This document shows positions 1-64,000 of a DNA stretch of 64,000 bases, piece by piece. The notes under the pieces are model-generated. The model did no database searches. It saw only the letters and a program-made list of their open reading frames with translations, and was not told where the DNA came from. Origin of the DNA: Eledone cirrhosa. Lineage: Eukaryota. How positions within the stretch are numbered: position 1 is the stretch's first letter; the number at the start of each line of letters is the position of its first letter. The stretch lies in contig OZ024757.1 of the NCBI GenBank assembly GCA_964016885.1, positions 42,036,001 through 42,100,000 of the forward strand, read 5' to 3'. The position numbers were made by a program, and so were the translations under genes.

Positions 1-919
1 TGGTGGTGTGAGATAGTGTGGTGTGGTGTGGTGTAGGATAGTATAGTGTGGGATAGTGTGGTGTGGTGTAGTATGATGGTGCTGGTGTGGGATAGTGTGA
101 GATAGTGTGGTGTGGTGTAGGATAGAGTAGTGTGGGATAATGTGGTGTGGAGTGGTGTGGTAAGGTGTGGTGTGGTGTAGGATAGCGTAGTGTGGAGTGG
201 TATGGGATAGTGTGGTGTGGAGTGGTGTGGTGGTGATGTGGGATAGTGTGGTGTGGAGTGGTGTGGTGGTGATGTGGGATAGTGTGATGTGGAGTGGTGT
301 GGTGGTGGTGTGGGATAGTGTGGTGTGGAGTGGTATGGTGGTGGTGTGAGATAGTGAGGTGTGGTGTAGTGTGAGATAGTGTGAGATAGAGTGGTGTAGT
401 ATGGAGTGGTGTGGTTGAGATAGTGAGGTGTGGTGTAGTGTGAGATAGTGTGAGATAGAGTGGTGTAGTATGGAGTGGTGTGGTTGAGATAGTGTGGTGT
501 GGTGTAGTGTGAGATAGTGTGAGATAGAGTGGTGTAGTATGGAGTGGTGTGGTTGAGATAGTGTGGTGTGGAGTAGTATGGAGTGGTGTGGTTGAGATAG
601 TGAGGTGTGGTGTAGTGTGAGATAGTGTGAGATAGAGTGGTGTAGTATGGAGTGGTGTGGTTGAGATAGTGAGGTGTGGTGTAGTGTGAGATAGTGTGAG
701 ATAGAGTGGTGTAGTATGGAGTGGTGTGGTTGAGATAGTGTGGTGTGGAGTGGTGTGGTGGTGGTGTGAGATAGAGTGGTGTGGTGTAGTGTGAGATAGT
801 GTGAGATAGAGTGGTGTAGTATGGAGTGGTGTGGTTGAGATAGTGTGGTGTGGAGTGGTGTGGTGGTGGTGTGAGATAGTGAGGTGTGGAGTGGTGTGGT
901 TGAGATAGTGTGGTGTGGT
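1..919. repeat. GT-rich degenerate satellite (TGGTG/GATAG/GTAGT pentamer mosaic)
   Basis: Continuous array of 5-mer variants with longer repeated blocks; no coding signal. Confidence 0.9.
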
Positions 920-2683
920 AAAAATTAAAAACATTAACAAGACAATATGTAATTAATTTAGGTTTATCAATGAAGGGATTTGATTTTAAGCCAGTTTCTC
1001 ATGGAAATCAGTTCACAGTAGAATCACAATGAACTATATACCAAGGTCAGCTAGTTTTATTGCTGTTGTGGTGGTTGTTGTTGTTGTTGTTGTGGTTGTT
1101 GTTGTTGTTGTTGTGGTTGTTGTTGAGGATGAGAGCCAAAGTTGACCTTGGCAGTATTTGATGTCAGAGAATACAAAAATGTGAAAAATTCAAACTGAAA
1201 TTTGTATTGAAAGTTCATATAGGGAGTTGGCCAGTGAAGACTGAGTCTAGAACCTTTCAACTCTGCTGTTTAAAAAATATGTATGGAAAACCCCTGAATA
1301 AATTTAACCCTATGTTATGATAATATGTATGAAAAAAAAAAAAACCTTGAAAAACTCTTTGAATTTATGGTACAAAGTGTGCCAGCATAATTTTTACTTC
1401 TTCAAAAATGCGCCATGAGTAAAAAACACAAAATTTCGGAACCAGTGACCTAATACTTGGGTACATTTAGCAAAGTTCACCATTGTTTTGCAAGTGTTTT
1501 GGGATCCACAGATTTAAAACAAGTTGAAATACCTTGATTCTCCCACCTCTTTCTGTTCAAACCGGCTGTAACTGACCACTCATAGTGATGTTAAGGTATT
1601 GTTCTCAAAATAAATATTATCAAAATCTCATAGATTCGATATATTGAGATAATTATGTGAGGTAAAGCCTTTATCACAAAAATACAATAGTATATATAGG
1701 GTAATGTAAATGCTAAAGGGTTAAAAACTAAACTAAGAAAGATTTTTTTTAAACTACAAAAACAAAAAGAAAAAACCAGAAAATTGTAAATCGGGATTTT
1801 CTCATGAATCAGAAAGTTGAACATACAAAGAAGAAGGTTAACTGCTGAGAGAAGAGTATAAGATAGCCCTGCTTGGCAGTTTTTTAGTTGATTAATATAT
1901 ATAATGTACAGTTATGACATTGTTCTTTGGTAATGAAACATAATTAAATCTGACAAATGATATTAACTTGAAATGACAACTGGACGTATATATATTATAC
2001 ATACATATATATATATATATATTATACATGCATATATATATATATATTATACATGCATATATATATATATATATTATACATGCATATATATATATATATA
2101 TATAGGGAACAATTATCTATTGAATAGTAGGAGGAAGATATCACTAACAATATCAACCACTAACTATAATTACTACTACCACTACTACTACCACCACCAC
2201 CAGTACTACTACTACTACCACAACCACCACCACCACTACCACCACCACTACTACCACCAGTACTACTACTACTACTACCACCACCAGTACTACTACTACT
2301 ACCACCACCACCACTACTACCACTACCACTACTACTACCAGTACTACTACTACCACCACCACTACTATTACTACTACTACAACCAATAATAGTGGTGGTA
2401 GTAGTAGCAGGGAGGTGGAGGAGAAGTGATGAAGGGCAGAGGTTTTAATTGTTCAGTAAAGATGTCACCTTTCTATTTTTAAAGGAGTTATTGTTTACAA
2501 ATTATCACATGAGTGAGGACAATAAACTGTCATTAACACCACCACCACCACCACCACTACCATCATCACCACCCCCATCGCCACCACCACCATCACCACC
2601 ATCATCACTATTGTCATCACCATCATCATCATCACTACCACCATCATCATCATCACTACTACTACCACCACCACCACCACCAC

Positions 2684-2965
2684 TGTGAAATAAAGTGTCT
2701 TGCTCAAGGACACAGTGGACTGGAGCAATGTGAAATAAAGCGTCTTGCTCAAGGACACAGTGGACTGGAGCAATGTGAAATAAAGTGTCTTGCTCAAGGA
2801 CACAGTGGACTGGAGCATTGTGAAATAAAGTGTCTTGCTCAAGGACACAGTGGACTGGAGCAATGTGAAATAAAGTGTCTTGTTCCATAACTGCAACGTA
2901 CCACCAGGAATCAAACTCATGACCTTATAATCATGAGTGAAATACCCTAACCAGCAAGCCACACA
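2684..2965 (-). mobile_element. tRNA-derived CORE-like SINE with internal 45-bp tandem amplification
   Basis: About 4.4 copies of tgtgaaataaagtgtcttgctcaaggacacagtggactggagcaa, followed by a reverse-strand tRNA-like head. Same family as 28727-28870. Confidence 0.7.
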
Positions 2966-4872
2966 CCGTCAAAATCAATCTACCATGTTAGATCTTTAAA
3001 TGTCAATGACGTCTTTTACACTAAATGACACAAACCATATCACAGATATTCTATATTCCGACTGTTATTACATAATATTCTACTAAATAACATGTAAGAT
3101 ATCTAGAGTGTGTGGGGTGTGTGTAAATGTGTGTGTAAGTGTTGTGAGTGTGTAGGTGTATGTGTGTGTGCAGGTGTGTGTGTGTGCAGATGTGTGTTGT
3201 GCGTTTGTGCGTACATGTGTAAGTGTGCACGTGTGCGCGAGTTTTGTGTGTGTGCAGGTGTGTGCATATGTGTGCATGTGATTGCACGTGTGTGTGTACA
3301 TATGCATGTGTGTGTATGTTTGTGCACATATGTGTGTGTGAGCACATGTGTGCACATGTGTGTGTGTGTGCACGTGTATGTATGTGTGTGTGTGCACGTG
3401 TATGTATGTGTGTGTGCACATGTGTTTGTGAGTACGTGTGTGTGTGTGTGTTTATCTTATTTTATTTTTGTTATTATATTTGCTACAATAAAACTGTTTC
3501 CCCCGTCCCAATCAATATCCACCATATTGAGACAGCCGCCATATTTGTTACATCTTACAAAGTAAAAGAAAAATATGACAACATTTTGATTTTCATCCAA
3601 ATCAGGAAGAAATATTCCCGCTGTGGAACCATCAGTGATTGGCCTACACTCAAATTATTTCCACTATCGCAGTTACCATACTTTGTAAATATAGTTTTAG
3701 ACAAATTTGTATTTTTATATATTTCCCTCCTCTCGTCTTTTAATCATTCTTCCATTTCTGTTGCTTCCAAAGAATCAATAAGACACTAATGTACAAATGT
3801 TACTCTTTTACACATTTTACCAATGTCAAACGTTCACCCATAGATATTTATGGCAGCAGTATTTAAGATAAGAGTTAAGATGGAAGGTTTTATGACAGTC
3901 TCTCTCCGGTTCTTGGTTCAACTTTGTTTTACTTCTTCTATGTTTGAAGCTCTTATGGAGATGCATGAATATCACAACATCCCTTCTTCAATGTTGAAAG
4001 TTTTTATGGAGAGGCTTGAACATCACAACATCCCTTCTTCTTCTTCTTCAATACTGAAAGTTCTTAGGAACAGGCATGAACTTCACAACATCTCTTATAC
4101 TACTACTTCTTCTTCAATGCTGAAAGTTCTTAGGGAGAGACATGAACATCACAACATCCCTTCTTCTTTATATGGCTATGGCTATGTTGATGTATTTAGG
4201 GAGGGTCATTAATATTGCCAGAAATAGTAAAACACACTCACTGTTTGGTTTGAGTTGGTTTTCACTTCAGTATATTTTATATTTCTACAATTGAGAACTG
4301 AAACTGGATGTATTTATATAGAATAGAGTGGAGTATCTTGTCTAAGGTTTAACATTATTTAACATTACCTGACTGTGTGGATGCTTGTTTTTTTTGTTGC
4401 CTTTTTTTTGGGGGGGGGGGGGTTCTTTGTTACCAGAAATATCAAACTAGAAGAGTGAAATGTACCTGTCTGAACAAAAAAAAACATTTTTTTAATAATA
4501 ATGACCAGTTTTATCCAGTTTCCACCAAAGAGAAGTGGGGTGAGATGAGAGAGATGGGTGGGTATTGAAGTTCCCCTACCTTTTCCCCTAACTCACCTCA
4601 TGCTGCCAATATATTTCATAACCCAGTCCTTTTGTATGTCAGATTAGGTTTAATATTGTACTGTTTATTGGCACCAAAGCAGTAATGGTTAGCACTCTGG
4701 AAATGCAAGTTCCTCATTAGTCTGCTTTGAATAGCATCACATGATATTTTCTAACTTAGTCATTATCATGTTTGCAGACTCTATAGAATCGTTGCAATTC
4801 CGCCAATCACTCGTTGCTACAGATCACAAATCAACAGAAACTATAAACAACAAAAAACATTTTGTAAGAGAA

Positions 4873-4903
<31 letters not shown>

Positions 4904-5601
4904 TGGTGGATTGGCAGTATCAGTAGAGTGTCGGATACCATGCTTTGATGCATAGAGTTATGGCCCTTGCCATTCTGAGGTTAACTTTGCCTTTCATCCT
5001 TACAGGGGGTCGATAAAATAAAGTACCAGTAATACACTGGAGTAATTTCTGTCCTTGTGCCAAAAGTAGAAACAACTATTATTATAGTTGTTGTTGAAGA
5101 TGATTTTATTATTGATATTATTATCATCATCACCACCACCCCACCACCCACCCAACAGCCACCACCATAATCATCATCATCATCTCAAGTTTAACCATAC
5201 TTTAATGTCAATATTAGGGTGTGTGTGTGTGTGTTTGCAAGAGATAATGTGTGACTATGTATGTGCATGTGTATGTGTTTGTCTGTGTGTGACTATGTAT
5301 GTATGTCTATATGTGTATGTGCCAGTGTGTCTCTGTATGTATGGCTATATGTGTGCCAGTGTGTCTCTGTATGTATGTCTAAATGTGTGTGTGTCAGTGT
5401 GTCTATGTCTATATGTGTACATGCAGCCCCATCACACCCCTCCAAATAGATCTAACAGATGCCATCTTTGGCAACAGTTACACATACAACATTACACAAC
5501 ATTATTTATAGATTTGTGGTTCCTCTATTTAGTTCTTTTCTGTATATATAGTTCAGATCATTTTCGATGAGTAAGAAGACTGTTATAGTTGAAACCATCC
5601 T

Positions 5602-5720
5602 TGTCCTAGTCTATCTCGTCCTAGTCTATCTCGTCCTAGTCTATCTCGTCCTAGTCTATCTCGTCCTAGTCTATCTCGTCCTAGTCTATCTCGTCCTAGT
5701 CTATCTTGTCCTAGTCTATC
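5602..5720. repeat. 15-bp minisatellite (cctagtctatctcgt)
   Basis: About 8 near-perfect tandem copies. Confidence 0.9.
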
Positions 5721-6407
5721 GTCTATAACTTGTGCATGTGTTCAGCCTAATGACAGATATACCATATATCCAGTTATCATCCTTATTCCAAAGTTATTCC
5801 TAAGCTACAGCACCATTGTCCTTCATCAAGGTCTTACCTTAACCTTTTTGATACAAAACTACCAGAAATAACTCAGTAGTTTATGATACGAAACTACCAG
5901 AAACCACTCAGTATTTTATGATACGAAACTGCTCAGTTTAAAATGTTTCTTTTTTTCTACAATTCAACACATTTCAACTCCCTTCACTTTCTAAAGATTA
6001 TTTACAAAATGTTGACACATTGAAAAGCTAATTTATCCCTTTAGCATTTAAACCAGCCAGTAATTGTATAGTGTACAACATTATTCAAGACCTGAGTGTA
6101 ATTGGTTTGCTCTTGCTGAAAATGCTTCCAAATATAATATAAGAGAGAATATATATATATCATCATCATCATTTAACGTCTATCTTCCATGCTAGCATGG
6201 GTTAGACAGGTTTGCACCATTTAGAGACAAGTTGGGTCGGATGACTGTGTCTCACTCATATAGGACTATTTCTGGGTGGTTTTCTATGGCTCAATGCCCT
6301 TCCTAGCGCCAACCACATTTACATTGTGTGCTGGGTGCTTTTTACCATGTCTTTTACACGACCACTTTACAGAGTGGGCTGGATGTTTTGTAGTACCAAC
6401 GTAACAT

Positions 6408-6466
<59 letters not shown>

Positions 6467-7272
6467 TGATAATGATACATGTGTGCCAACATCATCATTA
6501 TTATTTTACGTCGGTAGAGGGTCAGACGCCATGCTTTCTAGCATAGTTATGTCCCTTTATGATCTGAGTTCAAATCCCGCCAAGGTTAACTTTGCCTTTC
6601 ATCCTTACGGGGTCGATAAAATAAAGTACCAGTAATGTACTGGGTAATTGCTGGCCTTGTGCCAAAAAGTAGAAACAATTATTTTACGTCCGCTTTTTCC
6701 CTGCTTGCAAGGGTGGGACGGGAACTGATTCTGGCTTGATTTCTACAGCTGGATGCCCTTCCTAACACCAACCTCATTTACAGTGAGTGCTGGGAGCTTT
6801 TTTCCATGGCACCTCCACGACCACTTTGCAGTGGAATGATAAGGATCCCAGTCCCTATCTCATTTCTACAGCTGAGTAAACTGGAGCAATGTGAAATAAA
6901 GTGTCTTGCTCAAAGAAACAACACATCACCCAGTCTGAGAATTGAACTCACAACCTTTCAATTGCAACTCCAATGCTCTAACCACTAAGCCATATATCTC
7001 CATATATATATTTTTTTTATCATAAAACCATAAAATAAAACTAAAAAAAAGTGAAGGGGTGGTGTTGATTACAGTCTAACATGGGATAGGTTTTAAGAAA
7101 GTAATAAAATGAAATGAAATCCTCCATTGAGATTATCTGACTTACAATAAGCTGTTACTGAGATAATCAAATATTACATAGAACAACACAAACTACTATT
7201 GAAATGGTTTAAAGTGCATTTTGAGAGCAACAACTTATGTAGTGGTGATGGTGGTGGTGGTGGTGGTGGTGT

Positions 7273-7721
7273 TTAACTCTTTACCATTTACATTGCTCTA
7301 TATTTACTATCATATTTTCACAGTAAAGGCTTTCCCTAATATAATTATCTCACATAATAACGAATCTATGATATTTAGATGTTATTTATTTTGAGAACAA
7401 TACTTTAACATAAGTATGAGCAGACAGTTACAACCAGTTTGAACAGAAAGAAGTGAGAGAATTCTGGCCAGTTACAACCGGTTTGAACAGAAAGAAGTGA
7501 GAGAATTCTGGCCAGTTACAGCCGGTTTGAACAGAAAGAAGTGAGAGAATTCTGGCTAGTTACAACCAGTTTGAACAGAAAGAAGTGAGAGAATTCTGGC
7601 CAGTTACAACCAGTTTGAACAGAAAGAAGTGAGAGAATTCTGGCCAGTTACAACCAGTTTGAACAGAAAGAAGTGAGAGAATTCTGGCCAGTTACAGCCG
7701 TTTTAAATGCTAAAGGGTTAA
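7273..7721. mobile_element. TTAA-flanked (piggyBac-like) MITE with internal 44-bp x ~6 array
   Basis: Ends ttaa-ctctttaccattta ... taaatgctaaaggg-ttaa; internal tandem unit ccagttacaaccagtttgaacagaaagaagtgagagaattctgg. Confidence 0.65.
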
Positions 7722-9299
7722 ATAACATCGGACCACCTTCCAAAAATCTTTACATCAAGCAACTTGTTGAAGAAAACAGAAAGTGTGCTAAAGTATATAA
7801 AATGGTGAGCATATTTCTTCAACAGGGCCAGGACTGTTTCTCCTTTAGATCATAAGTTTGGATACAATTCCCAATACCACCTCACAAGGTCATGTTACCT
7901 TTCTATACACACACACACACTATATGGACACACCACACACACGCTACACACTACACACACACTATATGGACACACCACACACACGCTACACACTACACAC
8001 ACACTATATGGACACACCACACACACGCTACACACTACACACACACTATATGAACATACCACACACACACACTACACACCACACACACTATATGGACACA
8101 CCACACACACACACACACTATATGGACACACCACACACACACTACGCACCACACACCCTACACACTACACACACACACCACACTACACACACACACTACA
8201 CACTACACACACACTACAGAGAGAGGTTAAAACTATTAATATGTATTGAGTGCTCATATAAAATTGGTCTCTGTTGCAGTTAGAAATTTCAATGTGTGTG
8301 TGTGTGTATATATGTGTGTGTGTGTACATGTGTGTGTATGTGTGTTTGTGTAGATGTGTAGATGTGTATGTGTGTACATGTGTGTGTACATATGTGCAAG
8401 CATGTGTGTGCATCTATGCATGTGTGCACGTATGCATGTATGAACATGTGTGTGTATGTGTATCTGTATGTATGCATGTGTGTGTGTGTGTGTGTTCTGA
8501 TGAATCAGAGTCCACCCCACCACCAGCCCCGTTGGTCACCTGTTGACCAGTAAGTACACTGACCACTCAGTTGGTCATTCAGTGGTTCTCTCAGTTCCTC
8601 AGGTGAGCTGCACTGAGTCACCGACCACAGACGCAGTATAGACTTTACCTGGCTTAGTGCACTCGTCTCTTAATTGGTACTGCCAGCCTGGTGTAATTTG
8701 CAGTTGTAGAATTTTTGTAGAGGGGGGGGGATATGGGGGGGGTTAGTGATGATGGGGGCGTAGTGGGGGGTATGGGGGGGGTAGTGATGATGGGGGCGTA
8801 GTGGGGGGGGGGGGATTCTGCCAAAGGAATGAGGCAGAAGGAATACTGTTTAAACTCTGGAAGGCAAAATTGACTTTGATGGGATTTGAACTCACAAAGT
8901 AAAAGGTTGTAACTAGATGCCCCAAAACACTTGGTCCGATGCTCTACTGATTCTGCCAATCCCCTTGTCCTACATCGGTGTATGACAGTTGATTACTATT
9001 CTGAGCACAAGACCTGTAATTTGTGGAGAAATGAAAGTTATTATATCAATCCCAGTAGTCACTCAAGTATGTTACCTCCACTCATGTGAGACACTCAATG
9101 GAGAAGTACTACTCCAATATATGGGATGCTGCTACTGCTGCTACTAGACACACTGACAGACATCCCAGCATGCAATGCAGGGTCCTGTAACTCCTGATGG
9201 AGTTGTAGGAGCACCTTATTGACATTCAGTTTTTCTAGGGCATTTTTTAAACCTGGCGAAACCCATCTCCTCTCCATATCTGAATGCAACAGATTCCTT

Positions 9300-9336
<37 letters not shown>

Positions 9337-10234
9337 GTGCGAAAAAGGTATAGAGGAAGAATAGACCCCAGTACTTGACTGGTACTTTTTTATTGACCTC
9401 GAAAGGATGAAAGGCAAAGTTGACCTCGGCAGGATTTGAACTCAGAGAGAAGAGAGCCAAACTGAATACCGCAAATCATTCTATCCAACGTTCTAACAAT
9501 TCTGCTGAAAATCTTGATCACATTGGAGGGTCTTTGCCAGGTCCTTGACAATAACGTCGTTCCTCCAGATAAATCCCACCAAAAAAAGAAAAAAATTATC
9601 ATCTAAAATAACCTTTGAAGGTGGTGCCCTAGTATGGCCACAGTCCAATGAATAAAAAAAAAAGGGGGGTAAGAACAAACAAACAAAATTTTTTAAAAGA
9701 ACAGAAAGTAAAAAAAAGCTTAAATAAAAACCTTAAAAAAAAATTGATAAACTTCAAATACACATTCTTAGATATTTCACCTTGACCTAATTTTGGTATT
9801 GTAGTTGTTATTGGTGGTGGTGTTGTTGGTGGTGTTATTGGTGTTATTGGCATTGTAGTTATTGGTGTTGTTATTGTTGTTATTGGTGGTGTTATTGTTG
9901 TTATTGGTGTTGTTATTGTTGTTATTGGTGTTGTTATTGTTGTTATTGGTGGTGTTATTGTTGTTATTGGTGGTGTTATTGTTGTTATTGGTGGTGTTAT
10001 TGTTGTTATTGGTGTTGTTGTTATTGTTGTTGTTGTCATCGTTGAATATTTGTCTTGTTCAACAAAAAAGTCCCCCATTCACTCAGCCAGTTCTTCTACT
10101 CACTGACTGTCATTTAAATTATGGAAGGCATTTCCTAATTCTTAACTGAAACACATTAGTCAAAGAGTACATGATCACATTTGGGTCACAACACTGACTC
10201 TCTCTCTATATATATATATATATGTGTGTGTGTA

Positions 10235-10305
<71 letters not shown>

Positions 10306-10322
10306 GTGTATATATATATATG

Positions 10323-10370
<48 letters not shown>

Positions 10371-10412
10371 TATATACATATATATATATGTGTGTGTGTA
10401 TATATATATATG

Positions 10413-10446
<34 letters not shown>

Positions 10447-10480
10447 CATATATATGTGTGTGTATATATATATATATATG

Positions 10481-10547
<67 letters not shown>

Positions 10548-10841
10548 GTCTCTCTCTCTTTCTCTCTCACTCACACAGATCTATCTATCTATCTGTCTCT
10601 CTCTCCCTCACACACACAGATCTCGATCTCTCTCACACTCACACACATACATACACAATCTCCCTCTCTCTTACACACACTCTCCTATAGATCTCTCTCT
10701 CTCTCTCCAATACTTACTATCCATTACATATAAACTCAGCAAGCTGAACCAAGATAAATGGCTAATGTAATAATTATCAGCTTAAGTTGTCTTGCTAAGC
10801 TATTTGCTTCATGTTCACCTACCGTAGCCAATAATCAGCAG

Positions 10842-10877
<36 letters not shown>

Positions 10878-12681
10878 TTTATATATATATATATATATGT
10901 GTGTATGTATCTCAATATATAAATATATATTGAGAGAGAGAGATTATTGAGGTAACTAAAGTGTGATAGGATATTTAAAATTAGGTAAGTTGTAGACGAC
11001 ATGACAAGTGACATATATTTCTACATATGTACTAGAGTCAGTACACAAACAGAGAGGTAAGGGGACTCCTTTTGTGAGACCCCTTCCTGGGCTCTGCCAG
11101 GCTTAAAATGCCCAAGAGACGCTGCATATCAACACAGCACCCCTACGACTCTATCAGGAGTCATCATATCATCATCATCACCGCTTTTCCCTGCTTGCAA
11201 GGGTGGGACGGGAACTGATTCTGGCTTGATTTCTACAGCTGGATGCCCTTCCTAACACCAACCTCATTTACAGTGAGTGCTTTTTTTTTTTCCGTGGTGC
11301 CTACACGTCCAGTTTACAGTGTGGGCTGGGTGCTTTTTTGCCGTGGCAGCTCCACAACCACTTTGCAGTGGAATGATATGGACCCCAGTCCTATCATCTC
11401 ATTTTTACAGCTGAGTAAACTGGAGCAATGCGAAATAAAGTGTCTTGCTCAAGGAAACAACACATCACCCGGTCTGAAAATTGAACTCACAACCTTTGGA
11501 TTGCAAGGCCAATGCTCTAACCACTAAGCCATGTGCCTCCATATATATATATATTTGAAAAAAAGGAAAAGAATGACTTCACTTGTAGTTCTAAACAATT
11601 TTATTTTATTTTATAATATTATATTATGAGTTGGTAGATCTAGTAAGTTCTTTGTTAACTTTGGTGGGAAGATTTTTAAAGATTCCTGGTTAACTTTCCT
11701 GGAGAACTTTCTCGCATTGTTTTCCTTTTTTTTCAAATATACCTAACTGTACCAAGGGTCTCACCAAGGATCTCTGTACCAAGGATCTCACACATTTTCC
11801 AATATATGTATAATATTGTATTTTTGTAGTAAAGGCTTCATCTTACATAATTATCTCACATAATATGAGGAGTTACGGGACATACCATACGGGACATACC
11901 ATACAGGACATACCATATGGGACATACCATACAGGACATACCATACCATACGAAATGGAGGAAAGGAGAAGCTAACCTCAGCAGGATTTGAACCCAGAGA
12001 ACAGAGAGATAAAGTCGGAAGAAATACTGCAAAGAATTCTATCCAATGTTGTAACAACTCTAGCAATTCTCCAGCTATGTTTTATACATATCCTGGCAGC
12101 CTAACAGTTCCACCATAAGAATAAATAACATTTATAATCTAAAGCTCCAAATGAAATTCCTATTTAGTCTGCTATAAATGTTACAACACAAAAATTAGTG
12201 AGATAATATCCAGCTGATTATCTCGAACATTTCCTGAAAAATGGTCAACGAGAGAAAGGAAAGAGGACAAAAGAGAAAGAAAGGATAACAACAGAATGAA
12301 AGAAAAATGATAAGATTTTTTTATGTCTGATTCCTGAAGGAAAACAGCAGAAGATATTGGTTCTTCCAATTGATATTAGTTGATATATTAATTGGTTAGA
12401 TATGAATTCCTGGTTGTGTGTGTGGTCTGTGTGTTGTGTGTGTGGTATGTGGAGTGTGTGTATATGTGTGTGTACAGAGAAGGAACCAACATCATCATGC
12501 TGCAATTGTATCATATATATGTGTGTGTGTGTGTGTATATATATATGTGTATGTGTGTATGATGATGATGATGATGATGATGTATGTATATGTGAGTCCC
12601 AGGTTCAATCGGGAGGTAACCACAGTAAGTAAGGTACTCAATACATTAGTAGAGGGTATACAACAGGTTTAATATATAATT

Positions 12682-12733
12682 GGCTTCTACAGGAGTAGAA
12701 CTGTTTCATTGGAAGGAAATCATCAGGAAAGCC
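12682..12733 (-). ncRNA. Hammerhead ribozyme motif, family B
   Basis: Minus strand reads GGCTTTC-CTGATGA-tttccttccaat-GAAA-CAG-ttctactc-CTG-TA-GAAGCC: core boxes, helix III CAG/CTG, GUA triplet, bulged helix I; helix II weak. Confidence 0.55.
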
Positions 12734-15092
12734 AGTTGGCTGGTTTGAACAGAAAGAGGTGAGATAATTCTGACTGGTGATGGCTGGTTTAACTGACTTG
12801 GGACTATACCACAACACAATAACAACATTCTGTTGTCCTATATATGGTTTGAACTTTTGACTTCTACAGGGAAGGGGGTTCATTAGTCTAGAATCTTTAT
12901 AACCAGTAGGGCAGTAGGCTATCATAACCCCTATTGTAGTGAATGGAAGAAAACAGACATTAATGAGGAGACCCAATTCTCAAACAATTATATCAATCAT
13001 CTAAGATCTAAGAGAAGGAATAAAATGGTCTTTTGTATCACAAAAATATGGGGGAAGAATAAAGAAGATAAAGAAGTTCTTTCATAAAATCCCCAGATTC
13101 TTCATTATTCCAGTTAATTAGCAAAATTATTTATTTATTATTTTTATATTTCTTTGCTTTGCTTTACTTTGGTTTAATTAATTAATTAATTAACCAACCA
13201 AAGAACCATCCTTTAGAAACAGGGAGATATTTTTTTTTTAAATCTCTTCCCCTTCCCCCACCTTCTCCCCCACCCCAGGGTGGTAGAGTGGGGGGAGGGG
13301 GTTATATTACTTAACACCATCTTGATGAGGTCATAGCCAGAAAGAAAAGAGAACCTTTTGGTGGTGGGGAGGGGGGCTTTTTCTTTTCAAGGAATGGTGA
13401 AGGAGTGGAGCAGAGCTAAGTACTAACAACACGGTGTTTTATATATTTATTTTATCTTATTTCATTTTATTTTTTCCTTGTTTGTTTGTTTATGAAAGAG
13501 TCCAATTGTTGGAAGTGAATGAAAAAGTGAAGTGGACAACTGATAGACATTGAAATGTTGATGTGAAGAGAGGGGAAAATACAGAACAGGAAATATATGG
13601 TATGTGGTGGTGTGGTGGTGTGGTGGTGGTGGTTGTGGTGTGGTGGTGGTAGTGAGGGGTAGCGGCGGTGTTGGTGATGATGGTGGTTGTAGTGGTCGTG
13701 GTGGTGGTGGTTGTAGTGGTCGTGGCGGTGGTGATGGTGTTGGTGGTGTGGTGGTTCTGGATGAAAGGCAAAGTTAACCTCGACGGGATTTGAACTCATA
13801 TCATAAAGGGCCGTAACTCTCTGCTGCAAAGCATGGTGTCAGAGCCTCTGACACGATACTGCCAATAATAATGATAAGTAAATAAATATAAATGATTTGT
13901 GAAAGAATGTAGAGATGTGTAAGGGTTAAATTGGTAAAAGAAGTGACAGTATCTGAAATACCATCTGGAGAGAAGCAGGAATACAATCTGGCTAAACCTA
14001 TATTGTTGTCATAGAAACATAGATGGTGGGGGGAGGGGTCGTGGTGGTGATGGTGGTGCTAGTGGTAGTGATGGTGGTGGTGGTAATGATAGTGGTGATA
14101 ATAACGATGATGATGATGATGATGGGGGTAGGGTGATATTGGTGGTGGTGATGATGATGATGATGATGGTGGTGGTGATGGTGATGATGAAGCCACTGCA
14201 GTCAATGGCAGCTGATATTGTTCAACACTCCCAGTGAAAGTTGCTCGATGAGATTTCATGATTCAAATGAATCAACCAATCAGAGTGTCTGATTCAAAAT
14301 GAATCAACCAATCAAATGTTTCTGCAGCAAGCCACCAGATCTGGGAATAAATAGGATGTGTAATGGATAAGATCTATGAGAAAAGACAAACGTATGTAGC
14401 TATATTGATCACATGATCAATAATTATAATTATTGAATTCTTTTATTCTTTTATTGTCTTAAGTCAATAGTCTGCAGGGCCGGAGCTGTACTGAGACACA
14501 GATTTAAAGGGATCTTATCTAATGAGCTGAGAGAAATTTGTTTTGTAATTTTCAGCAAACCCGGCTGTAAAATTGCTTGGCATGCAAATATGGTTTATCA
14601 GCTGATATACATTTGAGAATACTGTGTATTGTCAGCAGTGACGACAATACACAATCTTGATAAGGAACAAAACACTCCGAAACAATTGTCAGTTGCTTTC
14701 TCTCAGCTACAGCTGGAACAAAAGGATGAAGTTGTCATCTAGAAAACACATGTGGTGTTTTTGTGAGGATGTTTACTTGCAGACAAACCAAATATAAATA
14801 ATATGATATTATTATAACATTGTTATTCACTCAGGAGCACATTTAGGTATCCACCATGTTAAGAACGAAAACAAATTTTGTTTCATGTATCATCATCATC
14901 ATTTTACGTCTGCTTTTCCCTGCTTGTGTGTGTGTATGTGTGTGTGTATATACATATATATATATATACACATATATATAAATATATATATACACATATA
15001 TATAAATATATATATATATATACACATATATATAAATATATATATATACACATATATATAAATATATATATACACATATATATAAATATACA

Positions 15093-15140
<48 letters not shown>

Positions 15141-16887
15141 CATATATATATATATATATATACACATTTATATAAATATACATATATATGTGTGTGTGTA
15201 TGTGTGTGTGTGGTGGCAGTGATGATGGTTGTGGTGTTGGTTGTGGTGATGTTTGAGGAAGCCATCACCACCATCACCACCACCACAACCACCACCACAA
15301 CCATGCTGATTATATAAAACAGATTAATATAGATCTTGGGATTAAACAACCAATGTAAAAGTCAAAAAAACATATTTGGGGCAGTAATTTAAAATATCAA
15401 GTGGGGGGTGAGGGGTGAGAGGGGGGCTGTGAGAGAGGGGCAGGGGGCTGTGAGAGAGAGGGGAAGGCTGTGAGAGAGACGGAGGCTGTAAGAGGGGTGG
15501 CTGTGTGAGAGGGGTGGCTGTGTGAGAGGGGGTGGCTGTGTGAGAGGGGGGTTGTGAGAGGGGTGGCTGTGAGAGAGGGGGGTTGTGAGAGGGGGGGGAG
15601 AAAGAGAGGAAAATGAAAGAAAAAAGAAAGAAAGTGAGAAAGAAGGGAGGAAAGAAGGAAGGAAGACCAGACAAAAGAATTTGTCTTGGATTATTTAAGA
15701 CAATAAAAACAAAATTTAAAGAAATCTCCAAATTGAATCTGAAGAAGAGAAGGATTTAAACTGTCCGAGAGATTGTTTATAAACAAACAACAACAACAAC
15801 AACACTACTACTAATAACAACAACAACAACAATAATGGTAATAATAATAATAATAATAATGATGATAATAATAATAATAATGTTGTTTTCTTTAATGATT
15901 TCTAAAATGCATTAATGAAATTTAAATTGATTTTCGTCTACTTGACTAATTCTTTATTTTAACGATTCTCGAGAAAGACAAAGTCGACTTGGTAAAATTT
16001 TAATTAAGAGTGTAAAATAGAGACACAGCAAAATAATGGAAGGTATTTTATTCTTCATTTTATAAATTGTACTAATACACAAGCTTGTAAAACATGTCTA
16101 TTTTATGTGGTATGGTACATGGTCTTGTAACTGTTGAGGAGTTGTACAGGTGCTGTATTGGCACATGGTGTCTCTAAGGAATTTGTTTTAAACCTGGTGG
16201 AGCCCATCTCTCCTCTCCAGGTCTGAATACAGTAGATTTATTCCAGAGAAGGATGGAGAAAGAGTGTGAGAGAATGGAAGTGAAAAAGAGATATAGAGAA
16301 AGAATCGAGTCCAGTACTTGACTGGTACTTTTTTATCGACCATTAATCATTCATCACCATTGAATGAAACAGTTCTAGTCCTGTAGAAGCCATTTCTATA
16401 TTAAACTTGATGTTTACACTCTACTAATGTATTGAGTAATTTACTTACTGTGGTTGCCTCCGATCAAACCTGGGACTCTCATACACACAACATATGTGTT
16501 AGTTGTTTGGTACTTTTTTATCGACCATTAATGGCTGGAAGGCAAAGTTGACCTCAGCAGGATTTGACCTCAGAGATCAGAGAGCTGGAAAGAATACTAC
16601 AAAGCATTCAACTTGTAACAACTTTTTTGAAGAAACGCTGATATGAACTCAAGCTTTTATTTATTCAAACTCCAACTCTGGTTAGTTTGACCATTAATCA
16701 AGGCTAAATAATTTTCTAGTGTGGGAAACAATCTTCTCCTGATTCCATAATGAAAGTCTTTCAATAAAATACTGTTTTATTTCTTTATATACATTGGTGG
16801 GGCTTGTAGTCACTTAAATATATATTATCACAATACCTTCAAAATTGCCTCGAAACACAAAATGAAAATATAAATATAGATGTACCA

Positions 16888-17607
16888 ATATACATATATA
16901 TATATATATATACATACACATATATATATATATATATACATATACACATATATATATACATATACACATATATATATACATATACACATATATATATACA
17001 TATACACATATATATATATATATACACATATATATATATATATACACATATATATATATACATATATATATACACATATATATATATATATACACATATA
17101 TATACACATATATATATATATACACATATATATATATATACATATATACACATATATATATATATATGTATATATATATACACATATATATATGTATGTA
17201 TATATATATACATACACATATATATATATATATACATATATATATACATACACATATATATATATATAAATATATATATATACACATATATATATATATA
17301 CATATATATATATACACATATATATATATACACATATATATATATATACATATATATATATACACATATATATATATATGTACATATATATACATACACA
17401 TATATATATATGTACATATATATATATACACATATATATATATGTACATATATATATATACACATATATATATATACACATATATATATATATACATATA
17501 TATATATACACATATATATATATATGTATATATATATACATACACATATATATATGTATATATATATACATACACATATATATATGTATATATATATATA
17601 CATACAC

Positions 17608-17638
<31 letters not shown>

Positions 17639-17762
17639 CATACACATATATATATATATATATGTATATATATACACATATATATATATATGTATATATA
17701 TACACATATATATATATATATATGTATATATATACACATATATATGTATATATATACACATA

Positions 17763-17802
<40 letters not shown>

Positions 17803-17814
17803 TATATATATATG

Positions 17815-17890
<76 letters not shown>

Positions 17891-18979
17891 ATCTATAAAA
17901 GGTTTTAGTATATACATAACCATAAATAGTATCCTTAATACTATTAATACTATGTATATATATATACATATATATACATATATATATATACATATATATA
18001 TATACATATATATATATACATATATATATATATACATATACATACATATATATACATATACATACATATATATACATATACATACATATATATACATATA
18101 CATACATATACATACATATATATACATATACATACATATATATACATATACATACATATATATACATATACATACATATATATACATATACATACATATA
18201 CATATATACATACATATATATACATATACATACATATACATATATACATATATATACATATATATACATATATATACATATACATATATATACATATACA
18301 TATATATAATATATACATATATATACATATATATACATATATATACATATACATACATATATATACATATATATACATATACATATATATACATATACAT
18401 ATATATACATATACATATATATACATATATATACATATACATACATATACATATATATACATATACATACATATATATACACATATATACATATTTATAC
18501 ATATATATACATATATATATATACATATATATATATACATATATATACACATATATATATATACATATATATACATATATATATATACATATATATACAT
18601 ATATATACATATATATATACATATACATATATATACATATATAAAGAATGAATAATAACAGGTAGACATCATAAAAAGGTAATTTATTCCGTGTGCTTAC
18701 AAGTGTTTCCACGGTGGTACTGCAGCCATATATATATACACATATATACATATACATATATATACATATACATATATATACATATATATACATATATATA
18801 TACATATACATATATATACATATATATATATACATATATATATACATATATATATATACATATATATATACATATATATACATATATATATATATACATA
18901 TATATACAAATATATACATATATATATACATATATATATATATATACATATATATACAAATATATACATATATATATAC

Positions 18980-19014
<35 letters not shown>

Positions 19015-19103
19015 CATATATATACAAATATATACATATATATATACATATATATATATATACATATATATACATATATATATACATATACATATACATA
19101 TAC

Positions 19104-19154
<51 letters not shown>

Positions 19155-21519
19155 CATATACATATATATATATACATATACATATATATATATACATATA
19201 TATATACATATATATACATATATATATACCTATATATACGTATATATATATACATACACATATATATACATATACATACATATACATATACATACATATA
19301 CATACATATATATATACATACATATACATACATATATATATACATATACATACATATATATATACATATATTGTTATACTTGGGGAGGGTCATATTTGTG
19401 AAATATTGCCAGAATTAATAACAGAACACACTCACTGTTTGGTTGGTTTTCGCTTCTCGCTGTCTTTTATATCTGCGATCTAACTTACTCGGTCCTCAAT
19501 GTTGCCATTGACTGACCGACGGTCAAAAATAATACAGATACAATATAGACACAAACACATATATATAGTTTATCAAAGTTCTTTCGTTGCACATCTGCAA
19601 CATCGTCAGTGGTGTTATATTTTTTCCTCCTTTTGTGTTGTATGTCTACGCCATATACATATACATGTACATGTACATATACATGTATATATACATATAC
19701 ATGTATATATATACATATACATATACATGTATATATACATATACATGTATATATACATATACATGTATATATACATATACATGTATATATACATATACAT
19801 GTATATATACATATACATGTATATATACATATACATATATATATACATATACATATACATATACATATATATATACATATACATATACATATACATATAT
19901 ATATACATATACATGTATATATACATATACATGTATATATACATATACATACATATATACATATATATATACATATACATACATATATACATATACATGT
20001 ATATATACATATACATGTATATATACATATACATACATATATATATATACATGTATATATACATATACATGTATATATACATATACATGTATATATACAT
20101 ATACATGTATATATACATATACATGTATATATACATATACATGTATATATACATATACATGTATATATACATATACATGTATATATACATATACATGTAT
20201 ATATACATATACATGTATATATACATATACATGTATATATACATATACATACATATACATGTATATATACATATACATACATATATACATATACATGTAT
20301 ATATACATATACATACATATATATATATACATGTATATATACATATACATGTATATATACATATACATGTATATATACATATACATGTATATATAAATAT
20401 ACATGTATATATACATATACATGTATATATACATATACATGTATATATACATATACATGTATATATACATATACATGTATATATACATATACATATAAAT
20501 ATACATATACATATACATATACATATATAAATATACATGTATATATACATATACATATATATATACATATACATATATATATACATATACATATATATAT
20601 AAATATACATGTATATATACATATACATATATATATAAATATACATGTATATATACATATACATATATATATAAATATACATGTATATATACATATACAT
20701 GTATATATACATATACATATATATATAAATATAAATGTATATATACATATACATGTATATATACATATACATATATATATACATATACATATATATACAT
20801 ATACATGTATATATACATATACATGTATATATACATATACATGTATATATACATATACATGTATATATACATATACATGTATATATACATATACATGTAT
20901 ATATACATATACATGTATATATACATATACATGTATATATACATATACATGTATATATACATATACATGTATATATACATATACATGTATATATACATAT
21001 ACATGTATATATACATATACATGTATATATACATATACATGTATATATACATATACATACATATACATGTATATATACATATACATACATATACATGTAT
21101 ATATACATATACATACATATAAACATATATATATACATATACATATACATATATATATACATATACATATATATATACATATACATATATATATACATAT
21201 ATATATACATATATATATATATACATATATATATACATATATATATATATACATATATACATATATATATATATACATATACATACATATATATACATAT
21301 ACATACATATATATACATATACATACATATATATACATATATATACATATACATATATATATACATATACATGTACATGTATATATACATATACATGTAC
21401 ATGTATATATACATATACATATATATATACATGTACATGTATATATACATTATACATACTTATATATATACATATACATGTATATATACATATACATGTA
21501 TATATACATATACATGTAT

Positions 21520-21551
<32 letters not shown>

Positions 21552-21608
21552 GTATATATACATATAGATACATATATATATACATATATATATATATATG
21601 TATATATA
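16888..21608. repeat. Giant (TA)n/(CATA)n/18-bp TATATATACATATACATG compound microsatellite with three unique islands
   Basis: About 4.7 kb of almost pure purine-pyrimidine alternation; it is the source of the long YI-rich pseudo-ORFs. Confidence 0.95.
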
Positions 21609-22117
21609 AGAGAAAATTTAATAAGAAAAACAATCTTTTGATTATTCTGGATTTAGAAAAAGCAATTATAGTTTGTCAAGGTGTTCATTAAAAGACAAAA
21701 GAGAGAGACAAGAAGGGGGGAGGGGGAGATGAGGAGAGGAGGGGAGGGGGAAGGGGGGGAGGGGGAGAAATCAATAAAGATTCTTTTTTTCGTTTTTTCT
21801 TTATAACAGTCAAGAGTGTTATTTGAAGAGGAGGACACTCACACATCATTATCATAACCTCCACCTCCACCACCACTACCACCACCTCCACAACCACCAC
21901 CACCACCACCACCACCTCCACCACCACCACCAACCCACCACCACCTCCACCACCACCACCACCACAACCACCACCACCACCACCAACAGCACCACCACCA
22001 CCTCCACCCCCACCTCCACCACCACCACCTCCACCACTACCACTTCCACCACCACCACCATCATAACCACCACCATCATCATTATCATGTTCAAATAGGA
22101 AAAACAGATTAAGAGGA

Positions 22118-22235
22118 TATCACCAACATCACTATCACCAACATCACTATCACCAACATCACTATCACCAACATCACTATCACCAACATCACTATCACCA
22201 ACATCACTATCACCAACATCACTATCACCAACATC
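22118..22235. repeat. 15-bp minisatellite (atcaccaacatcact)
   Basis: About 8 tandem copies. Confidence 0.9.
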
Positions 22236-22767
22236 AAACAAACATGCTGCTGCTGCTGCTAGTCAACATTCTAAAAATACGTCCTTCAGTAAACATTTAT
22301 TAAAGATAAGGAGAGGAGGGGGGGGGGGGGGACAGAAACACAAACTGTTCAAGAAAATTATTATTATTGACATTATTATTATTATTGTTGTTGTTGTTGT
22401 TGTTGTAATACGAAGGTCGAGAGAACTCTTCTGTAGTGTCAAGGTCATACCAACTTCCTTTATTATGTTGGCACGATCATAAAAATGCACCCAGTACACT
22501 CTGTAAATGGCTGCAGTGTGATTCAAACCAATGGAACTACCTATGTATAGACACATGTACTCTCGACATCGTTCTCAGGGAGATTCAGCATGACAAGACT
22601 GGCCTTTTGAAGAACAATTCATTTTTTGTTTGACAGCTGAGTGGACTGGAACAAATCAAAATAAAATAAAGTGTCTTGCTCAAGGAGACAATACCCTACC
22701 CAATCTGGGAATTGAACTCATGTATATATATACTAGAACTGTTTCATTCAAAAGAAATCATCAATCA

Positions 22768-22823
22768 GGCTTTTCTGATGATTTCTTTTGAATGAAACAG
22801 TTCTAGTCCTGTTCTGTAGAAGT
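22768..22823 (+). ncRNA. Hammerhead ribozyme motif, family B, within a 32-bp-arm inverted repeat
   Basis: GGCTTTT-CTGATGA-tttcttttgaat-GAAA-CAG...CTG-TA-GAAGT; 22732-22763 is the exact reverse complement of 22776-22807. Confidence 0.55.
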
Positions 22824-24209
22824 AATTTCTATATTAAACATATTTACACTCTACTAATGTATTGAGTACCTTACTAACTGTGGTTACCCCCAACTGAACC
22901 CAACACACACACATATATATAAACCTGATGGGATTCAGCCTAGTTTCTGTCTACCAAATTCCACACACACAATGTTTTGGGGTGTTTTTTTTTGCTTTTT
23001 TTATTTTATTTTCTTCCTATTTTTACTAGTTAATATGAATTCAAAAACCAGAATAATTTTCCGATAATTCTTAATGACTGCACCAGTGCCACTGCACCAG
23101 TGCCACTGCACCAGTGCCACTGCACCAGTGCCACTGCACCAGTGCCACTGCGACATAATAATGACTGCACCAGTGCCACTGCGACAATACTAATAGTTTT
23201 CCAGAAGAAGGACCGTGATCTTCATAATAATTCTTTCAGTTCAAGTGTCATTCTCCATTTAATTAAATGTCTTGAAGAAAGCAAAGGTGTTGTTAATAGC
23301 CTCTCAACAAGATGACCTTCACTTCAAGATGATAGAATTTATGTTGTCAATGAAGCGGCAAAAATGCTAGAGTTAATTATTTATTGGAAAAATGTCCATT
23401 GGGAATAATTTCACCTTGTGTACTGATTCTATCATACAATGGTGTAATGGCAGAGATTTTCAATATGTGTGATATCAAACACGTGTGTGTGATATCAGAC
23501 ACATCTGTGTTTTATATCACACACATAAGAGAGTCAAATACACACATGTGTGATATCAAACACATAAGAGAGTCAAACACGTGTGTGATATCAAAAACAT
23601 GTGTGTGATATCAAACACATGTGTGTGATATCAAACACACGTGTGATATCAAACACACGTGTGTGATATCACACACACGTGTGTGATATCAAACATACGT
23701 GTGTGATATCAAAGACACGTGTGTGATATCAAACACACATATAACAGAGTCAAACACATGTTTAACAGAATCGTTGGTGGATATGTTTCACGGACACACA
23801 GGAATCGAACCCACGACATTATGATCATAAGTCCTACACCCTTACCACTAGGCCACTCACCTCCATTATGGAATCCAACCAAAGAAATTAACCTAAATTA
23901 TTGAAATAATTACATTTTTAATATTTATTTAAAAGAAGATCAGTGAAGGAAGGGAATTATTATAGGCAACTGTTGATTAATTAATGGACTTTTATCAATA
24001 TAATATCAATACCAATCAGATGAGCTAGGGCAAAGAGGATCAATTGTTAAAACAATCTAATTAAATCAATTACTTAGATTCTTCTAGAATTGAGAATTAT
24101 TTTATTAGATATGAAATTGAAAATTATTATTGACTTTATTTTTTATTTTTGTTGGTATTTTTTTTTATTTTGTTTCTGTACTCAAAATCCAATTTTTCTT
24201 CAACAGCCT

Positions 24210-25952
24210 TTGAATGTCTCGATCAGGCTTGTGTATGTCTCGATCAGGCTTGTGAATGTCTCGATCAGGCTTGTGAATGTCTCGATCAGGCTTGTGAATG
24301 TCTCGATCAGGCTTGTGAATGTCTCAATCAGGCTTGTGAATGTCTCAATCAGGCTTGTGAATGTCTCAATCAGGCTTGTGAATGTCTCAATCAGGCTTGT
24401 GAATGTCTCGATCAGGCTTGTGAATGTCTCGATCAGGCTGGTGAATGTCTCGATCAGGCTGGTGAATGTCTCGATCAGGCTGATGAATGTCTCGATCAGG
24501 CTGATGAATGTCTCGATCAGGCTTGTGAATGTCTCGATCAGGCTGGTGAATGTCTCGATCAGGCTTGTGAATGTCTCGATCAGGCTTGTGAATGTCTCAA
24601 TCAGGCTTGTGAATGTCTCAATCAGGCTTGTGAATGTCTCAATCAGGCTTGTGAATGTCTCGATCAGGCTTGTGAATGTCTCGATCAGGCTTGTGAATGT
24701 CTCGATCAGGCTGGTGAATGTCTCGATCAGGCTGGTGAATGTCTTGATCAGGCCTGTGAATGTTTCGATCAGGCTTGTGAATGTCTCAATCAGGCTTGTG
24801 AATGTCTCAATCAGGCTTGTGAATGTCTCAATCAGGCTTGTGAATGTCTCAATCAGGCTTATGTCTCGATCAGGCTGATGATTGCCTCGATCAGGCTTGT
24901 GAATGTCTCAATCAGGCTTGTGAATGTCTCGATCAGGCTGATGAATGCCTCGATCAGGCTGATGAATGCCTCGATCAGGCTTGTGAATGTCTCGATCAGG
25001 CTTGTGAATGTCTCGATCAGGCTGATGAATGCCTCGATCAGGCTGGTGAATGTCTCGATCAGGCTGGTGAATGTCTCGATCAGGCTTGTGAATGTCTCGA
25101 TCAGGCTTATGAATGTCTCGATCAGGCTGATGAATGCCTCGATCAGGCTTGTGAATGTCTCGATCTGGCTTATGAATGTCTCGTTCAGGCTTATGAATGT
25201 CTCGATCAGACTGATGAATGCCTCGATCAGGCTTGTGAATGTCTCAATCAGGCTTATGTCTCGATCAGGCTGATGATTGCCTCGATCAGGCTTGTGAATG
25301 TCTCAATCAGGCTTGTGAATGTCTCGATCAGGCTGATGAATGCCTCGATCAGGCTGATGAATGCCTCGATCAGGCTTGTGAATGTCTCGATCAGGCTTGT
25401 GAATGTCTCGATCAGGCTGATGAATGCCTCGATCAGGCTGGTGAATGTCTCGATCAGGCTGATGAATGCCTCGATCAGGCTGGTGAATGTCTCGATCAGG
25501 CTTGTGAATGTCTCGATCAGGCTTATGAATGTCTCGATCAGGCTGATGAATGCCTCGATCAGGCTTGTGAATGTCTCGATCTGGCTTATGAATGTCTCGT
25601 TCAGGCTTATGAATGTCTCAATCAGACTGATGAATGCCTCGATCAGGCTTGTGAATGTCTCGATCAGGCTTGTGAATGTCTCGATCAGGCTTGTGAATGT
25701 CTCGATCAGGCTTGTGAATGTCTCGATCAGGCTTGTGAATGTCTCGATCAGGCTAGTGAATGTCTCGATCAGGCTAGTGAATGTCTCGATCAGGCTTGTG
25801 AATGTCTCGATCAGGCTGATGAATGCCTCGATCAGGCTTGTGAATGTCTCGATCAGGCTGGTGAATGCCTCGATCAGGCTTGTGAATGTCTCGATCAGGC
25901 TGGTGAATGCCTCGATCAGGCTTGTGAATGTCTCGATCAGGCTTGTGAATGT
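24210..25952. repeat. 21-bp minisatellite (tgaatgtctcgatcaggcttg), ~80 copies
   Basis: Highly homogeneous tandem array; gives the ECLDQAC / NVSIRLV pseudo-ORFs. Confidence 0.95.
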
Positions 25953-26465
25953 CAGGAGTAGGTTTAACAATCTGTCCATTAGTAAAGATACTATAAACAT
26001 TTGAATTAACAAACCTATTTTTAGATATATTCTGATAAATCATTACAGGACATAAAAGTGATGATATGAAACCTAACCTCACCATTTCTTTCCATCTGCC
26101 ATAAATATTCTCCACAGTCTTGGGTATTATACTTTGTTCCTCCCACCAGCTAATGTCTTCACTGACCAGCCTCTCTCTCTCTCACTCACTTCACTCATGC
26201 TCAATCTATCATTCAGACATCATTTCTTCTCAGTCTCCACAGATCATGTACATTTAATGATACATGTCCTCTTTATCACTAAAAGTCTCTATCAACCAGT
26301 CAACCATGAAATCAGAATGAGAGACATCTTAGTTGAGATAGCTGTGAGAATGAGCCAGCTTTCATGGATCAATTTACAACAGCTGCTGGCAGTGAGCTTT
26401 TAAAGTGTTTCTACTTCAGTCAATATTCCAGTATTTTAACCAAAGTCCAACATTTCAAGCAGTCT

Positions 26466-26708
26466 TTAACCCTTTAGTATTTACATTGCTCTATATAAAT
26501 ACTATTATATTTACTAATGTATTTTCACAGTAAAGGCTTTACCTCACATAATTATCTCACATGATATCGAATCTTTGAGATTTTAATATTATTTATTTTG
26601 AGAACAATGCCTTAACATCAGTATGAGTGGCCAGTTACAGCTGGTTTGAACAGAAAGAGGTGAGAGAATTCTGGCAGCTTATGGCGGGTTTGAATGCTAA
26701 AGGGTTAA
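26466..26708. mobile_element. TTAA-flanked (piggyBac-like) MITE
   Basis: ttaa-ccctttagtattta ... tgaatgctaaaggg-ttaa. Related copies at ~1541-1724, 35337-35519, 48299-48497 and 62807-63019. Confidence 0.7.
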
Positions 26709-26781
26709 AGTTTATCATAAACCAGACTCTCTCAGCACAGAATATTATTTGTTCCCTAGTAGTGGTGATAGTAGTAGTAGT

Positions 26782-26819
<38 letters not shown>

Positions 26820-27620
26820 CAGCAGCAGTAGTATTAGTAGTAGCAGTAGTAGTAGTAGTAGTAGTAGAGGTGGTGGTGGCAAGGATGAATGGCAAAGCTA
26901 GCCTCGGCAGTATTTGAACTCAGAATGTAAAGGACCATAACGCTATGCCGTAAAAAGCATTCTGCCAATCCACTGCCCTTGGTTTCTGATGTTGGGCACA
27001 GGGCCAACAATTTTGGGAGAAGAGAGGGGAAAAGTCGATTAAATCAACAAATCTCCAGTGTATTACTGGTACTTTATTTTATCAACTCCGGAAGGATGAA
27101 AGGCAAAGTTAACCTCGGCAGGATTTGAACTCAGAACGTAAAGGGCCTTAACTCTATGCCGCAAAAAGTATATATTATCCGACACTCTTCCGATTCTACT
27201 GCCAACCCACGTCCTTTACTTGCACTGTAATAATGATGAACACAGATAAATATCTCCCCCCCCCCAAAAAAAAAAACAAGAACTTTGCTTCTTTCTTTGT
27301 ATATTTTGGTTTGTTTCTGTTGTTTTCTCCACAATACAATTCTCTCAAATCTTGTCGGTATCCCACCATTTATAACATTCTTACTAAATATTACTATGAC
27401 GGTAACAAAACAATATTGGTATTTTGTCTGAGAGTGAGAGAGCCTAAAATAAACAACTATTTTATATACAAGGAGTTTCTTTTTTTCAACACACTGATGT
27501 GTGTGTGTGTGTTTATGTATGTGTGTGTGTGTTTATGTATGTGTGTGTGAGTGCATAAGCATTCATTTATATGTATGAGTGTATAAATAGAAACGTGCTG
27601 GTAAGTATATGTGTGTGTGT

Positions 27621-27701
<81 letters not shown>

Positions 27702-28443
27702 TGAGTGTATGTGTGTGTGTGAGTGCATATGCATACATTTATATGTATGAGTATATAAATATAATCATGCAAACACAGACACACTTACAAATACACACTC
27801 AGACATACATTTACACAAACAAACACACATTGACACAAAGACACACATACATACACAAACACACGCACACGTTTACACACACAGCGTAGCAAATAGAACA
27901 CCAACCGCTGTTTTGCACCATCCCCTTCCTTCCTTTTACACCCACATACATTCACACAAACACACACACACACTCAGACACATATACATTCACAAAAGCA
28001 CATTCACACACACACACACCGTGTGACAGAAGGATGGAAGTCACACAAATTTATATATAGAAAAATATCACCAGAGAGAACATAAATAACAACAACAGCA
28101 GCAGCAACAACAAAAACAGCAACAACAGCAGCAGCAACTAAACAATACAATGTCATTCTTCAAGTTCACTGAATCACTGGGTGGTTGTTGTTGTTTGGGA
28201 GGAGAGGAGGGTGTGCAGTGTTTAGGGAATGGCAGGTGAAGAACCTTCAGTTTACAGCAGTTAAAGACTTTGAGAGAAGAACTCTCTAGAGACATTAGCT
28301 GGTTCTTCCTCTCAACAATTGTAATTATAGTGCCACAGTCTATTAGTCACAACATAGAGTAGAACATTTAGACTGTAATAGATATGATATGATATATATA
28401 TCCTTCTTACATATATACATGTATGTGTGTGTATATATGTATA

Positions 28444-28490
<47 letters not shown>

Positions 28491-28669
28491 TCATCGTTTA
28501 ACGTCTATTTTCCAGTTAGCATGTGTTTAGACGGGAATTGTCCCACAGTGTCGACTGGGAGCTTTTTACCGTGTTACCTACACAACCACATTACAGCGTG
28601 GACTGTTTTTTTTTTAAATATATATATATCCTCCTTACATATATATATACGTATGTGTGTGTGTGTATG

Positions 28670-28720
<51 letters not shown>

Positions 28721-28726
28721 TATAAG

Positions 28727-28870
28727 GGTGAAGGCGCATGGCTTAGTGGTTAGAGCATTGGGCTTGCAATCGAAAAGTTGTGAGTTCAATTCTCGGACCG
28801 GGTGATGTGTTGTTTCCTTGAGCAAGACACTTTATTTCACGTTGCTCCAGTTTACTTAGCTGTGGGATGG
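28727..28870 (+). mobile_element. tRNA-derived CORE-like SINE
   Basis: A box TGGCTTAGTGG, B box GAGTTCAATTC, then CORE-like ccttgagcaagacactttatttcac. Reverse copies at ~6870-6995, 11410-11540, 31020-31150 and 35930-36050. Confidence 0.75.
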
Positions 28871-29081
28871 TGTTATCTTATAGCTAAAACAGCACGACGT
28901 GCTGTGACCAGCAGCGCCCGACAGACTGGTCGGTGAAGGTGATCAAGGTGATATACTATAAGGATAAGGAACAAGGATTCAGTGTTGCATCATAACATAT
29001 TTAATAACATATTACATATGTTTCACTATCGATCAGCTCGAGATATGTATATATGTATATATATATATGTATATATGTATG

Positions 29082-29116
<35 letters not shown>

Positions 29117-29231
29117 ATATATGTGTATGTATGTGTGCAAAAAACTAAACAGAAATAACAAAACAAATGACTACCATGAAGAAATATATTAGTTTAGCAT
29201 TTGATACAGTAGGAAAAGAGTTTTAACATTT

Positions 29232-29264
<33 letters not shown>

Positions 29265-29394
29265 GGAAAGTTATATTTAAATTGTTGGGTTAACAACGAG
29301 TAAATATTTATAACTGATATAAAAGCACTCAACAAGTATTTGGAGTATATTTATGATATTAAATAAATGGAAACTATATTTATAAAACCATATT

Positions 29395-29460
29395 TATTTC
29401 ATTATATATATTTCAGGGATATCATATTAACAATATGTTATGCCTTCTTCAGACAAAATA
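29395..29460 (-). ncRNA. Minimal type I hammerhead ribozyme, family A (left arm of palindrome)
   Basis: Reverse complement of 29619-29684. Confidence 0.7.
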
Positions 29461-29618
29461 CAATATAAACAGTCTTATAAATAAATAGATACGACATACC
29501 TTTCAATCGACTTGCATTTGGGAGGTTGATTTGGCAGAATTCTGCCAAATCAACCTCCCAAATGCAAGTCGATTGAAAGGTATGTCGTATCTATTTATTT
29601 ATAAGACTGTTTATATTG

Positions 29619-29684
29619 TATTTTGTCTGAAGAAGGCATAACATATTGTTAATATGATATCCCTGAAATATATATAATGAAATA
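29619..29684 (+). ncRNA. Minimal type I hammerhead ribozyme, family A
   Basis: Helix I TATTTTGT/ATGAAATA (2 G-U), CTGAAGA, helix II AGG..CATATT-gtt-AATATG..CCT, GAAA, palindromic helix III TATATA, AUA triplet (cleavage after 29676). Confidence 0.7.
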
Positions 29685-29721
29685 AATATGGTTTTATAAA
29701 TATAGTTTCCATTTATTTAAT

Positions 29722-29762
<41 letters not shown>

Positions 29763-29850
29763 GATGAAGAACCCAAGAACACAGACTTCGTCCGTTCCCA
29801 TGTCGGTTCAATTTGGATTGCCTCGGAAACATAACCTTATTATGTAACAA

Positions 29851-29924
29851 GCTGTCTGACGATGTCGCGACACTGGTGCACGGAACAGTGTGACTACTGT
29901 CGTCATTGAAATATATATCACAGC
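29851..29924 (+). ncRNA. Minimal hammerhead ribozyme motif (divergent family)
   Basis: Helix I GCTGT/ACAGC, CTGACGA, helix II containing CACTG/CAGTG, GAAA-TATATA-TC; base of helix II imperfect. Confidence 0.55.
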
Positions 29925-30052
29925 ATTATTATTAAAAGACTTGAACATCTGAAACTACTTCGCTTTTCCTTATTCGATATTTACTCCGTCACTCCTATGT
30001 GGAATAAGTACGTTGAGTGCTTGAATTGAATTGCATCAATGTTTACCCTAAG

Positions 30053-30083
<31 letters not shown>

Positions 30084-31177
30084 GCATAACGAAATTAAAC
30101 AATATATAAATGTGTCTAACCATACCATTTATGCTATATATATATATATATATATATATACATACATATACACACACACATAATAATTTGTTTGAGGCAG
30201 ATTTCCCAGAAGAGGTGACCATACACAATATTATGTATGTATATGAGAGAGAGGGGGTGGGAGAGAGGGGGGTGAGAGGGAGAGGGAGGGAGAGGAAGAG
30301 AGATAGGGGGTAGGGGGGGGGGATAGAGGGAGGGAGAGGGACAGAGAGAGGGACAGAGAGAGGGAGAGAGAGAGAGAGAATCTATCTGTGTATGACTGAA
30401 GAGGTCGGAGTATAATATTCAAATGAGAAGCTAATAACTAAACTTCTCTATTATTTATCAAAGACTTTAATAGCTGTTATTTCACCATTCTTCACCATCC
30501 CCCCTTTTAAAAGACTGCCTCCACCCTAGGCTGCGTCACTGAACAACCATAACATTTAAAAATCTTTCTATATTCTATTGTCGGTATATTTTGGGGACAT
30601 ATTATCTATTAAATAGTCCGTTTCTAACACTGTATACAAATTACTAAATTAACGCTTTAGATACAAATCTCTCCTAACTTCTACGTTACAAAACTATTTT
30701 CTTTTTTGGGGCTTTTTTAAGTGTTTATAATTTTTTAATTTCCACCATGATTTGACGCCAGAAACTTTTGTTATGTTCCAAACATCAACTTAATAATGGT
30801 TTCTGGTTTAGGCACAAGGCCAGCAATTTTGGGGGAGGGGAAAGTCGATTAAATCTATGCCAGTGCATTACCGGTACTTTATTTTATCGACCCCCGTAGG
30901 GATAAAAGGCAAAGTTAACCAGCAGTCACCCATACATACGTCTCCCCTCTCCATGCCACCGATGTTGTCCAAGAGAAAGGCAATGGCCGATACAGCTTGG
31001 CACCACTGATGCCGCAACTTGCTGAGTAAACTGGAGCAATGTGAAACAAAGTGTCTTGCTCAAGGAAACAACACTGTACCCAGTGCTAGAATTGAACTCA
31101 CAGCCTCTCAATTGCAAGCCCAATGCTCTAACCACTAAGCCATACACCTTATCTTTCTTCCAATGAGTATCACTGCT

Positions 31178-31302
31178 GTGGGATAACATCCATCAGTTTG
31201 GCTGGTCTCGCTTGAGGGATCCAGTTGGCACAGGACCTGCTGGAAGGGGTGTTTGAGGATTCTGCCACCCCTCCCAGGAATAAATGGGAGGAAGAAGAAG
31301 AA
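31178..31302 (+). mobile_element. RTE-clade (Expander/Rex3-like) LINE 3' end remnant
   Basis: Encodes WDNIHQFGWSRL and ends in a (GAA)n tail; same family as 51595-51746. Confidence 0.45.
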
Positions 31303-31346
31303 AAGATCACTGCAAATCACAGACTTTTCTCCTGTTGCTCTCTCTC

Positions 31347-31398
<52 letters not shown>

Positions 31399-31504
31399 GT
31401 ATATATATATTGGGTCAACAAGTATTAAATTTGTAGAAATTTGTAGGGAAAAAATAAATTTCTACAAATTTCATACTTGACGACCCAATATATATATATA
31501 TCCC

Positions 31505-31587
<83 letters not shown>

Positions 31588-31606
31588 ATATATATATATA
31601 TATATA

Positions 31607-31640
<34 letters not shown>

Positions 31641-31775
31641 AATATATATGTAGGAGGTGAGTTTTATTGTAGTACAATAAAGCAATGCAGATATCGGATA
31701 AGAAGCACTCTACAGTTTGTAGGACTGGAGTATATATAATATAAGATCAAAAGATGGTTAAAGGAGTTCCATGTA

Positions 31776-31842
31776 TTTTATTATGCGCATTTCAAAAACA
31801 AACATCATCATGCAATAATATTTGTGTTTTCATCAGATAAAA
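31776..31842 (-). ncRNA. Minimal type I hammerhead ribozyme (family C)
   Basis: Minus strand: TTTTAT-CTGATGA-long helix II-GAAA-TGCGCA-TA-ATAAAA; helix I perfect, palindromic helix III. Confidence 0.7.
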
Positions 31843-32001
31843 CAGGAGAACATGATATGAAGGCTAAAAAAACACTTGTGGATAGTGCAGTTTTAAATCA
31901 ACATATCATATGTTGATTTAAAACTGCACTATCCACAAATGCGCATAATAAAATACATGGAACTCCTTTAACCATCTTTTGATCTTATATTATAAATATA
32001 T

Positions 32002-32058
<57 letters not shown>

Positions 32059-32105
32059 AATATACGATATTAAACAAATGGAAACTATATTTATAAAACC
32101 ATATT

Positions 32106-32171
32106 TATTTCATTATACATATTTCGGGGATACCATATTAAAAATATGGCATGCCTTCTTCAGATAAAATA
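32106..32171 (-). ncRNA. Minimal type I hammerhead ribozyme, family A
   Basis: Minus strand: TATTTTAT-CTGAAGA-aggc-ATGCCATATT-ttt-AATATGGTAT-cccc-GAAA-TATGTA-TA-ATGAAATA. Confidence 0.65.
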
Positions 32172-32346
32172 CAATATATAAACAGTTTTATAAATAATTT
32201 TGACGTACCATAAATATTGAGCAACCGTTATGTAGGAAGCCGGCTTCCTACATAACGGTTGAGAGAGAGAGAGAGAGAGAGAGTGAGAGAGTGAGAGAGA
32301 GAGAGTGAGAGAGAGTGAGAGTGAGAGAGAGAGAGTGAGAGAGAGA

Positions 32347-32668
32347 TTTTGTTTTAGTCTCATTCATTCTCAGCCCCACACTCATCGACACAGTCTCAAC
32401 CTCCCGCATCAAATCCTCTGCTTCCTTTACTGTATTTGTCACCAAAACTATGTAGTTGGCAAATTCAGCATCCGATACCTTTTTCGCCCTAATTCTCCTG
32501 CTCTGAGCTGGTGTTACAGTAAAGCCAGAGTCCCGGTGTTTCTCCAGTGCAAGGCGCATACAATAGTCCACTACGATGATAAAAAGGTAGGGAGCCAATG
32601 TATCTCCCTGGAGCACTCCAGCCAGTATCTCAAAGAACTCTGTCATCCCATCAGGTGTAATGACTTGG
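32347..32668 (-). mobile_element. RTE/RTE-X LINE reverse-transcriptase fragment (inverted segment)
   Basis: Translation VITPDGMTEFFEILAGVLQGDTLAPYLFIIVVDY...FANYIVL...GLRMNETKTK shows the RT QG motif, a degenerate FADD box and GL..N..KT. Confidence 0.85.
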
Positions 32669-32797
32669 TTAACGTATGTTGATGCCCTAAGGACAGACAC
32701 TGGTCTGTTGGAGACGCAGGACATGGCAGCGATAATGAGGGACAGAGACCGCTGGAGAGAACTCGTCCATGGATCTCGGGAATTTTACCCGTCCTAG
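32669..32797 (+). mobile_element. RTE/RTE-X LINE ORF C-terminus and 3' end
   Basis: Translation LTYVDALRTDTGLLETQDMAAIMRDRDRWRELVHGSREFYPS* resembles the RTE-type D..G....M.DR..WR terminus; followed by a simple-repeat tail. Confidence 0.65.
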
Positions 32798-32829
32798 ATA
32801 TATATATATATAGAGAGAGAGAGAGAAAG

Positions 32830-32860
<31 letters not shown>

Positions 32861-32863
32861 AAG

Positions 32864-32894
<31 letters not shown>

Positions 32895-34206
32895 TTGAGA
32901 GAGAGAGAGAGAGAGAGATTGAGAGAGAGAGAGAGAGAGAAGAGAGAGGGATAGATAGATATAGAGAGAGGGGGGGGGGAGAGGCTGTGGTTTCCAAGGA
33001 TACTCCCTGGAATAAAAATAATCAAATTATAATAAATCTAGAATCTCACCCCAATATTTGGCAGAAGTTCTCTCAATGTTGGATAAGCCGTCATTTATGT
33101 CCAAAATAAATCTACAAATATTCTAAACCCCGTAAGACACACAAATCCATGGCTCACATTTATATTACAGATTGTTTTTGATTTTTTGGTGAGTATCTTG
33201 TGTATGTGTGTATGTGTGTGTATATGTATGTGTATATGTATGTGTATGTGTATGTGTATGTGTGTGAGTGACTGTATGTGTATGAGTGTGTTCTATATTA
33301 ATATCCCCCCCCCCCCAAGAAATTAGAGAAGTCTATACTCTACACCTATTTGCATAATAACAGATTTTTTTGGCTTAGTCGTGTGTGTGTGTATGTGTGT
33401 GAGTGTGTATGTGTGTGCGTATATGTGTGTGTATGTATGTGTGTCTATGCATGAACATATGTGTATGTATGCAAATATGTGTATGTATATGTATGTGTGT
33501 CTATGTATGCACATATGTGTATGTCTATGTATGCATATATGTGTATGTCTATGTATGTGTGTCTATGTATGCACATATGTGTATGTCTATGTATGTGTGT
33601 CTATGTATGTATGCAGGTATGTGTATGTGTGTATTTCATTAATATCCCCGTAACGAGAGAGATCCATGACCACACCTATTTACATAATAACAGCCAGACT
33701 CGGCAGAATTCCATCTTTATAGATCAGCCATTCTCTGTGACTCACTACCAGAACATATTACCATTCTCACTCTCACCAAGGGAAGAAACATAGAATCAAA
33801 CACATAAATCATAATTACTTCTTTTACATCCACTTCTCCATGTTGGCTTTGGTTGGACGAGTCTTTCTCTCCCCTCTCTCTCCTCTTCCCCCTTCTCTCT
33901 CGCCACTTGTTGCATCTATCCCCCCCTCTCTCTCCTCTGCCTATCCCCCTCCCTTCTTCCCCCTCTCTCCCCTCTGTCTTTCCTTTCTCTCCTCCTCCCT
34001 TCTTCCTCCTATCTCTCCATTTGTTGCATCTCTCCATTGTTCCTTCGTCACCCCATCATCACCATTTAATGTCTATTTTCCCCGCCAGCAAGGGATGTGT
34101 TAGACATTGGAGGCAAGTTGGGTCAAGTGACAGTGACCATGTCTTGCTCATATACAACTATTTTTGGCCTCGTTTCTCCAGCTGGATGCCCTTCCTAATG
34201 CCAACC

Positions 34207-35282
34207 ACATTTACAGTGTGTATTGGGTGTATATTGTTGTGACACCAACATGACCACTTTACAGTGTGTGCTGGGTGTATATTGTTGTGACACCAACATG
34301 ACCACTTTACAGTGTGTACTGGGTGTATATTGTTGTGACACCAACATGACCACTTTACAGTGTGTACTGGGTGTATATTGTTGTGACACCAACATGACCA
34401 CTTTACAGTGTGTACTGGGTGTATATTGTTGTGACACCAACATGACCACTTTACAGTGTGTGCTGGGTGTATATTGTTGTGACACCAACATGACCACTTT
34501 ACAGTGTGTGCTGGGTGTATATTGTTGTGACACCAACATGACCACTTTATAGTGTGTACTGGGTGTATATTGTTGTGACACCAACATGACGACTTTACAG
34601 TGTGTGCTGGGTGTATATTGTTGTGACACCAAGATGACCACTTTATAGTGTGTACTGGGTGTATATTGTTGTGACACCAACATGACGACTTTACAGTGTG
34701 TGCTGGGTGTATATTGTTGTGACACCAACATGACCACTTTATAGTGTGTACTGGGTGTATATTGTTGTGACACCAACATGACCACTTTACAGTGTGTACT
34801 GGGTGTATATTGTTGTGACACCAACATGACCACTTTACAGTGTGTACTGGGTGTATATTGTTGTGACACCAACATGACCACTTTATAGTGTGTACTGGGT
34901 GTATATTGTTGACACCAACATGACCACTTTACAGTGTGTACTGGGTGTATATTGTTGTGACACCAACATGACCACTTTACAGTGTGTACTGGGTGTATAT
35001 TGTTGTGACACCAACATGACCACTTTACAGTGTGTGCTGGGTGTATATTGTTGACACCAACATGACCACTTTACAGTGTGTACTGGGTGTATATTGTTGT
35101 GACACCAACATGACCACTTTATAGTGTGTACTGGGTGTATATTGTTGACACCAACATGACCACTTTACAGTGTGTACTGGGTGTATATTGTTGTGACACC
35201 AACATGACCACTTTACAGTGTGTACTGGGTGTATATTGTTGTGACACCAACATGACCACTTTATAGTGTGTGCTGGGTGTTT
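34207..35282. repeat. 48-bp minisatellite (~22 copies) grown from a dispersed retro-element segment
   Basis: Unit tttacagtgtgtactgggtgtatattgttgtgacaccaacatgaccac directly continues the common ggatgcccttcctaatgccaacc repeat. Confidence 0.9.
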
Positions 35283-36333
35283 TTTGTTAGACAACAATAA
35301 CATTCCAAGGTAAAAGTGACAACATCAAAGGAGTAGTTAACTCTTTAGTATTTAAACCAGCTGTATCCAGCCAGAATTCTCTCGCCTCTTTCCATCCCAA
35401 CTGGCTATAACCAAAATGAATAATATCAAAATCTCGTAGATTCAATATTATGTAAGTTAAAGCCTTTACCATGAAAATACAATAGTAAATATAGAGTAAT
35501 GTAAATACTAAAGGGTTAAAGAAGGTAGTCTGTTAAAACTATCTAAAAATAGTGTAAGGTCTGTCTGAAGCCCAGAGAATCATTAGGCCAGTGTTGGACT
35601 GGGTTTCATTGGCATTAAGTGACAAGACTCTAGTCCATTGTAGAGTTAAACTCTGTTATCACTGAGTATAGTGGAGCAATGAAGTGTCTTGCTGAAGAAC
35701 ACAACAATCATCTTAGTCCAGGAATTGAATCTAAGACATTATGATTGTAAGTACAACATCCTAACCACTTCAAGCTTATCACCCAAGCTAAAAACACTTA
35801 AGGAGCAGGTGCTAAACAAGGTATGTTAATCTTTTCGTTATCATATTTCCAATGAACGATACAGCCAATGATTTTAAAATAACTTTGAAAATAATCAAAA
35901 ATATGGAGAGATTTAGTAATACGACTCGTTTTACTGGAGCAACGTGAAGTAAAAGTATTTTGCTGAAATACATACTCCACTGCTGGGAATTGAACTCAAA
36001 GCCTTACAATTATGAGTTGAACACCCTAACCATTAAGCCACTCATCTTCATGAGACTTCTACTGAAGGGTGTCTTTTTAACATGAAAGGGATAGAGGGGG
36101 AAGAAAGAGAGGGGGGTGGAGAAAGAGAGGGGGGTGGAGAAAGAGAGGGGGTGGAGAGAGAGAGGAGGAGGAAGCGAGAGGGGGGGGGGGGCAAGTAACT
36201 TGACATATTTCTCGAAAATATTAAAAATTTAGTTGAAACTAATAACTTTGGACTTTAAATTTGAGGGGAAAAAATCCAATTTATGATAAGCCATTTAGAA
36301 GAGATAAACATAGTAGTAGTAGTAGTAGTAGTG

Positions 36334-36366
<33 letters not shown>

Positions 36367-36367
36367 A

Positions 36368-36418
<51 letters not shown>

Positions 36419-36529
36419 TAGTAGTAGTGGTAGTAGTGGTAGCAGCAGCAGTAGTAGTGGTAGTAGCAGTAATAGTAGTAGCAGTGGTGGTCATCCATTC
36501 AACTGTAGAAACCAAGCCAGAATACCCCC

Positions 36530-36712
36530 ACCTTCTCCTTCTGTTCACAAGAGTGTCAGTTACAAAGATGTGGTTCCGCCACAGCTGAACACATTGCTGT
36601 CCTTTCTCATTAAACTCTGCCAAGTCCAATACTGTGCAGGGGTGTTCCAGCAGGGGGTATATCAAGCAGTGCTGCATAGTCTGTGGTTTGATGCCACGGT
36701 CACATAATGTGA
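36530..36712 (-). mobile_element. Degenerate LINE C-terminal (CCHC-like) fragment
   Basis: Translation LCDRGIKPQTMQHCLIYPLLEHPCTVLDLAEFN...W resembles the C-x-CG..QT..H...CP terminus of non-LTR retrotransposons; purine-rich tail. Confidence 0.4.
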
Positions 36713-37557
36713 CAACCTGTCTAACCCATGCTAGTGTGGATTAACAGACCTTAAATGATGACAATGATGATGATGAAACTGTATGATGAAGTTTTTAGGT
36801 ATAGAAATATACACACCTGATGTGAAACAGATTGTGTTTGTTTGTAGCAACAAAATCTGTTGTCAAATTTTTAGGTATAGAATTATATACACACTTGATG
36901 TGAAACAAAATGTATGTTTGTTTGTAGCAACAAAATATATTAAGAAGTTTTTAGGTATAGAAGTACAGACACTTAATGTTATTCTTGACACATATTGGAA
37001 GGCAGTAACTTCCAATGACGGCGATGATGGCAATGATGATGATGGTGATGATGGCGATGATGGTGATCATGGGGATGATGATGATGATGATGGTGGCATA
37101 TTCTCTCTCACATAATTCACTGCTGCTATCTTTTGACACCAGTTGGGCTTCGTGACACACTTTCACTCTGATTCTTTATCACAATGTATTCTTCTAGACA
37201 ACTACTTTACATATTATTTCACAGGTTTCAGTCATTAGACTGCTGCCATGCTGGAGCACCACCTAATCATATATATATAGCTCCGGACTAGAACTAAACT
37301 TAGCTTATATATATATATATATATATATATAAGGCTCCTAGTCCACACTGTAAATGTGGTTGGCGTTAGGAAGGGCACCCAGCTGTAGAAAACCAGCCAA
37401 ATATAGTTCTATACAAGCAAGACACGGTCACCCAACCAATCTTGCCTCAAATGGGACAAACCCGTCTAACCCATGCTAGCATGGAAGATGGACGTTAAAC
37501 GACGATTTTGATGATATATATAAGTATGGACAAGGTGTCAACATTTCATTACATTTA

Positions 37558-37649
37558 TTCAGGTGTGACACGTTTCACGATTGATCAGCTCAAGGTTCGA
37601 TCTGTATTGATCTGGCCCGACTCTGGAATCAAAAGCTCATCAGACTGAA
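37558..37649 (-). ncRNA. Hammerhead ribozyme motif with long helix II (family D)
   Basis: Minus strand: TTCAGT-CTGATGA-gc...TTGAT..CAG..GATC-aataca-GATC..CTGATCAA..gt-GAAA-CGTG-TC-ACacc-TGAA; GUC triplet. Confidence 0.55.
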
Positions 37650-38159
37650 GGGTTAGGCATGTGTTTTAAATTGCTCAATGGTTAATCCAGCCCTACATAG
37701 ACTGGAATACCTTTTTTTGATCATGGGTTCTAAATAGAGCAGACCTAGGGCTGAACAACAACAACAATTAGAAACCTGTACATTCTTGACATAGCCAAGA
37801 CTATGTCTCAAAAGTCAAACTTCCTTTTACAGGGTCAGAAAATAGTAGACATTCCAGAAGAGCTGGTAACAATTTAGAAATGACCACATCAGAATAGGGT
37901 AAAGTTAGGGGTAGGGAGTGGCACCCACTCCATATCTTTGCCAGTGGAAGTGTCCTATATTGACTGGTTGGTTGGGTAGTTAGTTAGCTGTAAAATTACA
38001 TATCTATGTCCTTCATCAGGCAGCAGGGAAATTACCATAATCAGTGCATAACTACACTGTAAGACTACACACCTGCGTAGAGAGATAAATACAACATTTA
38101 TGCAGAAAGGTAAACGGGTAAGAAAGAAAACAAACTAAAACAGATCTATAATAATAATA

Positions 38160-38765
38160 ATGTTTTCTACTTTTGGCACAAGGCCAGCAATTACCAGTAC
38201 ATTACTGGTACTATATTTTATCGACCCTGTAAGGATGAAAGGCAAAGCAAATCTCGGCAGGATTTGAACTCAGAATGTAAAGGGCCATAACACTATGCTG
38301 CAAAGCATGGTGACCAATGATAATGATTACTAGTATAGGCACAAGGCCAGTAATTTGGGGGGAGGGGAAAATCAATTCAATCAACCCCAGTACATTACTG
38401 TTACTTTATTTTATCGATCCTGTAATGATAAAAGGCAAAGATAACTTTGGTGGGATTTGAACTCAGAACATAAAAGGCCGTAACTATGTCACAAAGCATG
38501 GTGTCCGACGCTCTACCGATTCTGCTGCCATGGTGTCCGACGCTCTACCGATTCTGCTGCCAATCCACTGCCCTAATAATAATTGTTTCTACTATTGGCA
38601 CAAGGCCAGCAATTATCCCAGTGTATTACTGGTACTTTATTTTATCGACCCCGTAAGGATGAAAGGCAAAGTTAACCTCAACGTTTCTACTTTAGGCACA
38701 AAGCCAGCAATTTAGAGAGAGAGTAAAGTTGATTAAATTGAATGCTCTACTGATTCTGCCAACCC
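38160..38765 (-). mobile_element. Cluster of Meta-domain-like tRNA SINE copies
   Basis: Three to four adjacent or nested reverse copies of the element at 49374-49556. Confidence 0.75.
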
Positions 38766-40123
38766 ACCACCCTCAATAATAATAAAACATGCGCGAACAC
38801 ACAAAAACACAGGTTAATTAGTAAATTATCTCTGCTTCTGTATGTTACCTGTGCTTATCAAGATATAGTTTTATCATAGCTAAATGTACTGTCATGTACA
38901 GACACCTGCTTTAGAGTTCATTATTTTATTTGATGGATCTTTCGTCAGTTTAAACGATGATCCAATCAGTTGTTCTAATAAACCCCCAGATAATTATTGA
39001 AAGCAGGGTTGGATTTAGACTTTCAGAAGGGCCCGGGTCACTTCAGGTGTTTTGGCGGGGTTTCATTCACAAAAAATTATAATACACAGCAAACACCTCA
39101 ATTTTACATATCAAAGTTAGCTTGGCACAAGTAATTGGAATTGAAAAAGTTATACATACAGGTATTAAACTAAAAAATTCTAACCACCCTAAAACTAAAA
39201 AGCCCAGCTGAGGGCACAAATAAATTGCTATGGTCATTGCTGCTCGAGACACTGCATCCTTCAAAACTTCCATGCTTCCTGAAATTTGCCAACACTACAA
39301 CTGATATTCCCCCACCATACACAAACACGTGTGTGTCTGTGTGTATATCATAGGTCATACACACTTTACTTTCCTGACATTTGTACATTATTCTAAGTAC
39401 TATACATGCACCTTTGATGAGTTGTAGTGCACCTGAGCACTGTACACAATATATATATATATATTTCTACCTGCCGAAATGCGATTCTCGCAGAATTTAT
39501 ATTTATATATATATATATATAGTTATATATTTATATATATATATATATATATATTATGCACACGTGGGTCTGTGTATATCATGACTCATACACTGTTCAC
39601 TTTCCTGACATTTGTACATTATTCTATGTACTATACAGGCACCTTTGATGAGTTGTAGTGCACCTGAGCATTGTACACAATAATTTTCATTATTATTATA
39701 ACTAGATATAAAGAGACAGAGGCTAGGAGGAATCCGACATAATCGTTTCTCTGAGACTGTCACGGTTTTGGACCAGCAAAATATACTGAAATATTTCAAT
39801 GGCTTTATTTAATAAAATGTCCACGTCTAACTGAATTATTTTGTTTACTGTTGTCACTACCAGAACAACTAAATATAACTATACTGTTTACTGAGAGAGA
39901 GAGAGAGAGGGGGGGGTATGAATGTGTGTGTCTGGGTATGTATGAATGTGTGAGAATTTATGAGGACGTCTTTGTGAGAGAATGTGTACACGTGTGTGTG
40001 TGTATGAGAGATAGTAGTGCATGGGTGTTCCATTGTACACACGTGTGTGTATGTGTGAGAGAGAGTCAAGGGTTCAATCGGGGGTGACTACAGTAAGTAA
40101 AATACTCAATACATTAGTAGAGA

Positions 40124-40174
40124 GCTTTCCTGATGATTTCCTTCGATTGAAATAGTTCTAGTCCTGTAGAAGCC
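40124..40174 (+). ncRNA. Hammerhead ribozyme motif, family B
   Basis: GCTTTC-CTGATGA-tttccttcgatt-GAAA-TAG-ttctagtc-CTG-TA-GAAGC. Confidence 0.5.
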
Positions 40175-40212
40175 GTTTCGATATAATATATATACATACA
40201 TTAATTCATTAT

Positions 40213-40264
<52 letters not shown>

Positions 40265-40515
40265 GAGATCGTGTAGGTGTCACGACAAAAAAAAAAAAAC
40301 ACACAGTCCACGCTGTAATGTGACCGTGTAGGCAACACGGTAAAAACCTCCCAGCCCCACACTGTAAATGTGGTTGGTGTTAGGAAGGGCATCCAACTGT
40401 AGAAAACCCGCCAGACAGTCCTATGCGAGCAAGACAACCACTCTTGCCTCAAGTGGGAAAACCCCCGTCCAAACCCATGCAAGCGTGGAACAGGGACGTT
40501 AAACGATGATGATGA

Positions 40516-40576
<61 letters not shown>

Positions 40577-40794
40577 ATATATTAATAAATGGAAACTATA
40601 TTTATAAAACCATATTTATTTTATATATATTTCAAGGCAAATTATGGAGGCGCTTTCATCAAATAAAATACAGATTTGTTTTATAAATAAATATTGACAT
40701 ACACGGAAAAAAAGACAACCTTAACGGTTGGAGCTTCCTGGATAGTTTTAAAATTTTTAAGCTTGTTGAATCCCAACAAATTAAATATAACCTC

Positions 40795-40834
<40 letters not shown>

Positions 40835-41084
40835 CATGCAGTTCTGAAAAGTCACGTACTCTGCAACATGTAACGCTATCTGGCAAACGCGCGCCCTTGT
40901 CACAAGGCTATATATAAATATGATATACAAACACAAACACACACATACAAATAAAAATATTCTTCGATATATAGTTGCTTTGCATTACTTTATGAAATAT
41001 ATAAATATATATACACACACAAACAGAAGCAATGGGGATCACTTATAACCTCCAGAGATGTTATATCACAACAAATGGGTCCCA

Positions 41085-42095
41085 AATTATTTCAGTGTGT
41101 AATATTATCGAAAATCTTTGTCCCAAACTGATCAGAATAAGCGCCCACACACGAACATATATTAAAGATCCGACATCTCACAACTGACATGGTAGACACC
41201 CACAAAATTACAACCCTGAACACCTTTTTGAATTCCATATGTCTAACACTTATGGACATGCCGACAAAGTCAGAAAACAGTACAGCTCCTATGACTTTCG
41301 GAAACATTCTTTCATGCTCAGAGTTGCTGAAACATGGAACAAACTACCTGCATCAGTTGTTAGCTGCCGAGACACTGCATCCTTTAAAACTTCCATGGAA
41401 CAAACTACCTGCATCAGTTGTTAGCTGTCGAGACACTGCATCCTTCAAAACTTCCATGGAACAAACTACCTGCATCAATTGTTAGCTGTCGAGACACTGC
41501 ATCCTTCAAAACTTCCATGGAACAAACTACCTGCATCAGTTGTTAGCTGCCGAGACACTGCATCCTTCAAAACTTCCATGGAACAAACTACCTGCATCAG
41601 TTGTTAGCTGCCGAGACACTGCATCCTTCAAAACTTCCATGGAACAAACTACCTGCATCAGTTGTTAGCTGCCGAGACACTGCATCCTTCAAAACTTCCA
41701 TGGAACAAACTACCTGCATCAGTTGTTAGCTGCCGAGACACTGCATCCTTCAAAACTTCCATGGGACAAACTACCTGCATCAGTTGTTAGCTGCCGAGAC
41801 ACTGCATCCTTCAAAACTTCCATGGAACAAACTACCTGCATCAGTTGTTAGCTGCCGAGACACTGCATCCTTCAAAACTTCCATGCTTCCTGAAATTTGC
41901 CAACACTACACCTAATGTTCCCCCTCCATACACACGTCTGTGTGTGGTATGTGTCTGTGGTGTGTATGTCTGTGTCCTTATCATGACTCATACACTGTTC
42001 ACTTTCCTGATATTATTCTAAGTACTATACATGCACCTTTGATGAGTTGTAGTGCACCTGAGCACTGTACACAAGAATTTTCATTATTATCATTA
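41085..42095 (+). mobile_element. CR1/L2-group LINE 3' end with nine-copy 61-bp internal array
   Basis: Translation TYGHADKVRKQYSSYDFRKHSFMLRVAETWNKLPASVVSCRDTASFK fits the CR1-like T.GH...R..F..RV...WN.LP...F terminus. The 61-bp unit repeats at 41333-41881. The 3' UTR recurs at ~39245-39450, 39560-39700 and 63150-63330. Confidence 0.8.
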
Positions 42096-45007
42096 TTATA
42101 TATATATTTGCACATGTCTAATTATGCATGTGTCCGTTAGTCATCATATAACCACATCTACATATATATATATCGTATATATATATATATATATTCTCCA
42201 CTCCACGAAATAAGACATGAAAAACCAGCATCCTACTGGACCTACAAAACTTCAACTCAAAATGCAGGGTGTCCCCAAAAATGTATACACACTCATAAGA
42301 GTCAACGGCCATCCAAAAGTGTGTAAATATGTATATAGACATGTACCGCGTCGTTAAACCACTGGGAGTGAAGGACCCCTAGCCTTTGTCAGGGCATTCT
42401 TCTAGAAGGCAGCAGCTCATGAAACTGGGATAATTCCGATATAAAACCTGCGGTTCAGTAGTTACCGATGATGTTGATCTTTTCTTCTTTTCGGGTTATA
42501 GCTACTGTCGCTCAGAGAGTGGGATTGGCTCAGTGCACAGGCATTGCACGATAGAATTAATTAATAATGGTATATCGTGCAATGGCCATACTCGATAACG
42601 AGGGGGCAGCCATCATCATCATATATATATATATATATAATAATCGTATATATTTTCTCCCTGAAATAAAGACACGGAAAAATCAGCATGCGACTTATCT
42701 AGTGGACCTACAAACCCTCAAATCAAAATATATGATGCCTTGTAAAAATGGAGATGCGACCTATACACAGTATATAACAATTAATACTTATATAGGTCCA
42801 CGTTACAAAACTCCCAGTATAAACTACACAACTCCAATGCCATATTTGAGAATTTAAAAATATTAGGTGAGGTTTTTATAGATGACGAGAAAATTATTGA
42901 GAAATTAATTAATTAATTATGCGGAGTTTTTAAAATGAAATCTTAGACAACATAAGCTGCGATTGTAAACTAAAACATCCGTATTCTAAATATTTATAGA
43001 AAGCAGAACAATTACCGTTTATTTACACTTGTAAACACGTTAGTTCCTGTATTTCTCAGAATGTAAATACGGGTGGTTTGGTGGCTATTCTTGGGTTAAA
43101 TTGTTTAAAACCCATAGCCATTGTTTTTCAAGTTATTGTTACGGTTGTTTTTTTATTTCTTTTCAACTGTATAGTCTGTAAAAGAAGGGGAAAGGGCAGG
43201 TGTCTGTAGCCCCCTTTGGAGAGGGGAGGGCTCCAGGACTAGCGTGTGGGAGAAAGAGGGAAGGAAATATCCCAAAATTGGAGACGACCCAAGTCTGAAT
43301 ACTTGCATCAGAGTTGGTTCTGCTAAACCCATCCAAAGACCAGTTATTAGTATTAATACAAGATTAATCCAGTTGTGACCATCCTGTCGTTTATGTGTGT
43401 TGTCCCATTTTGTTTTGTTGTTTTAAACTAGCCATAACCGGCCAGAATTTTCTCACCTCTTTCTCTTCAAACTGACCATAACTGGCCACTAATACGGATG
43501 TTAAAGTATTGTTCTCAAAATAAATAATATCAAAATCTCATAGATTTGATATTTTGAGTGTTTACCGTGAAAATAAAATAGTAAATATGGGTAAAAGGTT
43601 AAAGACAGCATGTTATTTGATGGAGATCCTAGCTGCTGTTTTTACCTTCTTCTAGCATGTCAAGCAACAACACAGACTCAATGACAATGTTTCATGTCTA
43701 TTCAAACGATTTGAATCATTTTGTGACATAAAACCAAGGATAAAACTATTTATTTTCAACAATTACCAAAATAACAAACTGTTGCGGAATATATTCCCAT
43801 GCAGTGCTTCTATCTCTTGTTTAAACATATTAAAATAATCCTTAACTTTTCAAATAAATTCAACGTTGACCTCCTGTGGAAAAAAATCAAAGGCAATTGG
43901 CGGAGTTGGGTATAAGAAGAAGACAGCGGAAATTTCCCAAAGTATATTTGAAAATATTAGGAACAGAACCAAACATTTTCAGTAAAAGAGTATAGAATTA
44001 GGGAGTTTTCTAGAAAATATATTTGATATAAATATAAGATATAAATATAAGAAGTTACCTTAGATTTATATTTCGGAATAAGGTGGGACTTTCCGAAACA
44101 ACCGTTTACTTTACAACCTTAGAAATTTAGAAAAGTTTACAGTAAAATATATTTGTATTCAGACAAACAGCCTTGATACGGTTATGGAACCCTTTAAAAT
44201 GAAAATAAATAGGGAATTTCATGAAATAATTTCAAGAGAACTTGGTTTAGAGGACGAAATATGTCTGTAGAAAACATAATATAAATATTATTTCTATCCT
44301 TCAAAATAATAGAGTATGTAGCTTCATATTTTCTAGGGACAATCGTGTTTCCAGACTATATATAACCACATTATATTTCTTTAAAACAATAGTTATGTAC
44401 TTTCTTAGTTTCTGGTGACATTCAGACTTTCCAGACTTCAGATATATAACATAATACTTGTTTAAAACAATACAAAATATATAAACAGGTGCGATGGAAG
44501 TGTGTGTGTGTGTGTGTGTGTTGAAATCGATGTAAGAAAATGTGCAGCAAACTTGAAACAATACCTATAAATATATATTATAGTTTCGTCATTTTCCCCC
44601 ATGATAATTGAGTAATAATATCGATTATCTATTAATGGATAGTTTAATATAATTTCATGTTTATGACAGGCGATGAAAAGTAAAGTATTTCGGTTAAAAT
44701 GAAAGTAAAAGATAATTTAAACAGCTTACGATGAAAGAAAGTGTTTGTTCTTCAGATGTTTTAAACCATTTGCTGTGTTTTCTAATAATTGTTTCTACTA
44801 ATAATGAGAGCTGGGAATGGTTGTATATCTACATGAGGACACAAGTGTGACATTGCAATTCAGTTTGATATATGCTAAACTATTTAAATATATATTGTAG
44901 TGTAGTATGGGTGTGAGAACAGTTCTTATCTTTAGAGGAAGAACGGACAGAACAGGAATTTACATGAAATTGGGTATTTTTCCTGAAAACTGGGTAGTAA
45001 TTTCTAG

Positions 45008-45398
45008 GAGTGGCCAGTTGTGGTCACTGTATGTGATGGTCAAGGAGTGGCCAGTTGTGGTCACTGGATGTATATTTGATGGTCAAGGAGTGGGCAGTTG
45101 TGGTCACTGTATATGATGGTCAAGGAGTGGACAGTTGTCATCACTGGATGTGATGGTCAAGGAATGGGCAGTTGTCATCACTGGATGTGATGGTTAAAGA
45201 GTGGGCAGTTGTTATCAGTGGATGTGATGGTTAAGGAGTGGGCAGTTGTTATCAGTGGATGTGATGGTCAAAGAGTGGGCAGTTGTTATCACTGGATGTG
45301 ATGGTTAAAGAGTGGGCAGTTGTTATCACTGGATGTGATGGTTAAAGAGTGGGCAGTTGTTATCACTGGTTGTGATGGTTAAGGAGTGGGCAGTAGTT
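45008..45398. repeat. 37-bp minisatellite (~10 copies)
   Basis: Unit ggtcaaggagtgggcagttgttatcactggatgtgat. Confidence 0.85.
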
Positions 45399-46072
45399 AA
45401 ATACCAGTTATAAGATAGCATAGTGAGATGGTCAAGGAAGGAGAGACCTTGAATGGTGTAACTGGAGTGGAGAGGAGCAGTGGTCAGTGTAGCTAAATAC
45501 CAGTTATAAGAAAATATAGTGGGATGGTCAAGGAAGGAGAGACCTTAAATGATGTAGATGGAGCAGTGGCCAGTTGCTAAATACCAGTTATATTAACGGG
45601 TTAGAAGAAAAAGAAAGAAGACATGTGAATGACATTGAAAAGTACTAAAACAACAAAGTGTAAAATGTAGAAAGTCTACAGACGACTGACGATAAATATA
45701 TTGATTTTTAGATGAGATGGGTAACAATAACTGCCGGATTTCGGTAACAATAACTGCCGGATTTCACTGGTATTTAGAGTTGAACCGGGTTTATACATTA
45801 ACAAACATAATGACGCCACTTCTAGACAATATAATATATTGGCAAAGGTTTCCTTAAATTTCGGTATCTTTGTGGAAATATAAACAAAACAAATGTAGGA
45901 GGTAGAAAAAAGAAAGTGTTTCGTTTGTATATAAAATGAGAGAAAGAAAGAGAAAGGAGGAATAAGCCGTATGTTTGTGTGACTCTGTGTGTGTATATAT
46001 ATATATATATATAAGACTGTGTTTGTGTGTGAGAGTGTTTGTGTTCGTGTGTCTATGTGAGAGTGTGTTATG

Positions 46073-46105
<33 letters not shown>

Positions 46106-46988
46106 ATGTTTGTGTGTATATGTGAGAGTGTGTGTATGTGTATATATATATATATATATATATGTGTCTGTGTATGTACCAGAGAGAAACGGAGAAAGTG
46201 TATGTGTCGGTGTGTGCGTGTGTATGTGTCTGTGTATATATATGTCTGTGTGTATATATGTGTCTGTGTATATATGTATCTGTATGTATATATGTGTCTG
46301 TGTGTTCGTCAGCGATGTAATGAAGCTAGGATGAAACACTTGACTTTTACAAACAACTATATCATCCCCTTTTCCACACTAAACTAAAGGGTTAAAAGAT
46401 AAATTACAAAGGCTGTCTGCTCGACTATCTTACCTACATATCGCTGACCACTGTTATCTCCTTTTCTATTTGTAAAATCCCATCCTATGAAGGTAATAAC
46501 ATATCCAAAGTGAGTAAGAACAAGCCTGCAGTGTATAATATACTCATGCTACGCTTCGTTTAATAGTAAACTCGCTGCCTTGACAGGTGCTCATATAAAA
46601 CCCGAAATGGTTATTAAAAGATCGATAATCAGCACATCTCACTTCTACTAAATACTTGTTGCATGAGCTTTATTAGTTTATCGGTAGGACTTTGAAGTGG
46701 GTTTTTTTTCTCCTTTGTTGAGAACAAGATAAAGATGTTATAAATGTATATATATAATTGTTTTTAAGATATATAATCTTAATATTATACTTGTATTGTA
46801 ATTAAATACTAAAGGTAGTTTTACAACTTTAGAAACGAACTATTGTTTACAAACATATAAATAAACAATATTTTTTTCTATTTATTTTTCCATTGCAATA
46901 GTTAATAATGTGACAGGAAGGGAGACGGGTTATTTTTCGTTTCGTTTACACCAGAGTTTTTATATAAACTAATGTTGTAATTATCTAA

Positions 46989-47087
46989 ACCGGATGTAAT
47001 GGCTTGTATATAAATAGAGCAGGCACCTTGCTTCGTCCATTTCAGAAACATATCGATGTTAATTTAGAATAATTAAGGAGGTATGTC
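46989..47087 (+). promoter_or_regulatory. Duplicate Pol II core promoter and first exon (copy A)
   Basis: CCGGATGT (ETS-like), TATATAAA, CCATTTC initiator ~30 nt downstream, donor GAG|GTATGT; all also present in copy B. Confidence 0.55.
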
Positions 47088-47646
47088 GTTTATTAGTTAA
47101 TTAACCAACGAGGCAAATCAGCAACTTTTAAAAGAGATATGTTGAAAGGAAGCTATTTAAAATTTAGTCCTTTCCGTAATCAACTTCGACATGTTAGAAA
47201 CTCATTAACATTAATCTCCCTTCAGTATTAATTAATACAGTTTTTATTTATATTTCATAACTAAATTAAGATATTTATTTCATCATTCTTCCTACACTCT
47301 TTCAATATCGGTTTGTTTATTTTTTTTATTGATCTCCACAAATTGCAGAAATCAGCTTTAATATAATATATCACCTTTAGTTGTGTAGATTTTATAGATA
47401 GTTAATATAACGGATAAAACTGTCACTGAAAGTAACGTAGATATAGCATTTCTGCACACTGAGCAAGGCCATTTCCCTGGGGGGGAAGGGGTCCAGGCAT
47501 TGTTTTCCTTTCTACCCTTGGCGATCGTTAATATAACAGATAAAACTGATGTTGTGAAAGTAACTAAGCGGCAACACGGCCACGTGTCTTCACTAGTTGC
47601 AAGTCCTTATATTACTACTACACGTGGTTTCTTGGTGTTTCCTGAT

Positions 47647-47820
47647 ACTATCTCAATGATGACATTTTCAATTGTACGAAGATCTATTTCTCACTGTGTA
47701 GTAGTGCAGTTTTTGTGCTTTTTAGGGCCGTTATTCTGAGAAATTGTACGACCTTAGTTGCTTTTAGTCCATCACTTCTCTCAATACATCTGTTTTAGAG
47801 GTATTTGTCTGAGAAATAGT
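47647..47820 (+). ncRNA. Diverged U15-like box C/D snoRNA or pseudogene
   Basis: C box ATGATGA 47656-47662. Two D-box ends: CTGA 47736-47739 (guide tttagggccgttatt) and CTGA 47809-47812 (guide tttagaggtatttgt, U15-type). Terminal actat...atagt pairing. Confidence 0.5.
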
Positions 47821-48158
47821 ACAATCTTAGTTGCTTTTAGTCTACTTCTGTCGGTCAGTACGTCTTGACATTTTTAGAATTGCAATGATCAAAAAAAGAG
47901 CCAGTGCCGGATTTAGGACAAATGAGGCCCCTTACTTGAGCTCTGATAGAAGTAAACAAATTTTTAGCAGGGAGATCCCCCTCCACGGCTAACGAGGCCC
48001 TTTGCTTAAACACAATGGTAAAACCGGTATTGAATGTGGCTAAGTGTTTTGTATTAAAGTCTATGGAATTACTGTTTAGAGTTTAAGGATTAATGAATTT
48101 TCTTTTGAAAACTCCAAAAGAAACAATTTGCGGTGGACATGGTGGCCTGATTCAAATC

Positions 48159-48272
48159 GGAGGTCCGGAAAACCCACTCTAAATAGAATTGGAGAGAGAC
48201 AGCCCAAAAGTCAATGTTTGGTGCGGCCTCGTGTTTGATCGAGTGATCAACTCATTATTCTTTGTAGAAAAC
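48159..48272 (+). mobile_element. Tc1/mariner-superfamily transposase remnant
   Basis: Translation ENP...ELERDSPKVNVWCGLVFDRVINSLFFVEN resembles the SPK.NVWC....VIGPFFF motif. Confidence 0.6.
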
Positions 48273-48617
48273 ATTAAGTATTGAAATGTCCGATTTCTTT
48301 AACCCTTTAGCATTTAAACTGGCCAGAATTCTCTCACCTCTTTCTGTTCAAATCGGCTATATCTGGCCAGAATTCTCTCACCTCTTTCTGCTCAAACCAG
48401 CTGTAACTGACCACTTATACTGATATTATGTGAGATAAAACCTTTACCACGAAAATACAATAGTATATATAGAGTAATCTAAATGGTAATGGGTTAAGCA
48501 CTAAGTTTCAGAGTCACTATCTCAAACATTTCACCTCAAGAGTTCTTGGTTTTGTTCTTCAAATGCACATTTTGGTTCCTAATTGTCTTTTGAATTATTT
48601 CTTTCAGATCAATTTTT

Positions 48618-48974
48618 GTGAACCCATTGATGGATGTTTCAAAAATCCGTGTTGTTTATGAATACGAGTTTCGTCGTGGAACCAATGCATCGCAGACAGC
48701 TCGACACATCAAGGATGTATTTGGTGAGGATGCAACTGATGAACGCACAATACGCCGATGGTTTGAGAAGTTCCGTTCTGGTGACTTTAATCTTGAAAAC
48801 AAACGACGTAAACCTGTGACCAAGGTGGACAATAACGAACTGAAAACCGTGGTGGAAGCAGAGAAACCTCAAACTACACGTGAATTAGCGTCAAGGTTTG
48901 GTGTTAGTATCCCAACAATATTGACCCATTTGAAACAAATTGGCAAGGTAAAGCAGCTGGACAAATGGGTATGA
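48618..48974 (+). mobile_element. Mariner (Mos1/SETMAR-like) transposase N-terminal fragment, truncated
   Basis: YEFRRGTNASQTARHI...TIRRWFEKFRSGDFNLE...TTRELA..FGVSIPTI..HLKQIGKV..LDKWV*: double HTH region, stopping at the WVPHEL motif. Confidence 0.9.
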
Positions 48975-49373
48975 GGGTGTGCTCCAACATACATGGTCAG
49001 AAATTGAGCATCATCTGATGTAAAACCAATCAACTTCATATTGAAGTGTTCTTATCTTTAATAAAATGTTATTTCTTTTCCAATAAATCCTGCTGAGTTA
49101 TCTTCAGTTTTTCAAATTGTAAAGTCAATTTAAACACCTGCCCCGACCTAGGAGTCGAGTCTGTCACCCTCTCCAAGTAATCCTTGCTCTTTCTTCTCAA
49201 GACATTTATAGTTCTTTCCTATACACCCAGAGCTGCCCTTCTTTACCCCTTCCCTCAATATTTACATCATTGTTTAACTTCTGTCTATAAATATAGTTGA
49301 CATGATATGTTTATGTATAACAGCAAAATGAAATGGGATTCCATTTATGCATATGCTGTATATGGTGACATTA

Positions 49374-49556
49374 GATTGGCAGTATCGGTAGAGGGTCGGA
49401 CGTCATGCTTTGGCGCATAGAGTTACGGCCCTTGCCATTCTGAGTTCAAATCCCGCCGAGGTTAACTTTGCCTTTCATCCTTACGGGGTCGATAAAATAA
49501 AGTACCAGTAATGAACTGGGTAATTGCTGGCCTTGTGCCAAAAGTAGAAACAATTA
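49374..49556 (+). mobile_element. tRNA-derived SINE with Meta-like central domain (most abundant family here)
   Basis: A box TGGCAGTATCGG, B box GAGTTCAAATC, then gttaactttgcctttcatccttacggggtcgataaaataaagtacc. More than 10 copies in the window (e.g. 4905-5075, 6510-6680, 26880-27210, 57685-57865). Confidence 0.8.
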
Positions 49557-51594
49557 TAATAATCACCATCGTTTAACGTCCATTTTTCTACACTAGCATG
49601 GGTTAGACAAGTTATCCTGTTGTGTGCAATGCCAAATCAGGTGACCATGTCTTGCTCATACAGAACTGATTTTGGCTTGGTTTCTACAGTTGGATGACCT
49701 CCATAATGCCAACCTCATTTACAGTGAGTACTGAGTACTTTTTGTTGTGACACCATTATGACCTTTATAGATATAAACCTAATAATTTTAATACAGAGGA
49801 AGGAGTGAGTGCCTTACTTTTGATGTCCTTTCTCTAATTGACTGTAAAAATAAAGTTTAATGAAACAATTGTACTCTTTGTAAAATTTGTTTTTCTATTT
49901 GTCCCATCCATGCTAGTGCAACAACTTTAGTGAAGTAAAAAAAACTTGATGTAATCATTTGTTATTCAGCTTAGTCTATATATTATATCATAGGCGGCGA
50001 ATTGACAGAGTCGTTAGAACGTCAGACAGAATGCTTTGCGGTATTCCTTCTAGCTTTCTACTCTCTCAGTTCAAATACCACTGAGATCCACTTTACTTTT
50101 CATCCTTTCGAGGTTGATTCTTCCTCTGGAGGAAATCTGCTGTACTCAGGCCTGGAGAGGAGATGGGCTCTGCCAGGCTTAAAATGTCCAAGAAACGCTT
50201 TATGTCAATATGGCGCCCCTCCATCAGGAGTTAAAGGAGCATAGCATGCCTCTGATACTGTGAAGACTAAGATCCTCTTTTAAAGGTCTCTGGTATGTAA
50301 TTCTTGAGTAGACGTGGACTCTGTGATCCATGGAGAAAGCATACCCATTTAGGAGAGCTATTAACCTGTATAAAAACTGGTACAGTGTAGGAAGGACCCT
50401 TCAGTTAGGTAAGACAACTTCACTAATGGTTGGTGATGGAAAGTGTATTCAGCCAGTAAAACTATGCAACAAATGGAGAGATGCTGTACTAAGAAGGGCC
50501 TGTCAAACCTATGCAAGTGTGGAACAAACGAAAGTAAAGTGATGTGATTTACATTAGCTAAATAACTAACACTTTGCATTTAGATGTATGGGAGATAACT
50601 CTCAAGTTGTTTCGATCTTATTAGACCTCAGTATTTGCTTCGTAATCACATGAAAAACTTTAATGTGGTTTTGGTAATTACAGGGAGAAAAGGTTTTGTT
50701 TAAGATGAGAGGATGTGTAGAAATTTTATGCAGGTCGAATGACTGCTTAGACCCCGTCGGGAGATAAAATATAAGTTCTAGTAGTGTATTGTACATTCTT
50801 AAAAAGACTCAGTTGGTGCCACTGGTATCATGGACGTGATTTTTTAACAATTATGATTGGATCCTATGACAATTATTCTACATGAATCAGAGTGACAAGA
50901 CTGGGACTTGTGAATTACAGGTACAAGCCACCCTGGGTTAACCCAGAGCTGTGGTAAGAATTACCACACAGTTAAATCTAAGATGAGAGCTTAACTACAA
51001 AGTGAGGTCAGTGGTCATTTGCTAAAAACCAGTTATAATAGAGTATGGTTGGATGGTCAAGGAAGGGGAGATCTTGAGATAATGCTGAGGGTGTGGAATG
51101 GAGCAGTGGTAGGTTGTTAAATACCAGTTATATTAACGGGTTAGAAGAAGAAGACATGTGAATGACATTGAAAAGTAATAAAACAATAAAGTGTAATAAG
51201 TCTATAGACGACTTATGATAAATATATTGATTTTTAGATGAGGTGGGTAATAAATAATAACTGCCGCATTTCACTGGTATTTAGAGTTGAACTGGGTTTA
51301 TAAATTTTGTTTAAGAAGTCATTAAAATATTTTATTCACAATTGTATAAATAATATTACAAATAAGAAAAGGAAAAAACCCAAGCAGGTAATATACACAT
51401 CTTGGGACACATACATCGAAAAGCAAAGGAAAGGGGTGGACAAACGAACCGCTACCAGAACAAAAGATAACGGTCTCGCAAGGAGCACTGGGAAACCTCT
51501 CTAATACTTTTTTAGGTTTATAAAATAACAGACAACGCGATAATACACTCCTGGATACGATAATGATATGTTGAAATATTCTTCGCCCACTTAT

Positions 51595-51746
51595 TCCTGA
51601 GAGGGTCGTGGGAAGGCAAAGTCCTCAAACACTCCTTCTAGTGGGTCCTGACAGAAGGAACCATCTCTATGTGATCCGGCTGGATCTCCATGTGCGACCA
51701 GCCAAGCTTATGGATTATATCCAACCATCTTGCTCGGGGTCTACCC
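51595..51746 (-). mobile_element. RTE-clade (Expander/Rex3-like) LINE 3' end
   Basis: Minus-strand translation GRPRARWLDIIHKLGWSHMEIQP matches the RTE GRPR.RW.D terminus; inserted in duplication copy B only. Confidence 0.65.
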
Positions 51747-51859
51747 TTGGTTGGGTCTTATCCGTAAAATCTGTCCAGCGATTCTTTCCTGAGACATTCA
51801 TAAATATATTGAAATGTTTTCTAAAATTTCGTTATATTCGTGGAAATATAAACAAAACA

Positions 51860-51943
51860 CGCGAGCTCTTCCAGCCCGTCTCCCTCAACATCCTCTGGGG
51901 GAACGCCTTCTCTATTCTGTCCGCAGGGTTCGCCAGAGCGTGA
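51860..51943 (+). mobile_element. Possible CRE-like non-LTR retrotransposon C-terminal remnant
   Basis: ELFQPVSLNILWGNAFSILSA resembles the LFQR.S.A..RGNA..IL terminus; absent from copy A. Confidence 0.35.
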
Positions 51944-53047
51944 GCCCCCATTTGCTCATAATAATGAAAAATAGGGAGAGACGGAAGCAGTAACAATGGC
52001 AGTTTGGTTCCTTTGTGTTCGGGCCATATATATGTTTCACGGACATTCCCTACATAAAAGAATCCAGGAGAGCAACTGTATGAGTTCGAAAAAGAAGTGA
52101 TTCATATATAAAATGAGAGAAAGAGAGAGGAAGGAAGAATATACGGTGTGTGTGTGTATATATATGTGTGTGTCTGTGTGTTCGTCAGCGATGTAATGAA
52201 GCTGGGACGAAACACTTGACTTTTACAAACAACTATATCATCCCCTTTTCCACACTAAACTAAAGGGTTAAAAGATAAATTACAAAGGCTGTCTGCTCGA
52301 CTATCTTACCTACATATCGCTGACCACTGTTATCTCCTTTTCTATTTGTAAAATCCCATCCTATGAAGGTAATAACATATCCAAAGTGAGTAAGAACAAG
52401 CCTGCAGTGTATAATATACTCATGCTACGCTTCGTTTAATAGTAAACTCGCTGCCTTGACAGGTGCTCATACAAAACCCGAAATGGTTATTAAAAGATCG
52501 ATAATCAACACATCTCACTTCTACTAAATACTTGTTGCATGAGCTTTATTAGTTTATTGGTAGGACTTTGAAGTGGGGGGTTTTTTCTCCTTTGTTGAGA
52601 ACAAGATAAAGATGTTATAAATATATATATATATAATTGTTTTTAAGATATATAATCTTAATATTATACTTGTATTGTAATTAAATACTAAAGGTAGTTT
52701 TACAACTTTAGGAACGAACTATTGTTTACATATAAATTGTAAAAGTGTTCTGGCCTGGTGTATATTGTTTAATTTCTTACCGAACGCCAGAGTATTTTGT
52801 TTAAATTATTTTACAAATAAGTTCAAGCGACGCCGTGAGACAAGTTCTTTGTCATCGTTCGATCTGTTAAATTTAGAGGCCAAATCTTCACATCACTTCC
52901 ATATTAACAAATGACAGGGTCATTTTATAAATAAACAATATTTTTCCTCATTACAATAGTTACTAATGTGACAGGAAGGGAGACGGGTTAATTTTCGTTT
53001 CGTTTACGCCAGAGTTTTTATATAAACTAATGTTCTAATTATCTAAA

Positions 53048-53101
53048 CCGGATGTAATGGCTAGTATATAAAGAGAGCGGGCACCTTGCTTCGTCCATTT
53101 C
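53048..53101 (+). promoter_or_regulatory. Pol II core promoter of the snoRNA host gene
   Basis: ETS-like CCGGATGT 53048-53055; TATAAAG at 53067; initiator CC-A-TTTC with A at 53097, exactly 30 nt after TATA. Confidence 0.65.
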
Positions 53102-53690
53102 AGCTGCGGGTCGATGTTAGTTTAACATCGTTGAGGAGGTATGTCGTTTATAAGTCAATTAGCCTGGAGAAAAGCGTAGTAGATTAAGATATTTTAACTT
53201 TGAATATATTAGGAATGTTAAAATAGCTAACCCTATCTTTTTTGAAGCTAAGATTCAATTTTATTTAAGTACTAAATATAGTTTTAAATGCTTCAGTTTG
53301 GGAGTATGCTAGATAGAAAATCTCAGTAATGTCGCCCACACATCTTTTAAATGGTTAAACATTTTTTTCCCCAACTAGATTATATAGCTTCGATTCGATG
53401 TATAACTGGTATTTAAGAAAATTCATTCCGATTGTCCCGATCTTCGATAAATTTAAACGTAGAAGTATAACTGGTTTCTTTTTTTGTTTCATAATTATTC
53501 TTGGCTTTTATTAATTTCTTTGTTAACAGGTTTTAGGTTTCCTATAGTATATTCGACAGGTAGAGGTATTTCGATCGCCGCAAGGTTGATTAATGGAGCC
53601 ACGTGCTTTTTCCCCTCAGTCGCATCTCTTCCTCGCTGAAAAGACTCCACGTGGTCTTTTTGGAGGGGGGTGGGGTCGATGCTACTACTA

Positions 53691-53823
53691 AACTATTTCT
53701 GTGATGACAACGATGACGAGTCTTACAACAGATTGCTCTCTTCGTTCTACAGTTTTTGTATTTTCGAAGTTGAGTCAAACTGTTTAACTGATGTATTTAG
53801 AGGCATTTGTCTGAGAAATAGTT
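53691..53823 (+). ncRNA. SNORD15: Box C/D snoRNA U15 (SNORD15) homolog
   Basis: 10-bp terminal stem AACTATTTCT/AGAAATAGTT, C box GTGATGA 53701-53707, guide GATGACGAG before D'-like CTTA, guide GAGGCATTTG-T before D box 53811-53814. Both guides are complementary to conserved 28S CAAAUGCCUCGUCAUC (human Am3785 and Gm3792 positions) and match vertebrate U15 motifs as I recall them. Confidence 0.88.
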
Positions 53824-53982
53824 ACTAAATCCTTCACTAATCATGCGATGGCGACTAGTTTTTATCTTCACTCCTCTAGCTTTTAGTCCTTCACACAAAC
53901 CATGTCATTTAGATTTACCTATTTCTTTACTATACGCTTTTTTTTTTTTTTACATTTTGACTTTGTTAAAACTATGTGCTTC

Positions 53983-54045
53983 TGCTTTGATGATTTTGGA
54001 CTAGAGTCTCTGAAATGTATTTGAAGACATTTAATCCACTGAGCA
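53983..54045 (+). ncRNA. SNORD52: Box C/D snoRNA U52 (SNORD52/snR78) homolog
   Basis: Stem TGCT/AGCA, C box TTGATGA 53987-53993, guide GGACTAGAGTC-T before D' CTGA 54010-54013 complementary to 28S GACUCUAGUC (human Um3925, yeast Um2421), C' TGAAGA, D box 54039-54042. Confidence 0.8.
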
Positions 54046-54269
54046 AAATGGAGCATAATTTTCATAGTGATGTCATCTTAATCTCATGAGTCATAGATAT
54101 AGCTAATATGTACCGCCGATTTTTACCATTGGCATTGATTTTTTTGTTTCGATTCTAGGTTCATTAGCTAGCTTAAGTATTGTCGGTCTTTTTTTTAAAG
54201 ATTTAGCTGCTATTTCTGATACTCTTTTTCTTTCATGTGAGCTTACATGCTAGGTCTGGTTTTAACTTG

Positions 54270-54342
54270 TGTCCTGAGGGTGATGACTTCGTGGATCGAC
54301 TGATTTCTGACGATTATCCTCGCCCCTATCTGACTCAGGACA
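54270..54342 (+). ncRNA. Box C/D snoRNA U80/snR60-like, copy 1
   Basis: 9-bp stem TGTCCTGAG/CTCAGGACA, C GTGATGA 54280-54286, D' 54300-54303, C' TGACGA, D 54330-54333. D guide TCGCCCCTAT pairs with 28S AUAGGGGCGA (human Gm1625, yeast Gm908). Confidence 0.85.
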
Positions 54343-54504
54343 TTTTGTTACTGTTATATTCTGTAACCAGGTTCAAAGGTTAAACTTCAGTATTGTCGGC
54401 CCCCTTTTTTATATTTTAAGAGGCTTTTTTTTGTGTGGTTACATATAAATTATCCTGGGTGTCTTCAGTGTAAATCTGCTGCTAGGTCAGGTTATTAACC
54501 GAGA

Positions 54505-54577
54505 TGTCCTGAGGGTGATGACTTCGTGGATCGACTGATTTCTGACGATTATCCTCGCCCCTATCTGACTCAGGACA
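54505..54577 (+). ncRNA. Box C/D snoRNA U80/snR60-like, copy 2
   Basis: Identical to copy 1 across stem, boxes and guides. Confidence 0.85.
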
Positions 54578-54708
54578 TTTTGTTACTGTTATATTCTGTA
54601 GCCAGGTTCAAAGGTTAGCTTCAGTAATGCCTCTTTTGTTTTTTGTTTTTTTTTGTTAGAGATTTTGGGTGTCGTTTAAAAGATTCAGCTATTAAAGAGG
54701 TTGCTCAT

Positions 54709-54781
54709 TGTCCTGAGAGTGATGATTTCGTGGATCGACTGATTTCTGACGATTATCCTCGCCCCTATCTGACTCAGAACA
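54709..54781 (+). ncRNA. Box C/D snoRNA U80/snR60-like, copy 3
   Basis: Boxes and D guide intact; three substitutions relative to copies 1-2. Confidence 0.8.
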
Positions 54782-55070
54782 TTTCGTTAAGTAAATTATA
54801 TTATTCATAGAAACTTTATACTACAGAATATAACCTATCTGGGTTTTCGTAGCGTTAAGCGACTGATGATGCAGGATATCAGTCCATCGCAGTGTTAAAT
54901 CCTAGGTTATTACTGGTACTTTCGGCTGAGTTTATTGGATCAACGTGCTCAGAAACACCCGATATTCATTGTAGAATATATACAAATAGTTTCGGGAGAA
55001 AAATATAATTTAGGGGTCCATGGCCGCCCGTCCCCTTTATAAAAAAAAAATCTTTAGCACCGCCACGTTG

Positions 55071-55184
55071 GATTTTATTTTCTGATATAATGATGAACAC
55101 TGGTCGGAGTACTGTGCTGTTTTCAGCATTGATGACAACTCTAATCGTTCGTAGCTTCTGATTATAATTATCAGAAATAAAATC
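55071..55184 (+). ncRNA. Box C/D snoRNA, target unassigned, copy 1
   Basis: C ATGATGA 55090-55096, internal hairpin TGCTG/CAGCA, C' TGATGA, D CTGA 55158-55161, long external stem GATTTTATTTTCTGATA/TATCAGAAATAAAATC. Confidence 0.8.
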
Positions 55185-55399
55185 AGTTTGGTGTCTTTAC
55201 AAACTATGTTTTGTAAAAATAAGGTTGAATAAAATATTTTAAACATTGTAAGGTATTAGCATATCAAATGTTTGATTTGTGCTTCTCAAAATATTTCAAT
55301 AGACTTTGTCCAGAGCTATAGTTTTTCTAAAGTAGATTGAGGAATCGAACCTACGATATTCAGTCCGTGTTTAATCGGTCGGGGGACCATGTGTCCAGT

Positions 55400-55448
55400 C
55401 TGTAAATCTGCTTCTAGGTCTGGAATATCCTCGCCACTATTTGACTCG
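55400..55448 (+). pseudogene. Truncated fourth U80-like copy
   Basis: gtaaatctgcttctaggtc flank plus tatcctcgccactatttgactc (guide and D box mutated, C box deleted). Confidence 0.55.
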
Positions 55449-55676
55449 ATATTTTATTAGCAATCGATCCATCGTAAGTAAATTATATTCATACAGTGCG
55501 ACAAAACCCGAGTTGGATTGATTAGTTTAGCTGTTTATCAACTAAGGTATAAAAAAAAATTCGATATGTGATAAACATTTGTAGAATATATACAAATAGT
55601 TTCGGGAGAAAAATATAATTTAGGGGTCCATGGCCGCCCGTCTCCTTTATAAAAAATCTTTAGCACCACCACGTTG

Positions 55677-55790
55677 GATTTTATTTTCTGATATAATGAT
55701 GAACACTGGTCGGAGTACTGTGCTGTTTTCAGCATTGATGACAACTCTAATCGTTCGTAGCTTCTGATTATAATTATCAGAAATAAAATC
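55677..55790 (+). ncRNA. Box C/D snoRNA, target unassigned, copy 2
   Basis: Identical to copy 1 at +606 nt (C 55696-55702, D 55764-55767), within the local duplication ~54968-55250 / 55578-55880. Confidence 0.8.
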
Positions 55791-58022
55791 AGTTTGGTAT
55801 CTTTACTTATTTCCCTTCTCTAATTGACTTTATAAACTGTTCTGTAAAAAATAAAGTTGAATAAAATATTTTAAACATTGTTGTTGTTCTTATACTTAGC
55901 CCAAGTGTGACTTGTTCTGCTTTATAGGACATGAAAGATATCGATACCCGTTTTTTTTTTGTTTTTTTTTTATTAGTATCGCTATGGTGTCAGACCGGTA
56001 ATGGAATAATTCTGTGTATAACAGACGACAGTGGCTCTTATGGACATCTAAGAAATATTTATTAAAATAATCAAACTTCCAAGTGTCAGTAATCGGCATA
56101 AACTATAGGGTTCCTTTGATAAGGAGAACCTCACAGTTTCTATGTTTAATATATATATATATCTAACAACCTTGGGTGTGTGTTAATTCACTGGGTAATT
56201 GCTGGCCTTGTGCCTAAAGTAGAAACAGTTATCATGAGGCCAATACACAGCAGGAAAATACCTAAGTATGTGTATTGCATAAAAAAAAAAAAAAGCATTC
56301 AAAGCTTATACCTTTATTGACGGCACTGGTACACTAGTAACTTTAAAAAGATCAGACAGTTATTACAAGTCATGTTGGATGTCGCCTAAAGTGATGAGCT
56401 GTGGTCCTGCTACCCTATAATCAGACATTCCAGCAATTTTAATGTTGTCCTTCACATTTTTTAATAATTTGGCTGCTATTTCAGCAATTTACTCGAATAA
56501 AAAAAAAAACTAGTGTCTCCCTGCTGGTTGTACAGGACTTCGAGGCAGGAATTTAATTTTATAAATTGGGATGCGCAAGGTTAGATTTAACCTTGGGATC
56601 CCCAATTTTACATATCAAAGTTAGCTTATTGGAATTGAACTGGTATTAAATTCAAACATTCTAAAACTAAAAAGACCAGCTAAGGGCACAAATAAATTGC
56701 TACGGCCGTCGTTGGTGGGGCCCGGGGTGAAGGTGGAAAATATGAGATGCAATGCTTCAGCTTGTGCCCAGCAATGCTTCAGCTTGTGCCCATGAGTTTG
56801 AGAATACTTTTTTCTCCACCAATCTGAAAAGGATCATGGGTACTGATGTAACGTAGTAAAAATATAAAAACAAAGGATATGGTGGTTTTTAAGAAGATAT
56901 TTAATAGAAGTTGGTCTTAAAACGCATTTGATATAAATGTAGGAGAAATGAGCACAAATCCATGAAGACCTGAGGGTCTCATATTTCTGTGTAAAAATAT
57001 AAAACATTCAAAAGAATTCAAATCTTAAACTGGTAAATTGAAATACAGAAACATGCATATTTTTTTAAAGATGTGGATGTGGAAAGAAATTTTTTAAATA
57101 AAAGGTTTCCATTTCTCAAAGTTAAGAGAATTCTGTGTTAGCTTAATGTATCAAAAACTTTAAATATATATATTTTTTTTACAATCTGTTGTAAAACAGT
57201 CCTGCACATTGAATTATAAAATTCCATGTGAACAAGGTTTAGATTAATATTTAAAACTTGCAAAGTCTTTGGAAATACATTAAATGTGTGTATGTATATA
57301 TATATATTCGAAGTAGAGTGTGACAAGACACCCATTTATCTTTGGAAATACACACATACATTATATATAATGGAAGTGGAATGTGACAAAACACCCAAAT
57401 TTATAGAATTATGCAAATATAAACAAGACTTAAAAAACATCAAAGCTGTCACAGTTGGTAGAAAGTCGTAAGGAGTTCCAACAGTTTAAATTACTTGTTT
57501 GTTCTTCCAAATGAAGGGATTTATAGAAATTCCCACAAAAAATCCAGAATTGTAGGTTAAACTTCGTACATCTCTTAAGGACCCAGTGCTGAAAGAATAG
57601 CGTGGAGGACGGGTGATACGTGACTAAAGCACAAAGCAATGTTTTTGTAGGAGAGAAAGTATAGTCAAATATACTATCTCAATGGTTTCTGACTTAGGCA
57701 CAAGGCCAGCAATTTTAGGGGAGGGGAAAGCGATACTGGTGCTTTATTTTATCGACCCTGTAGGGATGAAAGGCAAAGCTAACCTCGGCGAGATTTGAAC
57801 TTAGAACGTAAACGGCAATAAGGACGCCACAAAGCATGTCCGGCGCTCTACCGATTCTGTCAATCCACCAATATACTATATTAATGGCACTTAGTCCGAC
57901 CTCCAAGTGGGATAAATCTCCATCGTTGAAACTGCTGTTCTACCATTCTTAATGACATCAATTGTGAGTTACACTCAACGAAACAAACAAAAATATTCAA
58001 CTCATAGAATAAATCTATCTTT

Positions 58023-58053
<31 letters not shown>

Positions 58054-59171
58054 CACACACTTCAACAGCATTCTAATAAAAAGTATGTATACATTTCTGT
58101 GTGTGTGTATATATATATATAAAGAAATTATTGTGAGCGTGAAGCCAACAGTATTTCATAATATAAGTGACTATAACGTCAAAATGGAAAATAATTCAAA
58201 CTCAATTAAAAAAAAAATATATATATATATAGTGTCCCAAAAGATGTATACACACTTCAGCATTCTAATAAAAGAATGTATACATTTTTTTGAGAGAAAC
58301 CATGTATGTATACATACACATATATATACACCAAATTAATTGACGGAGTTAAAAACTCACATTAATCCCTATAATTTAGGGAGCTCAAGGAATATATATT
58401 CCGGGCTCTTTATAAATCAACATATAGAGATATGTGCTCAATCATAGGGGATATATATATATATATACACACACACACGGTGTCCCAAAAACGTATACAC
58501 AGTATGTATACATTTTGGGGGAGGAACACGCTGTTTGTGTATCTATATATATATATAAAGATAAAACTGTCAGTAAATATAAGAAACTACATCTAAATGT
58601 TAGTTTAATAATAAAAGTTAACAGAAATTTAACGTAAAGAAAGATTTTTTTTTTTTAGTAATTTTCTTTTTTTTTTTTCAAAAGGTTAGATGACGAAATT
58701 TAACAAAGAACTCGAAATATAACTTAAAGAACAACAACCACAAAATAATATTTCCTTACTCGGAGTTTTAAAGGCTACCTGCCTTAAGTGGCATTAAATG
58801 TCAGAAACTTATATATTAAAAATTCTTTTCAAAAAGTTTTCAAAGCCATATACATGTGTATGTGAGAGAGAGGGGGGATATATATATATATATGTGTATA
58901 TATATGATACGATGTCCCAAAAAATATACACACATTCTTATAAATATTGCCTATACAGGTAATCAAAGTGTGTATACATTTTTTGGGATGCCCTGTGTGT
59001 GTATATATATATATATATATTTAAAAATTAGGTAGTAAAAAAAACCCTCTGAATAGATATATATATATAAACTAGACAAAATATATCTTCGTTAAAAGAT
59101 ATAAATAAAGAAATGGCTGGTCTTGTTCTCCTCTCCGTGAAAATATTAAATGGTGACAAAAGAGCAAAGTT

Positions 59172-61070
59172 TTATTGTGATGGCAGCGTGTTGCCCGAAT
59201 ATTGAACATTCTGCATGTACGCAATACATGGCACCATCGGAGTTTGAGAAGACTGGCATGTCGACATTGCAGCGGCTGTAGCAAAATTCTGGGGATACAT
59301 AGCATATAGTTGATGAGTATAGGAGTGCTGCGAGGGATAATAGACGGCTGTGCTCTGAACAGGTGCGGTCATGGTGGAGGCATAACGTAGAGAGGACACT
59401 GTTTGGGTTAATGAAGGTGAAGTTATGTTGGAATTCTGGAGCATACTAACAGCTTTGTGGTATTCGAAACCAAGATTGTAGAAATACCTTAAAGTTGTGA
59501 GATCAGAGAAAGGTAAATCTCTTCCGCATGGATCTTGAGAAACTCCGAAGTTGAAGTTCACTAAATTATTGGCTCGTTCCAAATAAGGAATCCAAATATG
59601 AGGATTTATAGAGATTCTTGAAGTGACATTGACTGGTGCCGCCGACAGAGAAGTTGTACTGTTGCTGACATTAGTGAGAGGCGGTTGAGCGACATTTACT
59701 AACACATTGTCGTTGGTAGAGTCAATGTTTGGTAATGTCGCTGGTAGAGACGAACTTACCAACATTTCAGTATTGGATTGATCATATTCAAACTGCTTAC
59801 AATAGTGGCATTCACAACTAATGTTCTCGTTTGGGTTATTTAACGAAGATTTATCGCCATTTACTTCCTCTATAAAATGTTCAGTGTTTTCTGGGTTTGT
59901 ATTCTTAGAATATTTATTAAAACTCCTGGAAAATTTAGCAGTTCTATTTGTAGAGTTTAATTTCCTCTGGGCGTACATTTTAGGTTGTCTACTTACACTT
60001 TTTTTCGCTTTAGTAGACGTAGTCAAATTACTAGAGACTAATTGACTCGTACCATTCATGTGTACAACCATAGTCACAGATTTTCGGCACTTTCTACCAC
60101 TTTTCAAAAGATATCGCTCATTTGAAGGTATATGCCTTAAGCAATCGTAAGAAACTTGACATTTCTTACCAAATTCTTCTATAAATACTTCAACAGGTCC
60201 CCCATTATCAGTTACTTCTTGAACATGAGCATTATATGTCCGGTCAGTCCCGTCTATAACTACTTGGCATTTGTCACCCGGTTGGAACTCAGAAAGCCTT
60301 TTCGCCAATAATTCAGCTCTTTTAGCTTCTTGCCAATTATCAAATTCAATATTCCGATAAATATCTGGATCCAGTGCCTTGGCAACTCTGTAAGGTAATG
60401 GAGGGCTAGGTTTTCTGTTCTCGCAGTCTTTTCTAGAACCAACACAGTCAAATTCCTGTTCGTTTTTCTTGTCACAAGTTACACTTTTGTTGTTTCTAAC
60501 ACGTTTGCATTTATTTTGTTTCCGTAACATATTTACAGCCTCTTCAATTTCGGTGGGCATTTCAAATACGTTACGGTACAAGATATCATAAACCACAGAC
60601 TGGCAGAGAGCTGCTTCAGGTGGGAATGATTTCGAGTAAACACTATCATAGTGAATACCATCAAAAAATAATGAAATTTGCTTCGTATAATCAGCTTTAG
60701 AGATGGAATATATACTGTCTATACCTGTATAGATAAAGAAATTTAACTTATATAGGTCAGACAATACCTTAATTTCTGTGTAGCTACCACAAACTTCATC
60801 TTCGAAGCTAAAACTTAAATCAACGCACGTGTCTTTGCTGCTTTCACTTGAAAATGAATGACTCGAAGATAATTTTCCTTCAACAGTTTTCTGTAGGTGG
60901 TCATGGAATGCCTGTGTATTAAACAACTGTTCCGAGACGGCTCTGTAGAAACAGGAGCCATCTTTAGGAATAGGTTTACGCCATAATCCTAAACCATCCA
61001 AATATAAATCCACTTCGGTTCTTGGTTTGTTATTAATACTTATAACATTAGACAAATTATTGTCTCCCAT
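59172..61070 (-). CDS. OTU-domain deubiquitinase with Tudor domain (OTUD4/ALG13/ovarian tumor family), single-exon CDS, 632 aa
   Basis: LGLWRKPIPKDGSCFYRAVSEQL (D37/C40), GIHYDSVY (His box), AALCQSVVYDILY..VF, PLPYRVAKALDPDIYRNIEFDNW, Tudor FQPGDKCQV...YNAHVQEV...GPVEVFIEEFG, C-terminal GRDLP..D..TLRYFYNLG; uninterrupted, non-repetitive ORF. Confidence 0.93.
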   Translation of the reverse strand: MGDNNLSNVISINNKPRTEVDLYLDGLGLWRKPIPKDGSCFYRAVSEQLFNTQAFHDHLQKTVEGKLSSSHSFSSESSKDTCVDLSFSFEDEVCGSYTEIKVLSDLYKLNFFIYTGIDSIYSISKADYTKQISLFFDGIHYDSVYSKSFPPEAALCQSVVYDILYRNVFEMPTEIEEAVNMLRKQNKCKRVRNNKSVTCDKKNEQEFDCVGSRKDCENRKPSPPLPYRVAKALDPDIYRNIEFDNWQEAKRAELLAKRLSEFQPGDKCQVVIDGTDRTYNAHVQEVTDNGGPVEVFIEEFGKKCQVSYDCLRHIPSNERYLLKSGRKCRKSVTMVVHMNGTSQLVSSNLTTSTKAKKSVSRQPKMYAQRKLNSTNRTAKFSRSFNKYSKNTNPENTEHFIEEVNGDKSSLNNPNENISCECHYCKQFEYDQSNTEMLVSSSLPATLPNIDSTNDNVLVNVAQPPLTNVSNSTTSLSAAPVNVTSRISINPHIWIPYLERANNLVNFNFGVSQDPCGRDLPFSDLTTLRYFYNLGFEYHKAVSMLQNSNITSPSLTQTVSSLRYASTMTAPVQSTAVYYPSQHSYTHQLYAMYPQNFATAAAMSTCQSSQTPMVPCIAYMQNVQYSGNTLPSQ

Positions 61071-61598
61071 CTTTTTTTCTTTACCTAATTCAAATACTGG
61101 AGTAAATTCGAATTCTTGCTAGCGAAGAAGTACCTCGTTCACGGGTTACTGTACACACAAGTAATTAGCAGGCGTTCTTCTCAAATACCATTTAATATAA
61201 TCTGGGAAGAAACCAATCTTTCATGATAGGTGCCCGTAATTAATTCTAAATTATCTCCCTTTGGTGCTCTGCCAATTGAACAACCTGTGGCACCCCACTC
61301 ACCAAATTCAGTTGGTCGGGTTCACAAGAGAGCCTCTACGTGGTCGCTCGAAATAGCAGTCAAATCTCCCTCAAACCACACATTACCATCTTAGATAAAG
61401 GACGATTGTTTTGTTTTTTTTCAACACTGGCGGTCTGCAAATTAGTATATATATATATATATAAGTAGAGGGGTATTTAATTTGTTGGAAATCCGACAAA
61501 TATAAATGTTTATAACTGATTTAGAGCACCCAACAGTTTACTGGAGTAAATATTCAATGATATTAAATAAATGGAAACTATATTTATAAAACCATATT

Positions 61599-61661
61599 TA
61601 TTTTATTATATATATTTCAAGGATACCAAAAGACTTTGGTACGCTTTCTTCAGATGAAATA
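61599..61661 (-). ncRNA. Minimal type I hammerhead ribozyme, family A
   Basis: Minus strand: TATTTCAT-CTGAAGA-aagc-GTACCAAA-gtct-TTTGGTAT-cctt-GAAA-TATATA-TA-ATAAAATA. Confidence 0.7.
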
Positions 61662-61780
61662 CAAAATTTGTTTTATAAATAGACATACCCAGGAAAATCA
61701 TACCTTATCAGTTGGATATTCTCTGGATAGTGAGAATATCCAACTGATAAGGTATGTCTCTATTTATAAAACAAATTTTG

Positions 61781-61843
61781 TATTTTATCTGAAGAAAGCA
61801 TACCAAAGTCTTTTGGTACCCTTGAAATATATATAATAAAATA
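61781..61843 (+). ncRNA. Minimal type I hammerhead ribozyme, family A
   Basis: Perfect helix I TATTTTAT/ATAAAATA, CTGAAGA, helix II AAG..TACCAAA-gtct-TTTGGTA..CTT, GAAA-TATATA-TA. Confidence 0.75.
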
Positions 61844-62516
61844 AATATAGTTTCCATTTATTTAATATCATTGTGTATATATATATATATACACATTATA
61901 TATATATACATATACACTGTATATGCACTATATATACTATGTTTTATCTTACAATATATATTGTCTTTGTGTCAGTGTGCCAAAAAATGGTTTAGAGGAC
62001 TCTTCAGTTGTGTCATAACAACCTCAATAAAGGTGGCACCATGATAGAATGCACCCAGTACACTCTGTAAATTTGTAAATTTGTTGGCATTAGGAAGGAC
62101 ATCTTTGGGATGTAAATGAGATATAGGACTTGGCCTGTCTAGAAGTACAATAGCTCTGATTAAGTCTGATATATATAATTTGTCACACATACACCATCAT
62201 ACATATATACACATCATCATTTGTCACACATACACACATTATACATATACTCACATATATGGTTTGTCATACATACCACAAATATGCACACAGACACATG
62301 TACAGTTCTATAGTACAGTTCTAACACACACATGTACAATTCTATGGTACAGTTCTGTTGTACAATTGTTCTATGGTACAGTTCTGTCGTACAATTGTTC
62401 TATGGTACAGTTCTGTCGTACAGTTGTTCTATAGTACAGTTCTGTAGTATAGTTGTTCTATAGTACAGTTCTAACACCAATAGACAACATCTTCAAGGTG
62501 GCCTCTCTCCATTAAC

Positions 62517-62705
62517 TAATATCGGGTGAGATAATTAGACAAACCGCACCCTAACACCCTCTCCTTTGCTGACCCTAACTGTAATATCAGGTGAGATAAT
62601 TAGACAAGCCACACCCTAACACCCTCTCCTTTGCTAACCCTAACTGTAATATCAGGTGAGATAATTAGACAAGCCACGCCCTAACATCCTCTCCTTTACT
62701 GACCC
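62517..62705. repeat. 65-bp tandem repeat (~3 copies)
   Basis: Units start at 62517, 62582 and 62647. Confidence 0.85.
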
Positions 62706-64000
62706 ACTTTATCAATATTTGATTGCCGGCTTTCAAGATAATAATCAATAGAATAGGTTATCAAAACAAAAAATAAATGAATAAATATTTTAAAATAGCA
62801 AGAACCTTAACTCTTTAGTATTTACATTACTCTATATATACTGTTGTATTTTGTAGGAAAGGTTTTATCTTACATAATATCGAATCTATGAGATTTTGGT
62901 ATTATTTATTTTGAGAACAATATCTTAACATTAGTATGAGTGGCCGGTTATTGGCCAGTTTGAACAGAAGGAGCTGAGAGAATTCTGGCTGGATACGGCT
63001 GGTTTAAATGCTAAAGAGGAAGAACTAACCCAGTATAGGACTGGTACTCTTACTATTTTTATTAATCTTGAAAAGATGAAAGGCAAAGTTGACCTTGGCT
63101 GGTTTTGAACTCAAGGCAGAGAGAGTCAGAACAAAGACCACCACAGACTTCCACCAACACTACACCTGATATTCCCCCTCCATACATACGCATATGTCTG
63201 TGTCTATATCATGACTCATACACTGTTTACTTTTCTGACATTTGTACATTATTCTATGTACTACACATGCAACTTTGATCAGTTGTAGTGCAGCTGAGCA
63301 CTGTACCCAATAATTTTCATTATTATAAGGACCACAAAAGATTCTATCCACTGTTGTAATGGCTCTGCCAGTGTTTTCTAAGAAAGGAAACAATCAGCAA
63401 TGCTTTAGTTGAGATGTTTTCTGTTGACCACAGATTGTGTAAAAAAAAACAACCCAAGTCAACAAATTGATTCAGAAATATTACGTTCTAAATGTAGCAA
63501 ATTATTGATTTCCTAGTCAGTGATTGATAATTCCCTTCGTTAGTAAATACACTAATGACATCTTTTGATAGAATCTCCTGTCTAGAGACTAAGGCGTGCC
63601 AAACAATTATAATACACGCCTGTATATATAGTTGTTATGTTCGTGTGTGTATATGTGATACATGTCTGTGTATATGTAGAAGTGTGTATGTGTACAAATT
63701 TAGGAAAACAGCCATCATTTAACGGCTTTTCCTATATTTGTACACACACACTTCAACATATTCACATAGACATGTATCACATACAGACACAAACACAATA
63801 TGTGTGTATATATATATATATATATGATGATGATGAATTATGATAAATTGAATAAATAAAAAGACAGCCAAATGACCCTCCAATATATGTAGTTCATTTT
63901 AAAACTCACTCCCAGTTCTGTTTTTCCATCCTACAGTCACATGCCAACCATAAGCTCGTTCACCCTACAGGCCATTCTCACAACTCCTCCTAATCCACCT

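Follow-up and report, generated by a model that had tools for sequence, protein, structure and literature searches.

A predicted non-coding host gene for seven box C/D snoRNAs in Eledone cirrhosa, with a U80-type guide fitted to an altered 28S site

Promoter-like element and predicted first exons

The window is the whole 64-kb stretch of Eledone cirrhosa DNA that was analyzed. Seven box C/D snoRNAs (s1 to s7) lie on its plus strand between 53696 and 55783, behind a single promoter-like element. On the same strand this element comprises CCGGATGT at 53048..53055, which we take to be a site of the ETS/GABP factor type, a TATA box, TATATAAA, at 53065..53072, and an initiator-like CCATTTC whose A is position 53097. 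Exon 1 was predicted by spacing scan at 53097..53138 (+), from the YR initiator at 53097 to the donor GTATGT at 53139, whose U1-pairing score of 17 lies above the 90th and below the 95th percentile for GT sites. Predicted exon 2 (53530..53559, +) lies between an acceptor (53529) and a donor (53560) that scored 19 (99th percentile); among DNA reads, an allele 7 nt shorter at exon 2 retains the acceptor AG. Promoter, exon 1 donor and acceptor were all found where a preliminary description of this DNA had placed them. Two CACGTG E-boxes, possible Myc sites by motif match, follow at 53600 and 53648 (span 53600..53653, +).

When both strands were scanned, the unit of TATA box, initiator and donor was found at only two places in the window. 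The second, at 47007-47080, is a duplicate about 6 kb upstream that the preliminary description, correct as to the promoter of the host unit, had overlooked. The duplicate has kept promoter, start region and donor, and the intron behind them has diverged. It also holds, at 46990, the other of the only two CCGGAWGT sites in the window, and a similar E-box pair (47581 and 47621) lies ahead of its U15-like copy.

The predicted start is of the YR type and is set within a pyrimidine-rich tract. Hosts of snoRNAs typically start at a C-pyrimidine 5'TOP/TCT, and dual YR/YC initiation has also been described for them (PMC6954239). A YR start rather than a 5'TOP/TCT start may count against the host-gene reading.

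Seven box C/D RNAs on one strand

The RNAs of the cluster have C and D boxes, a terminal stem and sizes within 60-150 nt. A strict rule (RTGATGA, CTGA and a terminal stem of at least 4 bp) gave 6 matches in 53000-56100, against a mean of 0.02 and a maximum of 1 in 300 first-order Markov resamples, and the seven same-strand RNAs proposed earlier were borne out. The rest of the 64-kb window gave only 2 matches, which overlap inside one GAT repeat, and its minus strand gave none. The U52-like s2 escapes the strict rule with its C box TTGATGA. A CTGATGA at 54863, which resembles a C box and is paired with CTGA at 54926, was not counted; it has no stem and sits in a dispersed repeat.

Guides were compared with the rRNA of the same genome, which is unusual (18S about 2.9 kb, 28S about 6.3 kb). 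Positions are those of the rDNA copy on contig C25, and the target sites were unchanged in 3/3 rDNA copies examined. For s1-s5, five of the cluster's RNAs, an antisense element in the D/D'+5 register pairs with known methylation sites, those of U15, U52 and U80, and the targets agree with zebrafish guide:target rows for LSU-3764, 3904, 1521 and 1612. The earlier assignment to U15, U52 and U80 stands for five of the seven RNAs and does not extend to the last two, for which neither a credible Rfam match nor a canonical 28S target was seen. The Rfam gathering score was reached by none of the seven; below threshold, SNORD15, SNORD52 and, weakly, snR60/U80 were recovered.

U15- and U52-type guides

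The U15/SNORD15 orthologue, s1 (53696-53819, +), has its C box at 53701 and its D box at 53811. Its D guide (53800-53809) pairs 10/10 with 28S 4955-4964, the predicted target being A4958 (LSU-3764), and 1 of 60 shuffles gave a duplex as good. A 5' element (53712-53720) pairs 9/9 with 28S 4962-4970, so that s1 has both the LSU-3764 D guide and the second 5' element of SNORD15. It scored 53.6 bits against SNORD15 (RF00067; E 2.6e-9; gathering score 75). For the 5' part of U15, a 16-nt duplex with 28S 6190-6205 was rejected, as it depends on a repeated GTC and on a D' box chosen arbitrarily.

The U52/SNORD52 orthologue, s2 (53983-54045, +), has its D' box at 54010. Its guide (53996-54008) forms a 13-nt duplex (2 G:U) with 28S 5088-5100, with U5091 (LSU-3904) as predicted target, and none of 60 shuffles did as well. 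This is the D' guide for LSU-3904 that marks SNORD52; the score against SNORD52 (RF00276) was 37.9 bits (E 2.2e-5; gathering score 45). Among the matches listed for U15 and U52 in the genome, s1 and s2 rank first. Guides, registers and the second element of U15 are thus conserved relative to SNORD15 and SNORD52; the differences are scores below gathering level and a host that is not RPS3: among the matches listed, RPS3 has two, both on contig C4, and the three for U15 all lie elsewhere.

A U80-type double guide and its altered 28S target

A U80/snR60 double guide, with D and D' guides, is present three times on the plus strand: s3 (54271-54341), its copy s4 (54506-54576; identical from box C to box D) and its copy s5 (54710-54780; 1 difference over the same interval). 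The D guide of s3 has 28S G1501 (LSU-1612) as predicted target. The D' guide (54290-54298) pairs 9/9 with 28S 1407-1415, and its predicted target is U1410 (LSU-1521), an A elsewhere. Four substitutions in this guide match four in the genome's own 28S, including the A-to-U change at the target. The 9-mer has exactly one perfect site in 18S plus 28S, at the expected place and in the expected register, and 485 of 20000 shuffled 9-mers had a perfect site anywhere; by pairing energy alone the D' duplex fell short of significance, with 10 and 12 of 60 shuffles doing as well. The D' guide appears to have tracked the four rRNA substitutions, so Um is predicted here at an ancient Am site. The preliminary description had correctly named the 28S site of U80 as target of these copies and had overlooked the second, compensated D' guide.

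Three other searches around U80 were set aside. The lowest-energy site for the D guide, 28S 2984-2997, was rejected as main target, as its duplex starts at -3 with a G:U pair and the site is partly deleted in 1 of 3 rDNA copies. In metagenome contigs, 110 matches to the pattern of U80 C box plus D' guide were found, none with the D guide, and all were therefore treated as chance. A genome search for a D' guide of ancestral type was uninformative (78 matches, against 158 in the reversed control).

The combination of an LSU-1521 D' guide with an LSU-1612 D guide in one RNA, in the same registers, is that of snR60, SNORD80, SNORD77 and plant U80 (RF00309, clan CL00070), a double guide traced across plants, human and yeast. 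Unlike SNORD80/snR60, the RNA here is about 71 nt long, has 4/9 D' bases changed to fit its own 28S and faces a U rather than an A; s3-s5 scored 20.6-23.6 bits against snR60/Z15 (RF00309; E 0.56-2.8), against a cut-off of 41. Zebrafish SNORD34 and LSU-2824 show three compensatory changes, the methylated base being Um in human and Gm in zebrafish (PMC7668251). The U80 case likewise joins compensatory guide changes to a changed methylated base; it differs from SNORD34 in having four changes, at a site common to yeast, plants and human, and in being a prediction.

Two RNAs outside known families and an 18S candidate target

The last two RNAs lie in a tandemly repeated unit of 606 nt and are identical from box C to box D: s6 (55079-55177, +; C 55090, C' 55129, D 55158), a C/D RNA with no family match, and its copy s7 (55685-55783, +). 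In s6 a non-canonical D'-like CTGT at 55112 is followed by a hairpin. The 28S sites proposed earlier for this pair did not hold up, and the best candidate lies in 18S. Ahead of the CTGT box, a D' guide forms 9 bp (1 G:U) at 18S C2066 (SSU-1391), and an adjacent 8-nt element pairs with 18S 2054-2061; a perfect 8-nt match beside the 18S site arose in 106 of 20000 shuffles. By pairing energy the D' duplex was not significant (5 of 60 shuffles as good), and for the D guide, with 34 of 60 shuffles as good, no target anchored to the box was found. Our best guess is that s6 and s7 guide 18S C2066, the site of human U28.

There is a substantial chance, somewhat short of even, that they are instead unlike U28, being orphans or folding chaperones that pair near 28S 1609-1621. 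A 13-nt stretch against 28S 1609-1621 (1 G:U, 1 mismatch) is the top duplex, in the 3' guide, and the D' box is non-canonical. Such a 13-mer pairing somewhere in rRNA, however, arose in 37 of 300 shuffles, against the 106 of 20000 for the 8-mer beside the 18S site; additional pairing by the second guide region beside the target has been described (PMC3116282); and the genome-wide pattern of a canonical guide for this 18S site had only 1 match, inside an apparent coding exon.

Other searches with s6 gave little. Only 7-8 nt pairings were found with U1, U2, U5, U6 and 5.8S, and its 3' half pattern had 0 matches in metagenome contigs. Matches to the s6 pattern on contig C21 proved to be a GTA/GAT microsatellite. 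A likeness of the 5' guide to zebrafish SNORD204 is by eye only and was rejected; SNORD204 itself is listed for 5.8S-8, via box D. In Drosophila (7/8 files) and Arabidopsis supplements, which may omit snoRNA sequences, no short s6 motif was present.

As a guide for the U28 site, s6/s7 would point to the nucleotide equivalent to 18S Cm1391 of SNORD28. Human U28 guides via box D, whereas s6 would use the CTGT D' box and the extra element. Even with E values up to 10 admitted, the Rfam search did not match them to SNORD28, so s6/s7 would be at most a functional equivalent of U28.

Duplications and copies elsewhere in the genome

Local duplication, proposed earlier, is plain in the three U80 units and the s6/s7 tandem. 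A decayed fourth U80 unit (55401..55447, +) was recognized by alignment; it has the upstream flank and a mutated D guide and no C box. Contigs built from short DNA reads span both the junction of s3 with s4 and the point where the second s6/s7 repeat unit begins, so that an artefact of assembly is an unlikely source of the duplications; the reads possibly come from the same sample as the assembly.

Among the matches listed, dispersed snoRNA copies were found on C26, C3, C7, C9 and C308. The C7 copy of s6 sits in a KIF2A-like intron and has kept 69/73 columns from box C to box D, against 57/99 outside. The C9 copy of U15 is 5'-truncated and 98% identical, and ends just past box D in 8 A residues. 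It resembles in form a type-1 snoRNA retroposon (PMC1687206); no target-site duplication was seen. It is weak, indirect evidence hinting at a processed RNA.

With these dispersed copies and a decayed unit within it, the cluster might be a silent duplicate set, the working snoRNAs lying elsewhere. This is very improbable: boxes, stems and guides of the cluster are all intact and suited to the present rRNA, s1 and s2 score best as U15 and U52 genome-wide among the matches listed, and it is the C9 copy that is truncated and the C26 copies whose terminal stems are damaged.

Organization and coding potential of the predicted host

The preferred reading, to which we give a probability of about 0.78 from sequence evidence, is that the seven C/D guides behind one promoter are released from introns of a host transcript that does not code for protein. 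As in UHG- and GAS5-type hosts, one promoter of Pol II type is followed by several snoRNAs on its own strand. Splice signals for one snoRNA per intron are good at exons 1 and 2 and weak beyond. Clear polypyrimidine-AG acceptors follow s1 (53879) and s2 (54158), and alignment with a splice scan gave a candidate micro-exon at 54159..54176 (+) that recurs within the tandem unit at 54371-54389 and 54606-54623, every repeat of the duplicated U80 unit having an AG, an 18-19 nt segment and a GT. The micro-exons suggested earlier have only weak donors after 53880: between s1 and s7 donors are weak or missing, and the best from 53880 to s2 scores 14 (75th percentile of the window). Four read runs behave as DNA and have no splice joints there, which speaks neither for nor against splicing of the cluster.

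The lack of a strong donor between s1 and s2, good splice signals at exons 1 and 2 only, and acceptors that lie only some 30 nt past the ends of s3 and s4 would fit a real promoter from which most snoRNAs are cut out of a single long intron or a polycistronic precursor that is not spliced, in the manner of yeast and plant clusters. We consider that arrangement improbable in view of the acceptors at 53879 and 54158 and the AG, 18-19 nt and GT of each U80 repeat, which resemble the zebrafish FP101887 units.

Most intronic snoRNAs of animals lie in coding hosts. The cluster could accordingly occupy 5' introns of a coding or micropeptide gene, or an intron of a larger spanning gene; the C7 copy of s6 in its KIF2A-like intron is of that kind, and short exons could escape notice. 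This is less probable still. No protein-coding frame was recognized between the promoter and a convergent OTU-domain gene that bounds the unit at 59172, in agreement with the non-coding status first proposed. Plus-strand stop-to-stop frames in 53097-59170 reach at most 108 aa, the longest being microsatellite, and the longest ATG frame in 53097-56100 has 53 aa; short plus-strand frames were judged by eye rather than by Pfam scan. When six predicted exons were joined on trial (151 nt), stops appeared in all three frames. The lack of coding potential is provisional, being judged on predicted exons.

Under the intron-borne, non-coding reading, a Pol II transcript from about 53097 would carry all seven snoRNAs in introns. 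Splicing and then exonucleolytic trimming of the introns would free them, and they would assemble with fibrillarin, Nop56, Nop58 and 15.5K. The snoRNPs would methylate 28S A4958 (U15), U5091 (U52) and G1501 plus U1410 (the three U80 copies) and, less surely, 18S C2066 (s6/s7).

Comparison with known snoRNA hosts

A Pol II-type promoter, short exons, no coding frame, and several C/D guides of mixed families with tandem copies are shared with Drosophila Uhg1-8, vertebrate UHG/SNHG1 and GAS5. The likeness is one of arrangement and implies orthology to none of them: the set of families is another one, and the predicted start is YR and not 5'TOP/TCT. Drosophila Uhg1 carries 16 snoRNAs and no other growth-relevant transcript, and several Uhg promoters have Myc-bound E-boxes (PMC4430873); the E-boxes here lie about 500 nt downstream.

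In zebrafish the U15, U52 and U80 families are in rps3, FP101887 and gas5, respectively. FP101887 is an apparently non-coding U52 host with tandem exon-intron-snoRNA units and a 3' orphan C/D RNA (PMC7668251), and shares with this cluster U52, tandem duplicated units and a family-less C/D RNA at the 3' end. There U52 is amplified nine times, whereas in this cluster it has one copy and the amplified RNAs are U80 and s6; the orphan, SNORDX, is by eye unlike s6. The combination of families had been called unfamiliar; it is unsurprising, host changes being the rule for snoRNAs (PMC3511168, PMC6984369).

Significance

The host-gene arrangement is textbook and ordinary in animals, and multi-snoRNA non-coding hosts, host shuffling and co-evolution with a changed target base are all already published. 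We see an even chance that two further events are recorded here: a 28S site of yeast, plants and human would have passed from Am to Um and still be methylated, through a triplicated U80 D' guide rewritten at 4/9 bases, and a C/D family absent from Rfam, in the same host, would have come to serve the U28 site of 18S in place of U28, by means of a split guide. The setting is a lineage whose rRNA core has diverged sharply.

Standard Rfam annotation misses the entire cluster (0/7 at gathering score), so snoRNA counts of such genomes are probably too low. The cluster yields precise, checkable methylation predictions for an unusual rRNA. The Am-to-Um switch with its four compensating guide changes would be a clean example of a guide and its target co-evolving at a site of ancient origin and, if true, would make the locus a natural test of whether selection keeps the ribose position rather than the identity of the base.

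Detection of the C/D RNA cluster

Seven same-strand box C/D RNAs, as claimed in the preliminary description, were present on the plus strand at 53696-53819 (s1), 53983-54045 (s2), 54271-54341 (s3), 54506-54576 (s4), 54710-54780 (s5), 55079-55177 (s6) and 55685-55783 (s7). A strict scan rule (RTGATGA, CTGA and a terminal stem) gave 6 matches in 53000-56100, whereas 300 first-order Markov resamples averaged 0.02 and never exceeded 1; the remaining window gave 2 overlapping matches inside one GAT repeat, and the minus strand of the window gave none. The seventh RNA falls outside the rule, its C box being TTGATGA. Rfam identified the families in part: at gathering thresholds the whole window returned only 3 tRNA-like matches and no snoRNA, and below threshold SNORD15 (53696-53819; 53.6 bits, E 2.6e-9), SNORD52 (53983-54045; 37.9 bits, E 2.2e-5) and, on the three 71-nt repeats s3-s5, snR60/Z15 (20.6-23.6 bits, E 0.56-2.8) were recovered. 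No credible Rfam match was obtained for s6 or s7, below-threshold search included. The proposed local duplication was borne out: between box C and box D, s4 matches s3 exactly and s5 departs from them at 1 base; s6 and s7 are likewise the same. Remains of a fourth U80 unit, now decayed, occupy 55401-55447 within the cluster. DNA contigs from public runs span the junction between s3 and s4 as well as the beginning of the second 606-nt unit.

Predicted host gene and neighbouring sequence

The promoter-like unit with a strong-donor exon 1 was found as described, with an ETS-type site (53048, +), TATATAAA (53065, +), an initiator-like CCATTTC whose A at 53097 (+) is the predicted start, and a donor (53139, +) ending predicted exon 1 (53097-53138). 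The window contains this combination just twice. The proposed micro-exons held up in part: predicted exon 2 (53530-53559) has good splice signals and later acceptors are plausible, but later donors are weak. Three public DNA runs (X1-X3) carried 3-nt and 7-nt deletions at 53522-53534, around the predicted acceptor, with the AG retained and exon 2 shortened by 7 nt. No sizeable plus-strand frame was found from the host start to 59172. We take the locus to be a real, non-coding multi-snoRNA host gene that is probably functional, its transcription and splicing being inferred from sequence.

A tandem partial duplicate of the host (46275-47816, +) comprises upstream region, ETS site, TATA, initiator, exon 1 and donor, with blocks 96% and 89% identical over 46275-47106. 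Its intron diverges directly after the donor; further on are two E-boxes and, at 47656-47812, a variant of U15 (C box 47656, D box 47809), which has an internal duplication and lacks the 5' second element; downstream of this variant no copies of the other cluster snoRNAs were found. Convergent with the host is an intronless gene (59172-61118, -) with a 648-aa frame and an N-terminal OTU-like deubiquitinase domain (Pfam E 0.004; PDB OTUD5 E 3e-5), possibly an OTUD4/ALG13-like retrogene. The window also contains a Mariner/Mos1 transposase fragment (48594-48974, +), a LINE reverse-transcriptase fragment (32248-32784, -) and tRNA-like SINE heads at 11474, 23798 and 35982 (-).

rRNA references and targets of s1 and s2

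Sequences of 18S, 5.8S, 28S, U1, U2, U5 and U6 were extracted from the same 3.0 Gb genome (in which the window is G000:C18:42,036,001-42,100,000), so all target predictions use the organism's own sequences; numbering follows the rDNA copy on contig C25. The rRNAs are very long (18S ~2.87 kb, 28S ~6.2-6.3 kb); their length, together with genome size and repeat content, would suit a coleoid cephalopod. Units of rDNA were located on contigs C4, C12 and C25 (excerpts L019-L024); the C4 unit is only ~96% identical to the others, versus 98-99% between C12 and C25, which suggests two rDNA types in the genome.

The C/D snoRNP proteins are fibrillarin, Nop56, Nop58 and 15.5K. The U15- and U52-type 28S sites assigned to s1 and s2 were upheld, the duplexes corresponding to the zebrafish rows SNORD15/LSU-3764 and SNORD52/LSU-3904 (PMC7668251 supplement 4). 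In s1, the D guide is fully paired (10/10) to 28S 4955-4964 (D+5 = A4958; 1/60 shuffles equal) and the 5' element 9/9 to 28S 4962-4970; the s2 D' guide pairs over 13 nt with 28S 5088-5100 (D'+5 = U5091; 0/60 shuffles equal).

Compensated D' guide of s3-s5

The U80-type 28S site was likewise paired in register by the D guide of s3-s5 (10 nt, 1 G:U, with 28S 1497-1506; D+5 = G1501, the LSU-1612 site). Their D' guide, CGTGGATCG, pairs 9/9 with 28S 1407-1415, CGATCCACG, its only perfect site in 18S and 28S and unchanged in 3/3 rDNA copies. Both in the Rfam LSU consensus and in the zebrafish target, the equivalent positions are UGAACUAUG, so the Eledone 28S differs at 4/9 positions; the guide differs from its family consensus at the same 4 positions, each time to the Watson-Crick partner. 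By our own arithmetic, four matched compensations have a chance of 1/126 x (1/3)^4, ~1e-4. Energy by itself does not set the duplex apart (10/60 and 12/60 shuffles equal); the argument depends on position and register. Of the three U-to-C changes in the 28S site, two are also accompanied by partner changes inside rRNA helices, and one results in a non-standard pair. We conclude that s3-s5 are predicted double guides, one guide of which has co-evolved with the rRNA. The D'+5 nucleotide, U1410, aligns with the A that carries the LSU-1521 methylation of human and zebrafish (listed as Am815 in yeast, Am824 in Arabidopsis), and an Am-to-Um switch is predicted there. SNORD34 likewise combines guide-target co-evolution with a changed methylated base (PMC7668251).

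Dispersed U80 copies were seen in excerpts L026 (4300-5560; G000:C26:8.341-8.343 Mb) and L028 (4911-5012). The two on contig C26 include <=150 nt of the downstream flank and point towards one another on either side of a long inverted repeat, which looks like capture by a foldback element or a repair event.

Candidate target of s6 and s7

Both RNAs have a 9-bp outer stem, C, C' and D boxes, an internal hairpin and CTGT at the D' position. An intron of a KIF2A-like kinesin gene (contig C7; L027 4890-5033 (-), G000:C7:22.685 Mb) holds a third copy of s6 in sense orientation, with ~40 nt of flank, intact boxes and a C' improved to GTGATGA. Between box C and box D this copy retains 69/73 columns, versus 57/99 outside, which suggests selection. 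No anchored target was obtained for the D guide (34/60 shuffles equal). The best D' match is to 18S C2066 (9 bp including 1 G:U; 5/60 shuffles equal), which is SSU-1391 when counted from the zebrafish SSU-1383 row, a Cm in human guided by U28. The second guide region contains an 8-nt element perfectly complementary to adjacent 18S 2054-2061 (106/20000 shuffles equal); extra pairing of this kind is described and in yeast raises methylation up to five-fold (PMC3116282). The RNAs might instead pair with 28S 1609-1621 over 13 nt, but that duplex was equalled by 37/300 shuffles. We give somewhat better than even odds that s6 and s7 are the U28 equivalent, guiding 18S C2066.

U15 copies and proposed host relocation

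The human U52 host is SNHG32/C6orf48. At least three U15 matches were found in the genome, on C18, C308 and C9, and two RPS3 matches, both on C4, which fits a U15 host here different from RPS3. Zebrafish hosts of the U15, U52 and U80 families are rps3, FP101887 and gas5 (PMC7668251). The RPS3 C-terminal domain matches (G000:C4:88.595 and 88.623 Mb) are separated by 27 kb on one strand, either a tandem duplication or an assembly artefact. The C9 copy (L025 4854-4913 (-), G000:C9:12.313 Mb) is 5'-truncated and 98% identical, closes with 8 A residues past box D and has SINE-like repeats around it, resembling type-1 retroposons (PMC1687206); its truncation and oligo(A) end are a weak hint that mature U15 RNA exists. 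The C308 U15-like RNA (L034 1501-1626) has intact C box, D box and D guide and is closer to the upstream variant.

Relation to known systems

Published work describes non-coding hosts that carry numerous C/D guides of mixed type in flies (PMC4430873) and fish (PMC7668251, section 10, Fig. S9), and snoRNA movement among hosts as the norm (PMC3511168; PMC6984369). The giant squid paper gives Rfam counts only (PMC6962438), and among the titles and abstract beginnings listed for mollusc and cephalopod snoRNAs, drawn mainly from open literature, none described a snoRNA host gene from a mollusc. Non-coding multi-snoRNA hosts, host shuffling and co-evolution with a changed target base are thus known already; the four-base compensated U80 guide, with its predicted Am-to-Um switch, and the unassigned s6 family deserve specialist note.
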